Part shown: in pieces, positions 1-64,000 of the stretch
Numbering within the stretch: the stretch's first letter is position 1
How the letters are laid out: each line of letters starts with the position of its first letter
NCBI GenBank assembly: GCA_943358095.1
Contig: CALRGT010000001.1
Coordinates: 82,842 to 146,841, forward strand
Source: an uncultured Candidatus Saccharimonas sp.
GTDB taxonomy: Bacteria; Patescibacteriota; Saccharimonadia; Saccharimonadales; AQU-01
Direction: 5' to 3'
Length of the DNA: 64,000 bases
Position numbers and translations under genes: made by a program
The notes under the pieces: model-generated
What the model was told of the DNA's origin: nothing
The model's input: the letters and a program-made list of their open reading frames with translations, nothing else
Databases searched by the model: none

Positions 1-2
1 AG

Positions 3-25
3 CACCCCTGCAAAGGGGTGTTTTT
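3..25 (+). terminator. Rho-independent terminator of a gene upstream of the window
   Basis: 7-bp stem CACCCCT/AGGGGTG with GCAA loop, followed by TTTTT. Confidence 0.7.
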
Positions 26-53
26 CTTTGGCTCGCTCGGTCCAGCCCCGAAC

Positions 54-390
54 GGCAACCCCAACGACTTTAGTCGGTGGAAGGTTGCCAGTTCGCTAAT
101 TTTGGAAAAAGTAATTTTCTTTTTACAAAATTATATCCTGAGACCGAGTCGCATAATGCGACGCGGCACGAGGGAGTATTCTGGCCTCCCAACTTGTTGG
201 CAGAGGTTGCCAGTTCGGTCGCTAGTCTAATGCCCGAGATTAATCTCGGCGCGTAGATTAGCGTGCGCTAGCTGGCCTCCCGAGCCAAAATTAAATACCC
301 TACCTTGCGTGGGGTATTTAATTTTGCTACCAGCGAAGCTGGTTTTGAACCAGCGACCCGCCAACTTGTTGGCGGTAGGTCGCGCCGTTC
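54..390 (+). other. Three related nested stem-loop modules (54-95, 181-217, 353-390) in an ORF-free region; class unknown
   Basis: Each module is an outer stem (GGCAACC/GGTTGCC; CTGGCCTC/GAGG..CCAG; GCGACC/GGTCGC) around a CCAAC..GTTGG hairpin, followed by AGGTTGCCAGTTCG (identical 14-mer at 82-95 and 204-217; AGGTCGCGCCGTTCG at 377-391). Confidence 0.4.
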
Positions 391-492
391 GATAATTGGC
401 ACGATTAGTGACAATTATATGCCGAAGCCAAGAAAGACAAATCCTATTAAAATTAAAGTCTTTCATGGCCTGAAGCTATAATCCAGTTCCCG

Positions 493-567
493 GAGCCAAG
501 CTGGAATAGATAAAGTCAGAACTGTAAAAAGGTTCTGACTTTTTGTTACCCAGACTGGAACTGAAAC
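493..567 (+). repeat. Copy A of a ~75-bp direct repeat flanking the DHH gene
   Basis: GAGCCAAGCTGGAATAGATAAAGTCAGAACTGTAAAAAGGTTCTGACTTTTTGTTACCCAGACTGGAACTGAAAC aligns by eye with 1522-1597, with only scattered substitutions. Confidence 0.8.
514..547 (+). terminator. Intrinsic terminator (or attenuator) inside repeat copy A
   Basis: 9-bp stem AGTCAGAAC/GTTCTGACT, 9-nt loop, then TTTTGTT. Confidence 0.6.
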
Positions 568-581
568 TAAGGGACTCTGGT

Positions 582-1499
582 ATGATAAATATAATGAAAA
601 TTGTAACCGCCGGCTCCGCCTATATGGATATTGACGCTTATGCAGGGTGTATTGCCGAAGCAGAACTGTTGAGGCTCAATGGCGAAGATGCTTATGCAGC
701 AAGTAGCGCCCCACTCAACGAAAGTATTCCCAGAAGTCTGAGAGTGTTGGGGATAAGCCTTAAAGAGTATCAACAAGGTGAGAGTGATGAATTTATTCTT
801 GTAGATGTCTCAAAAGAAGATTTTTTTGATCCGATAGTTAAGAATGGAACTGTAGTTGAGGTAATAGATCATCACCCAGGACAGGAAAAGTATTGGCAAG
901 AAAAAATTGGAGATAAAGCGGATATTGAATTTATAGGGGCTTCCTGTACACAAATCTTTGAACGCTGGCAAGCTGGTAATAGATTACAAGAAATGAAACC
1001 AGAAATTGCACGTCTATTGGCGGCAGGGATACTAGACAATACTCTGAACTTTAATGCCGATGTGACAACTCAACGAGACAGAAATGCGTACGCAACTCTG
1101 AAACAAGTTGGTCATTTACCTGACGATTTCGCCGCTCAATACTTTACTGAATGCCAAGCATCAATCGAAGATAACTTTGAACAAGCAGTTTCAAACGATA
1201 TAAAAACAATGGAAGAAGCACCAAAATTACCACATACATTTGGGCAGCTAACTGTCTGGGACGCAAGAGCTTTTGCACTCGACAAAAAGGACTTAATAGC
1301 CCAGATATTAAATAATCGTAATTCTGATTGGGCGTTAAACCTAATAAGTATTAGTGAAGGTCGGAGCTATTTACTGAGTGATAGCGAGAGTGGTCAGACT
1401 AAGCTTAAGGCTTTAATTGGTTCAGATTTTAATGAAGGTATTGCCGAAGCAGATAGGCTCTGGCTCAGGAAAGAACTATTGAATCTCGCTTTATCATAG
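582..1499 (+). CDS. DHH/DHHA2-family phosphoesterase (family II pyrophosphatase/exopolyphosphatase-like)
   Basis: Motifs MDIDAYAG, LVDVS, VIDHHPG and GILDNT, plus a DHHA2-like C-terminal half ending ADRLWLRKE. ATG at 582 follows AAGGGA at good spacing. The ORF-track start at 543 is a TTG inside the upstream terminator. Confidence 0.75.
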   Translation: MINIMKIVTAGSAYMDIDAYAGCIAEAELLRLNGEDAYAASSAPLNESIPRSLRVLGISLKEYQQGESDEFILVDVSKEDFFDPIVKNGTVVEVIDHHPGQEKYWQEKIGDKADIEFIGASCTQIFERWQAGNRLQEMKPEIARLLAAGILDNTLNFNADVTTQRDRNAYATLKQVGHLPDDFAAQYFTECQASIEDNFEQAVSNDIKTMEEAPKLPHTFGQLTVWDARAFALDKKDLIAQILNNRNSDWALNLISISEGRSYLLSDSESGQTKLKALIGSDFNEGIAEADRLWLRKELLNLALS

Positions 1500-1521
1500 T
1501 TATAACTTCCTCTATCGTGGT

Positions 1522-1597
1522 GAGCCAAGCTGGAACAGATAAAGTCAGAACTGTGAAAATGGTTCTGACATTTTGTATACCCAGAATGGAATTGAAC
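1522..1597 (+). repeat. Copy B of the ~75-bp direct repeat flanking the DHH gene
   Basis: Aligns with 493-567 and begins 23 nt after the DHH stop codon. Confidence 0.8.
1543..1574 (+). terminator. Intrinsic terminator of the DHH gene (inside repeat copy B)
   Basis: Stem AGTCAGAAC/GTTCTGAC followed by ATTTTG. Confidence 0.6.
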
Positions 1598-1718
1598 CCG
1601 ATTTCACACTAATAATCATAAAAGCCTACGAGTACCAAAGCAAAACTCCAACGCCATTTTTTAGTATCCGTTGATCTGACACTTTGGCGTAAACATGCAC
1701 ACTTTTGCTCAGAAAAGT

Positions 1719-1934
1719 CTAAGAACTTGTCAGGTCAGATAGCTTGACCTTTAAGGCTTTGGCTAGTTTCTCAAGCGTTAGCAGAGATGGGTTGCGTAGT
1801 CCGTTCTCAATTTCTGAAATATAGCTTCGGTCTACTTTGGCGGTAAAGCCAAGCTGTTCTTGAGATAGTCCCTGACTTTTTCGTAAATCGTGTAGTTGCT
1901 TACCGATCTTTTGCTTTGAACTTGTTCTGCCCAT
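1719..1934 (-). CDS. XRE-family helix-turn-helix transcriptional regulator
   Basis: LRKSQGLSQEQLGFTAKVDRSYISEIENGLRNPSLLTLEKLAKAL is a classic Cro/C1-type HTH. Confidence 0.85.
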   Translation of the reverse strand: MGRTSSKQKIGKQLHDLRKSQGLSQEQLGFTAKVDRSYISEIENGLRNPSLLTLEKLAKALKVKLSDLTSS

Positions 1935-1968
1935 GCAGAAAGAATGGCATTGTGGACGTTATATCTCA

Positions 1969-1997
1969 GTAGGCTATTGCCTACAATTTACTTGTAG
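1969..1997. promoter_or_regulatory. Two overlapping palindromes in the divergent XRE / small-ORF promoter region (candidate operators)
   Basis: GTAGGC-TATT-GCCTAC (1969-1984) and CTACAA-TTTAC-TTGTAG (1981-1997). Confidence 0.4.
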
Positions 1998-2069
1998 TGT
2001 AACTGTATGTATGCAAAAATAACAATATAGACGATAATCCACAGAATAGAAGTAATTAAGGAGGTAAGT

Positions 2070-2306
2070 ATGGTCGGAAAAGTAGGAAAAATAGTTATAG
2101 ACACAGTTTTATCATTTATGTTTTTCATAGTGGCAGCGATTATACTCGAAGCGATTGCACAGATGATTTTTGGGAAAAAGAGTGGCGGTGGTGCTGATGT
2201 TAATGGTCACGTAATGCTTGCAATAGATTGCTTGCTTACATTAGCTTTTGCTGTTTGTTTCTATAAGTTCGTTCATCTTGGTAAGAATAGCAAAGAAAAA
2301 GAATAA
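2070..2306 (+). CDS. Small two-TM membrane protein, function unknown
   Basis: Strong SD TAAGGAGG upstream of the ATG; two hydrophobic helices (FMFFIVAAIILEAIAQMIF, LAIDCLLTLAFAVCFY). Confidence 0.6.
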   Translation: MVGKVGKIVIDTVLSFMFFIVAAIILEAIAQMIFGKKSGGGADVNGHVMLAIDCLLTLAFAVCFYKFVHLGKNSKEKE

Positions 2307-2473
2307 TGATCGAGGCACTCGTTGGAGGTCTTTTTGTTGGTTGGATTACCCGTAGAGTTATTAAAAGTTACGAAAAGGACAGCACGAAAACAAAACCAAA
2401 AAACAAAAGGCGTAAAGAAATCGACGAAGAACTGATCACAGCGATTCTTCCTGTTATTAACAGCAAAAAATGA
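2306..2473 (+). CDS. 55-aa single-TM, Lys-rich protein (below the ORF-track cut-off)
   Basis: TAATG stop/start overlap with the preceding ORF. My translation is MIEALVGGLFVGWITRRVIKSYEKDSTKTKPKNKRRKEIDEELITAILPVINSKK. Confidence 0.45.
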   Translation: MIEALVGGLFVGWITRRVIKSYEKDSTKTKPKNKRRKEIDEELITAILPVINSKK

Positions 2474-2483
2474 CGTTGAGTGG

Positions 2484-2837
2484 TCAAAATTTGGGGAAAA
2501 AATTTGGGGGGATTTCGTCCTTAATATTATCTAGTGTTGAAGCCTCCGGTATAGACTGCAAGACGACATCATGGCGAAAAGTCGGAGCTGGGCTAGATTG
2601 TTCGTGCAAAGCACTAATAGACAAACTACCAATTGATTTAATAAATAAATCTTGCGGCTTATACGGCAATTCACTTATGTTTTCTGCCTGATAATAGACA
2701 GCAGCCTCGACCCTTTGCTGCGTATGCTGGGGCTCTGACTCAAACATTGGTATTGTTGCTGCCAAAGCGACGCCAATAGACGCGGCCTTAACTAATCTTA
2801 ATTTTTCTGACATTGCTGACCTCACTTTAGTGCGCAC
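2484..2837 (-). CDS. Hypothetical secreted or anchored protein
   Basis: N-terminal hydrophobic segment AASIGVALAATIPMF. The start is more likely the ATG at 2813 (GTGAGG upstream) than the GTG at 2837. Confidence 0.5.
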   Translation of the reverse strand: MRTKVRSAMSEKLRLVKAASIGVALAATIPMFESEPQHTQQRVEAAVYYQAENISELPYKPQDLFIKSIGSLSISALHEQSSPAPTFRHDVVLQSIPEASTLDNIKDEIPPNFFPKF

Positions 2838-3134
2838 GCAAACATAGACTCGACAAAATTCGAGCGCGACGTAATAGCGTTTTTAATAACTTCTTTTTGT
2901 CAGTGGTTTGGCTATATTAGTTTTTGACTGAAACACGGTCTGGTTCCACGCTTAGCGTCTCTGTCAAAATAGTCAAATGTTTCACCAACAAAAGTAATCT
3001 TATTTTAACATAATATTCATATTAAGCCAAAATTCACCAAGCACCATCATGTATCTTCAGCCCAATAACCGATACTATGTCGTCATGATAGTTGATATAA
3101 TAGAACTATAAGTAGTAGCGAGGGGACGAAGAAG

Positions 3135-3815
3135 GTGTTAAAAAGGATACTCAAAAAAGTTCGAGCCAATAGTAGGCTAGATTGGCTTTCATATTCGGCT
3201 ATGGCCTTGAGTATATTGTTAATTATTTTTGGATCAGTAGGGCAGGCGGACAAGTACAAAACGACACACAGTACTACAAAGTTACAATCAGTTGTCGAAA
3301 GTCCGACAACTAATACTAGTGAAGCGCCGGTAGATGTAAATGACAAATCTTATATCGTCGCTCCAGACAAACCAAGAGCGCTGATCATGCCAAGTATTGG
3401 AGTTCATGGCTTTGTTCAACAAGTCGGAGAAACTACAGACAGTGCAATAGATGTCCCTAATAACATAAACCTAGCAGGTTGGTACAAAAACAGTGCCAAG
3501 CCAGGCGACGCGGGTCTTAGCATCATTGACGGGCATGTGTCGGGCAAGTATAACCCGGCGATCTTCAAGAACTTACAAAACCTCAAAACAAACGATATCT
3601 TTACCATAGAGTTTGGTGACGGGCATCGCAAAGAGTTCAAGGTTGCGAGCATCGGCAATTTTACATTAAACGACGCCAATCAAGAACTATTTAAGCAAAA
3701 TCCCAAAATAACTAATCAACTAAACCTAGTTACTTGTAGCGGCAAATACGACAATTCTAATCAGTCCTACGACAAGCGCCTAATCGTTGTTGCCCAGCTA
3801 GTATCCTACCTATAG
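3135..3815 (+). CDS. Sortase-family transpeptidase
   Basis: N-terminal TM, catalytic-type His (IDGHVSG), LVTCSG Cys motif and a downstream Arg (KRLIVVAQ). Confidence 0.8.
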   Translation: MLKRILKKVRANSRLDWLSYSAMALSILLIIFGSVGQADKYKTTHSTTKLQSVVESPTTNTSEAPVDVNDKSYIVAPDKPRALIMPSIGVHGFVQQVGETTDSAIDVPNNINLAGWYKNSAKPGDAGLSIIDGHVSGKYNPAIFKNLQNLKTNDIFTIEFGDGHRKEFKVASIGNFTLNDANQELFKQNPKITNQLNLVTCSGKYDNSNQSYDKRLIVVAQLVSYL

Positions 3816-3848
3816 CAGGGGGATGAATAATATATAAAATATCAGTTG

Positions 3849-4340
3849 CTAGACGGCCACTGAAAGCAGTTTCTTAATATCACTTGCTATCTCTGAAGGC
3901 TCAACAGCAGGGGCGTATCGCTTAACGACGACACCGTTTCGATCAACTAAAAATTTCGTAAAGTTCCACTTAATCCTTCCGCCAAACAAGCCAGATTGCT
4001 GCTTCTTTAAATATTTATAGAGCGGGGCAGCCTTGATGCCGTTTACATTAATTTTGGCAAAAGTCTCAAAAGTAACACCGAAATTTACCTGACAAAAACT
4101 AACATTCGCCTCGTCGCTATCTGGTGCTTGATTAGCAAATTGATTGCAAGGGAAGTCCAATATCTCTAGTCCGTCGCTTTGATAATTTTTATAAAGCTCC
4201 TGTAAACCGGCATACTGTGGCGCAAAACCACACTTTGGAGCAGTATTAACTATCAACATAACCTTGCCTTTATATTTATCCAAAGTGACCGTGTCGCCAC
4301 CTACTTGCTTAATCTTGAAATCATAAATTGTCATATTCAC
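3849..4340 (-). CDS. Glutathione peroxidase-family thiol peroxidase
   Basis: NTAPKCGFAPQYAGLQELY and WNFTKFLVDRNG motifs. Confidence 0.85.
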   Translation of the reverse strand: MNMTIYDFKIKQVGGDTVTLDKYKGKVMLIVNTAPKCGFAPQYAGLQELYKNYQSDGLEILDFPCNQFANQAPDSDEANVSFCQVNFGVTFETFAKINVNGIKAAPLYKYLKKQQSGLFGGRIKWNFTKFLVDRNGVVVKRYAPAVEPSEIASDIKKLLSVAV

Positions 4341-4393
4341 CCCTATAATTAGTACCTATACATACTACCTGAATATGGGGAACGTGACTACGC

Positions 4394-5083
4394 TTAAGAT
4401 TTAACTATTGAAGCAAATATGACGGTATTCTTGGTGTAATGTCCTGTTGAACGGTCAAAGGACCCACCACAAGTGATAAGACGCAGGCCGGGGTGGTCGA
4501 TGGCCCCATAAACCTCTTGAGTGCCAAAATTATCTTGGCTGTATTCTTGTAGAGCCTCAACAGCGAAGGTAACGATACTGCCGTCCGCTCTAGTTATGAT
4601 AATTTTATCTTCTGGGAGTAGCTCTTTTAAACGCCAGAAAACTGACTTTGAAGCATAAGTCACAAGATGAGCATCTATCACTGACGGACCGATTTCACCC
4701 GGCGAGGGACCTCCAACGTACCAACCAGCCACCTCACTAAGAACAGGTGGAGTAGCCAGGGAACCGTCAGCTAACAAGCCTACAGGAATCACATCTGTAT
4801 CGACTCCTATTCTAGGAATAACTATGCGAATGGGTTGCGAGCGCGGCATGCCGATAGCGGCAGTAGGCTTGATAGGGGAATAATAAGTGGTCGCGGGCTT
4901 AAGTCTAGGAGTAGATAAAGCGCAGTAACTAAGTAGCAACACATTGGCGATAATTAATACCGCAAATAATCTAAGAATAGACAAAGATGGCCGACCAACC
5001 GCCGACCATCTACTACCAACACTTTTATTTACGATTTTAGTCGCAAATTTTCTTTTGGTTATTGGGCGAATTTTCTTAAACAT
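4394..5083 (-). CDS. Sortase (class F-like)
   Basis: N-terminal TM, VIDAHLV His region, LRLITCGGSFD Cys motif. Confidence 0.8.
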   Translation of the reverse strand: MFKKIRPITKRKFATKIVNKSVGSRWSAVGRPSLSILRLFAVLIIANVLLLSYCALSTPRLKPATTYYSPIKPTAAIGMPRSQPIRIVIPRIGVDTDVIPVGLLADGSLATPPVLSEVAGWYVGGPSPGEIGPSVIDAHLVTYASKSVFWRLKELLPEDKIIITRADGSIVTFAVEALQEYSQDNFGTQEVYGAIDHPGLRLITCGGSFDRSTGHYTKNTVIFASIVKS

Positions 5084-5625
5084 AAACCTAAGGCAAGGAT
5101 TACGGTTGAACCAATAATACCTAATGCTTGAACATCAGAGCTATGAGCTACGCCGGCCTTTACGCCACCTTTTGGAATAGTACTAGATGCGTGAGGAACG
5201 GTGGTGATAGGCGTTGCAGGTTTTGTTGGTACCACAGGAATTACAGGTGTTTTTATTGGAGTAACGCAGTGTTCGTGTTCGTGTTCGTGTTCGTGTTCAT
5301 CATTGTCGTCATGAGATGAATGATCACTATCATCTTTATGAGGCTTATCGTCACCATCATTGTCATGATTCGTATGATCGCTGTGAGTATTAGTATCTTC
5401 TTTCTTTGTTGAAGAATGCTCGATCTCTGAACTGTTAGATTTCTTTGTGTGCTCGGTCTTTGAATGATCTGAGTCACGTGAATCTTCAGTAGTACGTGAA
5501 TGAGTAGTCTCGCTATCTTCACTTCTAGAATGAGCCATAGCTGAACTCGGCATAGCAACAGTAGTAGTCAAAACTATCGAAGCTAAAACAATAATAAAGT
5601 TCTTAATTGATTTCATGGATAACAC
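5059..5625 (-). CDS. Secreted His/Asp/Glu-rich protein with a C-terminal hydrophobic anchor and basic tail
   Basis: Signal peptide MLSMKSIKNFIIVLASIVLTTTVAMPSSAMA, (EH)x5 and many HS/HD runs, C-terminus ALGIIGSTVILALGLCLRKFAQ. The 3' end overlaps the sortase start by 25 nt. Confidence 0.7.
   Translation of the reverse strand: MLSMKSIKNFIIVLASIVLTTTVAMPSSAMAHSRSEDSETTHSRTTEDSRDSDHSKTEHTKKSNSSEIEHSSTKKEDTNTHSDHTNHDNDGDDKPHKDDSDHSSHDDNDEHEHEHEHEHCVTPIKTPVIPVVPTKPATPITTVPHASSTIPKGGVKAGVAHSSDVQALGIIGSTVILALGLCLRKFAQ
5269..5298. repeat. Hexanucleotide tandem repeat (GTGTTC)x5, encoding (EH)x5 on the minus strand
   Basis: Five perfect tandem copies read directly from the sequence. Confidence 0.9.
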
Positions 5626-5761
5626 CTTGCCTTCCTTAAATAAAACTATACTAAACCATATTATCTGTCATTATAGTTAATTTGTCAATAATGTTTTAAT
5701 AAATGCATGCGGACCTAGCATGATTCAATCCCAATAAGTGCATACATGATAAGATACAATA

Positions 5762-6172
5762 ATGAGAAAAATTGCTAAAGCACTAATAATAGATACCGAG
5801 GGCAAGGTCCTTGTACTATACCGTAGCGACAGCCACCCACATTTCGCTAGACACCTAGACTTTCCTGGTGGAATTGTCGAGCCCGATGAATTAGCAGTAG
5901 AAGCCGTAGCACGCGAAATATACGAAGAAGCGGGCATAACAATAAAAAAGACAGATCTCAAACTCATACACGAAGAGACCATGCCAAGCGGCAAAATTTG
6001 CATGCTTTACTCGTGCGCCCTTAAGTCAGAAAGACCAGTCGTCAAAATAAGCTGGGAGCACGGACACTCAGAATGGCTAACTACAGATCAAATAATCGAC
6101 ATTCCTATGCCAGAAAAAGTAGACGATTACTTTGAAATGGTCGTCCGCTACTTACGCTCAACAATAGCCTAG
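5762..6172 (+). CDS. NUDIX hydrolase
   Basis: Nudix box GGIVEPDELAVEAVAREIYEEAGI. Confidence 0.85.
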   Translation: MRKIAKALIIDTEGKVLVLYRSDSHPHFARHLDFPGGIVEPDELAVEAVAREIYEEAGITIKKTDLKLIHEETMPSGKICMLYSCALKSERPVVKISWEHGHSEWLTTDQIIDIPMPEKVDDYFEMVVRYLRSTIA

Positions 6173-6174
6173 TA

Positions 6175-6720
6175 TTGACTATTTATAGTTCTTATGCTAT
6201 TATATACCTAATGCACGAAATATTGTGTCGAGAATTGAAATACGAAGAAGGCAACAACGAACTACAGGCCTATCTAAAAGATTCTCCTGGATCGGACTTT
6301 TCTGGAGAGTTAGTAGACAATTCTGACGGAATAAAGTCTTTTACATACTTATCTCTTCATGTTAAGCCTGAAATGCGTCGCCAAGGAATCGCAAGTAAAT
6401 TAGTTAGTAATCTTGCCGCCGCTGCTATACATTACAGAGCGAATAGTTTTGAGGGCAGCGTAAGCTCAGAACATACTCTAAAAATATTTGATAAACTTTT
6501 TGGTGAGAATAACATCGAATACTACGACTATGACAATGAAAATAACAGAGTATACCTCCCTATGACCAACTCTCAAGCAATATCATCTCTAGAAAGAGCT
6601 GCTAATTTTGAATCTAATCAAGAATGGCGCGATCACAACATAGAAGTTGACGTTAATCTATCTGATCCTAAATTAAGTCTACCAACACCGGTATTTGAAG
6701 ATCACACAAACAGAAAATAA
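6175..6720 (+). CDS. GNAT-like acetyltransferase domain protein (weak)
   Basis: VKPEMRRQGIASKLVSNLAAAA resembles GNAT motif A. The start is ambiguous (TTG 6175 or ATG 6211). Confidence 0.5.
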   Translation: MTIYSSYAIIYLMHEILCRELKYEEGNNELQAYLKDSPGSDFSGELVDNSDGIKSFTYLSLHVKPEMRRQGIASKLVSNLAAAAIHYRANSFEGSVSSEHTLKIFDKLFGENNIEYYDYDNENNRVYLPMTNSQAISSLERAANFESNQEWRDHNIEVDVNLSDPKLSLPTPVFEDHTNRK

Positions 6721-6874
6721 GCTCAGCGGCATCTTATACAAAAAACCGACCCCAGATAATTTGTAGTAAAACTACTTATTTCTAAGGGTCGGTATTCTAA
6801 AGGCGCTCTTTATTAGCGTACTTTAGGGGTTGCTAATAATTGCAGCCTTTTATACAAGTACTGATTATATCGAA

Positions 6875-7081
6875 CTATTCACCTAGTTGAGTTGCGGCAA
6901 TAACAGCACTAATCAAAATGAATGCGCCGCCAAAACCGTAAAGAGTATATGCTGCAGTTCCGCCAGCAATCCAGCCAATAGCAACTAGAGCTAGTCCTGC
7001 CAATATTAGAAATGTCGAACTAACAATAATTCTACCGCCCAATTCGTATGCTTTGTTTGTTGATTTTGTTTTCTTAGCCAT
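6875..7081 (-). CDS. Small two-TM membrane protein
   Basis: 68 aa, Gly/Ala-rich hydrophobic helices, Lys-rich N-terminus. Confidence 0.55.
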   Translation of the reverse strand: MAKKTKSTNKAYELGGRIIVSSTFLILAGLALVAIGWIAGGTAAYTLYGFGGAFILISAVIAATQLGE

Positions 7082-7304
7082 TTTTTTACCCCTAATAAAA
7101 TTTAATATACCGTCAGTATACTAAGCATAAGCAGTTAATGCAATAGCTAGCTCTTGCTACTTACTGAAGTCAATTCGTAGCAATGATTACAACCCTGTTT
7201 GATTCTGTCATTTGTTCATTAATCACTGTAATCTTGCATGCAAATACTCAGCCGTACTCCTGAGATATGAGGTTTCTGTACCTAGGTTTGATACAATAAC
7301 CTGA

Positions 7305-8192
7305 ATGGAAAATAAATCTCGACCCCGTTTTAGCGTAGTTATACCGGCCTATAATGAAGCACCGTACCTACCACAAACTCTAGCCTCACTAAAAAAGCAA
7401 AACTTCGCAGGCGAAGTTGAAATAATAGTAGTAGACAATAACAGCACAGATCTCACCGCCGACATAGCTAGAAGCCTGGGAGCGAAAGTGGTTGAAGAGA
7501 AGCGTCCCGGCGTATGTTTTGCACGACAAAAAGGCACAGAAGTTGCCAGAGGGGAAATCGTGGTATCAACAGATGCTGACACTCAATTTCACGTTGATTG
7601 GTTGTCTAAAATAGATGGTATGTTTCAAAAGGACGAAGAGGCGGTAGCTGTAGTTGGATCGTGTCATTATACTGATGGTCCTATTTGGGGAACATTATAT
7701 CCTTACGCTTTATTTGGTGTAATAAGCACTATTTATCGTATAACTGGCAAAACCTATTATGCTACAGCAACTAACATTGCCTTCAAAAAGGAGCATTGGA
7801 TTGGATATGACACCAACCTTACTCAGGGGGGAGATGAGGTAGATCTTATCCGTAATTTACGCAGCAAGGGCAAGGTGGTGTTTGTTAACGGCAACCCCAC
7901 ACTAACTTCTGCCAGACGCCTAGCCAGAGGCTTCATTTACAATTTTTTTGTCACATTTTGGATATATTACTTTCTCGAATACAACCTAAGTCGTAGATTT
8001 AAAAGATCGATAATTGGTACTGCACCTCATTTCCGCAACGACTATAGTCCAAAAATACTGTCGGTCATCAACGCCTTAATTGTCGCAGCTCTAGCTATAG
8101 CACTAATCACACAGCAAAATGCTCGACATTATGTCGTTAGAGAGACAACTCAAGTCATCAAAAAGACAACTCAAGTCATAGACAGGCGTTAA
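7305..8192 (+). CDS. Family 2 glycosyltransferase
   Basis: FSVVIPAYNEAPYL, VVDNNSTD and STDADT motifs. Confidence 0.85.
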   Translation: MENKSRPRFSVVIPAYNEAPYLPQTLASLKKQNFAGEVEIIVVDNNSTDLTADIARSLGAKVVEEKRPGVCFARQKGTEVARGEIVVSTDADTQFHVDWLSKIDGMFQKDEEAVAVVGSCHYTDGPIWGTLYPYALFGVISTIYRITGKTYYATATNIAFKKEHWIGYDTNLTQGGDEVDLIRNLRSKGKVVFVNGNPTLTSARRLARGFIYNFFVTFWIYYFLEYNLSRRFKRSIIGTAPHFRNDYSPKILSVINALIVAALAIALITQQNARHYVVRETTQVIKKTTQVIDRR

Positions 8193-8194
8193 AT

Positions 8195-8902
8195 ATGATA
8201 ACTACTGGAGCGATTCTATTAATAATAGTCGGACTTTACTGGATATTTATGTCGTCCTACTCTCAAATTTTTGGTAATTTTCCATTTCGTGGCAAGACTA
8301 ATGCGAAGCTGATAGCCCTTACTTTTGATGATGGACCAAACGAACCATTCACAACTGATATACTCGATTATCTCGATAGTAAGAATATAAAGGCTACATT
8401 TTTTCAGGTAGGTAATTGTATTAATAAGTACCCCGAGGTCACACTTCGTGCATATAAGGCGGGTCATGTCATCGCCAACCATTCTTTATCCCATAAATTC
8501 ACAAAATACTTTAGCGAACCAAGTTTTACTAATGAGATCAGCGCTAATCAAACCATTATTAAAAATATAATCGGCCAAACGCCTGCGTTATTTCGACCTC
8601 CTTGGCTATTTAGAAACCCATTACTGCTAAGAACCGTCAGGAGACTAGGCATGACACCAATTTCTGGAGTGTTTGGACATAACCTAGAAATATTCCAGCC
8701 ATCAGCCAAAAAAATGGCCAAACAAGTCGTCAAGATAGCGAAACCTGGTTCAGTGATAATTTTTCATGATGGCTACGACTCAAAGGGAGGCAATCGCACC
8801 GAAACAGTAAACTCAATCAAGATCATCGTCGAGGAACTATCCACTAAAGGCTATGAATTCGTGACCGTCGACAAACTTTATGGCATAAAAGCGTATCAAT
8901 AA
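8195..8902 (+). CDS. Polysaccharide deacetylase (NodB homology domain)
   Basis: LTFDDGPN, HVIANHSLSH and FRPPW motifs. Confidence 0.85.
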   Translation: MITTGAILLIIVGLYWIFMSSYSQIFGNFPFRGKTNAKLIALTFDDGPNEPFTTDILDYLDSKNIKATFFQVGNCINKYPEVTLRAYKAGHVIANHSLSHKFTKYFSEPSFTNEISANQTIIKNIIGQTPALFRPPWLFRNPLLLRTVRRLGMTPISGVFGHNLEIFQPSAKKMAKQVVKIAKPGSVIIFHDGYDSKGGNRTETVNSIKIIVEELSTKGYEFVTVDKLYGIKAYQ

Positions 8903-8949
8903 TAACGATCAAACTGCTACCATATATAGGATATTGAATAGCCAGGAAA

Positions 8950-9351
8950 GTGAAAGAATATATGAAGAATATTACCAAAAAATACACTATAAAAGCGCCA
9001 ATCTCATCTGTCTGGCGAGCCCTTACTGATCCGTCGGTAATACAAGAATGGAGTGGTGTACCAGCGATCATGACTACCCAACTCGTCAAATTTAGCCTAT
9101 GGGGTGGTGATATTCACGGCATTAATACTGAGGTAGCTGAGAATGAATTATTAAAACAGGACTGGTATAGCGAGGATTGGGCTCAACCGTCAAAAGTCAC
9201 CTTTACGCTTGAAGTCAAAAAGAACAATACCGTACTGACTCTACTGCACGAGGGTTTCCCGGAAGCTGAAGCAAAAGATCTAGAGCATGGCTGGGAAGAA
9301 TTCTACCTAAAGCCTATTAAGCAGCTTCTAGAGGAACAATACTCCAATTAA
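8950..9351 (+). CDS. SRPBCC/AHSA1-family protein
   Basis: TIKAPISSVWRALTDPSVIQEWSG N-terminus and a size typical of START-like AHSA1 proteins. Confidence 0.7.
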   Translation: MKEYMKNITKKYTIKAPISSVWRALTDPSVIQEWSGVPAIMTTQLVKFSLWGGDIHGINTEVAENELLKQDWYSEDWAQPSKVTFTLEVKKNNTVLTLLHEGFPEAEAKDLEHGWEEFYLKPIKQLLEEQYSN

Positions 9352-9435
9352 GCTCTAGATAGCTTATTGTGATTAAGCTCACAGACCACTAACAGATTAG
9401 TCTGTATGCTTAGTATGTAAAAAGAGGAGCAGGTT

Positions 9436-9573
9436 ATGAGCAATGACACAGAAGGCACCTATATCTCGAGAAAACTATTTACATTAAACGAAGGAATCAT
9501 AATCATAGCTAGCAAACTATTACGGCCGCTAATGTTTCCTGCCTACGCACTAATCCCTATAATATTGATATAA
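9436..9573 (+). CDS. 45-aa hydrophobic peptide (below the ORF-track cut-off)
   Basis: Strong SD AGAGGAG 6 nt upstream of the ATG. My translation is MSNDTEGTYISRKLFTLNEGIIIIASKLLRPLMFPAYALIPIILI. Confidence 0.35.
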   Translation: MSNDTEGTYISRKLFTLNEGIIIIASKLLRPLMFPAYALIPIILI

Positions 9574-9592
9574 TAAATTCGAAGGAGCTCAT

Positions 9593-9853
9593 ATGACAAA
9601 AGCTAAGATTAAAGAAGAATTCAAAGTATCTGGCGATGACCTATTAAAAAGAATTAAACAATTGATAGCTGAGGGAAATATCCGCAGAATCACTATTCGC
9701 AACAAGGAAGGCCACAATGTCGTCGAACTACCGCTTACAGTCGGCTTTGTTGGTGCCGTACTTGCACCACCACTAGCTGCTGTAGGTGCCATAGCAGCGT
9801 TACTTAGCGAGTGCACGATAGTAGTCGAGAGAAGGGGTGAGTCCGAGAAATAG
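9593..9853 (+). CDS. DUF4342-like small protein
   Basis: SD GAAGGAG; IRRITIRNKEGHNVVELPLTVG followed by an Ala-rich hydrophobic tail. Confidence 0.5.
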   Translation: MTKAKIKEEFKVSGDDLLKRIKQLIAEGNIRRITIRNKEGHNVVELPLTVGFVGAVLAPPLAAVGAIAALLSECTIVVERRGESEK

Positions 9854-9937
9854 CTAGGAGCTCCTCCTAGCTCTATATGGGATCTGTGTGGCTTTTGAAT
9901 TATTTTACTAGTTCACAATTTATGATAAAATTTAAGC

Positions 9938-10702
9938 ATGAGCAAAACAATTACACTTATCGGTTTGAGAAAATTCAATTATTTTATGGCGGCACTCCAC
10001 GGCCTCCAAGCAGTCGCCTTACTGGCATTAAGCAAAAACTTTACTCTGCCTATCAGCGCAGGCTATCTGAGCTGGGACCAGGCAGCCATGAGAGTAGTGC
10101 CACGAAGTACTGTGCTCTTTAACTTGTCGCTGCCATTACTTATCGCCATGTTCCTAATAATATCGTCGGTAGCTCATATCATAATAGCAACCGTATACAA
10201 CAAAACTTATAACGAAAACCTACAGAAGGGCATCAATAAAGCCCGTTGGTTTGAATACTCTATATCAGCAAGCATTATGATGGTTGCGATTGCATTACTA
10301 GTTGGTGTCTACGACCTTACTAGCCTAGTTATGATCTTTAGTCTTACTGCAATCATGAACTTGCTTGGACTTGTCATGGAAATACACAACCAAACAACTA
10401 CTAAGACTAACTGGGTTAGTTATTGGATAGGCTGCCTAGCAGGAATCATACCTTGGTTAGTTATAGCATTTTACTTCTGGTTGTCAGCAAGCAAGGAAAC
10501 AGCTGCACCAGTATTCGTCTACTTTATTTTTGTATCCCTCTTCATCTTCTTTAACTGCTTTGCAATCAACATGGTTTTGCAATACAAGAAGGTCGGCAAG
10601 TGGAGTAATTACCTATATGGTGAACGTGCCTATATCATCCTGAGCCTAGTTGCTAAATCTCTACTAGCATGGCAGGTATTCGGCGGCACACTTCGTCCAT
10701 AA
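9938..10702 (+). CDS. Heliorhodopsin
   Basis: Seven TM helices. Matches HeR hallmarks as I recall them: LHGLQAVALLAL (His), ARWFEYSISASIM (counter-ion Glu), SVAHIII (His), WSNYLYGERAYIILSLVAKSLLAWQVF (Schiff-base Lys). Confidence 0.9.
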   Translation: MSKTITLIGLRKFNYFMAALHGLQAVALLALSKNFTLPISAGYLSWDQAAMRVVPRSTVLFNLSLPLLIAMFLIISSVAHIIIATVYNKTYNENLQKGINKARWFEYSISASIMMVAIALLVGVYDLTSLVMIFSLTAIMNLLGLVMEIHNQTTTKTNWVSYWIGCLAGIIPWLVIAFYFWLSASKETAAPVFVYFIFVSLFIFFNCFAINMVLQYKKVGKWSNYLYGERAYIILSLVAKSLLAWQVFGGTLRP

Positions 10703-10729
10703 TGGTATTTAAAAGCACTTGCACTATGG

Positions 10730-10737
10730 TGTATAAT
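10730..10737 (+). promoter_or_regulatory. -10 element TGTATAAT of the decayed polymerase cassette
   Basis: GGTGTATAATT is identical to the 11-mer at 31031-31041 upstream of the intact cassette. Confidence 0.5.
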
Positions 10738-10977
10738 TAATTCAGCAATGGGAGCATGAACCGCAATCGCGGTCATAGTTCACGAGCTTTATTTTTCAAC
10801 TCTAGGGCGGCATACTCCGGTCACTACCTCACCCTCACATAGCTAAACCTGTAGATATAGTAACCGAACGGTTTTACTTATATCACTTTATCAGGAAGCT
10901 CACATTTAAAACCCGTTCAGCTGAACCAAATGGTCAGTTGTTCTCTTAAAGTCTACTAAATGTGAGGAGCTAGAGTT

Positions 10978-11238
10978 ATGAATCAAACAATCAACAAGCA
11001 AATTTCGGTATTATCTTATTATTTTTCTAGTGGTAACTGTGCGCGTTTCTTCCCAAAAAAAATTGAATTTGAAGGCAGCGAACTAGACCTGATCGAATCT
11101 GGTCTTAGGTGCTTGGTCAAAAAAGGCCAAAGCTTTATTCAGATATTCAACATGAGTGATGGCAACAACGAATACCGTCTAAGCTTTGAGCCAGATAATC
11201 GTGAATGGACTCTTTTAAGCATGAAAGCTCAGGCCTAG
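10978..11238 (+). CDS. Small protein, paralog 1 of a polymerase-associated family
   Basis: By-eye similarity to 31333..31599 (IN..SV..YY.S, P..I, EYRLSF..DN..W.L); SD GAGGAG. Confidence 0.6.
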   Translation: MNQTINKQISVLSYYFSSGNCARFFPKKIEFEGSELDLIESGLRCLVKKGQSFIQIFNMSDGNNEYRLSFEPDNREWTLLSMKAQA

Positions 11239-11241
11239 ACT

Positions 11242-11463
11242 ATGCAACTCACACTACAACTTGCGTCTAACAATAGCTGGGCATTTGCTAAGTACCGTCA
11301 CTATAACTATTCGATCAAACCATCATCTAATAGAAATATAATCATTACTGCTTGTTCGCGTGAGGCAAAATTACTTGGAATTAAAGCAGGTATGCATTAT
11401 GAAAAAGCCAAGACCTTAATTCCAGAAATTAAAATATTCATAATCGGAGGGACCAATGTATGA
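11242..11463 (+). pseudogene. 73-aa N-terminal remnant of a Y-family DNA polymerase
   Basis: NIIITACSREAKLLGIKAGMHYEKAKTLIPEIKIF aligns with GIIIASSYEAKALGIKLGVSVRDARLLCRDVIVM of 31580..32821. The catalytic-Asp block (MHIDLNSCFA) is degenerate (LQLASNNSWA) and the palm, finger and little-finger regions are missing. Confidence 0.6.
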
Positions 11464-11680
11464 CAAATCAAACACCGAATTGGCAGAAGTACTTAGACAC
11501 TACGGTAAAGACTTCCAAGCTTTCAAAATCAAATGGAAAGGCGTCGATTACCACATCTCGAAAATCGCACTTAAACAATCAAAGGGGATCACAACCAATA
11601 ACTTTTGCGTTCTTGAGGCAACTGACGGATTGGCTATTTTTGAAATAGTCACCCATCAACCTTGGCCAAAATTCCACTAA
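11456..11680 (+). CDS. Small protein, paralog 2 of the polymerase-associated family
   Basis: FKIKWKGVDYHISKIA resembles HLIRWQNREYLVGKIG of 31333..31599. The ATG overlaps the upstream stop (ATGTATGA). Confidence 0.5.
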   Translation: MYDKSNTELAEVLRHYGKDFQAFKIKWKGVDYHISKIALKQSKGITTNNFCVLEATDGLAIFEIVTHQPWPKFH

Positions 11681-11737
11681 TATGAACTATCCACAAAACT
11701 CATTACAAATGATGAGTAATCTGTTATTCTATGTCAT

Positions 11738-12727
11738 ATGAACCTCTTTTCGAGCCTCAATCAAGCCTCAGTACACGATTATCATGTACCGCTTTTTCTA
11801 TATCTAGCCATGCTGGCCGTACTAGCATTTTACGCAGTTATCGAATTTCGTCATTCAAAACACGATCACGTAATTAAGTTCAAAGAGGCTCTAAAGTGGT
11901 CGTTAATATACATATTTATATCCTTAGCTTTTTCGGTTCTAATATTTTTCTTGATCGGCAAACAAGCAGCCGGTGAATATTTAGCTGCTTGGGGAATAGA
12001 GAAGGCGCTAAGCCTCGACAACTTATTTCTTATAGGATTGATCTTTGCTGGTTTTAATGTCAAGCCAGAATACCAAAGACGAATGCTCAACTACGGCATA
12101 GCTGGTGCAATAATCTTCAGACTTATATTTATATTGGCAGGATTCGAGCTTTTAAGGCGTTTTGAGTGGATAAGTGTTGTCTTTGGGCTAATCTTGCTGA
12201 GAGCATCCTGGAAGGCATACAAAGAGGCTCGTGGTGGCCATGATATTGAAGAAGAATTTGAAGCCTTAGAAGGACCAATATTTCGGCTAATGAATAAAGT
12301 GCTGCCTATTTATCCTAAGTTTGACGGTCACAAACTTACAACAAAAGTGAACGGAAAACGCATGTTAACGATGATGGCTGCAGTGATTATTGTAATAGAG
12401 TTCACGGATGTCATATTGGCTGTGGATAGTGTGCCAGCAGTTCTAGCAGTCAGCCCAGACCGTTTTATAGCCTACTCCAGCAATGTTTTTGCTTTACTAG
12501 GCCTAAGAGCGCTATTTTTTGTCTACGAAGCTGTTGCCGACAAGTTCTGGGCAATTAACTGGGCGCTGTCGGCTATCTTAGGCTGGATTAGCTTTAAAAT
12601 GATAACCGGTCCGTTCGGCCTACATATACCAATATTAATCAATCTTGGCGTTCTGTTTGTATTATTTTTCGGAAGCATGATTATTTCTATCGTATGGCAA
12701 CCCAAGCACAAAAAAGCTAAAGCTTAG
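11738..12727 (+). CDS. TerC-family integral membrane protein
   Basis: IEKALSLDNLFLIGLIF and FTDVILAVDSVPAVLAV motifs; many TM helices. Confidence 0.85.
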   Translation: MNLFSSLNQASVHDYHVPLFLYLAMLAVLAFYAVIEFRHSKHDHVIKFKEALKWSLIYIFISLAFSVLIFFLIGKQAAGEYLAAWGIEKALSLDNLFLIGLIFAGFNVKPEYQRRMLNYGIAGAIIFRLIFILAGFELLRRFEWISVVFGLILLRASWKAYKEARGGHDIEEEFEALEGPIFRLMNKVLPIYPKFDGHKLTTKVNGKRMLTMMAAVIIVIEFTDVILAVDSVPAVLAVSPDRFIAYSSNVFALLGLRALFFVYEAVADKFWAINWALSAILGWISFKMITGPFGLHIPILINLGVLFVLFFGSMIISIVWQPKHKKAKA

Positions 12728-12849
12728 CGCGAAATAGCGTTTAAACTATTTGACACTAAATATTTGCGCTATACGCTTGCCGAAAAGTAGCGTCTTGGTG
12801 GATAATGATTAGTGTTCTATTGAAATCGATAAATTAATTAGGGGGCTGT

Positions 12850-13101
12850 ATGTCGAAGATTACAATTTATAGCACTGCAACTTGTGTCTACTGCAAAATG
12901 CTCAAAGACTATCTTACAAAGCATAAAATCAAATACACCGAAAAGCACGTTGACCAAGATCAGAAGTTAGTGCAGGAGCTCATGGATAAGAGTGGGCAAC
13001 TTGGCGTACCATTTACAGTTATCGAAAACGACGACGAAACGTCTAGTACAATTCTAGGATTCGACAAGTCAAAGATCGATCAAATACTCGGTCTGGCATA
13101 A
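12850..13101 (+). CDS. Glutaredoxin/NrdH-like redoxin
   Basis: CVYC active site in KITIYSTATCVYCKMLKDYL; GVPFTVI. Confidence 0.8.
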   Translation: MSKITIYSTATCVYCKMLKDYLTKHKIKYTEKHVDQDQKLVQELMDKSGQLGVPFTVIENDDETSSTILGFDKSKIDQILGLA

Positions 13102-13124
13102 AAAATTAATTCAGGAGGTCAAAA

Positions 13125-13427
13125 ATGAAGGCTATTTGGAACGGAGTAGTTATAGCAGAAGCTCCTAGAGAAGAGTTAATTTATATTGAAGGTACCTTGT
13201 ATTTTCCGCCTTCTGCCGTCAATAAGGACTATTTTACTGCAAATGACTTTCATACAACCTGCCCATGGAAGGGCGAAGCCAGCTATTATAACGTCGAGGT
13301 TAACGGCAGCAAAAACGCCAATGGCGCCTGGTATTATCCGCAACCAAAGTCAGGGGCTATAGAAAAAGTCAAAAAAGACTTTAAGAATTACATAGCTTTC
13401 TGGCAGGGGATAATTGTTGAAGAATAA
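13125..13427 (+). CDS. DUF427-domain protein
   Basis: WNGVVIAEA, YFP, TTCPWKGEASYYNV and AWYYPQP motifs. Confidence 0.7.
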   Translation: MKAIWNGVVIAEAPREELIYIEGTLYFPPSAVNKDYFTANDFHTTCPWKGEASYYNVEVNGSKNANGAWYYPQPKSGAIEKVKKDFKNYIAFWQGIIVEE

Positions 13428-13468
13428 GCCTTATCTATCTTTCTACAAATAAACTATACTAGGCATAA

Positions 13469-14077
13469 ATGACCGATCATAAATTAAACAACCCACAACC
13501 TTTCAGCAACAAACTTGATTTGTGGCTAAAAAGTGACAGCCCAAAAACCTTGGCTGCAATGAACGATGTTTTTGCCGAAAAAAGCTTTGCAATATCTTTT
13601 CTGCTATTAATGTCTATACCTTCTCTGCCAATTCCTACTGGAGGTATCACGCATGTGTTTGAAGCAATAACCATATTACTTGCTATCGAACAAATTATCG
13701 GCTTGCGAACTATATGGACACCTAAATCATTAGGCAAAAGAGAAATCCCAATATCTATAATCAAAAAAGCCCTGCCTTTTTTAATCCGAAGAATAAAATG
13801 GTTCGAGAAGTACTCTCGTCCTAGATTTAGCAAATTCTTGGCCAATCCTATAGTTAATTCAATGTTTGGCATTATAATTCTTGGACTCGCACTAATTGCA
13901 ATAACGGCCGTACCTTTTAGCGGACTAGACACGCTACCTTCGCTAGGAATTGTTTTCATTTCACTAGGACTCATACTTGAGGATATTGTCGGAGCGATAG
14001 TGGGCATACTAATAGGATTAGCCGGCGTTGCAGTAATATTTGGACTAAGTCAGATTATAGTCAATCTAATACACTAA
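13469..14077 (+). CDS. ExoD-like membrane protein
   Basis: SFAISFLLLMSIPSLPIPTGGITHVFE and a size and topology typical of ExoD. Confidence 0.65.
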   Translation: MTDHKLNNPQPFSNKLDLWLKSDSPKTLAAMNDVFAEKSFAISFLLLMSIPSLPIPTGGITHVFEAITILLAIEQIIGLRTIWTPKSLGKREIPISIIKKALPFLIRRIKWFEKYSRPRFSKFLANPIVNSMFGIIILGLALIAITAVPFSGLDTLPSLGIVFISLGLILEDIVGAIVGILIGLAGVAVIFGLSQIIVNLIH

Positions 14078-14610
14078 AACTCGTAAACAAACCAATGATG
14101 TCTTTTAATTATTGGTTTTCGTATAGGCAATTTAAATATATAACTAACAAATTTAGTGCCTGGCTTCAATTCGTTATCAAGTTTAGACTCCAATTTTTCC
14201 ATGAAACGAGGTGTCAAAAAAGTCATAACTACATCAGCATCCGACAAGTCACAACTCCAGAAGTTGCCTAGATAAACGTGAGCCGACTTATATTTATAAT
14301 TCCTGAGCCAAGCGATAAGCCACATCAACGGATTAATCTCGTAACCTATCGCAGTTGCACCCATTTTGGCGGCCTCAGCGACAAATCGTCCATCACCACA
14401 ACCAAGCTCATAAAACACATCGCCTGACTTTAAACGACTATCTTTAATTACTCTTTTTAGATCTTTCTTAAATGCAGGAACCCAAGGTGCACCCAAAGGA
14501 CCTGCTACGGCAAATCCAACTAATATGATAAAGAATACTCCAAAATAGATATAGATTTGCATGAATTTATGTACATTATATAGGCGTCGGTATATGATTG
14601 GAAGTATCAA
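14074..14610 (-). CDS. Class I SAM-dependent methyltransferase with an N-terminal TM segment
   Basis: VFYELGCGDGRFVAEAA (motif I). The start may be the internal MQIYIY Met at 14562. Confidence 0.7.
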   Translation of the reverse strand: MILPIIYRRLYNVHKFMQIYIYFGVFFIILVGFAVAGPLGAPWVPAFKKDLKRVIKDSRLKSGDVFYELGCGDGRFVAEAAKMGATAIGYEINPLMWLIAWLRNYKYKSAHVYLGNFWSCDLSDADVVMTFLTPRFMEKLESKLDNELKPGTKFVSYIFKLPIRKPIIKRHHWFVYEF

Positions 14611-14619
14611 ATCTAGCTT

Positions 14620-15996
14620 ATGTTAAACAAAGACGAAATAACCACTGATGTAAATGAGATAAAAACCAGAGTTGGGGATTCTTTAGCATCTCAAAAAGCT
14701 GTTGGTGCTATGGCTACGGGACAAGTTATCAAGACCGCTCACGAAGTAAAGAGCTACTGGAACAAACTAGGACCAGGACTAACAACCGGTGCCTCAGATG
14801 ACGACCCTTCAGGAATAGCCACTTACTCCCAAGCTGGGGCAAGATATGGCTTCCAGCTGCTGTGGCTAGCTGCCTTTACGTTTCCGTTAATGTCGGTCGT
14901 ACAAGAAATGTGTGCTCGTATCGGACTAGTTACTGGCAGGGGATTAGCCGGCACAATAAGATTACACTTTTCAAAAAAACTACTTTATACGGTTAGCCTA
15001 TTATTATTTGTGGCAAATGCTTTTAACATTGGAGCCGACCTTGGTGCTATGGCTAAAGGTGCGCAGTTAATCAATGCAGGATGGAATTTCTATATGCTAG
15101 TCATAGGATTCTCCGCCATCAGCTTGGCTCTACAGGTTTTTACTCCTTACGACAAATACGCACGATACCTAAAATGGCTAGCTATGGTCTTGCTGGCTTA
15201 CGTAGCGTCGGCAATACTAGCGCACTTAAATTGGGCAGACGTTATGCGTCATGCATTCATACCTCACATCAAATTCGACAAAGATCAACTACTACTCATT
15301 TGCGGCGTACTAGGCACAACTATTTCACCTTATTTATTCTTTTGGCAGACCTCACAGGAAGTAGAAGGCGAAATATCAAAAGGCAAAACATCTTTAGTGT
15401 CACGCCGTGGTGCCACTACGTCTGAAATTAAAAATATGCGTATAGATGTCTGGTCTGGAATGTTTTTGTCTAATGTAGTTATGTTCTTCATAATTGCAGC
15501 TTGCGGTGCTTTACTGTTTGGTAACGGTATAACCAACATAACTACAGCCTCGCAGGCAGCAGAGGCATTAAGACCTTTCGCAGGCGATGCTACCTATTTC
15601 TTATTTGCAGTGGGCATCATAGGCACAGGGCTACTTGCAATACCCGTGCTGGCCGGTTCTAGCTCGTATGCCATCGCAGAAAGCTTTCAGTGGAAGGAAG
15701 GCCTTAGCCGTAAGCTTCGTCAAGCACAGGCTTTCTACGCCACTATATTCTTGTCTATGTTGATAGGACTAGGCATTAACTTTATTGGCATCGATCCTAT
15801 CAAAGCACTTATCTATTCTGCAGTCTTTAACGGCATTATCGCACCACTAATACTTCTGCCAATTGTTTTAATCAGCAGCAATCGCAAAATTATGGGCGAG
15901 TGGACTAACCATAAACTAACGACATTGATTGGCTGGATGGTTGTTGGAATAATGACTATTGCAGGCGTAGCAGCAATTATTGCAATAATGCTTTAA
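14620..15996 (+). CDS. mntH: Nramp-family divalent metal transporter
   Basis: GPGLTTGASDDDPSGIATYSQAGARYGFQLLW and 11-12 TM helices. Confidence 0.85.
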   Translation: MLNKDEITTDVNEIKTRVGDSLASQKAVGAMATGQVIKTAHEVKSYWNKLGPGLTTGASDDDPSGIATYSQAGARYGFQLLWLAAFTFPLMSVVQEMCARIGLVTGRGLAGTIRLHFSKKLLYTVSLLLFVANAFNIGADLGAMAKGAQLINAGWNFYMLVIGFSAISLALQVFTPYDKYARYLKWLAMVLLAYVASAILAHLNWADVMRHAFIPHIKFDKDQLLLICGVLGTTISPYLFFWQTSQEVEGEISKGKTSLVSRRGATTSEIKNMRIDVWSGMFLSNVVMFFIIAACGALLFGNGITNITTASQAAEALRPFAGDATYFLFAVGIIGTGLLAIPVLAGSSSYAIAESFQWKEGLSRKLRQAQAFYATIFLSMLIGLGINFIGIDPIKALIYSAVFNGIIAPLILLPIVLISSNRKIMGEWTNHKLTTLIGWMVVGIMTIAGVAAIIAIML

Positions 15997-17229
15997 CTAT
16001 TCATATCTCAGGGCTTCGATAGGGTCTTTGCGCGCCGCCCTAACAGCTGGAATAACTCCAAAAACAATACCTAAAGCTATAGAAACTCCAGCAGAGATTA
16101 GAACTACTTCTAATGAGATGACTGGATTCAAATGCGTTACTATTCGTAGTACCGCATTAATGACAAAAGCCAGGCCTATACCAATTGCACCACCAGTAGA
16201 ACTAAGTATCGTGGCCTCGACAAAAAACTGCTCTGATATTTGACGATTCGTAGCGCCGATAGCTTTTCTAATTCCAATCTCACGAGTTCTTTCGGTCACA
16301 GAAACAAGCATAATATTCATAATACCAATTCCACCTATTAGCAGAGACATGGCGGCAACTCCAGATATAAACGCCGTAAATACTTTTAGAATATTGCTAA
16401 CAACACTTAGATTTTCGTCCTGTTTCAATACTGTGAAGTCGTTTTGACCGCCATGAGCTAGCGTCATCTTTTTGTTTATTGCAGCTATTACGGCTGTAGT
16501 CTGGTCGACGCTTTCAGGACGAACTAGAACCTGCGCTAATTGATTGTGTCCGGTCAGCTCTTGACCTGCGGCATAAGGCATAGCAATTGCCTGATTCAAA
16601 TCTGTGCCGTAAGCTAGTGGACTATAGTTAAATTCTTCAAATACACCAATTACTACAAATTCAACGCCCCGAATAGTGAGAGTTCGACCTATCGGCACAT
16701 TCTCGGCGAATAAATTCTCGGCAACTCGCTTACCAATTACGACGACATGCTTATTAGAGTCTGTATCGTCAAAAAATACTCCATGATTAATTGTTTGCTT
16801 TAGCATGGCGGGGAACTTATCGTTTGTGGCAATTACCAAGCTTTGATTGTACTGAACGTCGTCCAGCTTAACTCCGCTATTAACTAGGCCTATCGGAACG
16901 ACAGTTTTTACTCCACTAGATGATTTAATCGTCTCAAGATCTGAATCGCTCATACTCCCACTACCAAATGCAAAACTACTAATCTGATTAACTTTCACAA
17001 TATTGCCGTTTTTATCACGAGTAACCAAGTTACCGGGTCGTACCGAGATCAAATCACTGCCAAGTAAGTTAATCTGGCCAACGACTTGTCGTTTTACGCC
17101 CTCACCAATACTGACTATTGTTATCACTGACAGGACGCCAAGAATCACACCTGTCATGGTCATTAAGCTACGCCATTTAGAATATTTAAGACTTTGTGCA
17201 GCAGATCTTATATTGCGTGTGATTGACAT
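15997..17229 (-). CDS. ABC transporter permease, MacB/FtsX type
   Basis: N-terminal TM, large periplasmic domain, C-terminal FtsX module (TERTREIGIRKAIGA). Confidence 0.85.
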   Translation of the reverse strand: MSITRNIRSAAQSLKYSKWRSLMTMTGVILGVLSVITIVSIGEGVKRQVVGQINLLGSDLISVRPGNLVTRDKNGNIVKVNQISSFAFGSGSMSDSDLETIKSSSGVKTVVPIGLVNSGVKLDDVQYNQSLVIATNDKFPAMLKQTINHGVFFDDTDSNKHVVVIGKRVAENLFAENVPIGRTLTIRGVEFVVIGVFEEFNYSPLAYGTDLNQAIAMPYAAGQELTGHNQLAQVLVRPESVDQTTAVIAAINKKMTLAHGGQNDFTVLKQDENLSVVSNILKVFTAFISGVAAMSLLIGGIGIMNIMLVSVTERTREIGIRKAIGATNRQISEQFFVEATILSSTGGAIGIGLAFVINAVLRIVTHLNPVISLEVVLISAGVSIALGIVFGVIPAVRAARKDPIEALRYE

Positions 17230-17230
17230 A

Positions 17231-18163
17231 TTATTTCTTTATCCGTTTCATGCTTTTTGAGCGACTAGTTGGCTTCTTGGCTTTTGCACGAGGCTTTTTG
17301 GTGGTGTGTTTGGTCGGGATAGCCTTCATCAGAGCTGACACGCCAGCCAAATCATCTTCTTCGGTCTTTCGCTGGAATAAGTTCAAAGCTTTTCTTGCCA
17401 GTTTTGGAACTTCGCCAATTGGTGTGTTCTCGTCATGAACTATGACTCCGTCATGCATGTAGACAACTCTATTAACATATCTTGTCAGTTCTGGATTATG
17501 GGTAACTAGCAAAATAGTATTGCCCAGTTTATGAATGTCACTTAATAACTCCATAACAACTCTACTAGATTCGCTGTCAAGGTTACCCGTCGGCTCGTCA
17601 GCAATAATAATATCCGGGCTATTTACTAGGGCCCTGGCAATTGCAGCTCTTTGCGTCTGGCCACCACTTAAATGTTTTGGCAGATAATACTCACGGTCAG
17701 ACAAACCAACTCTTTCCAGTAGGGCAGAAGCAGTCTTTATTCTTTTATTAGCTCCAACACCCTTATATACCAAGGGAAGAGCAACGTTCTCTAAAACATT
17801 AAGCCTTGGTAGAAGGTTAAATGATTGAAAAACATAACCTACGCGGTCACGACGGATTTTTGCCAATTGATTTGTCCTAAGCCTTGAAACATCTTTACCA
17901 CCTAATTTATAACTACCGTAAGTAGGTCGATCCAATAGTCCAATTAGGTTCATTAGTGTCGACTTGCCAGACCCGCTAGGACCCATAATTGCTACGAATT
18001 CACCTTTTTCGATAACCAAATCAATTTCGTCTAAAGCCAAAGTAGTAGCATCGCCAAAACCAAAAATTTTACTAATTTCTTTGAGTTCAATTATTGGCAC
18101 TGAATGCAATCCTTTTATGTTTATCGTTTGGCTTATAAAAGGCGCACTCGTTTTTGCGAGCAC
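17231..18163 (-). CDS. ABC transporter ATP-binding protein (MacB/LolD-like) with a Lys-rich C-terminal tail
   Basis: Walker A GPSGSGKST, signature LSGGQTQR, Walker B IIIADEP. Confidence 0.9.
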   Translation of the reverse strand: MLAKTSAPFISQTINIKGLHSVPIIELKEISKIFGFGDATTLALDEIDLVIEKGEFVAIMGPSGSGKSTLMNLIGLLDRPTYGSYKLGGKDVSRLRTNQLAKIRRDRVGYVFQSFNLLPRLNVLENVALPLVYKGVGANKRIKTASALLERVGLSDREYYLPKHLSGGQTQRAAIARALVNSPDIIIADEPTGNLDSESSRVVMELLSDIHKLGNTILLVTHNPELTRYVNRVVYMHDGVIVHDENTPIGEVPKLARKALNLFQRKTEEDDLAGVSALMKAIPTKHTTKKPRAKAKKPTSRSKSMKRIKK

Positions 18164-18265
18164 ACCTATGTATTACACCTATATGTTACTCTGTTGGGTT
18201 GAATATTCAAGAGTAAAATGGAAATTAAAATATTAGGTCTAATCTGTTACAATATTGACTACAAT

Positions 18266-18355
18266 GGAGAGGTCGCATAGTGGCCTAGTGCGCCGTCTTG
18301 GAAAGGCGGTATGGGGGCAACCTCATCGAGGGTTCAAATCCCTCCCTCTCCGCCA
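18266..18355 (+). tRNA. tRNA-Ser (anticodon GGA)
   Basis: Acceptor GGAGAGG/CCTCTCC, anticodon arm CCGTC-TTGGAAA-GGCGG, long variable arm, T-arm GAGGG-TTCAAAT-CCCTC, encoded CCA. Confidence 0.9.
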
Positions 18356-18453
18356 AAATATAATGCTTGCGCTTAAATTATTGTCGTTGTAAAATACGAG
18401 GGTATTAGCTAAAAAAATATATAGCAAACTAAGAAAGGGTGGGCATTAAAATA

Positions 18454-18912
18454 ATGAAGATTCAAAGAAAAGAACAGGGCTTTACAATCGTCGAGCTCTT
18501 AATCGTAATCGTCGTAATCGGTATCTTGGCCGGTCTCGTCATCACTACCTTTACAGGTATCCAACAAAAAGCTCGTAACACTGAACGCCAGACAGATATC
18601 AAGGCTATCCAGTCGCACCTTGAAGCTTATAACGCACAAAACGGCTTCTATCCAACACTAGCAAACATGAACGACACAGCATTCCGTTCAAGCAACCTAA
18701 AAGGTCTAGATGCCGATGCACTAGCTGATCCAAAGGCACCAACCGTACAAACACTGGCCGCTGCACCTGCTGCAAACGTATATTCATATGCAGTAACCAC
18801 TACAGCTGGTGGCGCATGTACTAACGTTGCAGGCGTAGAGTGTACAGTATGGACACTAACAGCCACAAACGAAGGAACTCCAACTACAACTTTCGAAAAG
18901 AAGAGCCTTTAG
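18454..18912 (+). CDS. Type IV pilin (prepilin with N-terminal methylation motif)
   Basis: MKIQRKEQ-GFTIVELLIVIVVIGILA leader/cleavage motif. The ORF-track GTG at 18439 is less likely. Confidence 0.85.
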   Translation: MKIQRKEQGFTIVELLIVIVVIGILAGLVITTFTGIQQKARNTERQTDIKAIQSHLEAYNAQNGFYPTLANMNDTAFRSSNLKGLDADALADPKAPTVQTLAAAPAANVYSYAVTTTAGGACTNVAGVECTVWTLTATNEGTPTTTFEKKSL

Positions 18913-18931
18913 TTAACAATCAATTGTTATT

Positions 18932-18959
18932 AAAAAAGACCCAGCAATGGGTCTTTTTT
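18932..18959. terminator. Bidirectional terminator between the pilin gene and pyrH
   Basis: AAAAAA-GACCCA-GCAA-TGGGTC-TTTTTT. Confidence 0.8.
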
Positions 18960-19007
18960 AATTGTCATGAAATATACTATTCCAATCAAAGATTTGGGTA
19001 AAATCGT

Positions 19008-19718
19008 TTACTTAATCGTCGTGCCGATGTTCTCGCCACTAACAACTCTTAGGAAATTTCCTGGAGTCATTGCATCAAAAACAATAATAGGCATATGTTG
19101 TTCCATGGCGAGACCTAGAGCAGCCTTATCCATGACTTTAATTTCGGTATTCTCGACAGCTTGCTGGAAAGTAACTTCTGCTAGCCTGACTGCATCTGGA
19201 CTATGAGAAGGGTCCTTGTCGTATACACCGTCTACTTTGGTGGCCTTTAGCACTCGCTCACAATCAAGTTCTAATGCGATAGAAACAGCTGCAGTGTCGT
19301 GCGTGAAGTATGGTCGTCCAAGACCAGCGGCAACTATCAAGACTCTCTTTCTCTCGAGATGCTTTTCTGCTAATCGATAAGAGTATGACTCGGCAATTTG
19401 TTCTGCAAAAATATTGCTAACACATCTAGTCGGTAGGCCGATACTTTCAAAGATGTCGGTAAGTGCCATGGCGTTTATCAAACCACTCAACATGCCCATT
19501 TGGTCGGCCGTGACTCTTTTGATGCCCTGACCGGCCATTTCCGCGCCTCGCACCATATTACCGCCACCGACTACTAAAACGACTTCTACATCGCTATCTA
19601 CGACTTGTTTTATTTCATTTGCAAGATAAAGAGCTATCTTTGGATCAACGCCAAATTCGTGTTCACCGGACAATTGTTCACCTGATAATTTGAGTAAAAT
19701 TCTTTTGTACATTAGCAT
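19008..19718 (-). CDS. pyrH: UMP kinase
   Basis: YKRILLKLSGE, VVGGGN and TKVDGVYDKDP motifs. Confidence 0.9.
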   Translation of the reverse strand: MLMYKRILLKLSGEQLSGEHEFGVDPKIALYLANEIKQVVDSDVEVVLVVGGGNMVRGAEMAGQGIKRVTADQMGMLSGLINAMALTDIFESIGLPTRCVSNIFAEQIAESYSYRLAEKHLERKRVLIVAAGLGRPYFTHDTAAVSIALELDCERVLKATKVDGVYDKDPSHSPDAVRLAEVTFQQAVENTEIKVMDKAALGLAMEQHMPIIVFDAMTPGNFLRVVSGENIGTTIK

Positions 19719-19799
19719 GTAGTTTAACAGATGACCCCAGTTGATGCTATACTTTTCATGAATAACTATTCAACTATGTCTACGCTATAAGGAGCAGTG

Positions 19800-20600
19800 A
19801 TGATCAAAATCTACTCATGGAACGTAAATGGCATTCGTGCAGTCCACAACAAGGGCTTGTTTTTGCCATTCATAGAAAAAGAACAACCCGACATATTATG
19901 CCTACAAGAAACAAAGGCCGCACAACATCAGTCCGAAGTGGACTTACCGGAGTATGAAGAATTCTGGAACTCGGCAGACAAAAAGGGCTATAGCGGCACA
20001 GCAATTTTTACAAAAATTAAACCCTTAAATATTATTAATGGTTTACCTGCTGACATAATCAAAGCATTCGGACTAATTGCAGACGGCTATGGCGACCCAA
20101 ACAGCGAGGGCAGAGTAGTGGCGGCTGAATTCGATAAATTCTACTTAGTTACCGTCTATACACCAAACGCCAAAGACGACTTGTCGCGCATTCCACTGCG
20201 CCACGAACAATGGGACCCGGCATTTTTAGCGTACTGCCAAGAACTGGAAAAGCAAAAACCAGTAATTTTTTGTGGCGATCTAAATGTTGCTCACACAGAG
20301 GACGACCTCGCCAACCCAAAGCCAAATATCGGCAAAAGAGGCTTCACTAGCGAAGAACGCATAGGATTCGAAAATTTCACAAGGGCTGGATTTGTTGACA
20401 CATTTAGAATGTTTACAAAGGGCAACGGTCACTATAGCTGGTGGACTTATTGGGCTAAATCGCGGGAACGAAACGTTGGATGGCGTATTGATTACTTTTT
20501 AGTGTCAAAAATATTAAGCTCAAAAGTTAAAAGCGCAGCAATACATGCTGATGTTATGGGCTCTGACCACTGCCCAGTAAGCATAACGCTGGATATATAG
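19800..20600 (+). CDS. xth: Exodeoxyribonuclease III
   Basis: IYSWNVNGIRA, LCLQETK, GDLNVAH and SDHCPV motifs; AAGGAG 5 nt upstream of the ATG at 19800. Confidence 0.9.
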   Translation: MIKIYSWNVNGIRAVHNKGLFLPFIEKEQPDILCLQETKAAQHQSEVDLPEYEEFWNSADKKGYSGTAIFTKIKPLNIINGLPADIIKAFGLIADGYGDPNSEGRVVAAEFDKFYLVTVYTPNAKDDLSRIPLRHEQWDPAFLAYCQELEKQKPVIFCGDLNVAHTEDDLANPKPNIGKRGFTSEERIGFENFTRAGFVDTFRMFTKGNGHYSWWTYWAKSRERNVGWRIDYFLVSKILSSKVKSAAIHADVMGSDHCPVSITLDI

Positions 20601-20611
20601 AAATACTTATT

Positions 20612-21406
20612 ATGGATAACAGCTACTGGCTAAAACAAAGTAACGCAGAACCGCTCTTTCCTGATTTGATATGGAGCCGACCTGAAAGCAAACAAGCTGC
20701 CGGCAAGTTACTTATCATTGGTGGTAACGCACACGGCTTCTCAGCTCCAGCCGAAGCCTACGTTATAGCTGGAAAATCTGGAATAGGATCAACGAGAGTA
20801 GTAATGCCTAATGCCCTAAAAAAACTTACAGGGGCGTTGCTAGAAAACGTCGAATACACCGCCAGCACACTTAGCGGTAGTTTTAGCAAACTAGCGCTGG
20901 ACGACTTACTTGCAAACGCCGCTTGGTCAGATGGCGTATTGTTTGCTGGTGATTTGGGCAAAAACAGCGAAACAGCAATAACTATCGAAAAATTTATCAA
21001 CAAATATAGCGGACAGGTTACTTTTACCAAGGATGCTACCGACTACTGCCTAACAGATGCAATGGCAGTCATGGCCCGACCTGAAACTTTACTAATAATG
21101 ACAATAGCGCAGCTCCAAAAACTATTTATCGCCACAAAACAAATAACCGCCATAAGTTACGATATGAATATATTGAACTTAACAGCAGCTTTAAATGTTA
21201 TAGGCGAAAAATATCCCGCCACAATAATTGTTAAACACCAAGGGCAGCTGCTGGTCAGTGGGCAAGGCTTTGTATCGTCAACTCGTACAGATCTAGATAA
21301 TGAAGATGCCTGGAGACTTCAAACAGGAACAAAAGCAGCTGTCTGGTGGCTTCAGAATCCTACCAAATCATTCGAAGCGATCACGACGAGCCTACTTGAC
21401 ACCTAG
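20612..21406 (+). CDS. Divergent YjeF_C/carbohydrate-kinase-like protein
   Basis: GKLLIIGGNAHGFSAPAEAY and GVLFAGDLGKN resemble the NAD(P)HX dehydratase fold; the assignment is tentative. Confidence 0.45.
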   Translation: MDNSYWLKQSNAEPLFPDLIWSRPESKQAAGKLLIIGGNAHGFSAPAEAYVIAGKSGIGSTRVVMPNALKKLTGALLENVEYTASTLSGSFSKLALDDLLANAAWSDGVLFAGDLGKNSETAITIEKFINKYSGQVTFTKDATDYCLTDAMAVMARPETLLIMTIAQLQKLFIATKQITAISYDMNILNLTAALNVIGEKYPATIIVKHQGQLLVSGQGFVSSTRTDLDNEDAWRLQTGTKAAVWWLQNPTKSFEAITTSLLDT

Positions 21407-21691
21407 GTCTTTTGGTCTGGGATTTAACTTTACTGGCGGTAGGGCGATGGTAAAGGCCTTGAGTAAATCGAAGGGGATAGTCTCTTGCTCAGTAGGCTTC
21501 GACTCGTCATTAGGCAAGTCAGCCTCTTTGAACTCATTCTTGTGTTGAGAGTCAATATCGTCAATTTCAGGTATAACTAAAGGCTTAAATAATAAACTGC
21601 GAGGAGGAATAGAATACTTAACTGGCTTATCGTCAGGCAATAAATCTCGCCTATTACTGGCTTCCTCGTTAAATGTGTTGAATTCTGACAT
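21392..21691 (-). CDS. Hypothetical acidic protein
   Basis: Uninterrupted ORF, convergent with the previous gene, with a 15-nt 3' overlap; no recognisable motif. Confidence 0.4.
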   Translation of the reverse strand: MSEFNTFNEEASNRRDLLPDDKPVKYSIPPRSLLFKPLVIPEIDDIDSQHKNEFKEADLPNDESKPTEQETIPFDLLKAFTIALPPVKLNPRPKDLGVK

Positions 21692-21780
21692 AGTCTTATA
21701 TTACCAATTACTAGCCTAGATATAATAGACTTTTGTTAAAAATAATCAGGAATTAAAAGATAATAAGATTTATAGGCAAT

Positions 21781-21867
21781 TGGTGCCGCGGGACGGACTT
21801 GAACCGTCACGAACAAAAGTTCACAGGATTTTGAGTCCGGCGTGTCTACCAATTCCACCACCGCGGC
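21781..21867 (-). tRNA. tRNA-Leu (anticodon CAA)
   Basis: Reverse complement reads GCCGCGG..CCGGA-CTCAAAA-TCCTG..long variable arm..GACGG-TTCAAGT-CCGTC-CCGCGGC-A-CCA. Confidence 0.9.
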
Positions 21868-22010
21868 TCCAGCTGACTATATTATTACTAATCTGTTTGA
21901 CTATTAAAGAACAGGGTATATTGTACCATAAAAATTCACTAAATATAGTAGTGTTAGCCAAGCTAATCTTCGTAATATAGAGTATAATTTAGCTAAATAC
22001 GGAACAACAT

Positions 22011-23237
22011 ATGGAACCAGACGAAATACAACAAAACGAGAAAACTGCCGAACAAATCAGAAAACAACTGGGCAAGTTATACGGTGAAGAACCCGCTATA
22101 GAGGAAGAGATAGAAGACGTGTCGGACGAAACCGACGACCTCTCTAAGCACCAAAGGTTCGTCTATAAACTTAGTCATTCTGGTAAAAACCCAGAAGACA
22201 TAGAAGCAGCCTGGCACCAATATTACGCAGGATTGTCGGACAATGATAAACATGAGGTTTGGCGAGAGTTTCAGGAAACTTCAAATACTCAAGAATCAGT
22301 CCATAATGAATCTACCGAAATCAACTCTTCCAAACCAAGCCAGAACCACACGAGAGTAATTGACGAGCCTGTCGTAATTCCAAGAAACCAATTTATCCGC
22401 CCGACATATTACGACGAAGAACCACAACCAAAACATTCCCGAAACCGAAGCACAAAAACAGTATCAGAAATCAAAAGACAATTGATAGGGAATATTGAAT
22501 CCAGACAAAAACTAAAACCTAAACAACATTTAAAATCATTAATTTTTGGTCTTTCTGTAGGATCAATATTTGTATTATTGCTGCTTTTTGGATTCTTCAA
22601 CGAACGATTTATCGCACCCTTTATCACGCCTAGTCGTAGCGTCAGTTCAACTCCTATTATTGTCGACGATTCGGGTATAGCAATAAGCAAAGAACCAAAA
22701 ATAATAATCCCGAAAATCAATGTAGAGGCACCGGTTGTTTATGACGAGACATCCATAGAAGAGAAGGTGCTGCAGACGGCTCTACAACGAGGCACAGTGC
22801 ATTATGCCACCACACCTCTACCAGGAGAAAAGGGAAATGTCGTTATTTTTGGACACTCTAGTAGCAACCTACTAAACCAAGGAAAATATAAATACGCCTT
22901 CGTTTTATTAAGCAGAATGTCTATAGGCGATATATTTTACTTAACTAAGGACGGGCAACGTTTTAGCTATAAAATATACGAGAAAAAGATAGTTAGTCCT
23001 ACAGCTGTCGAAGTAATAGGGACAGCCAGCAAGCCTGAAACAGCAACTCTTATAACTTGCGATCCTCCAGGCTCTTCGCTTAATCGGCTAGTCATAATCG
23101 GTGAGCAAATTAGCCCAGATCCAAACCTAAATATCGCTGCCACCACCCAGACAATTACTCCCGCCAAAACAACTCTGCCAACAATACTTCCAAGTAACTC
23201 ACCAACTCTCTGGAGTCGTATAAAGAACTGGTTCTAA
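22011..23237 (+). CDS. Sortase-domain protein with a ~200-aa N-terminal cytoplasmic extension and one TM
   Basis: GNVVIFGHSS (His), ATLITCDPPGS (Cys), NRLVIIGE (Arg); TM LIFGLSVGSIFVLLLLFGFF. Confidence 0.75.
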   Translation: MEPDEIQQNEKTAEQIRKQLGKLYGEEPAIEEEIEDVSDETDDLSKHQRFVYKLSHSGKNPEDIEAAWHQYYAGLSDNDKHEVWREFQETSNTQESVHNESTEINSSKPSQNHTRVIDEPVVIPRNQFIRPTYYDEEPQPKHSRNRSTKTVSEIKRQLIGNIESRQKLKPKQHLKSLIFGLSVGSIFVLLLLFGFFNERFIAPFITPSRSVSSTPIIVDDSGIAISKEPKIIIPKINVEAPVVYDETSIEEKVLQTALQRGTVHYATTPLPGEKGNVVIFGHSSSNLLNQGKYKYAFVLLSRMSIGDIFYLTKDGQRFSYKIYEKKIVSPTAVEVIGTASKPETATLITCDPPGSSLNRLVIIGEQISPDPNLNIAATTQTITPAKTTLPTILPSNSPTLWSRIKNWF

Positions 23238-23241
23238 TAAA

Positions 23242-24717
23242 CTAGGGTAGGCGTAATTCTGTTCGTGTTAACGCAGAACCTGCAGGACTAGTAGTAGACG
23301 GCGCAATATTAAACAGGGCTGAATAATCTTTATTAAAGAACGGCCGTTGGTTGGAATTACTTGCTGACAATACTTGCTGATTAGATCCGTCAAAATCAAA
23401 TGCCATAGTTTTGCCTTCAGTCACGATTGTGAGTCTGTCGCCATCCATCCAATTAGCAGTCTGATTGGCGGTAACCGGCTGCTTTAAGTCAAAGTAGAAG
23501 TGCCTTTCCGTTTCTATATCATAGCTAGAAAATTTTACGCCATTTTGAGAAATTATATAGCGAGCAGTGTCAGAGAACGAAATTGAGTCGATTTGTTCAG
23601 CTCTTAATACCGTCAGTGGAACTAACGATTTAAGGTTAGCTTGCTTAAAAGAGTCTTGAGGATTTTTATATACATAGACACGGCCTGCAGCATTTTTTGG
23701 CCCGACAACCATATACCAATCGCCGCTATACTGAGCTAGATCTAGCTTAACTTCTGTTTTTGGATCAAAATTCTGCATCAAGTAACTACTGGTTCCGTCC
23801 CAGAGCTTTACGCTTAATGGTCCTTCGGCAAGCCCATTGTCTGTGGAGTACATAACTAGTTTTTCGCCGTGCGTCTTATAGCTCAAAACATTCTGGAGGA
23901 TTCTGTTGACCTGCTTGGTCTTAGCGTCATAAATAGCAAGGCTATGATCAGATGATCTATAAACTGTCATCTTCTCGAACCGCTTATCTACCAAATCAAT
24001 TGTAACGCCGTCTATCTGCAGCTGCTTAGAAACATTGTAAGAGCTAGCCACTGTGTCGCGGTCAATCATTATATATTCATAACTAGTCCCAAATTCGTGC
24101 TTAACCAAAAGATGCTTATTGTCGTTCGACCATTCTACTAATTTAATAGTTTGGGCGGCAGTGCTAGCGGTAAGCAATCCTGCAGGTAGAACTAGCGGAG
24201 TGGGGGTCGGTTTGTCATTATTCATATCGAACATATCGAAGTTAGTCGATGCCGCTGACGACTGGACCAACATCCATCTTTTATCCGGGCTATAAGTCAC
24301 AAAGCTTGGCGTGGTCGCATATTGCTTAATTTCACTCGTTGCAAGTTTCGTAGGAAATAGAAGGGGGTAAATAACTCTCTCAACACTTCCACCATCCAAA
24401 TTAATAATCCGCTTCCAGCTACGATAACCGACACTCCTAAGTTCGAGCAAGTACTCTCCACCAGGTATCGTCAGTTTGGTATCAGTTTTTGCCTTGATTG
24501 AAGTTCCGTTTAGGTATATATCTGCTGCAACCGGCTTGGACGACACAAATAATAGTCCGTTTTGTATGACTTGCCCAGTTTTCCTATTTAAATCATAGCC
24601 ATACGATTGGTATAGAAGAATTGTTGCGGCGGCGATAACGGCTGTTGCCACCAAAAAATAACCAACAAAAAGTCGTGTTAGATGTGCTTTTTTTTGGCTA
24701 GGGTCTTGGTAGTCCAT
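23242..24717 (-). CDS. PEGA-domain membrane-anchored surface protein
   Basis: N-terminal TM, PEGA-like segment VAADIYLNGTSIKAKTDTKLTIPGGEYLLELRSVGY, long beta-rich C-terminal region. Confidence 0.65.
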   Translation of the reverse strand: MDYQDPSQKKAHLTRLFVGYFLVATAVIAAATILLYQSYGYDLNRKTGQVIQNGLLFVSSKPVAADIYLNGTSIKAKTDTKLTIPGGEYLLELRSVGYRSWKRIINLDGGSVERVIYPLLFPTKLATSEIKQYATTPSFVTYSPDKRWMLVQSSAASTNFDMFDMNNDKPTPTPLVLPAGLLTASTAAQTIKLVEWSNDNKHLLVKHEFGTSYEYIMIDRDTVASSYNVSKQLQIDGVTIDLVDKRFEKMTVYRSSDHSLAIYDAKTKQVNRILQNVLSYKTHGEKLVMYSTDNGLAEGPLSVKLWDGTSSYLMQNFDPKTEVKLDLAQYSGDWYMVVGPKNAAGRVYVYKNPQDSFKQANLKSLVPLTVLRAEQIDSISFSDTARYIISQNGVKFSSYDIETERHFYFDLKQPVTANQTANWMDGDRLTIVTEGKTMAFDFDGSNQQVLSASNSNQRPFFNKDYSALFNIAPSTTSPAGSALTRTELRLP

Positions 24718-24855
24718 ATTTACTTTTGTTTTTCTGATTTTATACGCTAGTAATAGTATACAACTATTTATTTTAATATAAAGAGCTCAACTTATTCTAG
24801 TTGTAAAGATATGCGCTTAAGGTTATGATATTAAATAGATAATAATAGATACAAA

Positions 24856-25854
24856 ATGACTGACAAAAACACAATTGAGCTAAACGGTAAAATATATGAC
24901 AGTACTAGTGGTAAGGTTCTGGCGACACAACCTGCCAAAAGCAAGAAGCCTAGTCATAAAGCCAGTGCTAACGCCGGGACGGTCCACCACAAAACACAGC
25001 GTCCAAAAACATTAATGAGATCTGTTGTAAAACGACCTAGATTCACCCAAAAAAGACTTCTACCTGCAAAAACACTAAATAAATCTGGAGTTAAACCTGT
25101 TTTACCTACAAAGATAGACGAAGACAGAGTCAGCAGAGCCAAAGATGTACCCATGAGTAAACTTGTAAGTCGTTTTAACGGCTTGGCCGACAGAGCAACT
25201 CTTGTCAAGAAAACAGCTGTAATTTCCGTCAAAACAGCTCCAGCCGATAACATTAGCTTCCATAATTCTGCTCCTGTAAACATGGAATCAATCCCTAAAG
25301 ATATATTCATGGCGGCCCTCAGCCGAGCCGAAAGCCATAAAGAAAGGCCTTTACCAAAAGCCAAATTGCACCATAAAGCTGCCAAAAAATTAGGAGTCAG
25401 TAATAAAATTTTTGCAGTCAGTAGCGCTACATTCTCAGCAGTATTGCTATTTGCTTTTTTTGCCTATCAAAACATACCTAATACTGCATTCCGACTTGCA
25501 GCTTCTCGAGCGGGAGTGCAGGCATCTCTACCAAGCTATAAACCAGCTGGCTATGCTAAGAGCGGTCAAACCGAATCAGCACCAGGACAAATATCTGTAA
25601 AGTTCGCCTCTAACAGCGATAACAGGAGCTTTACAGTAACCCAGCGCGCCTCTAAATGGAATAGCTCTTCGTTACTAGAAGACTACGTTGCCATCAATCG
25701 ACGCAACTACCAATCATTGCAAATAGGCAGCAAAACTATTTATTTATATGGCGATTCCAACGCCACATGGGTCGACGGCAATACTTGGTACAAGATAGAA
25801 GGCAACTCAAACTTAAGTAGCCAGCAATTGCTCAACATCGCCAAATCAATGTAG
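24856..25854 (+). CDS. Hypothetical single-pass membrane protein
   Basis: Basic N-terminal half, TM IFAVSSATFSAVLLFAFFAY, extracytoplasmic C-terminal domain. Confidence 0.55.
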   Translation: MTDKNTIELNGKIYDSTSGKVLATQPAKSKKPSHKASANAGTVHHKTQRPKTLMRSVVKRPRFTQKRLLPAKTLNKSGVKPVLPTKIDEDRVSRAKDVPMSKLVSRFNGLADRATLVKKTAVISVKTAPADNISFHNSAPVNMESIPKDIFMAALSRAESHKERPLPKAKLHHKAAKKLGVSNKIFAVSSATFSAVLLFAFFAYQNIPNTAFRLAASRAGVQASLPSYKPAGYAKSGQTESAPGQISVKFASNSDNRSFTVTQRASKWNSSSLLEDYVAINRRNYQSLQIGSKTIYLYGDSNATWVDGNTWYKIEGNSNLSSQQLLNIAKSM

Positions 25855-25911
25855 CCAAAACATAGAGCGCTAGTATTAGAAACTGGTCGACACTCTGTTA
25901 TAATTACTTCA

Positions 25912-27339
25912 ATGAAGATAACTCGTACCAGATTTGCGCCTAGTCCGACCGGCTTTATGCACGTTGGCGGCGTTCGCACGGCCTTGTTCGCGTGGCTAGT
26001 AGCTAAACAGGCTAACGGTAAGTTTCTGCTTAGACTTGAAGATACCGACAAGAACCGTGAAGTAGCTGGATCGGCCGAACACATCATGGAATCGCTACGA
26101 TGGCTAGGGCTAGAGTGGGACGAAGGCCCCGACATAGGCGGCTCGCACGCACCTTATCTCCAGAGTGAACGACTCGATATATATAAGCAATGGGCAGAGA
26201 AACTAATTGCTAGCGGTCGAGCATACGCTGACCCTTACACAAAAGAAGAGCTTGAGACTTTTCGTGTTGAAGCTCAAAAAAACAAACAACCCTTTTTGTA
26301 CCGTAATCATCGACCAGAAAATCCACCGGTATGGGATGGCAGCCAAGCGTTAAGATTTAAGTCAGATCCAAAAGTTTATCATTGGGAAGACGCTGTGCTG
26401 GGAGACTTATCGGCCGGAGCTGAAGCCGTTGACGACTTCATACTAATAAAATCAGACGGCTACCCAACCTATAATTTCTGTCATATTGTTGACGACGAAC
26501 TCATGGAAATAACTCACGTTATTCGGTCGCAGGAGTTTATCGCATCAGTCCCACGATTTTTAAATCTTTACGATGCCCTTGGTATTGACTGGCCGATATT
26601 TGCTACACTGCCTTATGTTATGGGTGCGGACGGCAAGAAAAAGCTAGGCAAACGCGACGGCGCAAAAGATATTCTCGACTACAGAAAAGATGGCTACCTG
26701 CCGGAAACTATGATTAATTTTCTTGCCACATTGGGCTGGAACGACGGAAGTGAACAAGAAATATTTAGCGTCAAAGAGTTGATAGAGAAATTCTCGCTAG
26801 CAAGAGTACAACGTAGTGGTGCAGCATTCGATGAGCAAAGACTGTTATGGATGAACGGTAGTCATATTAGAGGCATTAGCCTCGATGACCTGTTCGATAG
26901 AACGAAAAATTATTGGCCGGAGCAATCCAATCAAAAAAGCGCTGATTACAAAAAATCTGTTCTTGGTTTAATTCAAGAAAGGCTAAAATATTTCGCTGAA
27001 ATACCCGAGCTAACAAACTTCTTTTTCGAGGACCTACCAATTAATCTTGAGCTAATCACATCTAATAAACAGCTCAAGAAGCTAGATAACCAACAACTCA
27101 AAACTTACCTACAAAAAGCCTTAGAAGTTCTTACCGACTCTGATTTTAGCGTCAATAATTTATCCGATATTCTTAATAATCTTCTAGAAACAACAGGCGA
27201 AAAACCTGGTATATTATTTAGCTTAATAAGAATTGCTACAACTTGGGCGCCAGCATCGCCTGGACTAGCCGACACATTGTCTGTACTCGGAAAAGAAACT
27301 ACACTTCGTCGCATCAGCGCCAGCATATCTAGCATTTAG
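25912..27339 (+). CDS. gltX: Glutamate--tRNA ligase
   Basis: RTRFAPSPTGFMHVGGVRTALF (HIGH region) and KKLGKRDG (KMSKS-like). Confidence 0.92.
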   Translation: MKITRTRFAPSPTGFMHVGGVRTALFAWLVAKQANGKFLLRLEDTDKNREVAGSAEHIMESLRWLGLEWDEGPDIGGSHAPYLQSERLDIYKQWAEKLIASGRAYADPYTKEELETFRVEAQKNKQPFLYRNHRPENPPVWDGSQALRFKSDPKVYHWEDAVLGDLSAGAEAVDDFILIKSDGYPTYNFCHIVDDELMEITHVIRSQEFIASVPRFLNLYDALGIDWPIFATLPYVMGADGKKKLGKRDGAKDILDYRKDGYLPETMINFLATLGWNDGSEQEIFSVKELIEKFSLARVQRSGAAFDEQRLLWMNGSHIRGISLDDLFDRTKNYWPEQSNQKSADYKKSVLGLIQERLKYFAEIPELTNFFFEDLPINLELITSNKQLKKLDNQQLKTYLQKALEVLTDSDFSVNNLSDILNNLLETTGEKPGILFSLIRIATTWAPASPGLADTLSVLGKETTLRRISASISSI

Positions 27340-27446
27340 ATAAATCGCACAGTCTAGCAACGAGCAATAAGCGGCGTTAAGTAGTGTCCTAGTATTTAGC
27401 TTGTGCCTATAGGCAAATAAGCATTAGCACTGTTACAATGTAGTCT

Positions 27447-28793
27447 ATGGATGATATTTCTTGGCCTAAAAACAAACCAAAAACAAAAATTAAATCAAAG
27501 AAAATTCTTACTGTTAGGGGAGCGCCTATTGAGCTCGATCCTTTAGATTTAGATATCAAATCAGAAGAAGCAGTAACCGAATTACAAACAGAGATGCAAC
27601 CTCTAGAGAATAATGCAGACCCCTTAGTTATTGCCGACGCATCGCCAGCCATTGCTGAGCCAAAAACAAGAAGAATATTCTTTAAGCATACCAACATGAC
27701 CAAGAAAAAGTGGGCAATGCTAATTGTCGTGCTTATAGCGCTTATAGCGGCAGGTGTGTATGGAGGCATGAAATTATACAAACACTATACTGCATCACCT
27801 AAAACAAAAACGTCGACCACAAAAACAACCAAGCCAGTTCCACCACCAATTACAACTGGGCCATCGCCATTGACAGGCGCGGAAGTTGATTTGAGCCTAG
27901 TAGGCAGGCCTGTTACAGGCATTATGATAGAGAATAGCTTTGACGCACGTCCACAATCCGGACTAAAAGACGCCGGCATAGTTTACGAAGCTATCGCCGA
28001 GGGAGGAATAACAAGATTCTTAGCCCTTTACCAAGAGGCGCGACCTGACTACATAGGACCAGTCCGCAGCGTACGACCTTACTATCTAGACTTTTTGATG
28101 CCCTTTAACGCTTCCATCGCTCATGTTGGCGGCGCCCCACAAGCCTTGGCAGAGATCAAAACATTCGGCATACATGATCTTGACCAATTCGCTAACGGCA
28201 ACTCCTACACTAGAATCACTCAAAGATTTGCGCCCCACAATGTCTATACCAGCTTTGACAAAATGGACGCACTTAATGCCGCAAAAGGGTTTAAGTATGT
28301 TGCGTTTACATCCTTCCCAAGAAAGAAGGACGCTCCAACTACTCCAAAACCTGCAACAGCGACCACTACCGCGAGCACCGTAGCAGCAACCACACCAATA
28401 CCGATTGTAAACACAATTGACCTAGCAATATCTGGACCGGACTTTAACGCACACTACGACTACGACGCAACCACAAACACCTATAAACGTAGCGAGGGTG
28501 GCGCTAAACATATTGACGAAAAATCGAGTATTCAACTAGCTCCGAAGGTGGTAGTCGCTTTGGTAATGCAGAGGGGGATTGCTACCGACGGTCAACACAC
28601 CGACTACTCAACTACTGGTAGCGGCCGTATGTTTGTGTTTCAAGACGGCACCATTACAGAGGGCACTTGGACGAAATCCGACAGAACGACTCAGTTCGTA
28701 TTTACAAATGCAGCTGGTCAACCACTCAATCTTAATGCCGGTCAAACATGGATCACTTTAGTAGATAAAACTACGAATGTAACCTATAAATAA
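27447..28793 (+). CDS. DUF3048-domain protein (membrane-anchored)
   Basis: DARPQSGLKDAGIVYEAIAEGGITRFLALY and VRSVRPYY motifs. Confidence 0.7.
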   Translation: MDDISWPKNKPKTKIKSKKILTVRGAPIELDPLDLDIKSEEAVTELQTEMQPLENNADPLVIADASPAIAEPKTRRIFFKHTNMTKKKWAMLIVVLIALIAAGVYGGMKLYKHYTASPKTKTSTTKTTKPVPPPITTGPSPLTGAEVDLSLVGRPVTGIMIENSFDARPQSGLKDAGIVYEAIAEGGITRFLALYQEARPDYIGPVRSVRPYYLDFLMPFNASIAHVGGAPQALAEIKTFGIHDLDQFANGNSYTRITQRFAPHNVYTSFDKMDALNAAKGFKYVAFTSFPRKKDAPTTPKPATATTTASTVAATTPIPIVNTIDLAISGPDFNAHYDYDATTNTYKRSEGGAKHIDEKSSIQLAPKVVVALVMQRGIATDGQHTDYSTTGSGRMFVFQDGTITEGTWTKSDRTTQFVFTNAAGQPLNLNAGQTWITLVDKTTNVTYK

Positions 28794-28801
28794 GCAACAA
28801 A

Positions 28802-30328
28802 ATGAAGTACTTTAAAAGTTTTAAGCGTGGGGTTCAGCTACACTTAGGACTGATTTTACTGATCAATAATCTTTTACTTGTAGCTATATATATAGTTGGG
28901 GCGCAGCTATTAGATCTGCCGTCTTCGATGCTAGCTATTATCCTTGCAGCTACCGCACTATTGTCGATGTTAATAATCACATTTGTATCGACAAACTATC
29001 TTAGTAAACCTATGGATACAATTGGCCGTGCTGTTAACTATGTTTCTCCAGACAAATCTGACTATGCCGCACCAGTTCTTGATGATCTAAGATTAGGGCG
29101 AGAGCTAGTCGCAGAACTTAGCAGGGAAGTTTACTCCATTGCAAGTAGCGTAAAAAACAGTCCCTTAATTAGTTCGGCACCAAACGAAAACGTGTTGATG
29201 AATAGTTTATCAATCCCGATAATTATGATGGATAAATCTCAGAAGATTACATTTATAAATACCGCAGCAAGTAATTTTATTGGCAAGGCAGCTACAGAAA
29301 TAATTAATAAAAATATGTATGACGTTTTTGATTTTTCATTTTCTAGTGACGACACATATGATTCCTGGCTGAATCAAACGCGGACGAACAGCGCTGTGGC
29401 TAGCAAATCATGGAGCCACGTAAGACTGCCATTAGCTGACCCGACAGGGCTCAAACAAATAGACATGACCGCTAGCTATAGTCTTGACAGTGCAACAGGC
29501 ACAGAAGTTACACTGACCTTATACGATAGGACACTAGACTATAGCAAGGATGATGCATCGATAAGTTTTGTGGCAATCGCCGTTCATGAGCTACGCAACC
29601 CAGTAACTCTACTTCGTGGTTATATAGACGTATTCGAAGAAGAACTTTCTGGCAAACTAAATGTTGAACTGGCTGACTTTATGATAAAAATGCAGGTAGC
29701 AGCTGGGCAATTATCGACATTCATAAATAATATCCTAAATGTGTCGCGCGTAGAAAACGATAAATTATCTTTAGAACTTAGTGAGCAAAAATGGCCAGAC
29801 ATAATACAGGGCGCGATTAATGGCATCAGTATGCGTGCAAAAGTACACAACAAGATTATTGAATTTGTAGCGCCTACTAATCTTCCGACAGTAGGGGTGG
29901 ATAGCGTTAGTATCTATGAGGTTCTAAGCAACCTGCTTGATAACGCAATAAAATATAGTGGCGACAACGCTGGCAAAATAGTGGTCAGCACGTTATTAAC
30001 CAAGGACGGTCTAGTTGAAACAAAGATTCAAGATTTTGGTGTAGGTATTTCGTCGAATGTTTTACCAAAACTCTTTGAGAAATTTTACCGCAACCATCGC
30101 ACACAAACTTCGGTCGGCGGGACAGGACTAGGACTATTTCTTAGCAAAGCAATAGTTAACGCTCATGGCGGCAACATCTGGGTAGACTCCAAGGAAGGTC
30201 AGGGATCGACATTTGGTTTCACAGTACTGCCGTATGTTATGGTTGCAAATAAATTAAAGCCCGGCAATGATGGCATAACCCGTAATGCACATGGGTGGAT
30301 CAAAAATCACTCACTTTATAGGCGATAG
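28802..30328 (+). CDS. Sensor histidine kinase (2 TM, PAS-like, HisKA, HATPase_c)
   Basis: H-box FVAIAVHELRNPVT; N-box LLDNAIKYS; G-boxes QDFGVGI and GGTGLGL. Confidence 0.85.
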   Translation: MKYFKSFKRGVQLHLGLILLINNLLLVAIYIVGAQLLDLPSSMLAIILAATALLSMLIITFVSTNYLSKPMDTIGRAVNYVSPDKSDYAAPVLDDLRLGRELVAELSREVYSIASSVKNSPLISSAPNENVLMNSLSIPIIMMDKSQKITFINTAASNFIGKAATEIINKNMYDVFDFSFSSDDTYDSWLNQTRTNSAVASKSWSHVRLPLADPTGLKQIDMTASYSLDSATGTEVTLTLYDRTLDYSKDDASISFVAIAVHELRNPVTLLRGYIDVFEEELSGKLNVELADFMIKMQVAAGQLSTFINNILNVSRVENDKLSLELSEQKWPDIIQGAINGISMRAKVHNKIIEFVAPTNLPTVGVDSVSIYEVLSNLLDNAIKYSGDNAGKIVVSTLLTKDGLVETKIQDFGVGISSNVLPKLFEKFYRNHRTQTSVGGTGLGLFLSKAIVNAHGGNIWVDSKEGQGSTFGFTVLPYVMVANKLKPGNDGITRNAHGWIKNHSLYRR

Positions 30329-30343
30329 ACAACTTATGAATGA

Positions 30344-30763
30344 ATGCTTAAATCTGCTAAAATACCTCTAATGGATACAGCTACCGATAACACCAAAACT
30401 GTACGCAAAGTCCTCTGCGTTGAAGACGAATTCTTTATTAGCGAGCTATACTCGCGCGCCCTTACAAGAGGAGGTTACCAAGTTGAAGTCGTGACAGATG
30501 GACTAAAGGGACTAGCTATGGCTATGACCAACGACTACGACATAATCTTGCTCGATATTATGGTGCCGAACATGACTGGCATAGACATACTCAGACATCT
30601 TAGAGAAGAAAAGGCCGATTTGCGGGCGAAAATTATTATCACGACGAATTTAGACCAGGGTAAAGAGAACCGCACAGATATAGAGAAACACGCTGACGGA
30701 TACATAATCAAAGCCGAGATCACTCCAAGGCAACTTGTTGAATTTTTAGATAACATCAAGTAG
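30344..30763 (+). CDS. Single-domain response regulator (CheY-like receiver)
   Basis: VLCVEDE, DIILLDIMVPNMTG, IIITT and ADGYIIKA motifs. Confidence 0.85.
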   Translation: MLKSAKIPLMDTATDNTKTVRKVLCVEDEFFISELYSRALTRGGYQVEVVTDGLKGLAMAMTNDYDIILLDIMVPNMTGIDILRHLREEKADLRAKIIITTNLDQGKENRTDIEKHADGYIIKAEITPRQLVEFLDNIK

Positions 30764-30772
30764 ATTATTTTT

Positions 30773-30795
30773 GTCCCCTGAAGGGGACTTTTTTT
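30773..30795 (+). terminator. Intrinsic terminator after the response regulator
   Basis: GTCCCC-TGAA-GGGGAC followed by seven T. Confidence 0.8.
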
Positions 30796-30797
30796 AT

Positions 30798-31016
30798 GCC
30801 ACTTTTGTCTCGGCAAAAGATGGCGCAAAACCGAGGGGCGGTGGCGACAACTCGATATAGCTTCCGAACAAGAAGCACAACACAGCCTGCGGAACTTGTC
30901 CTATCGGACTTCAGACAGTCCTCGGCAGGTAGTGTTGTTGTGCTCTTATCGGAAATCTATTTCGGGTCGTCACCAAGCCCCGTAAAAGACCATGGATGCC
31001 CGCTTAAGGCGGGCAT
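30798..31016 (+). ncRNA. Candidate structured RNA: 5' hairpin (30798-30824), long imperfect rod (30831-30983), 3' hairpin (30996-31016)
   Basis: Arms 30831-30889 and 30924-30983 pair almost continuously (GGGGC/GCCCC, GGTG/CACC, GCGAC/GTCGT, TTCCGA/TCGGAA, GCACAACA/TGTTGTGC, CCTGC/GCAGG). The 76-aa ORF here is probably spurious. Confidence 0.45.
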
Positions 31017-31032
31017 TAATTATTAACTTAGG

Positions 31033-31040
31033 TGTATAAT
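31033..31040 (+). promoter_or_regulatory. -10 element TGTATAAT of the Y-family polymerase cassette
   Basis: GGTGTATAATT directly after the 30996-31016 hairpin; the identical 11-mer occurs at 10727-10737. Confidence 0.5.
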
Positions 31041-31332
31041 TGGGTTAGTTATGTGAGTACTTTCATTCACGTGGATTTTTACTCGCAGGCTTTATTAGAT
31101 AGAGAGGCATACTCACTGAACGCCAAATGGCTTCACGTCACTGCTAACCTCAAACACATCTCGTTCAACTGACGCAGCAAGGGCTTTTGCGCTACTTCTG
31201 GTCACACGGATAATTTAAACAATACAGTTTAAATGTCCTCTTTATTATTTGTTTTTAATACATTTTCGGGCACCAAAAATACCTACAAAACACCGTAAAC
31301 TATTCTACTTAATCCTTGAAAGGATCTTAATT

Positions 31333-31599
31333 ATGCGCGAGAAAATCAACGAAGAAGTATCTGTAATTATGTACTATAGCTCGACTAAACGCCTGGCTGT
31401 GCCGCATTTAATCCGCTGGCAAAACCGCGAATATCTGGTCGGCAAGATCGGCTACCACCACACTGTTATGGAAGGCCGAGTACTGCACCACATCTACGAA
31501 TTAGCCGATAAAAATCAAGCTCTGTGGTTTAGATTGAACCTCGATACGAGTAATTTGCACTGGAGACTGGAGGCAGTTAGTGATGGAAACGCCAATTAA
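31333..31599 (+). CDS. Small protein, paralog 3 of the polymerase-associated family (88 aa)
   Basis: ATG preceded by AAAGGA. The 3' end overlaps the polymerase start by 20 nt. The ORF-track start at 31249 (TTG) is probably an over-extension. Confidence 0.6.
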   Translation: MREKINEEVSVIMYYSSTKRLAVPHLIRWQNREYLVGKIGYHHTVMEGRVLHHIYELADKNQALWFRLNLDTSNLHWRLEAVSDGNAN

Positions 31600-32821
31600 C
31601 TACAACCCGCCTATGATGATGCACATCGACCTAAACTCCTGTTTTGCCATAATCGAACAGCAGGCCAACCCTTTAATTCGCAACAAACCAGTAGCGATTG
31701 CGGCCTACGACACGCCCAGGGGTATCATAATCGCTTCTAGCTACGAAGCCAAAGCTTTGGGCATAAAACTTGGCGTTAGCGTTCGTGACGCTCGCTTGTT
31801 GTGCAGGGACGTCATAGTGATGACACCCGACCCAGAAAAATACTTTGATGCACATCGTCGATTCAAGCGAGTATTACAAAACTACACGGACTCGGTAACG
31901 CCAAAATCAGTTGACGAATTTGTTATCGATTTCCGCGGCTCACCAGCAGTAAAGCGAGGCAAAAGTTTGCAAGAAATCGGTTTTGAAATTAAAAGCGACA
32001 TCAAGCAGGCTATCGGTGAATATGTAACGGTTAATGTCGGAATTGGACCTAACCGCTTTTTAGCCAAATTAGCAGCTGGCTTAAATAAACCTGACGGCCT
32101 GGACACTATTAATGGCGATAATCTGCGCGAAACCTACGCAAAACTTCAACTCATCGATTTGCCAGGAATTAACACTCGCTACAGTGCTAGACTAAATGCC
32201 GCCAATATTTACACGCCAATACAGTTTCTTGACGCACCCATGCCACTACTCAAGAAAAGGGTATTCAAAAGTGTCGTTGGATTCTATTGGTATTTGCGGT
32301 TGCGAGGACATGAGATTGATCAGGTTGACTTTGGCCGCAAAAGCTTTGGCCAACAATATGCGCTAGGCGACAAAACTTCTGATCCAGAACAATTATCACG
32401 CCTACTAATGAAGCTCTGTGAAAAAGCTGGCCGGCGTCTACGAAAGGGTGGCTACGTGGCTGGCGGAATACATCTTTGGTTGAATTTCGAGAACCGCACA
32501 TACTACGCTCAAGGCAAAAAACTACATAGAGACATCTACTCAACTCAGGATATTTATTTGGCAGCTCAAAGAATTTTAAGCAACGTCTCTATTCCGGCTC
32601 GCGTCACCAATATTGGCGTCACCGTCATCGACTTACACCCTAGCAATCCTGAACAACTAGGGCTATTCGACGACAGCCGACTAGACACCCGCAGTCTGGC
32701 TCGAGCAGCCGACTTAATCAACGATCGCTACGGCGAGTTCACGCTAGTGCCAGCCATTATGGCTAATATGCAAGACACTGTTTTGAAGCGAGTAGCTTTT
32801 GGTAGCATCCGCGACCTATAG
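31580..32821 (+). CDS. Y-family (translesion) DNA polymerase, DinB/UmuC-like
   Basis: MHIDLNSCFAIIEQ, SYEAKALGIK, SVDEFVIDF, VNVGIGPNRFLAKLAAGLNKPDG and LPGIN motifs. Confidence 0.88.
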   Translation: MMETPINYNPPMMMHIDLNSCFAIIEQQANPLIRNKPVAIAAYDTPRGIIIASSYEAKALGIKLGVSVRDARLLCRDVIVMTPDPEKYFDAHRRFKRVLQNYTDSVTPKSVDEFVIDFRGSPAVKRGKSLQEIGFEIKSDIKQAIGEYVTVNVGIGPNRFLAKLAAGLNKPDGLDTINGDNLRETYAKLQLIDLPGINTRYSARLNAANIYTPIQFLDAPMPLLKKRVFKSVVGFYWYLRLRGHEIDQVDFGRKSFGQQYALGDKTSDPEQLSRLLMKLCEKAGRRLRKGGYVAGGIHLWLNFENRTYYAQGKKLHRDIYSTQDIYLAAQRILSNVSIPARVTNIGVTVIDLHPSNPEQLGLFDDSRLDTRSLARAADLINDRYGEFTLVPAIMANMQDTVLKRVAFGSIRDL

Positions 32822-32835
32822 AAATTAGAGCCACG

Positions 32836-33747
32836 CTACTTACGCGTATACAGGCGCGTATCACGTGGATCATAACCGGTAGCTAGTAGCGCGTCTATAA
32901 TTTCGTCGTCAGTGTCTTCGAAGGTCATAACATTTGCAGAACTAATTCCGTCTTTCATAAATGCACCGTGAGCTTCTCGGATAGTCCTGACTTTATCGTC
33001 AAAATTTTCGGCCTTAATATCATAAAGCCAAGCTTTGCTGCCAGAAGGTATGCGAGCGGTGGCTGCAATAGCCGTTCTAGCGATAACATTATTTACATCC
33101 AAGCCAACAACCAATTTGGAGGTCTCAGACCTAGCAGCGTTAAATAAATAATCATACTCTTCGGCATCGGCATTATCGGCAATAGCATCCATACCGTATC
33201 TGAGATCGTAGACGTCACTAAGAGAAAGATTACTTAAAGTCTTGGCTGATTCCGATGCTTCAATAGTATTATTCTTATAAAGATCTGCTCGCCAGACAGT
33301 TCCGCCCTCGACATAACCCATACTTTCATAAAGATCACCGGCTGGTCCACGACTAGCGGCAGAAGTCAGCCTAATAGTCTCAACATCCTTTTCGTCAAAC
33401 CATTTATGCAGTGAGTTCATTGCGGCGCGACCAAGACCTCGACCAGTAGCTTCTGGCAACGTGACTACATCATCCACCCAGCCCTCCAGGCTAGGGGTCC
33501 AAAGGCGATTAGCTGTGGCTGTGGCCATGATTCTGCCATCATCTCCAGTACTAATAAAAACCGCGGTATCTTCTTTATTCTTCCTGATTTGATCTAGGTT
33601 TTGGTCTATTGAATGATGCTGATCAGAAATAGACTTTGACCTGAATTTTTCACTTAGGTGTGACAATAAAGGCACAAAGTCTTCTATATCGTCATCAAAA
33701 TGACCAATCATTTGCTCGAACTTAGGATTTGAGGCTGATGAATTCAT
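32836..33747 (-). CDS. GNAT-family N-acetyltransferase (two-lobed, 303 aa)
   Basis: VVTLPEATGRGLGRAAMNSLHKWF (motif A), GDLYESMGY. Confidence 0.7.
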   Translation of the reverse strand: MNSSASNPKFEQMIGHFDDDIEDFVPLLSHLSEKFRSKSISDQHHSIDQNLDQIRKNKEDTAVFISTGDDGRIMATATANRLWTPSLEGWVDDVVTLPEATGRGLGRAAMNSLHKWFDEKDVETIRLTSAASRGPAGDLYESMGYVEGGTVWRADLYKNNTIEASESAKTLSNLSLSDVYDLRYGMDAIADNADAEEYDYLFNAARSETSKLVVGLDVNNVIARTAIAATARIPSGSKAWLYDIKAENFDDKVRTIREAHGAFMKDGISSANVMTFEDTDDEIIDALLATGYDPRDTRLYTRK

Positions 33748-33808
33748 AGACTGCCCCTATTTACTTAGTGCTTTAATTATACTAGTAATTTTATCTATTA
33801 ACAAAATT

Positions 33809-34357
33809 GTGTCCCGATTGACGGCTTGTGCAATCCACATTAAAATAAGTAACCTGCTAACCAGCGAAAGGCACACTAAATTGACTCACAAATACCGTAA
33901 TCCACATGATTTTCGAAACTCACAAATGAATGATTTTGGGACCTTTAAAGCCTGGAGCGTGCCACTAGAAATACAAACACCTATAAAAGCCCTACTGCCA
34001 GAACAAATAAATCTAGATGAGGTCAGTCTTGCCATCGACTCCAAAGAGTTAAGGTTAATGAATGGCATCTCAGCGCTTGAACGGTCTTGTCGGTTACCTT
34101 CAGAACGCAACCTATCAAGAATCAGCCAGCTAACAAAGCTAGACACCAAAAAAATATTAGCTAGCGTAATAGATATGGGGCTAGCGGGCATTAGAATAGA
34201 GCGACCGCTTCCAGCCGATCAACAAAATCTTCCCGATGGATCTTTGGCGTACATAAGAGGTTGGGAATTTGACCAAAAAATAACGTGCTATCGACTTAAC
34301 TCAAACGGCTTGGGTTTATTTGCTTTAAAAAACGTAAACACACCAAAAATCACCTAA
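33809..34357 (+). CDS. Hypothetical protein
   Basis: Uninterrupted ORF with no recognisable motif. The start is uncertain (GTG 33809 or ATG 33926). Confidence 0.45.
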   Translation: MSRLTACAIHIKISNLLTSERHTKLTHKYRNPHDFRNSQMNDFGTFKAWSVPLEIQTPIKALLPEQINLDEVSLAIDSKELRLMNGISALERSCRLPSERNLSRISQLTKLDTKKILASVIDMGLAGIRIERPLPADQQNLPDGSLAYIRGWEFDQKITCYRLNSNGLGLFALKNVNTPKIT

Positions 34358-34407
34358 TATCTAATACTTATTTTGCATATAAATATGAGGCATGATATTT
34401 TCAATTA

Positions 34408-35196
34408 ATGTCGACGCCTGCATACCAAGAAAGAGAGAGTTTCTATTTTCATGCCATCAACTCGGCACGCGAAGTATTGAGTCATCCCGACCTGGACACC
34501 ACAGACCACCCCCATGTCGACAAATTACTTGGAATGGTAGATTATGCTGCGTTACTAATTCCAGATAAAGCACATGGAATTTTACATACTGGAGATTTGA
34601 TAATTAAAGGCTCTGTGGCAATTTTGCCGTTACTGGAAAGTGACTTGAACGGGTCAAAACAATACACTTATGACTCTGCCGAGAATCTTAACCGAAATAA
34701 TGGTAATAGCATTGAATACGACTTGCGCCAAGAAAGATCAATCCAAGCCCATTGCAGGCATCAAGACGAAGTGCTCGTGCCGATGATTTCACTGGCGCCT
34801 AAACTTGCAATAAGATCATCAGTTCAAGTTGGGTCAACTATGGCGCACGAATTAGACCATGCTCATAAACTCACTAATCCAAAAGAAAATTTTCGCTACG
34901 GTGTCGATACGCCTACCTCCAATGCTATTTTGGAAATTTCTGCCTACCGTTTAGAAGACGCGGTTTTGCGAGCAAACTATGCAGATGGTTATGAGGAAGA
35001 GCGGAGCAAAATAGAACATCGTTATCGCAACCAAGACTTGCCTAATAAGTATCGAGCTCGTGATGCTGACCCATTAACCAGAAATGTAAGAACAGTGGCA
35101 TTTTTAAACTATTTTTTTGACAGAATAGGCGCTCAAGTAGGCACCCAGCCTTCCTCCAAAGTTATAAAAGGCCTTCAAGCACAGGACATTATCTAA
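34408..35196 (+). CDS. Hypothetical protein with an HExxH motif (possible zinc metallopeptidase)
   Basis: GSTMAHELDHAH, with a Glu (EISAY) about 25 residues downstream. Confidence 0.5.
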   Translation: MSTPAYQERESFYFHAINSAREVLSHPDLDTTDHPHVDKLLGMVDYAALLIPDKAHGILHTGDLIIKGSVAILPLLESDLNGSKQYTYDSAENLNRNNGNSIEYDLRQERSIQAHCRHQDEVLVPMISLAPKLAIRSSVQVGSTMAHELDHAHKLTNPKENFRYGVDTPTSNAILEISAYRLEDAVLRANYADGYEEERSKIEHRYRNQDLPNKYRARDADPLTRNVRTVAFLNYFFDRIGAQVGTQPSSKVIKGLQAQDII

Positions 35197-35227
35197 AAAT
35201 AATCTGACTCAGTGAATCCAACCAAGT

Positions 35228-35257
35228 AAAAAGCCCACACATTATGTTGGGCTTTTT
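35228..35257. terminator. Bidirectional terminator between the HExxH gene and tRNA-Glu
   Basis: AAAAA-GCCCA..TGGGC-TTTTT. Confidence 0.7.
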
Positions 35258-35260
35258 ACT

Positions 35261-35335
35261 TGGTGACCTCACGGAGAATCGAACTCCGATTTCCGGGATG
35301 AGAACCCGATTTCCTAACCGTTAGAAGATGAGGCC
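35261..35335 (-). tRNA. tRNA-Glu (anticodon CTC)
   Basis: Reverse complement reads GGCCTCA..TCGGG-TTCTCAT-CCCGG..CGGAG-TTCGATT-CTCCG-TGAGGTC-A-CCA. Confidence 0.9.
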
Positions 35336-35513
35336 AAATTGTAGCTAATATTTTGTTCTCGGTCATTTGTTAAGACTCTGAGAGTATATCTACTAGCAAC
35401 GAGATACTATCATATCTGTTAGCTCTAGTCCATGCTAGCCATTGCTTAAATTATTAAAACAACAGATAATAAAGCATAAGTAGTTAACAATTTAACGTAC
35501 CGGCAGGTGGGTC

Positions 35514-36758
35514 ATGGACTGGTTCAAAAAAGTAATCAAAGGTAATAGTGGCGGCGACGGATCTTTGGCGTCTCGATTACAGGCCGAAAGATTAAAGTCA
35601 GACATCATACTTAGCGCCATAGAAACTGGTGTGGTGGTGGTAGACGAAAACCAAATCGTGCAACTTATCAATCCTGCAGGAGCAAGAATAGCCGGCTGGA
35701 CGATGGCCGAAGCTGTAGGCCTTGACTACAGATCAATCATACATCTTACTGACGAAAAAGAAGTTGACTATACTGACCCACAAAATCCATTTAAACAAGC
35801 CATGGTAAGCGGCAAAACTATCGTGGACAACAACGCGGTATTATCCACCAAAACAAATCAACACACACCAATAAGCCTCAGCGTATCTCCAGTCTTTGAT
35901 GCAAATAATAAACGCGTGACTGGTGTGGTGGGCGTTTTTAGTGACGTATCCCAACAGCGCCGAGAAGAAAGGCAGCGTGCTGAATTTATCAGTACTGCTA
36001 GCCACGAAATGCGGACACCTGTAGCTGCTATTGAAGGCTACCTTGCACTAGCCATGAACAACAAAGTCGCCAATATAGACTTAAAAGCCAGGGATTACCT
36101 CGAGAAAGCTCACAGCTCAACTCAACATTTAGGTAAATTATTTCAAGATTTGCTTACTAGCGCTAGAGCAGAGGATGGAAGACTAAGTAATCACCCGACT
36201 GCTATAGAAATGGGGAGTTATTTGCAGCAATTAACGGAAGATTTGAGATTTGGTGCAGAAAAGAAAGGTTTGCTAGTAGAATTCGTAGTCGGATCAGAAA
36301 AAACCAACCCAACATCAGCCGCGGGAGTCAAGGTGATTCCACCACTCTATTACATCAGAGCTGATAATGAGAGAATTCGAGAGGTAGTGACTAATTTATT
36401 TGATAACGCAGTAAAGTACTCAGACAAAGGCATGATATCTGTTGGTATCACCGGCAACGATAAGATTGTCCAGATTTACATAAAAGATACTGGCCAAGGA
36501 ATTGCACCCGCAGACATTCCGCATTTATTTCAGAAGTTCTATCGTGTCGATAGCACATCTACTCGTACAATTGGAGGTACTGGTCTTGGCTTATTTATTT
36601 GTAGAAAAATAGTAGAGTTATATGGGGGTCGTATTTGGGTAGAAAGCGCAAAAGATAAGGGAAGCACTTTCTACATTAATGTGCCTCGACTGAGCTCTCA
36701 AATAGCCAGCCAGATACTCTCAAAAGAAGTCCCGACAATTATCTTCCCGGAAACTTAA
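35514..36758 (+). CDS. Cytoplasmic PAS-domain sensor histidine kinase
   Basis: H-box FISTASHEMRTPVA; N-box LFDNAVKYS; KDTGQGI; GGTGLGL. Confidence 0.88.
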   Translation: MDWFKKVIKGNSGGDGSLASRLQAERLKSDIILSAIETGVVVVDENQIVQLINPAGARIAGWTMAEAVGLDYRSIIHLTDEKEVDYTDPQNPFKQAMVSGKTIVDNNAVLSTKTNQHTPISLSVSPVFDANNKRVTGVVGVFSDVSQQRREERQRAEFISTASHEMRTPVAAIEGYLALAMNNKVANIDLKARDYLEKAHSSTQHLGKLFQDLLTSARAEDGRLSNHPTAIEMGSYLQQLTEDLRFGAEKKGLLVEFVVGSEKTNPTSAAGVKVIPPLYYIRADNERIREVVTNLFDNAVKYSDKGMISVGITGNDKIVQIYIKDTGQGIAPADIPHLFQKFYRVDSTSTRTIGGTGLGLFICRKIVELYGGRIWVESAKDKGSTFYINVPRLSSQIASQILSKEVPTIIFPET

Positions 36759-36852
36759 CTTCAGATTTCGATATATTACAATACAGCCTTAAATATGGCG
36801 TGCTACAATATACTTAGCACAAGCTTTATAACGAAAGTACAAGGTAGAATAT

Positions 36853-37860
36853 ATGGCAAAAGTAATGTTAGTCGAGGACGATAATAACCTTAGAGAAATT
36901 TACGAAGCGCGCCTCTTGGCGGAAGGATACGAAATAGTTTCTGCTCGTGATGGAGAAGAGGCCTTAGCATTAGCCGTAAAAGAGCGTCCAGACCTAATAA
37001 TTGCTGACGTTATGATGCCAAAAATTAGTGGCTTTGACATGCTCGACATCTTAAGATCTACACCTGAAACAAAAAACACTAAAGTCATAATAATGACTGC
37101 TCTTAGCCAGGCCGAGGATAAGTCTCGTGCCGACCAATTAGGTGCCGATCGCTATTTAGTGAAATCACAAGTGACCCTAGAAGATGTTGCCAAAGCGGCT
37201 CGAGAAGTTTTACAAGATCAACCGGATTTACCGCCAGCTGCTGAACCCGCCCTTAAAGAACCGCTAGCCCCACTACCAACCGGCGTAGTTGAACCCGCAA
37301 ACACAACTCCAAGCTTTATTGAACCTACTATAGTACCTTCTGACACTGATTTTGTGCCTAGCCTAACACTGGACCCATCACCATTAACTCCAGGAACAAC
37401 AACACCAAGTAACGATACAGAATCTAACACCATCAACCATTCTATGGTCATAGAGCCGACTGAAAACGCAGACATAGATGGCATGAGTAAATTAGATGAT
37501 CTGACGACAAAACAAGACAGACTCGATGAAATAGCGCAAGCTATAGAACCAATCATTAATCAGCCAATAGTACCGGCTGAACCAGTATCAGTGCCGGCTA
37601 TGGCACCTGAACCAGACACCTCAGCACCAGTCCTTCCTATGACATCTGAACCATCAACCACAACAATGCCAATAACGCCAGAACCTGTTGCTGCCACGAT
37701 GCCCGCCATGACTATGCCCGAAGTCATGCCAGTACCGACCCCAACCGAACCTGCCCCAACCTTCGACCCAATTACTCCAGCCCCAACAACAGAGCCTACT
37801 ACACCTCCAGCCCCAAGCAAGACAGATTTGCTAACCGATCCGAATCTTATAGCTCTATAA
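36853..37860 (+). CDS. Response regulator receiver domain fused to a ~215-aa Pro/Thr/Glu-rich tail
   Basis: VMLVEDD, DLIIADVMMPKISG, IIMTAL and GADRYLVKS motifs, then a low-complexity P/T/E-rich C-terminus with no output domain I can recognise. Confidence 0.85.
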   Translation: MAKVMLVEDDNNLREIYEARLLAEGYEIVSARDGEEALALAVKERPDLIIADVMMPKISGFDMLDILRSTPETKNTKVIIMTALSQAEDKSRADQLGADRYLVKSQVTLEDVAKAAREVLQDQPDLPPAAEPALKEPLAPLPTGVVEPANTTPSFIEPTIVPSDTDFVPSLTLDPSPLTPGTTTPSNDTESNTINHSMVIEPTENADIDGMSKLDDLTTKQDRLDEIAQAIEPIINQPIVPAEPVSVPAMAPEPDTSAPVLPMTSEPSTTTMPITPEPVAATMPAMTMPEVMPVPTPTEPAPTFDPITPAPTTEPTTPPAPSKTDLLTDPNLIAL

Positions 37861-37927
37861 CAACCCTTTAAGTCGGTCTATACATTTATAGTAGGCTTGA
37901 GCTCTTTTAATTTGCTATACTTATGTT

Positions 37928-38599
37928 ATGCGTATCAATCGTTACATCGCTCAATCAACAGGAATGTCCCGGCGTGCCGCCGATCGACTCATCTATACAG
38001 GCCAAGTTACTGTCAATGGTCTGACGGCTAGTGCTGGGCAAGATGTTTCCGATGCTGACAAAATATCTATAGATGGCAAGCAGATAGCCAGCAGTGCGGA
38101 CCAAAAATTTATCACAATAGTCATGAATAAACCCGTCGGCTATGTCTGCTCAAGAGATGGACAGGGCAGCAAGACAGTTTACGATTTACTTCCTGAAGAG
38201 CTGCATATTCTTAAACCCGTAGGCAGACTAGACAAAGACTCATCCGGGCTATTAGTCATGACCAACAATGGCAAACTCGCTCACGAATTAAGCCACCCCT
38301 CATACCAAAAACGCAAAGTTTACAATATCAGCCTCAGCCACAACCTGACACCTCTTCATCATCAAATGATATGCGACTACGGCATTATGCTGGAAGATGG
38401 CGTAAGCAAATTTAGCCTAGACAGAATCAGCGAAGGCAACGACAAGGATTGGCGCGTAACAATGACAGAGGGCCGCAATCGTCAAATAAGACGAACTTTT
38501 AGCGCCCTAGATTATAGCGTTAAGCGACTACACAGAATCAAATTCGGTGAATACACATTGGCTAATTTGCGAAATACCGTTTATACAATTGTTAGCTAA
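37928..38599 (+). CDS. RsuA/RluB-family pseudouridine synthase with an S4 domain
   Basis: MRINRYIAQSTGMSRRAADRLI (S4), GRLDKDSSGLLVMTNNG (catalytic Asp). Confidence 0.88.
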   Translation: MRINRYIAQSTGMSRRAADRLIYTGQVTVNGLTASAGQDVSDADKISIDGKQIASSADQKFITIVMNKPVGYVCSRDGQGSKTVYDLLPEELHILKPVGRLDKDSSGLLVMTNNGKLAHELSHPSYQKRKVYNISLSHNLTPLHHQMICDYGIMLEDGVSKFSLDRISEGNDKDWRVTMTEGRNRQIRRTFSALDYSVKRLHRIKFGEYTLANLRNTVYTIVS

Positions 38600-38677
38600 G
38601 CCAATATTTTCTAAAATGCAATTAACAGATCATAAACCTTTAGTTGGTTAGCTATTTTTATGTTATAATATTTTTAT

Positions 38678-39265
38678 ATGTCTCGTTCTAATTTTGCCGA
38701 TATTTCGTCACGCATAGAAAATATCTGTGCCAATCCTCCCTCAGAAGCTTTTTTGGGTGATTCAGCGCGACTCCAAACCGCCAGTTTTATTAATCATTTA
38801 CAGCTCGGCACATTAGCATTAACTGCAAGAGACTCAAGACTAACCGATGCCACGCATAGCGGCCTGGAGGTGATTGGCGGGTTAATACTTCAGACGCCTC
38901 GAATATTCAGAGGCAATTCGGTTGATGATTATTTAGCCACTCTAGCTGACGACAGAACATCGGAAAATATCATGGAGACAATTGGGTCGGGAGTAGGCGA
39001 ACTTCCTGCTCAAATAGAAGCCGAATACGGCTTACGACCAGATTGGTATAAGCTGGACCGGCCAGAAAAAGACATAGTCCACATTGAGCACGGCACAGGT
39101 AGCTTCTTCTCGCTACAACCAGACGATATCGAAAAAACTCGAGCAAGCCGCACAGGCAAAAACTGCCCATACACAAAGTTTATGGGGGCAACGGTTTTGA
39201 ACGTCGCTTTGGCGCTCGAAAAACAATATGTTCTAGACAAACTCATTAATCCAGACCACCAGTAA
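38678..39265 (+). CDS. Hypothetical protein
   Basis: Uninterrupted 195-aa ORF with no recognisable motif. Confidence 0.5.
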   Translation: MSRSNFADISSRIENICANPPSEAFLGDSARLQTASFINHLQLGTLALTARDSRLTDATHSGLEVIGGLILQTPRIFRGNSVDDYLATLADDRTSENIMETIGSGVGELPAQIEAEYGLRPDWYKLDRPEKDIVHIEHGTGSFFSLQPDDIEKTRASRTGKNCPYTKFMGATVLNVALALEKQYVLDKLINPDHQ

Positions 39266-39343
39266 AACTAATCTTTTCAGTTACTCTACGAACACTAATC
39301 CACCCTGTTCAAGACGGTATAAATCTGTTATACTTATCACAAC

Positions 39344-40699
39344 ATGAGTAAACGAAAAGTACCGATCGTAGCTATTGTCGGGCGTGCCAATGTGGGCAAG
39401 TCCAGCTTGTTCAACGCGATTTTAGGTCGTAGAGAAACTATTATAGCTACGGAAGCTGGTACTACCCGTGACAGCATCACCGCAAAAGCTTCTTGGCAAG
39501 ACAAAGATTTCTGGCTTGTTGACACTGCCGGTATGAAGGACGCTTCTGACGATTTTGAGTTCACTATCCAAGAACAAATTATCCAAGCTGCTGACAGCGC
39601 CGATATCATCTGGGTAGTGATCGAAGCTCAAACTATGATTACAGAAGAGGACAGACGCGTCGCCAAGTTAGCTCTTAAATCAAAAAAACCAGTAATTCTA
39701 GTTGTTAACAAGCGAGATAAAGCTCAGACAACTCCACTAACTGACTATTTAAAACTTGGCATAAAACCAATTATCCCTACAAGTGCAATTCACCATACTG
39801 GTATCGACGAACTACTCGACACTACCGTTCAAGAAATGCCAAAAGCTACTATCGATGAAGCTCCTGACCGAGTTCGTATCGCTATTTTGGGCCGTCCAAA
39901 CGTTGGCAAATCACAACTATTCAACACTCTTGCCAAGAAGCAGCAAGCAATAGTAGCAGATCGCGCTGGCACTACCCGCGACATCAACAGAACTATCGTA
40001 AAATTTAACGGACGCGAGATAGAGCTACTCGACACTGCCGGTATTCGTCGTAACGGCAAAATAGAAGTCGGCATCGAGCGCTTCAGCGTTATTCGCAGTC
40101 TTAGTGCCATCGAACAGTCAGACATTTGTCTACTAGTTATGGACGCTAACGAATTGAACGTACAGCTTGACCAAAAAATCGCTGGCCTTATCAAAGAAGC
40201 AGGCAAGGGCTTGATTCTAGTTATTAGTAAATGGGATAGTGTAGAAAAAGACGGTTTCACACACGACGAAATGACACCTGGTATTCGATATAACTTTGAG
40301 TTCGTGCCTTGGGCTACGCTTATTTTTACTAGCAGCATAACAGGTCAAAACGTTACTAAACTATTCGAACTAGCTCTAGAAATCGACCAGAATCGTAAGT
40401 TGCGCATCAAAACACCTGAACTTAACAGGTGGCTAGCTGACACTGTAAACGCTCACCCACCAGCAGGGCTTAAGAACCGATCACCAAAGCTTAACTATAT
40501 GGTTCAAGAGGACGATAACTCTATTCCTAGCTTTAAAATATTTGGCGCACATACAAAGTTTCTTCACTGGAGCTACAAACGCTATATGGAACGTCGCTTA
40601 AGAGAACGTTACGGCTTCGCAGGCTCGGCTATTCAACTCTGGTTCATCGAGAAACACGTCACACACAAACACGGCACCAGACCCTTCCACAACGGCTAA
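39344..40699 (+). CDS. der: Ribosome-associated GTPase Der/EngA
   Basis: Two G domains (GRANVGKSSLFN..DTAG; GRPNVGKSQLFN..DTAG) plus a KH-like C-terminus. Confidence 0.92.
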   Translation: MSKRKVPIVAIVGRANVGKSSLFNAILGRRETIIATEAGTTRDSITAKASWQDKDFWLVDTAGMKDASDDFEFTIQEQIIQAADSADIIWVVIEAQTMITEEDRRVAKLALKSKKPVILVVNKRDKAQTTPLTDYLKLGIKPIIPTSAIHHTGIDELLDTTVQEMPKATIDEAPDRVRIAILGRPNVGKSQLFNTLAKKQQAIVADRAGTTRDINRTIVKFNGREIELLDTAGIRRNGKIEVGIERFSVIRSLSAIEQSDICLLVMDANELNVQLDQKIAGLIKEAGKGLILVISKWDSVEKDGFTHDEMTPGIRYNFEFVPWATLIFTSSITGQNVTKLFELALEIDQNRKLRIKTPELNRWLADTVNAHPPAGLKNRSPKLNYMVQEDDNSIPSFKIFGAHTKFLHWSYKRYMERRLRERYGFAGSAIQLWFIEKHVTHKHGTRPFHNG

Positions 40700-40724
40700 T
40701 CTAGCAGGGAGACTCCCTGCTAGA
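40700..40724 (+). terminator. Hairpin terminator after der
   Basis: 11-bp perfect stem TCTAGCAGGGA/TCCCTGCTAGA with a 3-nt loop; the U-tract is weak (TATTGATT). Confidence 0.55.
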
Positions 40725-40732
40725 TATTGATT

Positions 40733-40764
40733 CATTGATGCATTGACGCATTGATACATTAATT
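40733..40764. repeat. Tandem 8-mer array CATTGATG-CATTGACG-CATTGATA-CATTAATT
   Basis: Four head-to-tail copies. More CATTGA copies lie at 40782 and 40815, and the inverse TCAATG at 40867. Confidence 0.8.
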
Positions 40765-40935
40765 TAACATTTGTCATTTTTCATTGATGCATTTATTTGG
40801 TCATTTGCAATTTATCATTGAAGCTACAATGACCAAATGAAACCTGTCTAAATAAATGACAAATGATCAATGTTAAATAGTAAATTATGTCTTCGGTCTC
40901 TAGACTCTTTGCGCCATACTCTGTACTCTTAAGTC

Positions 40936-41574
40936 ATGGCATTATTTCAGAGAAAACCTATCGTAACCAGCGGGGCTCCGCTATACACACTTGGACTACA
41001 AAAAACTATAGTAATTATAGGCTTGGGTAATCCGGGCAAACAATACGACGGCACAAGACACAACATTGGCTTTAATGCCTTAGATCATTTAGCAAATAAA
41101 CTCGACTTTCCAGATTGGATCGAGAAAAAGGACCTTAAAGCGATAACCACCAGTCAGGTAATTGCCGACACTAGAGTTATATTAATTAAACCTACTACAT
41201 TTATGAATTTAAGCGGGGATGCAATTCAAGTAGTTTCACATTTTTATAAAATTGCATCGGATAAATTTATAGTAGTTTATGACGAGCTGGACATACCTTT
41301 TGGGCAAATAAGAGTTCGAATTGGCGGCTCTGCAGCAGGCCACAACGGCGTTCAGTCAATTATAAATACGCTAGGCGACGGTTTTGGAAGAATTCGCATT
41401 GGTATTCGTAACGAAATAGCCGAAAAGGCCGATAGTGCTAATTTTGTCCTTGGTAAATTTAGCTCCGAAGAGAAAGATCAACTCCCAAACCTACTTCTAG
41501 AAACTAACGCCGTACTTAGCGAAATCATCCATGGCCAACCACTAAACCCCGAAACCCGCACCTTCTTAGTTTGA
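40936..41574 (+). CDS. pth: Peptidyl-tRNA hydrolase
   Basis: IIGLGNPGKQYDGTRHNIGF, GLRVRIGGSAAGHNG-type motif (IRVRIGGSAAGHNGVQS). Confidence 0.9.
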   Translation: MALFQRKPIVTSGAPLYTLGLQKTIVIIGLGNPGKQYDGTRHNIGFNALDHLANKLDFPDWIEKKDLKAITTSQVIADTRVILIKPTTFMNLSGDAIQVVSHFYKIASDKFIVVYDELDIPFGQIRVRIGGSAAGHNGVQSIINTLGDGFGRIRIGIRNEIAEKADSANFVLGKFSSEEKDQLPNLLLETNAVLSEIIHGQPLNPETRTFLV

Positions 41575-41611
41575 CTGAATCGACCACCGACTAGGCGTAT
41601 TTCAAGCTTGA

Positions 41612-42273
41612 GCTAGTTTGGTTATCTCTACGCGGAGCGCAAGCTAGCTGTACTTTATAGTACAGCGGCGCGCACCGTAAGTAGAGAGAACCGAAATAGC
41701 CAAGAGGCTAACTTGTTAGCCGCCGTGAAGTGCGCCAACAAATAAAAGAGCCTCTAGAGGGGGTGGGCACCGCTAGAGGCTCATTACAGGGGACGTATAC
41801 AACGAAGGGACAGCTGTCCACCAACAGCTCCCACCAGAGTACCTCCCCGATGGATCTTATTGAGGCATGAGAACATTTTTCCGTAAGCGAAGATTTTTGT
41901 GGCCAGATTAGATTATAAATTGTGAGGCATATCGACAGATATGTTGAGCAATTTTAATTTGATATGGACCAGAAATAGCGCTTTCGGGAAATGGAATCAT
42001 GTCCCAATAAGATCCTGTATACACCCTTCAACCCACCCGAGCGAAACATCATTGTCTAGATAGTCAATACGGACATGTGTCTTCCCGCCGAGGCGGGGAA
42101 TCTTTGGGACTCGCTTTGATTCGGGGACACAATCTGTCGAAACAGACGGTGTCACTAGTTAAAGGGATTAGTTTGTTTTAGAACGTGTCACTCCCGAAGG
42201 AGCAGACGAACATATAAGTGGAGGGTAACAACTTAGATATTGTCGTTCTAAAACAATCTAACAATTTGTTAGA
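41612..42273 (+). ncRNA. Candidate large structured RNA of unknown class
   Basis: No ORF >=60 aa on either strand. At least eleven helices, including perfect 10-11-bp long-range stems (41748-57/41773-82, 41852-62/42005-15, 42175-85/42244-54). GCAA and CUUG tetraloops and U.G pairs fit a + strand transcript. Confidence 0.5.
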
Positions 42274-42429
42274 AGGTGCTTAAGCATAGGAATACTATAC
42301 TTACAAGTTGCTATACTATCAAATAAGTGTCTATGTGTCAATACTTTTTCATACATTTGTCATTATTCCAAATATGCATCTTTACTATATAATTTCACTG
42401 TAAAAGGCGCTGTAAAAGGAGGAATTGGA

Positions 42430-43290
42430 ATGATAATAAATACCTGTCTACTTGCTGACGATAATTATCCAAATCTACTAAAACAAATACCTGACGCACC
42501 AAAACAGTTTTACTGGACTGGTGGCGACCTAAGTAGCCTTTGCAATCAACCTTGCGTTGCGATAGTAGGCAGTCGCAAGGTGACGCCGTACGGTCGTCTG
42601 GTAACAGCAACTCTGGCTAGCGAGCTTGCTCGACTTGGCGTAACCATAATTAGCGGGCTAGCAATTGGCGTGGACTCTATTGCACACAAGTCTGCATTAG
42701 ACGCCGGCGGCAAAACCATTGCTGTTCTGCCAAGAGGTCTAGATAAAATTTATCCGTCGTGCCATGCAAATCTTGCTAACAGAATTATAGATAGCGGTGG
42801 AGTCTTGATGACCGAATACCCACAAGGATCGGAACTTTATAATTTTCAATTTTTAGCACGCAACAGAATAATCGCTGGCCTTAGTTTGGGAGTAGTCGTA
42901 ACAGAAGCTGCCGAGAGAAGTGGCAGCCTTAACACTGCTAATTTTGCTCTTGAGCAAGGCAGGGAGGTGCTGGCTGTGCCTGGGAATATTACCAGTCCTT
43001 TGTCTAAGGGTACAAATAATCTAATTAAAATTGGAGCAACGCCAATCGACAATGCTCAGGATATTATAGACAATCTAAATCTATCCTTCGATCTATTGAA
43101 AGTAAACCCGGCGGATAATCTAAATGATCTGGAGATAATATTAGTTTCACTTATTGGGGAGGGAATAGCTGATTCGGAGGCACTGTTTGCTCGCAGCGGG
43201 TTAGACACGTCTCAGTTCAGCCAAACATTAACGCTACTAGAATTAAACGGTAGAATTAAAAATATAGGCAATAACAATTGGTCACTCTAA
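42430..43290 (+). CDS. dprA: DNA processing protein DprA
   Basis: VAIVGSRKVTPYG, ISGLAIGVDSIAH and SGSLNTA motifs; strong SD AAAGGAGG. Confidence 0.88.
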   Translation: MIINTCLLADDNYPNLLKQIPDAPKQFYWTGGDLSSLCNQPCVAIVGSRKVTPYGRLVTATLASELARLGVTIISGLAIGVDSIAHKSALDAGGKTIAVLPRGLDKIYPSCHANLANRIIDSGGVLMTEYPQGSELYNFQFLARNRIIAGLSLGVVVTEAAERSGSLNTANFALEQGREVLAVPGNITSPLSKGTNNLIKIGATPIDNAQDIIDNLNLSFDLLKVNPADNLNDLEIILVSLIGEGIADSEALFARSGLDTSQFSQTLTLLELNGRIKNIGNNNWSL

Positions 43291-43315
43291 TTATAAGTCC
43301 GCTATACTTAATAGT

Positions 43316-43486
43316 ATGGAAACTAAATCTCTAGTCTGGATAGGACTGACCATTGGTTCGATAGTTGGCAGTGGACTTGGCAGCCTATTGGACAGTGGTA
43401 ATTATTTTGGAGTCTGGGGCATAGTCCTAGGTGCTCTTGGAGGCATAGCTGGCATCTGGGCTGGCTACAAAATCGGCAACAACTAA
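43316..43486 (+). CDS. 56-aa Gly-rich two-TM peptide (below the ORF-track cut-off)
   Basis: My translation is METKSLVWIGLTIGSIVGSGLGSLLDSGNYFGVWGIVLGALGGIAGIWAGYKIGNN, with a glycine-zipper-like pattern. Confidence 0.45.
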   Translation: METKSLVWIGLTIGSIVGSGLGSLLDSGNYFGVWGIVLGALGGIAGIWAGYKIGNN

Positions 43487-43609
43487 GCTATTAGCTCAAA
43501 TTTTAAATAGTTTGCAATTATATTAATAATCACGTAACCTTGCAGGTTGTTGGTGAAGTCAAAATAAAAGACCCAACTGTTAAAGCGTTTAAGGTATACT
43601 AGAACATAC

Positions 43610-45907
43610 ATGGCAAAAAACTTAGTAATCGTAGAGTCACCGGCTAAAGCCAAAACTATCGAAAAATTCCTCGGTAAAGATTATGTCGTCCGAAGTAGCT
43701 TCGGTCATATTCGTGATTTACCAAAAAAAGGCCTTAACATCGACAAAGACAACAACTTTGCACCTACATACGAGGTCAGCGCCGATAAGAAAAAAGTGGT
43801 CGCAGAGCTCAAAAAATTGGCGGCTGGAGCAGACGTCTGGCTCGCATCAGACGAAGACCGTGAAGGTGAGGCGATTGCTTGGCATTTAACTCAAGCCCTC
43901 AAACTTGACCCTAAAAAAACTAAACGAATAGTCTTTCATGAAATCACAAAACCAGCTATTGAAGAGGCCATAAAGAACCCTAGAACGGTTGATATAAATC
44001 TTGTAGACGCACAACAAGCACGGCGCATTCTCGATCGCTTAGTTGGATACGAATTATCACCAGTACTATGGAAGAAAGTCCGCGCCGGATTATCAGCCGG
44101 AAGAGTCCAGTCTGTTTCTGTAAGACTAATCGTAGAGCGTGAGCGTGAAATACGAGAGTTTACAGCCGTCAGCTCATTTAAAGTTACTGCGATATTTAAC
44201 GTTGACGGCGAAGAATTAAAGGCCGAACTAGATACTAAATTTAAAAGCATTGAAGAGGCGCAATCATTCTTGCAGTCATGTATTGATGCCACATTCACGG
44301 TTTCAGCAGTAGACAAAAAACCTGGCTTTAGGTCACCAAGCGCACCATTTACGACAAGTAGCTTACAGCAAGAGGCAGCTCGTCGATTAGGTTATGGCGT
44401 GAAGCAAACAATGATCTTGGCGCAGAAACTATATGAAAACGGTCACATAACCTATATGCGTACCGATAGCACTATCCTATCGACAATAGCCGTTGATGCA
44501 GCCAAGAATTACATAACATCCAATTTTGGCGAAAACTACAGCAAACTTCAGCAATACAAAACCAAAAACTCTAGTGCACAAGAAGCTCACGAAGCAATTA
44601 GACCTACTAATTTCAACGCATTAGAAGCAGGTGATGATGGTCAGCAAGAAAGATTATACAAACTCATCTGGCAACGAACACTTGCTAGCCAAATGGCTCA
44701 AGCCAAAACAGATAAGACAGAGATTAAAATATCTGCTTCACCTAAATTTAAGAACTTATTTTTAGCTAAAGGCGAAATCTTAACATTTGATGGATTCTTA
44801 AAGGTTTATGGTGGAGGCAAAGACGATACACTATTGCCAAATGTCAGCAATGGACAACAGCTTGAGCGACAACAAATTCTGGCAACCGAGACATTTAGCC
44901 GAGCAGGCGCCAGATACTCTGAAGCAAGTCTTGTAAAGAAGCTAGAAGAACTAGGCATTGGCCGACCAAGTACCTACGCACCAACTATTAGCACCATCCA
45001 GGCCAGGGAATATGTCACCAAGTCAGACCTAGAAGGTGATGAGAGAGAAATTCGTGAATTAGTATTAGAAAAATCTACAGTCGAACAAAGATCATCAACT
45101 GTAATTACAGGCGCAGACAAGAATAAACTAATCCCGACACATCTAGCAGAAGTCGTGACTGACTTCTTGGTGAAATATTTTGGAAGTGTGCTCGACTACG
45201 ACTTCACCGCCAAGGTTGAAGCCGGTTTTGACCTTGTAGCCGAGGGCAAACAAGAATGGCCAAAAATGATCGGTGACTTCTACAAGAACTTCCACCCATT
45301 AGTAGTTGAGTCAGAGGGCGCCAGCAGAAAAGAAACCTCACAAGCTAGACTACTCGGCGAAGACCCTAAGTCAAAACGTCCAATGTACGCGCGTTTTGGA
45401 AGATACGGAGCCATGCTGCAAATCGGTGAAGTAGAAGACGAAGTTAAGCCAGTATTTGCGCCTATGCCAGCAGGAACAGCTATTGAGAGCGTGACATTCG
45501 AGCAAGCACTAGAAATGTTTAAGTTACCACGAACTGTCGGCCTCACCGACGACGGCCAAGAAATGAAGGCTAATATTGGCCGTTTTGGACCTTATGTCGT
45601 AGTTGGCAAAACATTTGTTTCTATCAAACCACTCGACCCTATGACCATTACTCTTGTTGAGGCCAAGGCTTTATATGCTGCAAAATTAGAAAAAGACGCC
45701 AATAAATATATAGCTGAATTTGCTAGTGGCATAAAAATAGTTAACGGGCCCTACGGACCATTTGTTACTGACGGCAAGAAGAACGCCAAGATTGATAAAG
45801 AAACAGACCCTAAGGGCATCACTGAAGCTGTAGCAAAAGAAATGCTAGCTGCTGCACCTGCTAAAGGCAAGGGCAGACGCTTTACAAAACGCAAAGCCAA
45901 GAAATAG
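43610..45907 (+). CDS. topA: DNA topoisomerase I
   Basis: LVIVESPAKAKTIEKFLG (Toprim), DEDREGEAIAWH, YITYMRTDS (active-site Tyr); Lys-rich C-terminus. Confidence 0.93.
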   Translation: MAKNLVIVESPAKAKTIEKFLGKDYVVRSSFGHIRDLPKKGLNIDKDNNFAPTYEVSADKKKVVAELKKLAAGADVWLASDEDREGEAIAWHLTQALKLDPKKTKRIVFHEITKPAIEEAIKNPRTVDINLVDAQQARRILDRLVGYELSPVLWKKVRAGLSAGRVQSVSVRLIVEREREIREFTAVSSFKVTAIFNVDGEELKAELDTKFKSIEEAQSFLQSCIDATFTVSAVDKKPGFRSPSAPFTTSSLQQEAARRLGYGVKQTMILAQKLYENGHITYMRTDSTILSTIAVDAAKNYITSNFGENYSKLQQYKTKNSSAQEAHEAIRPTNFNALEAGDDGQQERLYKLIWQRTLASQMAQAKTDKTEIKISASPKFKNLFLAKGEILTFDGFLKVYGGGKDDTLLPNVSNGQQLERQQILATETFSRAGARYSEASLVKKLEELGIGRPSTYAPTISTIQAREYVTKSDLEGDEREIRELVLEKSTVEQRSSTVITGADKNKLIPTHLAEVVTDFLVKYFGSVLDYDFTAKVEAGFDLVAEGKQEWPKMIGDFYKNFHPLVVESEGASRKETSQARLLGEDPKSKRPMYARFGRYGAMLQIGEVEDEVKPVFAPMPAGTAIESVTFEQALEMFKLPRTVGLTDDGQEMKANIGRFGPYVVVGKTFVSIKPLDPMTITLVEAKALYAAKLEKDANKYIAEFASGIKIVNGPYGPFVTDGKKNAKIDKETDPKGITEAVAKEMLAAAPAKGKGRRFTKRKAKK

Positions 45908-45983
45908 TTTCTCGCTCATTAAGCATCAACGCACTCTTATATATTAGCTAGCGGTAGAATATTACTAGTATTATTCAAGTAAT

Positions 45984-46595
45984 ATGGTAGAATATACGCT
46001 TATGAGTACCGGTGAGACCAACTTCGATTATGAATTATCCTTGCCAGAACAGAGGAACCTTCTTAGACATATGGCGAAAATCGCTATTGATTTATTAGGC
46101 GAGCCAAACCCCGAGTCTGCTCGTGATATCAAGGAGCGACGCCTAAGGGATGGTCAATTTGCCAGAATGACAAGAACCATAATCGAGGTTGATGATAATC
46201 CAGTTGGCATTCATAACGAAATGGATATTTTCGTTCCTGAGAGATTAGTTTATAAAGCTAGTGGTGAGGATGAAGAAGAGTTTTCCCCTGGTTATATGGA
46301 TGAGTCTGACGACGAAAGCACAGAAGATACCTTGAGATACGAAGGCCGCAGTTATACATTATCTACCGACCATTTTAGAAACACCATTTTTAAATCAGAG
46401 GGTATAGGCCAATTATGCGTTAATGCTTTTGGCGACTCTAGAATAGAAATATCAGAATATTATCAAAGCAGAGTAGATGTGGATTTCTCGCAATTAAGCG
46501 AAATCGATGAAATGGTATCTCCGTCATCTAAACCATTTGCTAGTGATTATTTAAGAGTTATCGATGCAACCAAGCTTTTAAGAGGAACTAAGTAG
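45984..46595 (+). CDS. Hypothetical acidic protein
   Basis: Uninterrupted ORF with an acidic stretch GEDEEEFSPGYMDESDDESTED. The start is possibly the ATG at 46002. Confidence 0.5.
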   Translation: MVEYTLMSTGETNFDYELSLPEQRNLLRHMAKIAIDLLGEPNPESARDIKERRLRDGQFARMTRTIIEVDDNPVGIHNEMDIFVPERLVYKASGEDEEEFSPGYMDESDDESTEDTLRYEGRSYTLSTDHFRNTIFKSEGIGQLCVNAFGDSRIEISEYYQSRVDVDFSQLSEIDEMVSPSSKPFASDYLRVIDATKLLRGTK

Positions 46596-46600
46596 ATAAT

Positions 46601-47125
46601 ATGGAAAATATGCCAGAAGATAATTACAGAAGCAACCACAGGCGCTTAATAAACGAGTGTGAAATAGCTATGAAAAAAGAGAAGATGAGCGGTCGCACAA
46701 CTAACCAATATACTACTAGTGATAGCGAGGAAGCGTGCTTTAGATTGGCTGACGACTTTGAGAGACTGCATCAACTACACAGTCAAACAAATGTACTTGA
46801 TGAGCTTGAGGGATTTGAAACTTCTGTGAAGCCTGACAATGATTTAATCCTAGAAAGCCCTTCAATAAATGTTGAATTTGATGACGTGATTTACGGCTTA
46901 GACATGCTAGGACCGGTAAAAGTGCAGTATTTAACTATCACGCCAGACGAAAACCCTACAAGATATAGCACTGAAGATGAGGAAGATACCTATGCCGGAC
47001 CACACCTGATCTTCACTTTCGAAATGCCAGAGAACAGCCACCTTGAATCGGCGATTTACCTTGGCTCAATCGCATTAAATACCGCCGTAGTATCCAATCA
47101 GCATAAGCCACGAATGATGAATTAG
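46601..47125 (+). CDS. Hypothetical acidic protein
   Basis: Uninterrupted ORF 5 nt after the previous stop; no recognisable motif. Confidence 0.5.
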   Translation: MENMPEDNYRSNHRRLINECEIAMKKEKMSGRTTNQYTTSDSEEACFRLADDFERLHQLHSQTNVLDELEGFETSVKPDNDLILESPSINVEFDDVIYGLDMLGPVKVQYLTITPDENPTRYSTEDEEDTYAGPHLIFTFEMPENSHLESAIYLGSIALNTAVVSNQHKPRMMN

Positions 47126-47285
47126 ACGTGGCTCTTGTAGGGCTAATCGTCATAATTATTTAGATTTTTGGGCATTTATCCACTAATTGCACTCTGAGCA
47201 AGAAGATTTCGTTGTGATATTAGGATACCATGTATTGAGCTTATGCATCCAATATGTGCTAGAATAAGTTCAGCAAACCCTATGT

Positions 47286-47314
47286 TTGACTTATAAAAAT
47301 TAAAGTGATATAAT
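47286..47314 (+). promoter_or_regulatory. Near-consensus sigma-70 promoter
   Basis: TTGACT, 17-nt spacer, TATAAT. Confidence 0.65.
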
Positions 47315-47338
47315 CTAGTTTAATACGCAGTTATTAAT

Positions 47339-48412
47339 GTGCTTATATCAGAGAAGGCGACGACTATGACAGACAAGACAGTGACTACTCAAACTTTAGA
47401 CATCGAAGCTATTATTAAAGACGTCCTAGCTACAATTGACCGAGAACGTGAGCGCGAGATTATAAGCCGCCGTTTTGGTCTATACGACCGCAAAGAAACC
47501 CTCGAACAGATAGGCGAGCTTCTTGGTATTACTAGAGAGCGCGTGCGTCAGCTAGAAAAGGCTGTTATGACTAAACTGCGTGCATCTGCTGAAAAAGATC
47601 TACCGCACATCAATCAAGTACAGGCTGAGTTTACCGAAGTACTATTATCAACAGGGAAGGTTGCTCGTATTAGCGAACTCGGCTCTCGCACAACAGATGA
47701 GAACAATCGCCTAGACCAAGCTCGTGTATCCTTCTTGGCACAACTTAGTCCTAAATTAGCAGTTATCGACGACAATGACCACTTCTTCTTGGCAGTAGGG
47801 CAGAAGAGCGAGCACGACGAGAAGTCAATCCGTAACCAAGTAGATAAAATTATCACAGCAATCAAAACAATCGGAGAACCGATAACTATTGATGTAATTG
47901 CCGATAAAGTTAGCGACAAGGATGTTAAGCACGTGCAGGCATTAGCTAGCATATCTAAAGACATAGCTACACTAAACAACCGTTGGGGACTTATCAAATG
48001 GCCAATGGTCAATCCAAAGAACATTCGCGACAAAATATATGTTATTTTGCACGAACATGGCAAACCACTCCACTTTAATGAAATCTCAAAGTCTATTAAA
48101 GATTCTAGCTTTAAGCGTAAAGATGTAACGACTCAGGCTATTCATAACGAGCTAATTAAAGACAAGCGCTTCGTACTAATCGGACGCGGCATATACGCTC
48201 TAAAAGAGTGGGGATACGACAAGGGTACAGTAGCTGATGTTATTGTTAAGGTTCTAAAAAAGGCCGGAGAACCACTTCACAGAGACGAAATCGTTAAGCG
48301 AGTTCTAAAAAGCCGCCACGTTAAAGAAACTACTATTCTGCTTAACCTACAAGGCAAGGCTCAGTTCAAGCGCGTTGCTAAAGCAACTTATACGATCGCC
48401 GACGCTAAGTAA
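47339..48412 (+). CDS. Sigma-70 region-4-like HTH protein with two C-terminal HARE-HTH-like domains
   Basis: ISRRFGLYDRKETLEQIGELLGITRERVRQLEKAVMTKLR (region 4). KIYVILHEHGKPLHFNEISKSI and VADVIVKVLKKAGEPLHRDEIVKRVL (HARE-HTH-like). The start is possibly the ATG at 47366. Confidence 0.7.
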   Translation: MLISEKATTMTDKTVTTQTLDIEAIIKDVLATIDREREREIISRRFGLYDRKETLEQIGELLGITRERVRQLEKAVMTKLRASAEKDLPHINQVQAEFTEVLLSTGKVARISELGSRTTDENNRLDQARVSFLAQLSPKLAVIDDNDHFFLAVGQKSEHDEKSIRNQVDKIITAIKTIGEPITIDVIADKVSDKDVKHVQALASISKDIATLNNRWGLIKWPMVNPKNIRDKIYVILHEHGKPLHFNEISKSIKDSSFKRKDVTTQAIHNELIKDKRFVLIGRGIYALKEWGYDKGTVADVIVKVLKKAGEPLHRDEIVKRVLKSRHVKETTILLNLQGKAQFKRVAKATYTIADAK

Positions 48413-48421
48413 CTAAATATC

Positions 48422-48976
48422 ATGTCAGAACTAGATCCAATTGAAAATCCTGACATATTAATACCAGACCGTGGTACTAGCTCATATATGGGCCTAGAGT
48501 ATGCTGACGGTGGAGAATTGCCAGTACCTGACAAATTACACCGCCTAGTTTTATGGGATGCTGTTAAGCTAAGTGAAAAGAATATTAAGAACTCTATAAA
48601 ACAGGGTGATTTAATAAAACATACATCCAGGTCGCTACGAAATGCCTACCCAGTGAATACTGATCACAACGTGATCGCCAAAAAATCATTGAGTGACTGC
48701 GTGATTGATGGACTAATAGATTACAATGAGTCAGACGATAAGATGTCTCCAGCTTACTACGATAATACATCTGGAAGCTATATTGGACCGTCTCGCGTAC
48801 AATCAAGAGAGTATAAAATAACACCTTTTGGACTATACATAGCTGCTGAAAGCGCTAGAAGAGTAGCAGTAGCCGAAGATACGCACGCTACTACTCGAAG
48901 ATCAGCATTGAACATACACAGAATAGCAGCCGGAAGACTCATTACCTCAGCCATGGAAGATCGATCCAACTCCTAA
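48422..48976 (+). CDS. Hypothetical protein
   Basis: Uninterrupted ORF 9 nt after the previous stop; no recognisable motif. Confidence 0.5.
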   Translation: MSELDPIENPDILIPDRGTSSYMGLEYADGGELPVPDKLHRLVLWDAVKLSEKNIKNSIKQGDLIKHTSRSLRNAYPVNTDHNVIAKKSLSDCVIDGLIDYNESDDKMSPAYYDNTSGSYIGPSRVQSREYKITPFGLYIAAESARRVAVAEDTHATTRRSALNIHRIAAGRLITSAMEDRSNS

Positions 48977-49696
48977 ACCAGCTCAAAAATAAAACGTACA
49001 AAATACGAACATCAAATTAGTAGACGGCAGCAATAGATAAAGCGCCATAATATGTAAATACACGCATTCTTTGTACTAACAGGCAATATAGCAAAAATTA
49101 TAAAATTCGTCATGAATTAGAAGAAAACAAACAGAACAAAGGATCGATACATGGGTCAAAGGCAAGCTATGCACAACGTCGCACAATGTATATTTTGCGA
49201 CTCTAATATAGTATATAGACTTGATAACTCATACGTCCCTAACAGGGAAGTTTTGTGCATAGTACTGCCATAAAGGTATAGTTATGATTCTAAATATAAG
49301 TTAACGCCGTGTCAGCGCCTTACTAATACGTGCATCACACTCTGCCGTTGGGGGCCATTATAATTTTTACGACGTCTCAATAGTTTTCCACAACGTGTAT
49401 ATTTGACTTTTTATCACTTCCATATTGTGTTATATGTTTTTGCTATCTCCCCCACTATCTCGTGTTTTTTCAATTATTTGACATATTTCATTTTCGTTAT
49501 GTTAGTATAGTTTTTTACATTTTCCACTATTATTTGAAATGTGTACATTTTACGAACATCAAGGGGAGAGTGGGGCAAAATAGATACTTTTAGACTATGT
49601 ATATAATTGTAATACATGCTGCTAACTTCTTGTGAATGATTGCTTCAGACCCCCTGACCAAGCCCCTCCCCTGTATACAAAAGAAAATATATTCTA

Positions 49697-50602
49697 TTAA
49701 CGGTAGAATGCCCTGTCTTCTATTCTGACATCCACATATTCAGCGGGTGTAGCACCGTCTTTGGCTAAACGCTTAGAGAGGGCTAGGAATGCGCCTGCCG
49801 AAGTTTTTGGGTCGTTCTGCATATCAAACTTTATATAGTAATTAAAGCCTTTTAGCTTTATCTGAACCTGGTTAATTATTGGGGGTAAGGTCACAGAAGA
49901 TACCTGCTTTTTATTTAGGTTCAACTGAGTAACCAAAACTGAGATAAAATCAACCTGTTGACTGGTGAGCACGCCTTTGCCGATCTCAACAGTCAGACTA
50001 CTTTCGTCGTTAACAATAGGCAGCTTAATGTTATCAAAACCAGTGATGCTTGAAGCTCTGGCCATGACTACGCCATTAGCATCCAGCACATACACTCCTT
50101 GCTGACTCGTCAATGCCATTGCAGGCTGTTTAGCGACAATACTTATCACAGGTTGATTACCAAATATAGGCAGATTAACAGAAACTTGGCCTAATTCAGG
50201 AAATTCAGCCATTATTTCGTTTTCAATATTCACAGTATTTATAGTTATCCTATCTCTGTTAAATATAGACCCTCCTAATATTCTCTCGGCAGACTTCTGA
50301 TAATCAGCTTTGTTTCTATAGAAAGAAAAATCACTTGTACCGTTAACGGATATTAGTTTTGGGGTTGTACTAAGAATGCTTAAATAGCCGACGGTCACTA
50401 AGATAATTAAGGCTATCACTTTTAGTGGCAATTTTCTGAGTAAAGGATACTTTTTCGATACTATACTTCTTGCAGGGTTGCGTACGGCCTGGGCATCTCG
50501 ACCGCCTAGCCGAGACGAATGAAAAGGTACATTACTGCTTGTTGTAACTTTTACTAATGGTGACCTTTCCCTGCCCACATGACGCTTCGATCTAAATTTC
50601 AT
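49697..50602 (-). CDS. ftsQ: Cell division protein FtsQ/DivIB-like
   Basis: Basic N-terminus, single TM, POTRA-like segment, last position in the dcw cluster. Confidence 0.7.
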   Translation of the reverse strand: MKFRSKRHVGRERSPLVKVTTSSNVPFHSSRLGGRDAQAVRNPARSIVSKKYPLLRKLPLKVIALIILVTVGYLSILSTTPKLISVNGTSDFSFYRNKADYQKSAERILGGSIFNRDRITINTVNIENEIMAEFPELGQVSVNLPIFGNQPVISIVAKQPAMALTSQQGVYVLDANGVVMARASSITGFDNIKLPIVNDESSLTVEIGKGVLTSQQVDFISVLVTQLNLNKKQVSSVTLPPIINQVQIKLKGFNYYIKFDMQNDPKTSAGAFLALSKRLAKDGATPAEYVDVRIEDRAFYR

Positions 50603-51764
50603 TTTTTGAAACTTTCAGGAGTATTTCCGCCAAATCTACTGCAGCATTAGGCATATTAAAACTATGTAGCTTTAAACCTAAATCATGCCTAGAGTTCTTG
50701 TTATCTAATAATTCTTTTACTACGAAGCGCAGCATAGATGGGTCTTTTGCGATTTGGTCCTCTGTGACTAATCTTATAGCCCCAGCGTCCGCTAAAAAAC
50801 TAGCATTCTTGGTTTGATGACCGCCAGTTAAATTAGGATTAGGTACGACAACGCATGCTTTTGACTGAGCTGCCATTTCTGCCATATGAGTAGCCCCTGC
50901 CCTAGAAATAACGACATCTGCGACGGCGCTATAGGCATGGAGTTCGGTCGTAAATCCTAGCACTTTAACTCTGTTTCTTAGCTCACTGGGTAAATTACTG
51001 TCGTAGTATTGCTCTACATCTTTTTCTTGAGTGCTTCCACTTACGTGAACGATGGCTAAATCTGGATATTCTTCTAATAGGTCTCTAGATATAAGCTGCA
51101 CTCCATTGTTTAGTCTTAACGCTCCAAGCCCACCACCTGTGACCAATATAACTTTGTCATACTTATCTAGACCAAGCTTCTTGCGATAACTACTTACGAG
51201 ATCCGCTGATAGCTTGGTGTAAAGCGCCGTAATCGGTACGCCAACGTATTTAATCTTTTCCTTGGGATATTTGTACAACTCAGCTGGCATAGCAACTGCG
51301 TGCACGCTTGCCCATTTTGCTATTAAACGATTAGCCAACCCTGGGATCGCATCAGAATCATGGGTCACATACGGTATATGCTTCATGGCGGCGGCTAGAC
51401 CTACTGGCAACCCAACGAATCCTCCTTTTATAAAAACAGCATCTGGTTTGATTTTAGCCAACAGGCTCATGCTCTGAACAAAACCCACCTTAACCTTAAT
51501 CATATCTCTAGCGTTTTTAAATGTAGTTGGCGCGTCTAGTAATTGCTTAATGCCCTCGCCGTGATAACGACGGAATTTGCCTGCGCTAATACTATATACT
51601 TTGTCTATAAAAGGAGAGCTTGCTGGCAGGTCTGCGAACTTGTCACCTTTTTGCCCAATATAAATCAACTTTATGTTCGGCTCGATCTTTTTTAATTGTT
51701 CAGCGACTGCCAGAATTGGGGTGATATGCCCCCCTGAGCCGCCGCCGACTAAAACTATCGTCAT
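50592..51764 (-). CDS. murG: UDP-N-acetylglucosamine--N-acetylmuramyl-(pentapeptide) pyrophosphoryl-undecaprenol GlcNAc transferase
   Basis: VLVGGGSGGHITP, GGGLGA and RAGATHMAE motifs. The ATG at 51764 is preceded by GGAAGGAAA; the ORF-track start is at 51785. Confidence 0.9.
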   Translation of the reverse strand: MTIVLVGGGSGGHITPILAVAEQLKKIEPNIKLIYIGQKGDKFADLPASSPFIDKVYSISAGKFRRYHGEGIKQLLDAPTTFKNARDMIKVKVGFVQSMSLLAKIKPDAVFIKGGFVGLPVGLAAAMKHIPYVTHDSDAIPGLANRLIAKWASVHAVAMPAELYKYPKEKIKYVGVPITALYTKLSADLVSSYRKKLGLDKYDKVILVTGGGLGALRLNNGVQLISRDLLEEYPDLAIVHVSGSTQEKDVEQYYDSNLPSELRNRVKVLGFTTELHAYSAVADVVISRAGATHMAEMAAQSKACVVVPNPNLTGGHQTKNASFLADAGAIRLVTEDQIAKDPSMLRFVVKELLDNKNSRHDLGLKLHSFNMPNAAVDLAEILLKVSKNEI

Positions 51765-52941
51765 TGCGATTTCCTTCCGAGTCATTATTGGTGATTAAGC
51801 CATATGTAGTATAGCGCGAAACTTGAAAGGCTATGCCTATTGCGGCGCTAACAAATATAATACTTGTCCCACCTGAACTGATAAAAGGCAGCGTTATACC
51901 TTTTAGCGGCAACAAACCTATCATCGCACCGATGTTTATTATTGTTTGTGTGCTAAGCCAAGCTAGAATCCCTGTAACTAGGAATCTACTGTATGTGTCC
52001 GTCGAATGTTCGATAATCTTTTTCAGCCTGCTAAAGAATGCAACAAAAAGTGCTATAAGTACCGTCGTGCCGACAAAGCCAAACTTCTCAGCAAATATAG
52101 CAAAAATTGAATCATTGGCAGCCTCTGGCAAATAACCATAGGCCTGAACGCTACGACCAAGACCCAATCCAAACATTCCGCCCGAACCTACAGATATTAA
52201 GGCTTGGCATGCTTGATAGCCAGTAGTTAGGCAATCCTGGTTTGGATTAAGATATGTATTGAGCCTTTCTCTTCTATACCCCGATCCTAGCACCAATACA
52301 ACCACCGCCACACCAACGACTCCTGCGATAACGGCTAATTTCTTAAGAGGTAGCCCGGCTACATATATCATTGTTCCCATTATCGCTATAATTACGCCTG
52401 TAGAACCTAGGTCGCTCTGCACTTTACCCACTACGATCGCTACCAATACGAGAGCAATAATTAGTGGTTTAAATGATTTTTGATAGTCATTAATTTCACC
52501 TGTTCTAATTCTGTCTGAAAGGAACCCTGCAATCCAAATAAGTAAAGCAAACTTAATTAGCTCTGCAGCCTGGAATGATATTCCGCCAACTTGTATCCAT
52601 CTATAGGCACCATTTACTCTTTCACCGATAACTCTAACGGCTAAAGACGCAATACCGGCCGTAATGATCAAAGGCCTTTCAATGTGCCTCCAGGTCTGAA
52701 TAGACATATTGGAAACAACTATAAAAGTGAACACGCCTAAAGCTATAGCTATCAATTGTTTACTGACATAGTAGTTTTCGGTAACGTGTTTTTGAACGCT
52801 TAATCCGGGACTTATGGCGTAGACAACAATTAGTCCAATCATCATTAAAACTATTGAAATAACTAAAAGCCAATAATCTGGATGATGTTTTCGTCTTTTT
52901 GCCTCACCAGAAGCTAATATTGGTCGGCGGCGAGGCCTCAT
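51700..52941 (-). CDS. ftsW: Lipid II flippase / SEDS protein FtsW
   Basis: About ten TM helices; LPEAANDSIFAIFAEKFG and LPLKGITLPFISSGGTS motifs. Confidence 0.88.
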   Translation of the reverse strand: MRPRRRPILASGEAKRRKHHPDYWLLVISIVLMMIGLIVVYAISPGLSVQKHVTENYYVSKQLIAIALGVFTFIVVSNMSIQTWRHIERPLIITAGIASLAVRVIGERVNGAYRWIQVGGISFQAAELIKFALLIWIAGFLSDRIRTGEINDYQKSFKPLIIALVLVAIVVGKVQSDLGSTGVIIAIMGTMIYVAGLPLKKLAVIAGVVGVAVVVLVLGSGYRRERLNTYLNPNQDCLTTGYQACQALISVGSGGMFGLGLGRSVQAYGYLPEAANDSIFAIFAEKFGFVGTTVLIALFVAFFSRLKKIIEHSTDTYSRFLVTGILAWLSTQTIINIGAMIGLLPLKGITLPFISSGGTSIIFVSAAIGIAFQVSRYTTYGLITNNDSEGNRNDDSFSRRRLRGAYHPNSGSR

Positions 52942-52943
52942 TA

Positions 52944-53993
52944 TTATATATACCTACCAATTATGAAGGCGGCTAAGCCTGCAACGGCAGCAACTTGTCC
53001 TATGACCCAAAATCTCATAGTAACCTTGGTTTCAGGCCATCCAGATGCCTCAAAATGATGATGTATTGGCGATATCTTAAATATTTTTTTGCCATTTCGT
53101 AATTTTTTCGATGCTACCTGTAAAATAACTGATCCTGCTTCTCCCACGAACACTATTCCAATAATTGGAAGTATTAGGGCTGTATCTGTTAATAAGGCCA
53201 CTACACCCAGGGCAGTTCCTAGTGCAAACGAACCTACGTCACCCATGAAGAAGCGGGCTGGATATATATTAAACCAGGTATACGACAACAAAGATCCTAC
53301 TATAGTCATACAAAATGCCGCGATACCGTATCTACCCTCTAGAAATGCGATTACAGTATAGGCGGAGAATGCGTTAACTGTTAAGCCGCCTGCTAGTCCA
53401 TCTAAGCCGTCAGATATATTTACGGCATTGGCTGTAGCAACAACTACTAAAACAAATAGTGGCACAATTAACCACCCGATAAATAGTTCAGCCGAGACAA
53501 ATGGTACGTGAATGGAGTCGACTCCTAATTTTACATAGAACCACAGCCCGCCTACTAATGCTATTGCTGTGATGAATCCTAGTTTAATTTTAGACGGCAA
53601 ACCAGCTACACCCTGTCCAGTTCCACGAATATTAATAAAATCGTCAATCAAACCTACGAGTCCTGCTCCTACAAATGCAGCTAAAGGCAGCCAAGTCTCT
53701 GATCTGCTCAAGTTCGTAACGACCGTAATAATCGTAACTGTAACTACAAAGATAATTCCCGCCATAGTAGGGATATTTCTCTTGTGCTTTTCGGCATGAA
53801 GACTATTAAAAACTTTGGCTACTTCACCAGTTATAGTGTTTTGACGCGCCTTCTTCCACCACTGTCGCTTATAAGCTAAGTTAGTGTAGAGCGGAGTTAA
53901 TAACATGCTCAGCGAAAATCCGAGACTTCCGAGAAGTAATATGCGTATTACAGATCCAGTATCAACAGCAAGTATCAGAGTTTGTGTATTCAT
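52944..53993 (-). CDS. mraY: Phospho-N-acetylmuramoyl-pentapeptide transferase
   Basis: IPTMAGI, GLIDDFINI, NAVNISDGLDGLA, FMGDVGS and PIHHHFE motifs. Confidence 0.92.
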   Translation of the reverse strand: MNTQTLILAVDTGSVIRILLLGSLGFSLSMLLTPLYTNLAYKRQWWKKARQNTITGEVAKVFNSLHAEKHKRNIPTMAGIIFVVTVTIITVVTNLSRSETWLPLAAFVGAGLVGLIDDFINIRGTGQGVAGLPSKIKLGFITAIALVGGLWFYVKLGVDSIHVPFVSAELFIGWLIVPLFVLVVVATANAVNISDGLDGLAGGLTVNAFSAYTVIAFLEGRYGIAAFCMTIVGSLLSYTWFNIYPARFFMGDVGSFALGTALGVVALLTDTALILPIIGIVFVGEAGSVILQVASKKLRNGKKIFKISPIHHHFEASGWPETKVTMRFWVIGQVAAVAGLAAFIIGRYI

Positions 53994-54033
53994 TTTATGC
54001 CTTTATATTTGTTTATACTTACCATTATATAAC

Positions 54034-55812
54034 CTATTGCCCTTTTGGTGTTACGCCAAAATTATCAATTAACATATTTGTTACATTGGAGAATATTGGG
54101 GCGGCAGCACGGGCACCAGCATAACCAGATATTTTTGGCTCATTAACACGCACTACTATAACGTACTGAGGCTTGTCCCCTCCAACAAATCCCGTAAACA
54201 TACCATTGAATTTATCGTCATAATAGCCACCTTCGGGCTTATGAATTTGTGCAGTACCAGTTTTTCCTCCAACGCCGTATTGAGTTCTTAGCACTGGCAT
54301 GCCATAAATATTGTGGTTTTTCTCGACCGTGTATTCCATTAGGTTCTGGATGATTCTTGATACTTCTGGCTTGACTACATCAGACCTAATCTTTTCTGAT
54401 TTCTTTGCTGTGAATACACCCGCTCCATCTGTTAAACCATCAACCAACCTTGGCTTATAATAACTGCCACCATTTAACACACTTGATATTGCAGCTGCTA
54501 ATTGCAAAGGAGTCATGGTAACTCCTTGCCCAAAAGCCGTGTTAGCATATTGAAGATTAAGACCAAAACCTTTAATTGGATCGGGCACCACTCCTTCAGA
54601 CTCGTAACCCTGCTCTATGCCCGTCAACCTGCCAAAACGATAATGATCAGCCATATAATCATGCCAAACAGTACGTGCCTTGATATTGATTTCTCCTCCG
54701 CCCATTTGCATTAACAACCAAGTAGCTCCTGTGTTTAGTGACAACTGGAGGATATCCGAAACGCTTCTTACTCCAGCCCCACCATCCTCTTCTATATTAG
54801 TAATCTTATAACCGTCAATATTGTAAAAACTTGGGTCATTGTATGTTGAATCTTTGCTTACTACCCCTTTGTCTAGTGCAGCAGCGGCAGTTAGCACCTT
54901 CATAACCGACCCAACCTCTAAAGGCGAGCTTACAGAATCGTTATTAAAAACGTTACCATCCTCAACCTTAAAGTATTCTGCAGGATTATAGGACGGAAAA
55001 TTTGCCATAGCTTTTATTGCACCATTATTCGGATCCATGACTATCACACTTCCAGACTTAGATTTAGCAGCATCTAATCCTGCTTTAAGTATATCCTCAA
55101 CTTGTTTTTGCATAGAAATATCCAGTGTCAGCAGTACTCTTTTACCTATTTTTGGCTCGGTAATAATATTGTCAGTATTTGTAACTAACGGCACTCCCTG
55201 AGCGTCAGTAATCGCCTTTAGCTCTCCTGGCACTCCCTTAAGATCATTTCCAAGAGCCTGCTCTATTCCATACTTGCCCTCACCATCTTCATTTACAAAT
55301 CCTAATAATTGGGCGGCTAGCTGTCCCTGAGGATATGTCCTATAAGACTCATCCCTTAGACCGATACCTTTATAATCAAGTTTAGATATTTTATCCTTTT
55401 GTTCTTTAGATAACTTTTTGGCTAATACTGAATACCTAGTCTTAAGCTTCATCTTCGTAACATAATCGTTAGCATTGCCTCCGATGATTTGCTGCAGTGC
55501 TATTCCTACCGAGTCGTGATTTGTAATAAATTTTGGATCTGCAAATAATGTAAATTTTGTCTCATTGAGCACTATGGGAATAGTATTTTTGCCTTCATGA
55601 GCAGAAATTATGCCTCTTTCAGCCTTAATCTCGTATTCCTTAAGTTGACCCTGTAAAGCTACCTTTTTATAATAGTCGTGTTTGATAATTTGTAGAAAGA
55701 AAAGCCTGATTATAAATACACCCATCACTAGCAGCAGAACGGCATACCAAAAACGAATACGTATAGTCGTAGACCTTATGTCGCTAGATATTTGCTTATG
55801 AGGTAACCGCAT
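54034..55812 (-). CDS. ftsI: Penicillin-binding protein 2x/FtsI-type transpeptidase
   Basis: N-terminal TM, dimerisation domain, SxxK (GSVMKVLTAAAAL), SLN, KTGTAQ. Confidence 0.88.
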   Translation of the reverse strand: MRLPHKQISSDIRSTTIRIRFWYAVLLLVMGVFIIRLFFLQIIKHDYYKKVALQGQLKEYEIKAERGIISAHEGKNTIPIVLNETKFTLFADPKFITNHDSVGIALQQIIGGNANDYVTKMKLKTRYSVLAKKLSKEQKDKISKLDYKGIGLRDESYRTYPQGQLAAQLLGFVNEDGEGKYGIEQALGNDLKGVPGELKAITDAQGVPLVTNTDNIITEPKIGKRVLLTLDISMQKQVEDILKAGLDAAKSKSGSVIVMDPNNGAIKAMANFPSYNPAEYFKVEDGNVFNNDSVSSPLEVGSVMKVLTAAAALDKGVVSKDSTYNDPSFYNIDGYKITNIEEDGGAGVRSVSDILQLSLNTGATWLLMQMGGGEINIKARTVWHDYMADHYRFGRLTGIEQGYESEGVVPDPIKGFGLNLQYANTAFGQGVTMTPLQLAAAISSVLNGGSYYKPRLVDGLTDGAGVFTAKKSEKIRSDVVKPEVSRIIQNLMEYTVEKNHNIYGMPVLRTQYGVGGKTGTAQIHKPEGGYYDDKFNGMFTGFVGGDKPQYVIVVRVNEPKISGYAGARAAAPIFSNVTNMLIDNFGVTPKGQ

Positions 55813-55827
55813 TAGTTATATTATAGA

Positions 55828-56175
55828 CTAGTTCGTGAGTGTTGCTGAAGGAGCTACAGATACTAAACTTGAAGCAACAGTACTGTTCTTGACTCGATCT
55901 AGAGCCTGCAATCTTGCTGAGGCTACTTCGAGTTGATCATGCTCTTGAGCTAATTTAGTCTGCTGTTCTCGTAAAAAATTAATTCTGTAACCGTATGTAT
56001 TTGCTTTTGTAACTTGTGTGAGATAAAGCAGCCCAAGCACACACATTAGAACTACTAGGATAATTGTGTTACTTATAGGACCCAACTTACTACGAGTGTT
56101 TTTATAACTTGTTGAATTCTGATTTCGCGGTGTAAATTGACGGCGACCTACTGCTAAAGAACTTGAATATGTCAT
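55828..56175 (-). CDS. ftsL: FtsL-like cell division protein
   Basis: Single TM followed by a coiled coil (LREQQTKLAQEHDQLEVASARLQALDRV); lies between rsmH and ftsI. Confidence 0.55.
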   Translation of the reverse strand: MTYSSSLAVGRRQFTPRNQNSTSYKNTRSKLGPISNTIILVVLMCVLGLLYLTQVTKANTYGYRINFLREQQTKLAQEHDQLEVASARLQALDRVKNSTVASSLVSVAPSATLTN

Positions 56176-56335
56176 ATTTTTGTTTTTGTTTCTTTTTATT
56201 TTTGATGACTAAGACCTAGTGCTAGCTATTTTTGCAAGCACTAGGTCGTTATCTGTGAACTAAAGTACTCTTACGTGTACTTTAAAGGCACGGGAAGCAT
56301 TTTTAACCTGGATTGGCATAATACTCTTCCTTTCT

Positions 56336-57265
56336 TTATTTTGTTTTTATTTTAAATACGGCTCGAAGTTTTGCACTTCTTGCTCGTGGATTGGAAACTA
56401 TTTCATCTGGATCACCCACAACAGGTTTTTTGGTAAGTATTTTGATGATCGCATCGTATGTGTCGCTGCCGTATTCGGCAAACGCATTTTTGACTAGCCT
56501 GTCTTCTAAGCTATGGAAGCTTATTATTGCAAGCCGTCCACCGGGTTTAAGCAATTGTATCCATAATGGTATCGCCTGCTCAATTTGTCTAAGCTCATCG
56601 TTAACTTCAATACGTAACGCCTGAAAGACTCTTGTTGCTGGATGTACTTTGCTCTTACTGGGACCTGCGCTTGCGATTACAGCGGCTAAATCTTTTGTTG
56701 TATGCAGAGGTCTATTTTGAACTATATGACGTGCAATTTTGAAAGCTTTTGGTTCTTCACCGTATTGCAATATAACCTTTGCTAAATCTGACTGACTATA
56801 GCTATTAACTATCATGTCTGCTGTCAGCTTTTGACTCTGATTCATTCGCATATCCAGTGGACCATTATTATTAATGGAAAAACCTCGGCTAGCAATGTTA
56901 AGGTGCGGTGACGATACCCCTAAGTCTGCAAGTATTAAGTCAAAACTTTGATTTTGATCTATTAATTCTTTTGTAGAACCTAGAAAGTCGCCGTGACTTA
57001 ATGTCACATTATCGCTCTTAAATTTGTCCTGCAGATAATTTATCGCATTGATGTCGCGATCTACTAATACTGCCGGTCCATTTAATGTGCGTCCAAGTAT
57101 TTGCTCGGCATGTCCGCCGTATCCTGCCGTTAAGTCCAGATAATTATCTCCTGGCTTTGGGTCTAGATACTGAAGAACTTGCTCCATCAATACTGGAATG
57201 TGTTCGCCTGACTCCCCTAAAGGTTCGTCAGTGGTGTTTTGTTTTTTTGGTGTACTTTTTTGCAT
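56336..57265 (-). CDS. rsmH: 16S rRNA (cytosine1402-N4)-methyltransferase
   Basis: HIPVLMEQVLQYL, DLTAGYGGHA, DLGVSSPHL and ISFHSLEDRLVK motifs. Confidence 0.9.
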   Translation of the reverse strand: MQKSTPKKQNTTDEPLGESGEHIPVLMEQVLQYLDPKPGDNYLDLTAGYGGHAEQILGRTLNGPAVLVDRDINAINYLQDKFKSDNVTLSHGDFLGSTKELIDQNQSFDLILADLGVSSPHLNIASRGFSINNNGPLDMRMNQSQKLTADMIVNSYSQSDLAKVILQYGEEPKAFKIARHIVQNRPLHTTKDLAAVIASAGPSKSKVHPATRVFQALRIEVNDELRQIEQAIPLWIQLLKPGGRLAIISFHSLEDRLVKNAFAEYGSDTYDAIIKILTKKPVVGDPDEIVSNPRARSAKLRAVFKIKTK

Positions 57266-57615
57266 ATATTTATTTTAGTTTTTATTTTAGCAAGGTCACC
57301 TAATCAGCAGCCAACTTTTTTGTTTTTTTGTAGTTTTTGTTTTTGTTGTTATGATCTTTGCCTTGTATGTAAGAGACGTCTTGCGGGTATTACCCCTTAA
57401 GATTTCCTTTACTGGTAAAGATCAAAAGTTTGAGAGACTTGTGTGAGGTGGAGTTTTGGGAGGTGTTTTTTTGAGTAAGGTGCGAAGGTTTTTATAGTGG
57501 TTCCTTTTTATTCCCACTTGTTGACTGCCAAATAGCTAACCTTGGAGGTAGATATTTAATGATTGATCTTGTAACTTTTTAATAAATTGTTAAGGAACTG
57601 GCCTGGACCGATTAT

Positions 57616-57981
57616 TTATTTTTCGGATGCCATTATTCGCCAATACTTACCAACACCAACTGCTACGACATCTCGGTCGATGCCTGCGTAATCCAAAAGA
57701 TGTTGTTCGATTGTGATGCGACCCTGCTTGCCGTCTAGAACTGTTTCTACTTTACCCATTCGGAATTGAACATTTAAGTCGGCGATTCTCTCGTCAAGGA
57801 TGTCTCCTTCGAGCTTCGGCTCAACTTGTGCATTCCATACCAATTTTGGATAAAGGTGCAGGTATTTTCCGAAACCTCTGGTCATTACCGCTCCGTCCGC
57901 AAATACAGCTCTTAATTCTGCTGGAATCGTTAAACGCCTTTTGTCGTCTAACTTGCGTTCAAAGTAATCGGTGATTGCCAT
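57616..57981 (-). CDS. mraZ: MraZ-like transcriptional regulator (short, 121 aa)
   Basis: Two SpoVT/AbrB-like repeats with DxxxR motifs (KLDDKRRLTIP; LDGKQGRITI); first gene of the dcw cluster. Confidence 0.75.
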   Translation of the reverse strand: MAITDYFERKLDDKRRLTIPAELRAVFADGAVMTRGFGKYLHLYPKLVWNAQVEPKLEGDILDERIADLNVQFRMGKVETVLDGKQGRITIEQHLLDYAGIDRDVVAVGVGKYWRIMASEK

Positions 57982-58055
57982 TGGTCCCTTTTCTCCGCGA
58001 ACTAGTGGTTTTTATATTTTTGTTTTAGGTAGCTTGTTTTTGTCTACCTACGATT

Positions 58056-58123
58056 ACCCACTGACATGAATATACTACCCACGCTCACCCACTACAAGTA
58101 CTTTATTCACTATTTCTACCCAT
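58056..58123 (-). promoter_or_regulatory. Helically phased GTGGGT direct repeats upstream of mraZ (candidate MraZ boxes)
   Basis: ACCCAC on the + strand at 58056, 58077 and 58087, and ACCCAT at 58118; the spacings are 21, 10 and 31 bp. Confidence 0.55.
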
Positions 58124-58134
58124 TATTCATAAAG

Positions 58135-58160
58135 TTATCCACAGAAGCTGTTTATCCACA
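58135..58160 (+). promoter_or_regulatory. Two perfect DnaA-box consensus 9-mers TTATCCACA
   Basis: 58135-58143 and 58152-58160, same orientation, 17 bp apart. Confidence 0.5.
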
Positions 58161-58288
58161 GAAAAACACTACATATGGTGTACACTACTCATCCCTATTA
58201 CGCTAACGCTAAATTCATTTTAAAAGAATATTTAATGAAAATATTCTTGGTAATACTGCGAATTATAAAAAGAAATAACAGACGAAAA

Positions 58289-59290
58289 CTATAGCTGGCA
58301 AATACGAACTAATTCACGAGCCAAAATGTCATTATTGTGACGAATTAGACTGCGGCTATGTCCAATTGGATCTGCATTTTTAATTTCCTCAGATATTAAG
58401 GTGGTAGCAATCAATGGCAGCCCTATTGCCTTGTATTTTTGATGTGATAATTTTTCAAGATCGAATTCCACCATGAACTCGCCTTCGTTAGAGTATTTTC
58501 TGAGCATTGCCGGCGTAGGTTCGTCTGTATTATAGATAACATAATCAACTACTTGCGCTCCGATGAATCTTTCAATCTCTGATACGTAATCGTGTACAAA
58601 AAAATCATCTGTTTGTAGTGGCTTAGTTACTAAGTTACAGACGTAAATAATAGTAGCTTTTGTATCTGTTAAAGCTTTGCTGACCCCGTCTACTATAAGT
58701 GCTGGAGCAAGACTTCCATATAAGTTTCCTGGAGCAATTACCACCACATCGGCTTCAAGAATAGTCTGCTCTGCAGCAAGAGTAATTTTTGCCTTGGGTT
58801 CAAGCACAATTTTAGGGCGTCTAATTTTGCCAAAATCCATCTGCCCAATCTTAAACTCTCCTTTAGTCTTGGTGCCGTTTTCGTCGTAAATAACTAGATG
58901 GCTCTTGTCTGTAGTTATCGGCAATACCGTACCTTGAATACGTAAAACTTTGCTAGCTAAGTCGATAGAATCTTGGAAATTATTTGTCATTTTTTCTACG
59001 GCACTTAAAAATAGATTTCCAAAACTATGACCTTTAAGTGTCCCCTCGTCGAATCTGTAATTGAACAACTCTCTAAGTTGGGATGCGTCACTTAAAGCGA
59101 CTAAACATTGTCTTATGTCTCCTGGTGGCAATACACCAAGTTCGTCTCTTAGCAAACCACTAGACCCGCCATCGTCCGCCATATTTACTAAGGCGGTAAT
59201 ATTATTGGCATACTGCTTCAAACCACTTAGCAGCGTAAAGCTGCCAGTTCCGCCGCCAATTACTACAATTTTCTGATCAATCTTGTTCAT
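58289..59290 (-). CDS. YvcK/CofD-family (gluconeogenesis factor-like) protein
   Basis: VVIGGGTGSFTLLSGLK, NMADDGGSSGLLRDELGVLPPGDIRQCL. Confidence 0.85.
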   Translation of the reverse strand: MNKIDQKIVVIGGGTGSFTLLSGLKQYANNITALVNMADDGGSSGLLRDELGVLPPGDIRQCLVALSDASQLRELFNYRFDEGTLKGHSFGNLFLSAVEKMTNNFQDSIDLASKVLRIQGTVLPITTDKSHLVIYDENGTKTKGEFKIGQMDFGKIRRPKIVLEPKAKITLAAEQTILEADVVVIAPGNLYGSLAPALIVDGVSKALTDTKATIIYVCNLVTKPLQTDDFFVHDYVSEIERFIGAQVVDYVIYNTDEPTPAMLRKYSNEGEFMVEFDLEKLSHQKYKAIGLPLIATTLISEEIKNADPIGHSRSLIRHNNDILARELVRICQL

Positions 59291-59345
59291 ATCAAACTTA
59301 ATATTAACCGAGGTTCAATCTAATATCAAAGAGTTATTGACTTGT

Positions 59346-60626
59346 TTAGCTTTTCTTTATTATCAAACCGGCATACCATAAGGCGCTACTTCGCAAAGTT
59401 CGCTTCATAGAATTATGCCTATCAACTGAGATTAGACCAAATTTTGGCCACCAACCGTATGCCCATTCAAAGTTATCTAACAGGCTCCAGTGGAAATAAC
59501 CATGTATCTCTACTCCTTCGCTTATTGCTCGCTCCATAGCCATAATAGTTTCTGAGATCCACCACTGTCGGTATATATCGTTCTGATCAGCAGTACCGTT
59601 TTCGGTTATGATAATCGGCGTTTTATACCTAGCCCACACTCTTAATAGTAGCGGATATATTCCTTCAGGCTCCATATACCAACCCATGTCGTTTTTTGGC
59701 GTTTTTGGATTAACGCGGCTAAAACCCTTGTAGTAATCCGTGAAATAATAATTAAAACCTATGAAATCTTGGTACCCATTAATACGATGCAAGAACCACC
59801 AATTCCAGACGTATCTCATAATTTTCGTAACCATTGAATCCAAAATGTTATGCGGGCGCTTGGCTTGAATGTTGGCTAGCTGGGCAGCGATACCAATTTG
59901 TAATTTAGGTTTTTTAGCTTTAAGTATTCTGTATGCTTGTTTGTGAGCTGAGGCAAGATTCCAATATACTCTAGCCATTGCAATAAAGTTCTTTTCTTGC
60001 GGTGGAAATTCTGCGTTTAGATAACTAAAGCTGGCATAAACATTCGGCTCATTTAAAGTAATCACGTATTCTACGCCATCGAGTAATTCGTCGGCCACCT
60101 TCTGAACAAAATTGCGCCAATGTGATAAATTATTTCTGTTTTTGAACCCGCCTTTTTCGCAAAACCAAACTGGAAGCGTCCAATGCCAAATATTCAACAT
60201 TGGCTTAAGTCCTCGCTTCTTCATTTCTAATATATATTGCTTATAATGATTTATCTCTGTCTGATTCCACTCACCCTCATTTGGTTCAATTCTTGACCAC
60301 TCTATTCCGAATCTAAGCGAATTAAGATTGATACTCTTAGCAATATCAAAATCTTCTTGGTATCTACTATAGTGCTCCACTCCCCTTCCCGACACATAGT
60401 TACTGGGTTCGGTGGCTTTGGTTTTTATTGTTTCCCACTCCGGTAACCAACCAAGTCTTCTGTGAGCGGTGCTAGCTAAATGCTTTGCGTTTTCTAATTC
60501 CCAGACCGTCCATTGATTATAATTATTACCCTCAACTTGATGACTAGCAGTGCTAGCGCCCCACATAAAGTCTTTCGGAAAATAACTCGGTTTTTTAGAA
60601 TCCATTAGCATTATTGTATATGACAT
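59346..60626 (-). CDS. Glycoside hydrolase family 1 (beta-glucosidase-like)
   Basis: FPKDFMWGASTASHQVEG, TLNEPN (acid/base Glu), ITENG (nucleophile Glu), WSLLDNFEW. Confidence 0.88.
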   Translation of the reverse strand: MSYTIMLMDSKKPSYFPKDFMWGASTASHQVEGNNYNQWTVWELENAKHLASTAHRRLGWLPEWETIKTKATEPSNYVSGRGVEHYSRYQEDFDIAKSINLNSLRFGIEWSRIEPNEGEWNQTEINHYKQYILEMKKRGLKPMLNIWHWTLPVWFCEKGGFKNRNNLSHWRNFVQKVADELLDGVEYVITLNEPNVYASFSYLNAEFPPQEKNFIAMARVYWNLASAHKQAYRILKAKKPKLQIGIAAQLANIQAKRPHNILDSMVTKIMRYVWNWWFLHRINGYQDFIGFNYYFTDYYKGFSRVNPKTPKNDMGWYMEPEGIYPLLLRVWARYKTPIIITENGTADQNDIYRQWWISETIMAMERAISEGVEIHGYFHWSLLDNFEWAYGWWPKFGLISVDRHNSMKRTLRSSALWYAGLIIKKS

Positions 60627-60682
60627 CTACGGCGAGCGATACCCTAGCCGCAAAATAATGTCGCGCAACATCTACGCCGCAG

Positions 60683-62227
60683 CTATTTTTTGAAGCTAAA
60701 ATCTTCACCGTAATGCTTTTTGAGCCGTGAACGAATTGAACCAGGATGTCGTCCGAAAGTTTCCGTCAATATTTTGAGCTTAGCCCCAGAATCAAATAAA
60801 GTTTGTAATTTCTGATCTTCATCTTCCGACCAGGGCCTATAGGCATTTGGGTAGATTGCGCGCATTTTTTCTAACTTTTCAGACCATGTGCCGGCTACTG
60901 TCTTTTCTTTGGTTTTTTTGATTATTTTCGGCCTAGATTTTTCGGCCTCTTTCCAGTTTGATATCGCTATAGCATTTAGCTGCAAAGCCTGTTCGCTTCT
61001 TTCTCGCAAGTCTATATCAATCTGACGAGCTAAGGAGCTGACTCGTAGAGCCATGCCATTTATACCGTCCAACACTAAATTATCTAATCCTCGAACTCTA
61101 GACAACGCCACGTATCCCATTCCTTCAACAAAGGCTTTACTAAGATCAATTCTGGCAGAGTCCAATGTCATACCTTGACTCTTATGTACTGTAATAGCCC
61201 ACGCTAATCTTAGAGGCAATTGAGTTAATTGCGCTCGACGTTTGTCGCCATCTACCAACTCCCAAGTATCGGGCTTGATAGTTAGTGTTTTACCATTAAT
61301 TAATTTAACAATTGGAAATCCACTGTCGTCGTCAAAATCATGTACAACTCCAAGGCTACCATTAACAAATTTCTTATCCTGGCTATTTTTGATACACATT
61401 ATGACCGCACCAATCTTTAACTCTAGTACCTCAGGGGCAAGACATGATCTTTTTAATTGTTCTACAAATTTTTTTGATCCTGTAGTCGTCATCTCAAATA
61501 TTTTTGAATCCGTATAGAGCTCATTCAAATGCTCAAAATTAATTCCATCCACGTCAGCATTTGTGGTAAGTAGCCGCGTAGTCGAAACCCATGGATCGGC
61601 GACAGCATCGGCTCGCGATTTTAGTACATCAATTTGGCTTTGGCGCAAAACTCCGGCACGAATTCCATTTAGTATGTCCGTGTATTCTTGGTCTGCTTTT
61701 TGTCTATGCTGCTCCATTAAGTAGCACACTGCAAAAGTTTCACCCCTCCATGAATTAGACATAGTCACAAAACTACCTTGGCGAGAATCATAACGATTAA
61801 TTGGCGGTAGCTGGAAGAAATCTCCACTCATAACAACTTGCAAACCACCAAAGGCTCTGTCGTTTTCTCTTATTTTGCGTGTAACCTCTTCTACTAGGTC
61901 TAGACGGAAATCATGCAACATACTAATCTCATCAATAACCAATATGTCAGCTTTGATTATTAAATCTTTTCGTTGTTTGCTCATTCGTTGAAAGAATTGA
62001 TCGGGTAATTCGTCATGCACCCCAATACCTGACCAAGCATGAAGCGTAGTGCCATTTAAGTGCGTGGCGGCAAGTCCTGTCGTAGCCGTCACCGCCACGT
62101 TCTTCCCTCTTTGTCTGGCCCTATGAATAAACTTGTTCAGGGTATGAGTCTTGCCTGACCCTGCCGCACCGGTTAGCAACACAGAATTTCCTGCCTCTAG
62201 TATCGCTAATGCTTCGTCTTGCGTCAT
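60683..62227 (-). CDS. PIF1/RecD-like SF1 DNA helicase with a C-terminal Myb/SANT-like HTH
   Basis: Walker A TGAAGSGKTH, VIDEISML, GDFFQLPPI, TVHKSQG; C-terminal WSEDEDQKLQTLF..GRHPGSIRSRL. Confidence 0.8.
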   Translation of the reverse strand: MTQDEALAILEAGNSVLLTGAAGSGKTHTLNKFIHRARQRGKNVAVTATTGLAATHLNGTTLHAWSGIGVHDELPDQFFQRMSKQRKDLIIKADILVIDEISMLHDFRLDLVEEVTRKIRENDRAFGGLQVVMSGDFFQLPPINRYDSRQGSFVTMSNSWRGETFAVCYLMEQHRQKADQEYTDILNGIRAGVLRQSQIDVLKSRADAVADPWVSTTRLLTTNADVDGINFEHLNELYTDSKIFEMTTTGSKKFVEQLKRSCLAPEVLELKIGAVIMCIKNSQDKKFVNGSLGVVHDFDDDSGFPIVKLINGKTLTIKPDTWELVDGDKRRAQLTQLPLRLAWAITVHKSQGMTLDSARIDLSKAFVEGMGYVALSRVRGLDNLVLDGINGMALRVSSLARQIDIDLRERSEQALQLNAIAISNWKEAEKSRPKIIKKTKEKTVAGTWSEKLEKMRAIYPNAYRPWSEDEDQKLQTLFDSGAKLKILTETFGRHPGSIRSRLKKHYGEDFSFKK

Positions 62228-62349
62228 TTGTTTAGTATTCTTCCCTGTTAAGTACCGATTAGGACATTTATCAACTCCACCACTAGCTGGTACAATATTT
62301 TACCATGGCTGGATAATAATATGACGAACTTTTGCTAAAAATATATATT

Positions 62350-62910
62350 TTAGGGCTTGTTCTTCTGAACCTTTTTCTTGTGCGAGAAATAAGCAAGTTC
62401 ACGCCTCATCTGATCGATGCGTACGATATAATTCTCAAAGGCTTTGAGCAAATTAGAGTATTGCCAGTTTGGAGTCATGATATGTAGTAGCTTATTTTGC
62501 TCTATGAGATATTCTATCAAGCCATAAAAATCACCGTCACCAGAAACGATTATTGCTTTGTCATAATTTGCTATCTCGCGCATCGTCCACAATACTAAGT
62601 CGGCGTCAATATTGCCCTTTATAGGCTTCTTCTCTTCTGGCTCCGCGCCTACATCTGCAGGCTTGTCGGTATTAACTTTATTTAAATTCTGTGTCGGTTT
62701 TAAAACTACTAAAAATCCTAAGTCGTGCATTTGCATATACATGTCTTCAAATTCGGGCATATGTCCGATGAACATATAGGCTTTAGTAACGCCATATTTA
62801 TCCTGAAGCAGCTTGCGAAATTTACGCCAGTCCATCTTCCAGCCCATTTTCTGTGTGCCTAGATTAAGATTCTGACTGTCAATAAATGCGTAATTACCTT
62901 TAGGTTTCAT
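62350..62910 (-). CDS. NYN/LabA-like (PIN-fold) domain protein
   Basis: YAFIDSQNL, GNIDADLVLW and IIVSGDGDFYGLIEYL motifs. Confidence 0.8.
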   Translation of the reverse strand: MKPKGNYAFIDSQNLNLGTQKMGWKMDWRKFRKLLQDKYGVTKAYMFIGHMPEFEDMYMQMHDLGFLVVLKPTQNLNKVNTDKPADVGAEPEEKKPIKGNIDADLVLWTMREIANYDKAIIVSGDGDFYGLIEYLIEQNKLLHIMTPNWQYSNLLKAFENYIVRIDQMRRELAYFSHKKKVQKNKP

Positions 62911-62972
62911 GACTAAATAATACCACGCCGGGACTCAGACATCATCAAGCATAAACAAAATTAATGCCAATC

Positions 62973-63515
62973 TTAACCATACATTATATTATTTCTGGAC
63001 GATGATATTGTGTAATTATGTCGCCTATGCAAACTTCTTATCAGTATTTTGGTTTCAGATATTATCATCAAGATGCCAGGTATGTAGACTCCCACAATTA
63101 GCCCAACTGGGTTGCGTAGCAACTTTACAATTCTTCCAGCTATTGTGGACCTAAGGCGCATAATTCCAGTTATTTGATGCAACCTCAGCGGCGGATCAGT
63201 AGACTGCAGATTATCCCCTTTTGTTACCAAATACCCTTCTGTAATGTTTACAGAATATACGCGGTGAGTAATTGTCTCCTGTTGATTTATCCTACTTTGA
63301 AAGCTAATGACGTCCCCCACCCTCGGCCAATTTGCCAAGGGTGAGACTACAACTAGGTCGCCAACTCTTATTTTAGGTTCCATGCTTCCAGATTCTACTG
63401 TAACCAGTTTAAAGCCCTTCAGCTCTACGACAGCCAGAAATACGCTAACTGTAACTATGCCCATAATCATTACGAGCTTAGAGAACTTAGCAACCCAGTA
63501 GAGTATGTTCTTCAT
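62973..63515 (-). CDS. Signal peptidase I, SipW/archaeal-type (S26B)
   Basis: VESGSMEPKIRVGDLVVV (catalytic Ser) and ITHRV (His); N- and C-terminal TM segments. Confidence 0.8.
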   Translation of the reverse strand: MKNILYWVAKFSKLVMIMGIVTVSVFLAVVELKGFKLVTVESGSMEPKIRVGDLVVVSPLANWPRVGDVISFQSRINQQETITHRVYSVNITEGYLVTKGDNLQSTDPPLRLHQITGIMRLRSTIAGRIVKLLRNPVGLIVGVYIPGILMIISETKILIRSLHRRHNYTISSSRNNIMYG

Positions 63516-63521
63516 ATATGC

Positions 63522-64000
63522 CTAATTTGTTCCAGTGCCAGTAAATACAAGATCCAGGTCGCTGATCTGTGCAGTTTGCCCTATAAAGGCGTCTGCCGAC
63601 ATTATTGCCTGTAGCTTATATTCGGCAACCGCACTACCACTCAATGAATCCGTAAGACTAAGCCCACCATTAATATAACTATCGACTAACGCTTTGACCG
63701 TGAAGGTCTGAACGGTGCTTGTGTCCTGCCTAGTCATAACAAACGAAACTTTAGTTAGATCAACATTGCTAAGATTTACTGGGATGCTACCAATAGAAAT
63801 GTGCAGTCCAAGATTAGCGTTTCCGTAATTCTTCAAATAGAATATGTTACCGTCAACTGGCGCAGCAATACCTCCAGGAATTAAATCTACAAAATTAAAC
63901 CCAATGCGAGTAGATGAAAAACTTGTAGCAGAAGTTCCGATTCTTAAATCGGCGGTGGCACTAGAAATAGTGCTGTTGGTTAGTGTAGCTTGTGGACTTT
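63522..64000 (-). CDS. Secreted beta-rich protein next to the SipW-type peptidase (possibly TasA/camelysin-like); 5' end lies beyond the window
   Basis: The reading frame stays open from 63522 to the window edge by my own translation. The ORF-track TTG start at 63836 is probably internal. Confidence 0.45.
   Translation of the reverse strand, partial: SPQATLTNSTISSATADLRIGTSATSFSSTRIGFNFVDLIPGGIAAPVDGNIFYLKNYGNANLGLHISIGSIPVNLSNVDLTKVSFVMTRQDTSTVQTFTVKALVDSYINGGLSLTDSLSGSAVAEYKLQAIMSADAFIGQTAQISDLDLVFTGTGTN

Follow-up and report, generated by a model that had tools for sequence, protein, structure and literature searches.

What is the strongly folded stretch of about 0.45 kb at positions 28-482 of a 64-kb piece of Saccharibacteria DNA (the window, by which we mean the whole stretch analysed)? 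Saccharibacteria are ultra-small episymbionts; to our knowledge, few mobile elements have been recognised in them and the gain and loss of their accessory genes is poorly understood. An original prediction from the sequence had offered several identities for this region: a new small RNA or riboregulator family, decayed tRNA genes, or scars of repeated integration at a tRNA. The hairpins, repeats and minus-strand T-arm (GCTGG-TTCAAAA-CCAGC, 338-354) that it had described were all present in their places.

The region is gene-free and strongly folded

We observed for 24-550 a folding energy of -226 kcal/mol (z = -11.9, plus strand; z = -9.95, minus strand); the structure of the region is far above chance. 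Hairpins were confirmed at 144-166, 220-263 and 286-326, the arms of the last being 94% complementary. The 64 kb contain exactly two copies of the 14-mer AGGTTGCCAGTTCG (82-95 and 204-217), and the 13-mer CCAACTTGTTGGC is present twice (189-201 and 361-373). In a self-BLAST of the 64 kb and in pattern searches, nothing of 1-600 recurred except a terminator module at 1522-1596.

ARAGORN found no tRNA in 1-700, and elsewhere in the window only those for Ser, Leu and Glu. With Rfam 15, no family reached its gathering score in 1-700 and none was accepted even at E <= 10; the tRNA model, RF00005, had zero matches in 1-700 at that threshold, and tmRNA, RNase P, SRP and 6S RNA were not found there either. 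A functional tRNA gene in 1-700 was rejected, since neither ARAGORN nor the Rfam tRNA model recognises a cloverleaf. The top Rfam match, RAGATH-25 (minus strand, 296-349), was also rejected because its score lies far under the threshold (21.8 bits against a gathering score of 49).

Two ORFs, 18..230 (+) and 227..466 (-), exist mechanically. Neither has a Pfam match, and both overlie tRNA fragments and palindromes that the nearest relative is without. This supports the earlier suspicion that they are probably spurious, and they should stay unannotated.

The region contains exact pieces of tRNA-Asn(GUU)

We found that 28-482 is a patchwork of exact tRNA-Asn gene pieces and small palindromic fillers (Table 1). 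The reference gene is a 75-nt tRNA-Asn(GUU) that is intact in related Saccharibacteria (L009/L010; loci of relatives carry L numbers). T5 denotes its nt 42/43-56, and T3 its nt 59/60-69 or 60-75. The tRNA-like fragments noted in the original prediction proved to be exact copies of nt 42-56, 59-69 and 60-75. The first T5 copy covers the variable loop, the 5' T-stem and the first 4 nt of the T-loop; the partial T3 copy covers the last T-loop base, the 3' T-stem and the start of the 3' acceptor strand; and the full T3 copy, CTGGCCTCCCGAGCCA, is the exact tRNA-Asn 3' end with discriminator G and CCA. These exact shared words of 14, 15, 11 and 16 nt mark them as tRNA-gene fragments by identity to the 3' portion. 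The longest word common to the array and tRNA-Asn is 16 nt (272-287), whereas 300 shuffles and 204 other windows gave 11 nt at most. No comparable arrays accompany the window's other three tRNAs.

Table 1. Features of the array and its surroundings, in window coordinates
Feature	Position	Strand	Description
Palindromic intrinsic terminator	1..35	+	Stem CACCCCT/AGGGGTG, then T-run
Module 1	49..96	+	T5 inverted repeat CGAAC-G-GCAACC ... GGTTGC-CA-GTTCG closing CCAACGAC-TTTA-GTCGGTGG
T5 copy 1	82..95	+	AGGTTGCCAGTTCG = tRNA-Asn(GUU) nt 43-56, exact against L009/L010
Filler X1	96..179	+	Hairpins 97-133 (left end) and 144-166; right end ...CGAGGGAGTATT
T3 partial copy	180..190	+	TCTGGCCTCCC = tRNA-Asn nt 59-69
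Linker hairpin	189..200	+	CCAACTTGTTGG between T3 and next T5; second copy at 361-372
T5 copy 2	203..217	+	GAGGTTGCCAGTTCG = tRNA-Asn nt 42-56, exact
Filler X2	218..271	+	54-nt imperfect palindrome with CGCTAG direct repeats at its ends, between T5 and T3
T3 full copy	272..287	+	CTGGCCTCCCGAGCCA = tRNA-Asn nt 60-75
Terminator-like element	288..328	+	A-tract, 18-bp AT-rich stem and T-tract directly after GAGCCA
Inverted tRNA-Asn fragment, other variant	338..361	-	GCGGGTCGCTGG-TTCAAAA-CCAGC
Module 3	347..391	+	Inverted repeat GAAC-CA-GCGACC ... GGTCGC-GCC-GTTC(G) around CGCCAACTTGTTGGCG
Filler X3	392..482	+	X1-like: ATAATT-hairpin-AATTATAT, long hairpin 424-470, then ...GCTATAAT
Degenerate T3 and acceptor end	483..498	+	CCAGTTCCCGGAGCCA
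Terminator module	499..566	+	AGCTGGAATAGATAAAGTCAGAAC..GTTCTGACTTTTT..; DHH unit begins here
DHH-family phosphoesterase gene	582..1499	+	Conserved unit after the array
Boundary motif M28	1479..1527	+	..AATCTCGCTTTATCATA-GTTATAACTTCCTCTATCGTGGT-GAGCCA

The tRNA-Asn types of the clade differ (a CTGGCC...CCCGAGCCA type as against the L002 type), and GAGCCA is the sole 3' suffix common to its three variants. The inverted fragment includes a complete T-arm, and it has 11- and 12-nt words in common with an L005-type tRNA-Asn (351-361 and 347-358). The ending CCGGAGCCA of the degenerate T3 is that of the L002/L005-type tRNA-Asn, and L002 carries CCGGCCTCCGGAGCCA at this place.

From tRNA-Asn nt 1-41, no word of at least 10 nt was found in 1-600; the gene is represented in the window by its 3' third only (nt 42-75), with the 5' half absent. 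Only at 272-287 does a contiguous block of identity reach the tRNA 3' end. The T5 pieces are always parted from T3 by fillers, or stand in permuted order relative to it. Permuted T-arm halves (T3-linker-T5) in a reduced-genome episymbiont recall the split and permuted tRNA genes of Nanoarchaeum and Cyanidioschyzon. Here, however, the 5' half, D-arm and anticodon arm are missing, the relatives have an intact tRNA-Asn, and kilobases of genes, on either strand, can lie in the inserts. A split or permuted tRNA gene was rejected because the half with nt 1-41 is missing and no complete tRNA can be assembled.

Palindromic modules and fillers part the tRNA pieces

The region had been described as three modules of one design. 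This held for modules 1 (49-96) and 3 (347-391), which are inverted repeats with GAAC..GTTC around GCAACC/GGTTGC in module 1 or GCGACC/GGTCGC in module 3, both sides having changed. It did not hold for module 2 (180-217), whose outer stem is the natural T-stem pairing of two permuted tRNA pieces and which, folded alone, is no better than shuffles (z = -0.47). Module 1 (36-96) folds at -27.2 kcal/mol (z = -3.6) and module 3 (329-391) at -29.9 kcal/mol (z = -3.95). The module 3 tail, AGGTCGCGCCGTTCG (377-391), is a diverged T5 resembling the L005-type tRNA-Asn. Homologous first modules are present in L009 and L011, the latter with a compensating change (AATTGG/CCAATT).

Filler X1 sits between T5 and T3 fragments, in the T-loop's would-be place. 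Its architecture is common to X1' of L003 and to X3 of the window, the hairpins being replaced. No relatives of X3 were found, and a BLAST of 288-489 matched no locus. The linker differs in L003, L009 and L010 (TAATTGG, TCACTTTTGACCGG and a 27-nt version). For X2 we had seven copies (window, L003, L009 twice, L010, L011 twice), over which 96.8% of the hairpin's cells are paired and five pairs are altered on both sides; the covariation measures of the whole 23-pair structure were reached by 0 of 500 shuffles. An X2 version deleted between the CGCTAG repeats was seen in L009 and L003. The T-stem pairing showed no covariation and is disrupted in diverged copies.

Related genomes differ by whole units beside tRNA-Asn

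The closest relative, L002, with 96% identical DHH DNA, has nothing of 28-482. In L002 and L022, tRNA-Asn is followed by about 150 nt of a different filler, then by their own tRNA end in a second copy, and then by DHH; DNA bounded by tRNA repeats is in this way present in some genomes and absent from others, and the region has no syntenic conservation. The L002 lineage has its own array, made of pieces of its own tRNA variant. Positions 80-190 are 100% identical (111 nt) to L003 3282-3392 and to L010, and 189-281 are 97.8% identical to L011. In these L003/L010/L011-type lineages the DHH gene is only 85% identical, yet the array parts are near-identical. L009, L010 and L003 differ from one another by whole units at T3 and GAGCCA junctions.

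A metagenome scan recovered the array in four contigs only, behind an intact tRNA-Asn in L009 and L010 and behind a GAGCCA-ended M28 site in L008 and L011. The order in L009 is intact tRNA-Asn, palindromic terminator, T5 hairpin module, X2 and so on. The tRNA fragments lie downstream of the intact gene and co-oriented with it in L009, as do the lineages' own variants in L002, L022 and L024. Between tRNA-Asn and the DHH unit there are 0.16 kb in L002 and L022, but 4.4 kb with nine ORFs in L005.

In the window itself the tRNA would fall upstream of position 1, and the matching terminator arm is visible. The right arm of the terminator, TTTGGCTCG (27-35), is complementary to CGAGCCAAA, the tRNA-Asn 3' end with its A-tract. 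Because TTTGGCTCG complements this 3' end, a ...GAGCCA site should lie just upstream of position 1. The window begins inside the first terminator, and we infer an intact tRNA-Asn just upstream. That the same array stands behind an intact tRNA-Asn in relatives, with DNA variably present, supports the proposal of scars from repeated integration at a tRNA.

Terminators and a boundary motif delimit gene units

The layout GAGCCA-AAA..hairpin..TTTGGCTC was found directly 3' of the intact tRNA-Asn in L009 and also at the M28 sites of L011 and L014. The layout of the terminator-like element (282-330 folds at -24.1 kcal/mol, z = -7.4) recurs at tRNA-Asn and at every cassette boundary in relatives. The terminator module ahead of the DHH gene is repeated at 1528-1596 and behind other GAGCCA sites in relatives. 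The DHH unit follows the array in the window and in L002, L004, L005, L013 and L014.

Downstream of the array come single-gene units, in each of which the gene ends in a conserved motif followed by GAGCCA and a terminator. At the DHH gene this motif, M28, overlaps the last codons and the stop, and a terminator follows. At least 15 related M28 sites stand behind unrelated genes in L002-L005, L011, L013, L014 and L020. Alternative identities of M28 were judged by eye, and none was adopted. The candidates were a sigma-70 promoter, an RNA hairpin (no covariation in the upstream part), a dif/Xer site (likeness to a XerD arm in one half only), a DNA-uptake sequence (one copy in 64 kb against hundreds expected) and a T-arm-deleted tRNA piece (GTTA[TA]ACTTC, which recalls the anticodon region of tRNA-Asn, is too short a match).

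The same junctions enclose genes in relatives

The junctions after GTTCG, before (TATT)CTGGCC and after the terminal GAGCCA also delimit segments of one to five genes in relatives. In L009, about 4.5 kb with X1-like ends lies between T5 (9167-9179) and T3 (4700-4708) and holds five genes: a DAO-type oxidoreductase, a methyltransferase, a phosphoribosyltransferase, an ORF with a sub-threshold AAA_17 match only, and Ham1. In L003, F420-ligase-like and NUDIX genes (1311-3157) are flanked by T5 and T3. Some of the genes enclosed by T5...T3 junctions (1.9 to 4.5 kb) are on the opposite strand. Arrays of units (motif, GAGCCA, terminator) were seen in L005 (6 sites in 5.4 kb), L014 (5 in 4.3 kb), L002 and L020, and two M28 sites in L013 flank an MmeI-type restriction-modification gene, a helicase and a T5orf172 gene.

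The T-loop junctions (TTCG|GTC.., TTCG|CTA.., ..TAG|CTGG, ..TATT|CTGG) have no common 7-nt overlap; canonical tyrosine-integrase exchange does not explain them. We searched six-frame translations of the 64-kb window and of about 170 kb of loci L001-L019, a part of each genome, by phmmer, taking approximate sequences of XerD, lambda Int, a Hin-like recombinase and a Y1 transposase as queries, and obtained no match. Pfam found no recombinase domain in about 35 flanking ORFs. Three viral-contig scans, for the T3..T5 pattern, M28 and the tRNA-Asn 3' end, found no phage or viral contig with these motifs, and a phage origin was rejected on these empty scans.

A probable recombination hotspot anchored on tRNA-Asn

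Together, these observations make it fairly probable that a recombination or integration hotspot, which has tRNA-Asn(GUU) as its anchor in this freshwater Saccharibacteria lineage, left the region behind as DNA-level debris. Most likely, mobile DNA repeatedly landing beside tRNA-Asn left gene-less mini-cassettes and attachment-site scars. Integration at tRNA genes usually yields tRNA-gene fragments (PMC9897764), and integrases classically use three sublocations, of which the T-loop is one and the asymmetric 3' end another (bioRxiv 10.1101/2020.11.02.365908). Our best reading is that of a known kind of feature, unusual in its T-loop-split fragments, in its palindromic fillers with compensatory changes, and in that no recombinase was found in the sequences examined.

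Under the hotspot model, site-specific recombination would insert mobile segments into the tRNA sequence at either of two sublocations (T-loop or extreme 3' end), and every insertion would duplicate part of the tRNA. GAGCCA is the sole 3' segment common to the clade's tRNA-Asn variants, and crossovers in it would let units pass between lineages with the tRNA undamaged. Older units, the DHH gene among them, would be separated from the tRNA by accumulating newcomers. Positions 1-287 and 288-498 may then be two gene-less mini-cassettes, each with a ...GAGCCA end, the first holding nested T-loop insertions X1 and X2. The recombining enzyme would act in trans. The palindromes were probably kept for folding or binding at segment ends, or for transcription termination.

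Tandem accretion of islands at a single tRNA or tmRNA gene has a precedent in the ssrA islands of Dehalococcoides (PMC3146451). Like the partial tRNA copies that integrases make at attL/attR (PMC9897764), those described here are exact 3' copies, co-oriented and downstream of the intact gene. Also shared with islands of tRNA-targeting integrases are the strain-variable DNA that is bounded, the tandem units, and the T-loop and 3'-end sublocations (bioRxiv 10.1101/2020.11.02.365908). In contrast to such islands, no integrase was found in or beside any unit, and the units are tiny (0.05 to 4.5 kb, often with one gene or none). Moreover, in place of one contiguous block there are T-arm copies that break at the T-loop, some of them permuted or inverted; the junctions are without a common overlap sequence, and the 3'-end identity is 6 nt (GAGCCA) beside a separate conserved motif of 25-45 nt.

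Several points count against the hotspot model. The searches for a recombinase (window and L001-L019) and for viral contigs with the motifs found nothing, and an intact tRNA-Asn upstream of position 1 would lie outside the window. The compensatory changes of X2 show selection for pairing, which pure scars do not need; homologous recombination after natural transformation would also give breakpoints at repeats; and classical integration leaves a contiguous block to the tRNA 3' end, whereas here the T-loop is split.

Alternative readings

A bolder idea, which we hold to be rather doubtful, is that a clade of freshwater Saccharibacteria may carry an integron-like gene-cassette platform on tRNA-Asn, where small self-contained units are captured, stacked and passed from lineage to lineage by a recombinase in trans. 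Some units would be empty and others would bring a few genes, among them nucleotide-housekeeping enzymes, HTH regulators and even a restriction-modification/helicase block. Recombination would take place at the T-loop, the GAGCCA end and the boundary motifs of 25-45 nt (M28 and relatives), with the folded palindromes (modules 1-3, X1, X2) as recombination-site structures, and 28-482 would be two empty cassettes. Integron arrays and CALINs, the attC clusters without integrase (PMC4889954), share with this locus short, mostly co-oriented single-gene units; separators of 60-140 nt that resemble recombination sites and have hairpin potential; ORF ends running into the site; gene-less cassettes; and new units close to the anchor. 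Modules 1 and 3 resemble their sites in the ..AAC/GTT.. inverted termini, the internal loop and the variable terminal hairpin. On inspection by eye, (C)GAAC..GTTC(G) forms the termini of these modules, and there is a 6-bp inner box besides the internal loop and the terminal hairpin, with CCCGAAC/GTTCGCT off consensus. Unlike in integrons, however, no IntI was found, the anchor is a tRNA gene and not attI, the sites, judged by eye, do not seem to fit the RYYYAAC/GTTRRRY consensus, the gene-bounding M28-GAGCCA sites are not inverted repeats, and the units are not promoterless, each having a -10-like element and a terminator of its own. An integron proper, with IntI and attI, was rejected, as searches of the window and L001-L019 gave no tyrosine recombinase and the anchor is tRNA-Asn. 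In the literature, we found nothing on Saccharibacteria integrons or tRNA-linked cassette arrays.

Could the fillers X1, X2 and X3 be non-autonomous transposable elements (MITE or PATE-like, moved by an HUH or other transposase), inserting specifically 3' of GTTCG with tRNA fragments as preferred harmless targets? All the fillers begin right after GTTCG, their left and right ends are conserved with subterminal hairpins, target duplication is absent, gene-less and cargo versions have the same ends, and the 100% identity across lineages suggests recent movement. We nevertheless consider this unlikely: a transposase was not found in the window or L001-L019, no filler has a copy elsewhere in the 64-kb window, all copies from the metagenome scan are in one kind of locus (tRNA-Asn or GAGCCA-ended M28), and the GAGCCA-bounded gene units and the multiplication of tRNA pieces would be left unexplained. 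Among repeats proper, REP/BIME of enterobacteria, BOX of pneumococci and Correia elements are likewise mosaic, modular and strongly folding intergenic DNA, with compensatory-change hairpins and adjoining terminators. A genome carries tens to hundreds of scattered copies of those, whereas the array is confined to one locus in 64 kb and its conserved cores are tRNA-Asn sequence. A dispersed repeat of REP/BIME/MITE type was rejected, as the 64 kb contained no further copies, apart from that of the terminator module, where many genome-wide copies are expected.

The proposed new small RNA or riboregulator family is not supported. Transcription of the array into structured small RNAs or tRNA-like processing modules, for instance with X1/X2 hairpins released from T-arm-like scaffolds, or with a role as riboregulator or decoy, could account for the extreme predicted structure (z = -11.9), for the two intrinsic terminators flanking the region, for the five double-sided pair changes and one invariant G-U on the plus strand among the X2 copies, and for an X1 family architecture kept while hairpin sequences were replaced. 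We think it quite improbable, however. The region matched no Rfam family even at E <= 10, and no convincing promoter was found (one weak match at 369-396, against a shuffle mean of 1.6). In seven arrays both strands fold equally well and G-U counts are unbiased, which fits DNA palindromes. The nearest relative lacks the region and synteny is lacking, the T-stem pairing is without covariation and is broken in diverged copies, and the T5...T3 junctions also flank gene segments (1.9 to 4.5 kb) in which some genes run on the opposite strand.

That the pieces are decayed tandem duplicates of whole tRNA-Asn genes with later hairpin insertions and no mobile DNA, as several pieces lying together, one of them inverted, and a degenerate 5'-part copy, TCAATGGTAGAG, just upstream of L002's own tRNA might suggest, is very improbable: the idea of decayed tRNA genes is right in a loose sense at most, the window has nt 42-75 only (no word of at least 10 nt from nt 1-41, no 5' half), the copies are exact and undecayed, and the content changes from one near-identical genome to the next and recurs at 100% in distant ones.

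Implications

Our analysis removes a false lead, in that a stretch that folds strongly and lacks genuine ORFs is unlikely to be a new riboregulator, and it points to a compact gene-exchange hotspot beside tRNA-Asn in Saccharibacteria. The exact junction sequences (GTTCG, CTGGCC, GAGCCA and M28) make this exchange testable in metagenome reads, and they could be landing sites for genetic tools in Saccharibacteria.

The array and its setting

The window derives from a Saccharibacteria (TM7) genome, and the array lies at its very start, between intrinsic terminators at 1-26 and 514-547, the latter preceding the gene of a DHH-family protein. All the features that the original prediction had named within 28-482 were found in place; the hairpins (144-166, 220-263 and 286-326) and the T-arm of the minus strand (338-354) were confirmed. 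For 24-550, the folding energy is -226 kcal/mol, and the z-scores are -11.9 (plus strand) and -9.95 (minus strand). We observed no tRNA or RNA family in 1-700 using ARAGORN or Rfam (the top Rfam match, RAGATH-25, scored 21.8 bits, below the threshold of 49). The ORFs 18..230 (+) and 227..466 (-) are mechanical only, with no match in Pfam.

Features of the window and of related loci (window positions unless a locus is named)
Feature	Position	Strand	Remarks
T5, 14-mer AGGTTGCCAGTTCG	82-95, 204-217		exactly 2 occurrences in 64 kb; nt 43-56 of L009/L010 tRNA-Asn (variable loop, 5' T-stem, first four T-loop bases)
T5, longer match	203-217		nt 42-56 of L009/L010 tRNA-Asn
T3, partial	180-190		nt 59-69 of L009/L010 tRNA-Asn
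T3, full	272-287		nt 60-75 of L009/L010 tRNA-Asn; exact tRNA 3' end, discriminator G and CCA included
13-mer CCAACTTGTTGGC	189-201, 361-373
Fragment of L005-type tRNA-Asn variant	338-361	minus	11- and 12-nt words, complete T-arm
DHH-family protein	582-1499		98% identical to homologue in MAG ELA521 (L002), 90% in Candidatus Saccharibacteria MAG ELA371 (L003), 82-84% in Saccharimonas and Saccharimonadaceae MAGs (L004, L005)
M28 (GTTATAACTTCCTCTATYGTTGT)	1499-1526		behind DHH gene, overlapping its stop codon
Boundary motif, ~50 nt	window 1479-1596; L002 5338-5366; L003 1082-1110, 4054-4082; L005 4418, 6918; L011, L013, L014, L020
Terminator module AGCTGGAAYAGATAAAGTCAGAAC...	499-566, 1528-1596		two copies flanking DHH gene, 91% identical; also behind GAGCCA sites in L002, L003, L004, L005, L011, L013, L020
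CGAACCGYAGGTTCG module, L002 lineage	L002 4217-4240, 5400-5440, 6270-6290; L024 downstream of tRNA-Asn
Sortase genes	3135-3815; 4394-5083	+; -
Glutathione peroxidase gene	3849-4340	-
ORF, His/Asp/Glu-rich protein	5059-5625	-	HEHEHEHEH repeats
Heliorhodopsin gene	9938-10702	+	Pfam PF18761, E = 9e-99

The array contains fragments of tRNA-Asn genes

In the closest relative, L002, an intact tRNA-Asn(GUU) gene is located 150 nt upstream of the DHH unit (the DHH-family gene with its preceding terminator module), and the last 16 nt of this tRNA are present again directly ahead of the unit. As the reference we took tRNA-Asn from the ELA371-like lineage (L009, L010; TCGGGAGTAGCTCAATGGTGGAGCAAGAAGCTGTTAACTTCGAGGTTGCCAGTTCGAGTCTGGCCTCCCGAGCCA). 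The longest word that it has in common with 28-482 was 16 nt, while controls (300 shuffles and 204 other 455-nt windows) reached at most 11 nt. The tail of module 3, AGGTCGCGCCGTTCG, likewise resembles the L005-type tRNA-Asn. No part of nt 1-41 of the tRNA was represented in the array. The predicted tRNA origin of the modules is thus supported: the 'tRNA-like fragments' are genuine pieces of tRNA-Asn genes, every one from the 3' third.

The pieces T5 and T3 are nowhere contiguous in the array. From left to right, it begins with the right arm TTTGGCTCG of a palindromic terminator, the complement of the tRNA end plus A-tract. Module 1 (a T5 inverted repeat closing a hairpin, with T5 at its end), the palindromic filler X1, module 2 (T3 joined by a short linker hairpin to T5) and filler X2 follow. 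After these come the full T3 with GAGCCA, a terminator-like hairpin, the inverted tRNA fragment, module 3 (with a diverged T5 at its end), filler X3 and a degenerate T3 with GAGCCA. The order ends with the terminator module, the DHH gene, M28 with GAGCCA and a second copy of the terminator module. In all cases the fillers start directly 3' of GTTCG and end directly 5' of CTGGCC or CCAG.

The modules vary between relatives

Four contigs were obtained from a pattern scan of metagenome contigs, and all four had the same kind of locus. In L009, the array starts immediately 3' of tRNA-Asn and its palindromic terminator. The array modules behave like mobile blocks. Upstream of the DHH gene, L002, L022, L004 and L005 retain only window 490-600. 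Positions 80-190 were 100% identical to L003 and L010, and 189-281 were 97.8% identical to L011; in contrast, the DNA of the DHH gene was only 85% identical to L003 (96% to L002). A separate array of ~200 nt in the L002 lineage is made up of pieces from that lineage's tRNA variant (CCGGCCTC, TTCGAGTC, CCGGAGCCA). The contig end of L021 falls within the tRNA-Asn T-loop (position 1, reverse strand; ..GTTGCCGGTTCGAG), and L001 starts (position 1 = window 264) 8 nt ahead of T3. These breaks of independent assemblies exactly at repeats suggest population heterogeneity at the junctions.

A degenerate 5' part of tRNA-Asn (TCCGGAC.., TCAATGGTAGAG) lies just upstream of the intact tRNA-Asn in L002 (4040-4094), interrupted by the hairpin CTTCCGCCAGCGGGCGGATC, with a near copy, CTTCCGCCAACTGGCGGATC, downstream of the tRNA. 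The L002 lineage also has a recurring module behind terminators, comprising a short hairpin and then the palindrome CGAACCGYAGGTTCG with a T-loop-like GGTTCG.

Gene-bearing segments and single-gene units

In L009, the stretch from T5 (9167-9179) to T3 (4700-4708) holds five genes, with an X1-like left end next to T5 and an X1-like right end next to T3. A T5 and a T3 also enclose an F420-ligase-like gene together with a NUDIX gene in L003 and L009. Therefore, X1 looks like the empty form of a cargo-carrying segment.

Many single-gene units in relatives likewise have their junction at the terminal GAGCCA (six sites in 5.4 kb of L005, five in 4.3 kb of L014, and several in L002 and L020). Each has a terminator and an extended -10-like element (identified by eye) ahead of the gene, and a conserved 25-45-nt motif plus GAGCCA behind it. 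M28 is the commonest motif; further classes were GTTCTAACTTCCATCACCACCC, GTCCGTGACCTGTAAGC and GATTCCAACTCATCCCCTCGAAC. One block of L013 (714-6636, between M28 sites at 1-24 and 8614-8642) consists of genes for an MmeI-type restriction-modification enzyme, a DEAD/ResIII helicase and a T5orf172 protein; these defence genes appear to be carried along in the unit array. The distance from tRNA-Asn to the DHH unit is 0.16 kb in L002 and L022 versus 4.4 kb, with nine ORFs between, in L005; accretion at the tRNA-proximal end predicts such variation. GAGCCA is the sole 3' suffix common to the three tRNA-Asn variants seen, and crossing over at this point would do no harm in any of the lineages.

A conserved boundary motif of ~50 nt that includes M28, AAATC.TGCTTTATCA.A-GTTATAACTTCCTCTATYGTTGT-GAGCCA, was seen behind unrelated genes in several diverged classes; it overlaps stop codons (TAG TTA TAA) and an A-rich terminator hairpin is always next.

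The palindromes as probable DNA-level features

In seven copies of the X2 hairpin, 96.8% of cells were paired, and five pairs had changes on both sides. For the 23-pair structure of this hairpin plus the T-stem, the observed covariation measures were reached by 0 of 500 shuffles. Pairing in the X2 hairpin is under selection. In the X1 family, the architecture is retained while the hairpins are replaced.

A new small RNA or riboregulator family had been among the readings proposed initially. However, the T-stem pairing (GCCAG/CTGGC) showed no covariation and is broken in diverged copies, seven arrays fold equally well on the plus and minus strands with no one-strand G-U enrichment, no convincing promoter was found for the array, and the 'T-loop inserts' can span kilobases and consist of opposite-strand genes. 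These observations leave the small RNA reading unsupported, and we therefore read the palindromes as probable DNA-level features (mobile-segment ends, recombination-site structure or bidirectional terminators).

Probable integration at tRNA-Asn

The reading as scars of integration at a tRNA is supported by the tRNA-Asn pieces and by the junctions that bound variable DNA. Of the three classical sublocations for integration within a tRNA, two would have been used here, namely the T-loop and asymmetric 3' end (bioRxiv 10.1101/2020.11.02.365908). Partial tRNA copies are a known by-product of integration at tRNA genes (PMC9897764). The array motifs were absent from the viral contigs scanned. Unlike in textbook tRNA integration, the T-arm copies here are split rather than contiguous, the junctions have no common 7-nt overlap, the units are very small, and searches of the window and of ~170 kb from related loci gave no integrase, serine recombinase or Y1 transposase. 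For these reasons we can only infer the enzyme and the exact chemistry; the candidate drivers are a trans-acting recombinase (integron-like or HUH-like) and recombination that follows natural transformation. The array would be of greater interest should a tRNA-Asn-anchored cassette platform turn out to be active as a system.

Follow-up and report, generated by a model that had tools for sequence, protein, structure and literature searches.

The closest characterised relative of the heliorhodopsin considered here is TaHeR, from the Thermoplasmatales archaeon SG8-52-1 (PDB codes 6is6 and 7u55). Nearer in taxonomy are the 80 Saccharimonadia heliorhodopsins of Chiriac 2022 (PMC9166423), a study in which SLVAK ranks with the most frequent motifs of CPR heliorhodopsins. 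Rhodopsin-bearing Saccharibacteria without blh, required for retinal synthesis, were described by Jaffe 2022, external retinal being taken up rapidly. As regards genomic partners, TfHeR of Trichococcus flocculiformis regulates a photolyase (Shim 2022, PMC9769723), as the initial annotation of the present locus had correctly stated, and TerC figures in a list of ten frequent heliorhodopsin operon partners (Kim 2024, PMC11109279). Genes for glutaredoxin or glutathione-peroxidase domains adjoin heliorhodopsins in the survey of Bulzu 2021 (PMC8612252; n=31), where mitigation of oxidative stress was proposed; glutaredoxin is the neighbour most often reported beside heliorhodopsins.

The gene analysed here lies in a 64-kb window, by which we mean the whole stretch of 64,000 nucleotides under analysis. 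Its 254-residue product matches the Pfam Heliorhodopsin family PF18761 over the whole profile (positions 1-242 of 242; 330.1 bits, cut-off 26.7; E=9.1e-99) and the NCBIfam HeR equivalog NF038020 (334.4 bits, cut-off 100), so that the HMM classification proposed as a check in the initial annotation places it above both curated cut-offs. Among solved structures the best match is TaHeR 6is6 (E=4.5e-82), with 57% identity over 242 aligned residues, and residues 9-254 of the window protein are collinear with the chain in the TaHeR crystal structure. A hydropathy scan gave hydrophobic segments compatible with seven helices. The hallmark residues named in the initial annotation (a His in TM1, the WFEYS Glu, a TM2/3 His and the SLVAKS Lys) are all present and match their TaHeR counterparts: H21 (in ALHGL) and H80 (in VAHII), the conserved histidine pair near the Schiff base, align with H23 and H82; the counter-ion E106 (RWFEYS) aligns with E108, in a segment, RWFEYSIS, that is identical in TaHeR; and S236 and K240 (SLVAKS) align with the SxxxK motif of TaHeR helix 7, which bears the Schiff-base lysine K238. 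The reference counter-ion is E107 in 48C12 and E108 in TaHeR, in the numbering of Pushkarev 2018 and Shihoya 2019. Like the His/His/Glu/Lys set, the C-terminal motif SLVAKS..AWQVF..GTLRP is identical in the two proteins. They differ by four residues inserted in the loop around residues 183-189, and in host, that of the window being a bacterium.

Compared with the Saccharimonadia and other CPR heliorhodopsins of Chiriac 2022, nothing of substance differs: taxon, 254-aa length and SLVAK retinal motif are held in common, and the window gene is one more catalogued ortholog. Indeed, the proteins MCX6724947.1 and MEI7522129.1, which fall in the same 90%-identity cluster, already carry the NCBI name 'heliorhodopsin HeR [Candidatus Saccharibacteria bacterium]'. 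These cluster names, along with the 80 top-scoring genome hits, chiefly MAGs of Saccharibacteria or other Patescibacteria, identify the taxon as Candidatus Saccharibacteria. Since the homologues share the 254-aa length and align with the whole query (100% coverage), the start codon is correct. Against four conspecific metagenome contigs the gene shows 33-40 synonymous and 4-6 non-synonymous differences (dN/dS 0.03-0.04); it is under purifying selection and shows no decay. The description of the gene as intact is thus borne out by the full-length matches to both families, the TaHeR alignment and the low dN/dS: it is a genuine, intact heliorhodopsin of a Candidatus Saccharibacteria (CPR) bacterium, from a group already known and annotated publicly. 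In itself it adds one ortholog and makes the question of heliorhodopsin function no easier to test.

The genes flanking the heliorhodopsin encode a DUF4342 protein and o86, an uncharacterised protein treated below. The -10 element of the heliorhodopsin promoter-like site (Table 1) ends 6 nt before the ATG and a Shine-Dalgarno sequence is absent, so that the mRNA, from its predicted transcription start, is probably leaderless. In four related loci (L004, L012, L023 and L077) the heliorhodopsin ATG is likewise preceded, at 5-7 nt, by a -10-like box, mostly TGCTATAAT-like in sequence, and no Shine-Dalgarno motif was found before the ATG in these four. Downstream, the promoter that had been placed about 30 bp beyond the end of the gene is represented by a TATAAT box, and with the stop codon ending at position 10702 the distance given is correct. 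Upstream of o86-family genes this box is seen in nearly all of 15 aligned loci (alignment A3), and the downstream unit has its own promoter-like box, independent of the heliorhodopsin. The sequence TTGCAC (10719-10724) was considered as the -35 element of the downstream promoter and dropped, being only 7 nt from the -10. A scan of the 275-bp gap from the heliorhodopsin stop to o86 revealed no intrinsic terminator ahead of the leader, so read-through into the downstream unit is possible.

Table 1. Features of the heliorhodopsin locus and of the second module copy (window coordinates).
Feature	Position	Strand	Basis and remarks
Promoter-like site of heliorhodopsin gene	9904..9931	+	Consensus scan: TTTACT-16-TAAAAT, TG before -10
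Heliorhodopsin CDS	9938..10702	+	254 aa, ATG..TAA; key residues H21, H80, E106 (counter-ion), S236, K240 (retinal Schiff base)
TATAAT box heading downstream unit	10732..10737	+	TTTAAA-18-TATAAT promoter-like match, 10/12 matches
Structured RNA leader of downstream unit, not part of heliorhodopsin gene	10742..10955	+	RNAalifold, covariance model R1
o86, 86-aa all-beta protein, uncharacterised family	10978..11238	+	Leader always precedes, Y-family polymerase genes often follow
mini-IMS, 73 aa	11242..11463	+	PF00817 E=1.3e-5; NCBI gene call NTX80_00140
Uncertain third ORF o74, or overlapping 62-aa frame 11460..11648	11456..11680	+	Putative
TerC-family membrane protein	11738..12727	+	PF03741 E=2.6e-41; starts 1,035 bp after heliorhodopsin stop
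Glutaredoxin	12850..13101	+	PF00462 E=1.2e-14
Second, divergent structured leader	31045..31250	+	Model R1 43.1 bits, E=5.4e-11; nhmmer match to 5' half
o86 paralogue, 88 aa	31333..31599	+	ATG at 31333; 28% identity to o86, E ~1e-9; directly upstream of polymerase
Intact DinB-like Y-family DNA polymerase, 413 aa	31580..32821	+	IMS E=2.1e-32, IMS_C E=7.7e-17

The RNA leader of the downstream unit proved more interesting than the heliorhodopsin itself: about 215 nt long, covarying and apparently undescribed, it heads o86 and a conserved 'mini' Y-family fragment. RNAalifold folds it into helices P1/P1a and P2 followed by a P4-P5 domain; base-pairing between the GAACGG loop of this domain (10866-10871) and CCGUUC (10913-10918) could create a pseudoknot. 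Further on lie a terminator-like hairpin (10918-10940) with its U-rich tail, a ribosome-binding site and finally the o86 ATG. Support for the structure comes from the covariance model and from constrained folds of each sequence. The constrained fold is common to 14 divergent sequences, compensatory changes affect 32 of 47 pairs, and the observed covariation values were reached by none of 500 shuffles. Model R1 scores 160 bits at the window leader and, in 1.46 Mb searched, matches only upstream of o86-family genes. Among strains the leader is 96-98% identical at the nucleotide level, whereas the heliorhodopsin and o86 coding sequences on either side of it reach 94-95%. Rfam yielded no match at gathering thresholds, and a permissive search with both copies of the leader gave sub-threshold, chance-level hits only, the best being COG3860 RNA (14 bits; gathering score 42.5). 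A literature search for RNA motifs linked to umuC found nothing relevant.

The o86 protein itself is strongly conserved, with no non-synonymous and 12-16 synonymous changes among conspecific strains. A profile search gathered 298 representative clusters, and a metagenome scan with the o86 profile gave 13 loci, four of them from the window's own species. No family was found for o86, o74 and their relatives in Pfam or NCBIfam at permissive E-values, and comparison of the o86 AlphaFold model (pLDDT 89.7) with the PDB using Foldseek found nothing better than E=0.4. The next gene, mini-IMS, matches the IMS (Y-family polymerase) profile only at positions 30-64 out of 148 and lacks IMS_C; without a full IMS core and an IMS_C little finger it is not a complete translesion polymerase. 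It had been taken for a translesion-polymerase remnant. It is not a polymerase in decay: the short gene is conserved and evolves under purifying selection (dN/dS 0.04-0.08 among conspecific strains), and at least 10 loci, of several lineages, have a homologous ORF of about 70-110 aa after o86. Beyond it, o74 and the overlapping 62-aa frame both show dN/dS of 0.3-0.55, and the latter bears a weak likeness to the short ORF after mini-IMS in loci L084 and L081. A reading of o74 as a further o86-like domain was ruled out, BLASTP finding no alignment between the two.

The association of this downstream unit with damage tolerance, suggested in the initial annotation, is upheld by other Saccharibacteria, in which the pair of o86 and mini-IMS precedes umuD-umuC. 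In four loci (L087, L093, L097 and L098) o86, with or without mini-IMS, is followed by UmuD and UmuC, and in a fifth (L094) by UmuD up to the end of the contig. The window cassette is not an SOS operon of this umuDC type, since TerC comes after it rather than an S24 peptidase (UmuD) and a full-length UmuC. A search of the window with the L087 proteins found no relative of UmuD and, for UmuC, only a weak match at the DinB-like gene. The module of leader, o86 and mini-IMS, preceding as it does umuDC or dinB-like genes, may be the means by which Saccharibacteria control mutagenic polymerases.

The wider setting was surveyed in the 80 closest genome heliorhodopsin loci, mostly from Patescibacteria, with flanks of up to 10 kb on each side, using as polymerase queries Dpo4 and then the window's own DinB. 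Within these flanks a Y-family polymerase is absent from every one of the 80 loci, and only two have the leader/o86 unit near the heliorhodopsin: in L077 the o86-like gene directly follows the heliorhodopsin, and in L012 it comes 6 kb after it. The 148 immediate neighbours of 79 heliorhodopsins are spread over 138 Pfam families, of which the most frequent, sortase, occurs five times; neither photolyase nor IMS is among the 25 commonest. Clustering of the flanks (up to 10 kb each side) put the ABC ATPase family first, at scattered positions in 25 of 79 loci. Heliorhodopsins therefore have no conserved genomic partner in Patescibacteria, and the enrichment of Y-family or repair genes near heliorhodopsins, whose absence had been named beforehand as refuting a functional link, did not materialise: there is no polymerase in any of the 80 loci, and the leader/o86 unit, in two, is at background level. 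The negative result is of some use in its own right. Patescibacteria heliorhodopsins are not associated with translesion polymerases and, in the lack of any conserved partner, guilt-by-association arguments from a single locus should be distrusted.

Might the heliorhodopsin nevertheless be coupled to the module beside it, so that light, as a proxy for UV, would tune damage tolerance through read-through past a regulated leader or through protein contact? The two lie on the same strand with the heliorhodopsin directly upstream and no terminator-like site detected in the gap, the order heliorhodopsin-leader-o86 is kept in four of four conspecific contigs, and TfHeR, which regulates a DNA-repair enzyme, offers a conceptual precedent for a light sensor aiding DNA-damage handling. 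The precedent is imperfect, for the genes adjoining the window heliorhodopsin belong to damage tolerance (Y-family) and form a transcription unit of their own; a pair of the Shim 2022 kind would have a photolyase gene in the heliorhodopsin operon, whereas here the flanking genes are of other kinds, and no photolyase domain was found in the scanned window ORFs of at least 400 aa, a set that did not extend to the 592-aa ORF at 54034..55812. The umuDC genes preceded by an o86/mini-IMS pair in other Saccharibacteria, and the o86-like genes of L077 and L012, might also be cited in favour, but neither of these two loci has mini-IMS or a polymerase beside o86. The heliorhodopsins of the window, L077 and L012 all fall within a single clade, which comprises 24 of the 79, and recurrence of the adjacency within it could be due to weak selection for linkage and not to chance; however, 1.4-1.5% of locus pairs at the window-L077 divergence share an adjacent family, so that the adjacency shared by these two loci is attributable to background synteny. 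Five other o86 lineages with an upstream flank (L081, L084, L087, L092 and L097) have no heliorhodopsin there, and the TATAAT box and covarying leader, with its terminator-like element, are kept upstream of o86-family genes with or without one. Moreover, the intact polymerase of this genome stands 21 kb away from the heliorhodopsin gene and is preceded by a separate leader and o86 paralogue; the operon groups of Kim 2024 include no Y-family polymerases, and published surveys of heliorhodopsin neighbourhoods leave polymerases unmentioned. A light-responsive unit pre-arming translesion synthesis in a genome-reduced episymbiont would, if true, constitute a new class of heliorhodopsin output, but with a polymerase in none of the 80 loci and the module recurring without heliorhodopsin in other lineages we consider the coupling very improbable, and the light/UV link originally put forward is left unsupported.

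A somewhat better case, still an unlikely one, can be made for TerC and/or the glutaredoxin as the true partners, with the o86 module as an interloper. Both genes are on the heliorhodopsin strand within 2.2 kb, the published TerC operons and glutaredoxin adjacencies lend the idea plausibility, and redox genes recur near Patescibacteria heliorhodopsins (MsrA at 8 loci, thioredoxin reductase at 9, glutaredoxin at 3 plus the window), though each in under 12% of loci and with shared ancestry uncorrected. Yet an entire unit that carries a separate promoter-like box intervenes, so heliorhodopsin and TerC/glutaredoxin do not form one operon: in place of the operon of Kim 2024, three ORFs and a promoter-like box with leader separate heliorhodopsin from TerC, which lies 1 kb downstream. 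ABC-transporter genes, also among the Kim 2024 groups, are the commonest in flanks of related loci, but they are scattered and their permeases are of the MacB/FtsX type. TerC was dropped as a true partner when a tblastn search of the 80 related loci found no TerC relative in their flanks. The glutaredoxin, for its part, is a member of another conserved block (Grx-DUF427-ExoD-methyltransferase-Nramp), which is syntenic in L084 where heliorhodopsin is absent. A reading of another kind, in which the window protein works not as a sensor or regulator but, like some viral heliorhodopsins, as a light-gated proton transporter or channel, has in its favour that part of the literature reports proton transport for such viral proteins and that CPR bacteria have few means of building a proton gradient. 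It is nonetheless scarcely credible, given that among characterised relatives TaHeR is by far the closest (278 bits, the others scoring at most 199) and that pumping in Saccharibacteria is assigned to separate type-1 rhodopsins. TaHeR, moreover, reportedly transports no ions.

We therefore favour, with a probability of about 0.8, a functional Saccharibacteria heliorhodopsin that acts as a retinal-binding sensor without ion pumping, is apparently encoded in its own transcription unit, has no conserved partner, and is juxtaposed with the leader-o86-mini-IMS module in a lineage-specific manner. Such a protein would have seven helices in the inverted arrangement, with the N-terminus in the cytoplasm, as homology and a basic N-terminus (K3, R11 and K12) suggest, and would hold all-trans-retinal on K240, the counter-ion being E106. 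From its homology to TaHeR, at 57% identity, a slow photocycle and no ion pumping may be expected; by extension from other heliorhodopsins, the light signal would probably be passed to one or more partner proteins by protein-protein contact. Among the roughly 50 ORFs scanned in the window there is no blh, crt, type-1 rhodopsin or photolyase gene, so that the retinal biosynthesis genes which the initial annotation had suggested looking for were not found in that set. The chromophore is probably scavenged from the host or the environment, since published work found no blh in rhodopsin-bearing Saccharibacteria. As to physiological output, our best guess is protection against photo-oxidative stress, an idea to which the proposal of Bulzu 2021 and the recurrent MsrA, thioredoxin reductase and glutaredoxin genes near Patescibacteria heliorhodopsins lend weak support.

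The second copy of the module differs from the first in that its o86 paralogue is followed by an intact polymerase. NCBIfam DNA polymerase IV models match that polymerase with scores of up to 201 bits, and phmmer with Dpo4 gives E=3.3e-26. The 88-aa o86 paralogue appears in public collections as a hypothetical protein.

HMM classification places the 254-residue protein in the heliorhodopsin family: it covers the whole of Pfam profile PF18761 (Heliorhodopsin, E=9.1e-99) and reaches 334 bits with the NCBIfam equivalog NF038020 'heliorhodopsin HeR', whose cut-off is 100. The nearest solved structure is TaHeR, the heliorhodopsin of Thermoplasmatales archaeon SG8-52-1 (6is6; E=4.5e-82; 57% identity over 242 aligned residues), the other crystallised heliorhodopsins yielding no more than 199 bits. 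Since H21, H80, the counter-ion E106 (RWFEYS) and S236/K240 (SLVAKS) all align with their TaHeR counterparts, the intact gene with hallmark residues described in the initial annotation is confirmed. Its homologues are likewise 254 residues long with complete query coverage, indicating that the start codon is right. The best 80 genome matches (54-74% identity) come mostly from MAGs of Candidatus Saccharibacteria and other Patescibacteria. NCBI, ENA and Logan already contain the exact protein, encoded on a contig of 190 kb. Its mates in a 90%-identity cluster, MCX6724947.1 and MEI7522129.1, bear the name 'heliorhodopsin HeR [Candidatus Saccharibacteria bacterium]', and 80 heliorhodopsins have been reported from Saccharimonadia, SLVAK being among the commonest retinal motifs (Chiriac et al. 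2022, PMC9166423), so that the protein is an unexceptional representative of a group already catalogued. The finding is genuine but unremarkable, having been annotated before.

The gene is in use. Gene order around it is the same in four conspecific metagenome contigs (L088-L091), compared with which it shows 33-40 synonymous and 4-6 non-synonymous differences (dN/dS 0.03-0.04). A promoter-like TTTACT-16-TAAAAT with upstream TG ends 6 nt 5' of the ATG (region 9904-9940), and no Shine-Dalgarno sequence precedes the ATG either here or in four related loci (L004, L012, L023 and L077). In these four, -10-like boxes, mostly TGCTATAAT-like, lie 5-7 nt 5' of the ATG (upstream of position 10001), and over all loci a -10-like hexamer is found within 20 nt upstream of 34 of 77 heliorhodopsin starts. 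The close box without a Shine-Dalgarno sequence suggests that heliorhodopsin mRNAs may be leaderless.

Coordinates of the principal features in the window and of their relatives in compared loci (L-numbers)
Feature	Position	Strand	Remarks
Heliorhodopsin ORF	9938..10702	+	ATG-to-TAA, 254 aa
Leader, copy 1	10742-10955	+	upstream of o86
o86	10978..11238	+	86-aa ORF
mini-IMS	11242..11463	+	73 aa; IMS profile positions 30-64 of 148 only
TerC	11738..12727	+	downstream of heliorhodopsin, beyond autonomous o86 unit
Glutaredoxin	12850..13101	+	downstream of heliorhodopsin, beyond autonomous o86 unit
Leader, copy 2 (divergent)	31045..31250	+	covariance model 43 bits, E=5e-11
o86 paralogue	31333..31599	+	28% identity to o86; behind leader copy 2
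DinB-like polymerase, intact	31580..32821	+	directly after o86 paralogue
Leader in other loci	L012:16628-16854; L081, L084, L087, L092-L100		
mini-IMS relatives	L081:6261-6473, L084:6290-6622, L087:6400-6651, L092:6136-6363		

A functional link between the heliorhodopsin and repair genes, proposed from the proximity of the translesion-polymerase fragment, is not supported. For 80 loci with related heliorhodopsins, ORFs were called in flanks of up to 10 kb per side and searched by both phmmer and tblastn, the queries being Dpo4 and the DinB-like protein encoded in the window; none of the 80 contains a Y-family polymerase, and a unit like that of o86, the small ORF downstream of the window's heliorhodopsin, lies near the gene in only two, L012 and L077. 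All-against-all clustering of 79 loci revealed little conserved context: the commonest flank family, an ABC ATPase, occurs in 25 at scattered positions, followed by an FtsX/MacB permease and a PD-(D/E)XK nuclease (15 loci each), the latter as part of a block that also includes SerRS, HPF and SecA. Thioredoxin reductase and NUDIX (9 loci each), MsrA, cupin and sortase (8 each) and RmuC (5) also recur. The 148 immediate neighbours match 138 distinct Pfam families, neither IMS nor photolyase being within the 25 commonest, and published neighbourhood surveys (Bulzu 2021; Kim 2024) make no mention of polymerases. Sortase heads these immediate neighbours, yet with only 5 of the 148, a frequency that probably just mirrors sortase abundance in these genomes; the 64-kb window itself holds three sortase-domain genes (3135-5083 and 22011-23237).

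That heliorhodopsin and o86 stand side by side is a lineage-specific arrangement, which most probably has no bearing on function. In L077 an o86-like gene with a partial leader, the structured RNA preceding o86, is directly downstream of the heliorhodopsin gene; in L012 leader and o86-like gene are 6 kb downstream. The three heliorhodopsins concerned, including that of the window, fall in one clade of 24 of the 79 sequences. Of all locus pairs whose heliorhodopsins are 55-75% identical, 1.4-1.5% have an immediate neighbour of the same family in common, and the window's single partner (L077, heliorhodopsin 63% identical) is the number that such residual synteny predicts. Five o86 loci with upstream flank (L081, L084, L087, L092 and L097) have no heliorhodopsin there. 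Window, L081 and L084 share downstream ExoD, methyltransferase and Nramp genes, with glutaredoxin and DUF427 also in L084, which argues that the o86 module goes with this downstream block rather than with the heliorhodopsin gene. Because the stretch from heliorhodopsin gene to o86 unit yielded no terminator-like site, we leave a real coupling of the two a very slight chance. Two other candidate partners lie beyond the unit. TerC, a published heliorhodopsin neighbour (Kim 2024), has no counterpart in the 80 related loci, and the block of glutaredoxin, another published neighbour (Bulzu 2021), is present in L084 without heliorhodopsin.

The best-supported reading, from homology to TaHeR and from published regulatory heliorhodopsins, is of a stand-alone protein that would scavenge retinal, sense light with a slow photocycle and modulate a partner not encoded close by. 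Among some 50 window ORFs scanned there is no blh, carotenoid enzyme, type-1 rhodopsin or photolyase; this fits a study in which rhodopsin-bearing Saccharibacteria yielded no blh and external retinal was shown to be taken up rapidly (Jaffe et al. 2022). The output may conceivably be protection from photo-oxidative stress, a weak suggestion since redox genes recur in fewer than 12% of related loci.

Outside the heliorhodopsin, the greatest interest lies in the module of leader, o86 and mini-IMS (a short ORF after o86) that in Saccharibacteria stands in front of Y-family polymerase genes. The 275 bp between heliorhodopsin gene and o86 are 96-98% identical among strains, above the 94-95% of the two flanking coding sequences. 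When the regions upstream of 15 o86-family genes were aligned, a TATAAT box proved conserved, as did the leader after it, some 215 nt long, in which RNAalifold found helices with compensatory changes. Every o86-family gene has such a leader upstream. With a covariance model of 13 sequences, all matches in 1.46 Mb searched on both strands lie 5' of o86-family genes, and the model alignment has compensatory changes in 32 of 47 pairs. Pairing is observed in 77% of alignment cells against 67% in shuffles, none of 500 shuffles reaching the observed value, and the covariation score of 0.29 compares with 0.06-0.13 for slid controls. All 14 divergent leaders, folded singly with the GAACGG loop constrained to stay open, share an identically folded P4-P5 domain, followed by a U-rich-tailed hairpin; this terminator-like hairpin is the leader's 3' end, before the ribosome-binding site. 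Pairing of the loop with CCGUUC, located downstream, would give a putative pseudoknot and is supported by one compensatory U-A change. No Rfam family matches. From these sequence features the leader is a candidate new cis-regulatory RNA, perhaps of the riboswitch or attenuator type or else a target through which o86 regulates itself, and it would control Y-family polymerase cassettes in Saccharibacteria.

The o86 proteins form a conserved family of about 80-100 residues that matches nothing in Pfam or NCBIfam; 26 close homologues came from a word-indexed search, and searching with a full profile gave 298 representative clusters. The confident AlphaFold model (pLDDT 89.7) is a seven-strand all-beta structure with no fold match in the PDB, and strains show no non-synonymous change. 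Mini-IMS corresponds to no more of a Y-family polymerase than the N-terminal part around ACSREAKxLGIKAGMRY. At least 10 loci, spread over several lineages, carry homologous ORFs of some 70-110 residues, always 3' of o86. Strain comparisons give a dN/dS of 0.04-0.08, indicating purifying selection, and NCBI calls mini-IMS as a gene; it is thus no random remnant. The initial annotation's damage-tolerance cassette therefore stands in kind, since in L087, L093, L097 and L098 o86 is followed, whether mini-IMS is present or not, by UmuD (S24 peptidase) and a full UmuC (L094 has UmuD and then the contig end), while its decayed polymerase becomes a maintained unit. Next to the heliorhodopsin gene the cassette comprises o86 and mini-IMS only. 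The region at 11456..11680 (+) is ambiguous, with two overlapping frames of 74 and 62 (11460..11648) residues, both open in all 5 strains and both at an intermediate dN/dS of 0.3-0.55; the first residues of the shorter resemble the short ORF that L084 and L081 have after mini-IMS. Unit and translesion genes may also part company: in L077 (11177-13814) and L012 (16872-20314) a divergent o86-like gene and leader adjoin a P-type ATPase of about 775 residues, with no polymerase partner, so that o86 and leader can occur apart from translesion-synthesis genes.

The window contains two o86 paralogues, each behind its own leader copy. A GluRS-DUF3048-PAS/histidine kinase-response regulator block precedes the polymerase cassette both in the window (25912-32821) and in L087 (880-8512), the block being followed in L087 by leader-o86-mini-IMS-UmuD-UmuC and in the window by leader, o86 paralogue and DinB-like polymerase. 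Judging from this gene order, the cassette at the conserved site has evidently been swapped between lineages, and the adjoining two-component system may perhaps contribute to its regulation.

Follow-up and report, generated by a model that had tools for sequence, protein, structure and literature searches.

Translesion polymerases drive damage tolerance and stress-induced mutagenesis and are classically under the control of LexA. To our knowledge, their control is understood almost entirely via LexA/RecA and via partner proteins of the UmuD, YolD or ImuA type. In other bacteria, UmuD or YolD takes the operon position upstream of the Y-family polymerase, and ImuB, a Y-family derivative without catalytic residues, is retained non-catalytically in a mutagenesis module (PMC6511836). 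The same survey of the Y family explicitly discarded 'fragments' (PMC6511836), and surveys that do so miss genes for polymerase fragments by design.

The locus described here carries such a gene, a 73-codon ORF derived from a polymerase (the 'stub', or mini-IMS), which lies between two small ORFs and behind a structured leader RNA. Mini-IMS shares with ImuB its descent from the Y family, the loss of the catalytic residues and, as we infer, a non-catalytic role. However, while ImuB has the whole polymerase fold and a C-terminal extension with a RecA-NT-like motif and is encoded beside imuA and dnaE2, mini-IMS proteins comprise about 75 aa, are devoid of thumb, little finger and C-tail, and are encoded beside unrelated small beta proteins. 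The 73-aa stub shows neither the full-length inactive fold, the ImuB-C region nor the imuA-imuB-dnaE2 context of an ImuB-type hub, and no gene of DnaE2 length was found among the called genes of the related loci L001-L004 or the downstream plus-strand ORFs of the other loci. The small 'A-type' and 'B-type' ORFs of these operons resemble UmuD' and YolD/YqjX in being small, all-beta and encoded directly before a Y-family polymerase gene, often with an overlap, but they lack similarity to Peptidase_S24 or YolD (PF08863) at E<=1 and have no fold match in the PDB. Many loci encode a genuine UmuD homologue alongside the A-type ORF, which is therefore an additional component of these operons, not a replacement for UmuD. 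The leader, for its part, compares with riboswitches and attenuation leaders (T-box, ribosomal-protein leaders, Breaker-lab motifs) in being a conserved multi-helix 5' UTR with a pseudoknot, in placing a hairpin and U-tract just before the Shine-Dalgarno sequence and in its restriction to a functionally coherent gene set; unlike these, it matches no Rfam 15 family and precedes translesion polymerases. A survey of 224 motifs (PMC5737381) contains no motif that is associated with translesion synthesis or otherwise comparable. Our literature search returned no description of the mini-protein, of the A-, B- and 'C-type' ORFs or of the leader RNA, and we regard the mini-IMS family, these small proteins and the leader as undescribed components of a translesion-synthesis module.

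Layout of the cassette and its small proteins

In the window, by which we mean the whole 64,000-nt stretch of Candidatus Saccharibacteria DNA that was analysed, three plus-strand ORFs lie 3' of a heliorhodopsin gene (9938-10702; Pfam PF18761, E 9e-99) and 5' of a TerC gene that starts at 11738 (Table 1). The first-pass annotation had described this cassette as a small ORF, a 73-aa polymerase stub and a second small ORF next to heliorhodopsin, with compact junctions formed by a 3-nt gap and then an overlap. The ORF coordinates and the PF18761 match bear out the arrangement and direct reading of the sequence bears out the junctions, ORF1 and the stub being joined by TAG-ACT-ATG (3-nt gap) and the stub and ORF3 by ATGTATGA (8-nt overlap). 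Read-through of the ORF1 stop codon to give a fusion with the stub was considered and dropped because the two frames, which agree here, do not agree in L001 or L007. The sister-strain locus L005 (GenBank JBAXJI010000004.1) is colinear with the window. Neighbouring genes differ from locus to locus, with heliorhodopsin in the window, GMP synthase in L001 and a two-component system in L003. Since other lineages have one of the latter two on that side, the adjacency to heliorhodopsin appears incidental.

Table 1. Features of the two cassettes and of the leader RNA (positions in the window)
Feature	Position	Strand	Basis or remark
Promoter, sigma-70-like	10709-10737	+	TTAAAA, 17-nt spacer, TATAAT preceded by TG; scan 10/12 positions
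Structured leader RNA, ~240 nt	10740-10977	+	Covariation, covariance model R1, sister-strain conservation
Leader P1	about 10744-10788	+	
Leader P2	10805-10834	+	UCCG loop here; UUCG in most relatives
Leader P3/P4	10841-10900	+	
Leader pseudoknot	10866-10871 with 10913-10918	+	P4 loop GAACGG pairs with CCGUUC
Leader P5, terminator-like hairpin followed by U-rich tail	10919-10940	+	
Shine-Dalgarno sequence	10964-10969	+	GAGGAG
ORF1, 'A-type' small all-beta protein, 86 aa	10978-11238	+	Homologues, AF2 model
Mini-IMS ('stub'), 73 aa, DinB-like Y-family N-terminal fragment	11242-11463	+	Pfam, BLASTP, profile, AF2
ORF3, 'B-type' small protein, 74 aa	11456-11680	+	BLASTP against L017, synteny
Alternative-frame ORF inside ORF3 region, 62 aa, status uncertain	11460-11648	+	'C-type' motif
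Second leader RNA copy, more diverged, heads full-length cassette	31043 to about 31329-31335	+	R1
B-type small ORF, 89 aa from ATG, overlaps polymerase gene start	31330-31599	+	BLASTP, hhalign
Full-length DinB-like Y-family polymerase, 413 aa	31580-32821	+	Pfam IMS 2e-32, IMS_C 8e-17

That a paralogous second cassette exists in the window, as initially proposed, is confirmed by the similarity between ORF1 and the ORF at 31330 (BLASTP E 5e-11; 97.3% hhalign probability between A-type and B-type) and by the leader copy at 31043. The polymerase of this second cassette is also matched by the NCBIfam Pol IV models, below their cut-offs. In a nucleotide alignment of 10703-11680 with 30764-31800 the promoter and leader blocks align and the coding parts do not, the latter being too diverged for a recent duplication or deletion.

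In most loci the leader is followed first by ORF1, which has orthologues in many Saccharibacteria. It has 26 homologues with 44-100% identity, including an identical protein from an NCBI MAG, differs from its counterpart in the sister strain by 17 synonymous and no non-synonymous changes, and is predicted by AF2 to be an all-beta protein of seven strands (pLDDT 88). ORF3 resembles the 31330 ORF weakly (E 0.078) and the syntenic third ORF of L017 more clearly (E 6e-6); it matches the B-type ORFs at the same position in L013 and L017, and the order stub-then-B recurs in L013, L017, L026, L034, L066, L068 and L076. Of the two flanking ORFs that the first-pass annotation had called paralogs 1 and 2, the first is thus a clear paralogue of the 31330 ORF and the second a weaker one, and ORF1, ORF3 and the 31330 ORF belong to one superfamily of all-beta proteins of about 85 aa, with ORF3 as its weaker member. 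At the 50%-identity level, this superfamily counts 342 representatives, nearly all of 70-110 aa. Searches of ORF1, ORF3 and the 31330 ORF against Pfam and NCBIfam gave no hits at E<=1, Peptidase_S24 and YolD (PF08863) included, so that neither fold can be assigned to ORF1 or ORF3; ten diverse superfamily members returned nothing from Pfam but an unrelated methyltransferase domain in one longer protein. No relative in the PDB was detected by sequence search, and none was significant in a Foldseek search with the ORF1 model.

The A/B proteins head operons of the types A-UmuD-UmuC, A/B-DinB, A-stub-B or A-stub-C-UmuD-UmuC. Counted by locus, the contexts were A-UmuD-PolY (22), A-UmuD cut by the contig end (10), A-type alone (14), A-PolY (5), B-PolY (5) and A-B with or without PolY (5). 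An A/B-type gene lies immediately upstream of a Y-family polymerase at 31330-31599/31580-32821 and in at least 45 related loci; at 10978-11680 the stub is the sole polymerase-derived gene. These contexts bear on the idea of a selfish or defence module made up of the small ORFs, for example a toxin-antitoxin system, which lies beside repair genes and whose likeness to a polymerase is incidental to its function. While the genes are indeed small, overlapping and tightly coupled, and their neighbours variable, bona fide UmuDC and DinB operons begin with the same leader RNA and A/B proteins, and the ORFs match no toxin or antitoxin family in Pfam or NCBIfam, which makes this explanation improbable.

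The third gene is the least certain part of the operon. All nine population variants of ORF3 are 74 aa long with an invariant core, and against the sister strain its dN/dS is 0.54, that is, relaxed. Its frame and that of the overlapping ORF at 11460-11648 are both open in the window and in L005. The N-terminus of the latter carries the motif W..Y[ILV][DE]T[PT][VLI] of the C-type family, a family with the core motif [ED]TP[FLI] whose members in many loci separate UmuD from the preceding A-type or stub gene, and the ORF matches the 61-aa third ORF of L001 (BLASTP E 3e-5). Over the first 21 codons, the substitutions suit the 11460 frame better, with a dN/dS of 0.15 versus 1.41 in the ORF3 frame. 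The gene is therefore ambiguous, the constraint on ORF3 being relaxed and a second conserved frame overlapping it. We also observed that the 11460-11648 ORF was never called by the gene callers.

The polymerase-derived mini-protein

The stub matches the IMS domain profile PF00817 significantly (25.5 bits, gathering score 23.2), covering only positions 30-64 of 148, and most members of its family carry a precomputed PF00817 hit. By BLASTP, its residues 34-63 align with residues 49-78 of the polymerase at 31580 (47% identity, E 3e-5), and positions 33-69 of the stub-family HMM correspond to polymerase residues 44-80. With this HMM, DinB-like polymerases of the lineage reach 17-31 bits, as against 2-9 bits for the UmuC-like ones, and the fragment therefore derives from the DinB-like clade of Y-family polymerases. 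The first-pass annotation had held that the ORF matches the N-terminus of the polymerase only, that it derives from a polymerase of the 31580 type and that its catalytic-Asp block is degenerate with the C-terminal rest missing, and on all these counts it was right. Where the polymerase has the Asp of its 'HIDLN' block, the window stub has Q6 and its relatives have N, Q or D, with Q or N in the majority. The S-I-D-E block and all that follows it are absent, and Pfam finds no IMS_C domain. The stub thus has neither the beta-1 Asp nor the Asp-Glu of the S-I-D-E block, and no complete palm, thumb and little finger. With the second carboxylate block, thumb and little finger lacking and the beta-1 Asp replaced, polymerase activity is excluded; judged by its sequence, the stub is a catalytically dead, stand-alone N-terminal fragment that cannot polymerise.

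The AF2 model of the stub, built from an alignment of 79 sequences, has a pLDDT of 77, with low confidence for the first 12 residues, and consists of two strands, two helices and a third strand, in that order. All of its top-scoring PDB matches are to Pol eta, where the alignment covers about 63 residues at the N-terminus (TM 0.60, 63 columns, E 4.5e-4). When the stub profile was compared with PDB sequences, it matched Y-family polymerases only, for example residues 47-70 of Dpo4, which we take to be the fingers segment that contacts the incoming nucleotide. According to the model, what the stub retains of the polymerase fold is strand beta-1 together with the fingers subdomain; thumb, little finger and the other parts of the palm have been lost. 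A fragment that forms such a discrete structural unit and is encoded in a set of tightly coupled genes might be one half of a split polymerase, providing the fingers in trans to a Y-family protein without an N-terminus and so rebuilding an active enzyme. This is very improbable, however: every Y-family gene in the window and the related loci has its own complete N-terminus, the remaining domains are not encoded downstream of the stub, and most members have Q or N in place of the beta-1 Asp.

According to the first-pass annotation, the cassette is a decayed copy that arose by recent deletion between tandem cassettes, with the stub as an open pseudogene remnant of a recently truncated polymerase. 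The stub does match only the first ~80 polymerase residues and has lost the catalytic Asp, and the cassette is paralogous to 31043-32821, but the conservation data refute this reading and leave it next to no probability. A single-sequence search with the stub found its own cluster only; the family emerged only by a profile search of 5.8 billion proteins, which returned at least 130 sequence clusters, every one of them of 71-134 aa. The stub occupies the same operon position in at least 10 divergent Saccharibacteria loci of 40-53% GC, across which truncation point and motifs are the same. It lies between an A-type and a B- or C-type ORF in L001, L003, L005-L007, L013 and L015-L017 and in the metagenome loci L068 and L080, and directly after the leader in L026, L034, L043, L064, L066 and L076. 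Invariant residues in an alignment of ten stub ORFs are Q2, W13-A14-F15, I35, S39, E41-A42, G46, G50-M51, A56 and P61, with a variable basic linker between the two conserved blocks; among the 79 family members, W13, A16, I35, S39, A42, G46, G50, M51, A56 and P61 are invariant. Against L005, the stub shows 13 synonymous and four non-synonymous differences (dN/dS 0.07) and is as constrained as TerC (0.07; heliorhodopsin 0.02); of the three small ORFs, ORF1 and the stub are constrained and ORF3 is relaxed. Between L015 and L016, pN is 0.14 and synonymous sites are saturated. The 90% cluster to which the stub belongs contains 15 protein variants, all of them 73 aa long, whose changes are confined to positions 19-34 (the linker) and 65-72 (the tail). 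The hallmarks of a pseudogene, namely a dN/dS near 1, variable truncation points and restriction to one lineage, are thus not seen. The constant length, the invariant motifs, the dN/dS of 0.07 and the uniform 73-aa variants therefore speak against a recent deletion or a drifting pseudogene. The stub resembles the truncated polymerase pseudogenes of annotation pipelines in looking like a Y-family gene without the C-terminal 80%, and differs from them in being under purifying selection and conserved in length across a phylum-level group. The sequence comparisons thus mark the stub as a small, conserved gene that selection has maintained throughout Saccharibacteria, and what the first-pass annotation had offered as its alternative, retention of the small proteins for a function of their own, holds and extends to the stub itself.

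That 11242-11463 is conserved as an RNA or DNA element, for example as a continuation of the strongly conserved RNA immediately 5', instead of as a protein is scarcely credible, given that the L005 differences are mostly synonymous (13 versus 4), that protein motifs persist where the DNA has diverged to saturation, that the R1 match (see below) stops at the ORF1 start codon and that the AF2 model is a confident Y-family-like fold.

The leader RNA and the genes that follow it

A TATAAT/TATACT box is found 235-270 nt upstream of the first ORF in 20 out of 20 related loci, and the leader lies between this conserved -10 box and the start codon of that ORF. An alignment of the regions 5' of the genes in 19 loci shows conserved blocks 3' of the box; each segment of the leader folds into the same hairpin in all 19, despite differing sequences. 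Only 8 of the 275 nt in 10703-10977 differ from the sister strain, none of them in 10841-10977, while dS in the flanking genes is 0.25-0.47. On the alignment A6, 87.6% of cells are paired versus 31-44% in slid controls, 20 of the 37 pairs have changed on both sides, and on four of five measures the observed value was not matched in any of 500 shuffles. With 72 distinct sequences, 85.8% of cells are paired (28-40% in controls), changes on both sides are seen in 26 of 31 pairs, and the covariation score is 0.42 (0.04-0.09 in controls). The pseudoknot occurs on A6 in the variant forms GAGCGG/CCGCUC (three cases) and GGACGG/CCGUCC (one case). Because the pattern used to choose the metagenome loci requires GAACGG and admits only CCGYYC as its partner, pseudoknot covariation was judged on A6 only. 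The minimum free energy of the leader has a z-score of -3.46. The 12 nt that follow P5 are 58% T (29% overall), and at least 6 of these 12 are T in 64 of the 72 sequences. An all-against-all column scan for a conserved anti-terminator helix yielded nothing convincing beyond P1-P5 and the pseudoknot. In Rfam 15 (4227 families), the leader has no match at gathering thresholds; at E<=10 there were only sub-threshold matches to the unrelated snoU49, RyhB, COG3860 and sR46. The region 10703-10977 had been labelled 'promoter/leader' at first. A promoter is indeed present, and in place of a simple leader the covariation identifies 10740-10977 as a conserved structured RNA with four hairpin elements, a pseudoknot and a terminator-like hairpin.

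Two candidate operators were rejected. The palindrome GTTCAGCTGAAC at 10916-10927, which runs from the last bases of CCGUUC through the 5' strand of P5, is perfect here and might suggest a LexA-type operator, but its sequence covaries across loci and it is not a conserved operator. A TTGTG-N8-CACAA repeat, present in a few loci, occurred in none of the 74 promoters checked.

The covariance model R1 scores 127 bits at the 10740-10977 leader and 40.6 bits (E 2e-9) at the 31043 copy, which keeps P1 and P2, carries a 23-nt insert in the P2 loop and is diverged in its 3' half. At the nucleotide level, the two cassettes have only the leader in common, along with the GGTGTATAATT promoter block that the 31043 copy shares. 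A pattern scan of metagenomes returned 105 stretches, 80 of which were listed as loci, and R1 confirmed 78 of these 80. Six of the 78 have too little downstream sequence to be judged; in 71 of the remaining 72 the next genes are of the A, B, stub or UmuD type, the exception being L077, where none of these types occurs in 1343 nt of downstream sequence. In 71 of the 72 loci judged, the genes behind the leader RNA are thus related to translesion synthesis. It combines a covarying secondary structure with a 5' UTR position, a coherent set of genes and an expression platform, as riboswitch-type leaders do, and could be a protein-binding autoregulatory site rather than a riboswitch.

Possible roles of the operon pair

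Homology, fold, purifying selection, synteny, RNA structure and, with the one exception of L077, the exclusive association of the RNA with translesion-polymerase operons are demonstrated. The reading that we consider likely is that 10709-11680 is an intact, selected operon whose leader acts by attenuation and co-regulates it with the polymerase operon, and whose mini-protein is a non-catalytic mimic. On this proposal, a promoter would drive a structured leader of ~240 nt that ends in an intrinsic-terminator-like hairpin and is followed by three tightly coupled small genes, the middle one presumably a domesticated fragment of the lineage's DinB-like translesion polymerase. The leader would control expression by transcription attenuation in response to a ligand, a protein or a damage signal, and would thereby co-regulate the operon with the polymerase operon at 31043-32821. 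Our data support the view that the two operons form such a co-regulated pair, in which one would supply a DinB-like polymerase with a B-type partner and the other an A-type protein, a dead fragment and a B/C-type protein.

The role of the mini-protein is probably non-catalytic and regulatory. From the analogy with known Y-family derivatives and from its operon position, we infer that it serves as a mimic or decoy: it would present the N-terminal surface of the polymerase without catalysis, bind either the A/B-type partners or the DNA/dNTP that the fingers normally hold, and thereby tune the access or activity of the full-length polymerase. A more far-reaching version, which we put forward as possible but doubtful, is an RNA-controlled mutasome, in which the leader is a new class of riboswitch, or an attenuator responsive to a protein or to damage, that replaces or supplements LexA, and in which mini-IMS gates polymerases via the A/B proteins.

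To what is known of the control of translesion polymerases, the locus adds small partner proteins that are phylum-wide and unannotated, a polymerase fragment encoded by a separate gene and a large RNA dedicated to these operons. For annotation, it means that short PF00817-positive ORFs in genomes of the candidate phyla radiation should not be labelled pseudogenes as a matter of course. If mini-IMS, a stand-alone fingers subdomain, does gate polymerases, it would represent a new type of regulator derived from a polymerase. Should the RNA sense a metabolite or a damage signal, this would be the first riboswitch-like control of mutagenic polymerases, and an RNA-controlled mutasome, if that reading is true, would be an architecture that has not been described in any bacterium.

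Reading frames around the polymerase-derived stub

At the third gene of the cassette, two overlapping frames are open both in the window and in the colinear sister-strain locus L005, and each of them resembles a different small-protein family of these operons (see table). A single Shine-Dalgarno sequence, GGAGG at 11446-11450, could serve the ATGs of both frames. We consider that this arrangement may represent either dual coding or the remnant of a C-type gene.

Coordinates of the overlapping frames and of the two-component gene pairs
Feature	Sequence	Coordinates	Strand	Remark
ORF3, B-type resemblance	window	11456-11680	+	open in window and L005
Alternative frame, C-type motif NWQKYLDT[TP]VKT	window	11460-11648	+	open in window and L005
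Histidine kinase and response regulator pair	window	28802-30763		adjoins leader/translesion synthesis (TLS) operon (locus B)
Histidine kinase and response regulator pair	L003	1606-3558		adjoins leader/TLS operon
Histidine kinase and response regulator pair	L004	6361-8252		adjoins leader/TLS operon

Six metagenome loci (L026, L034, L043, L064, L066 and L076) lack an A-type ORF, and the stub gene (mini-IMS) directly follows the leader RNA, indicating that the stub can head an operon. In L043, the stub is succeeded by a C-type ORF, and approximately 700 nt downstream of the leader a B-type ORF begins separately.

The A-type ORF1 and the stub (10978-11463) are in-frame with each other in the window, separated by TAG ACT alone, such that read-through of the TAG at the end of ORF1 would yield an ORF1-stub fusion; this arrangement is not kept in the related loci L001 or L007. 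In L057, the DinB-like gene located 266-1545 nt downstream of the leader RNA apparently falls into two separate ORFs, one of 358 aa and one of 67 aa, in contrast to the clean mini-IMS ORFs; this is possibly a genuine pseudogene or the result of a sequencing error.

Promoter region and leader RNA

Metagenome loci carrying UmuD/UmuC-like genes, for example L024, L029, L037, L051, L060 and L083, share a conserved sequence block, GT[AG]GCAAAAATCACGTTGCA, situated some 40-60 nt ahead of the leader RNA and overlapping the -35 region. It could function as an operator or UP-like element, and is missing at both window promoters.

In the single-sequence minimum free energy fold of the window leader, CUCUAG (10800-10805, upstream of hairpin P2) pairs with CUAGAG (10970-10975), located after the Shine-Dalgarno sequence and before the ATG; other loci do not preserve this pairing. 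The leader-RNA model also gave a third, weak match in the window (56317-56376, minus strand; 11.5 bits, E 0.063), probably by chance.

Neighbouring two-component genes

The repeated synteny of leader/TLS operons with histidine kinase and response regulator genes, seen at locus B, L003 and L004, might reflect an extra regulatory input.
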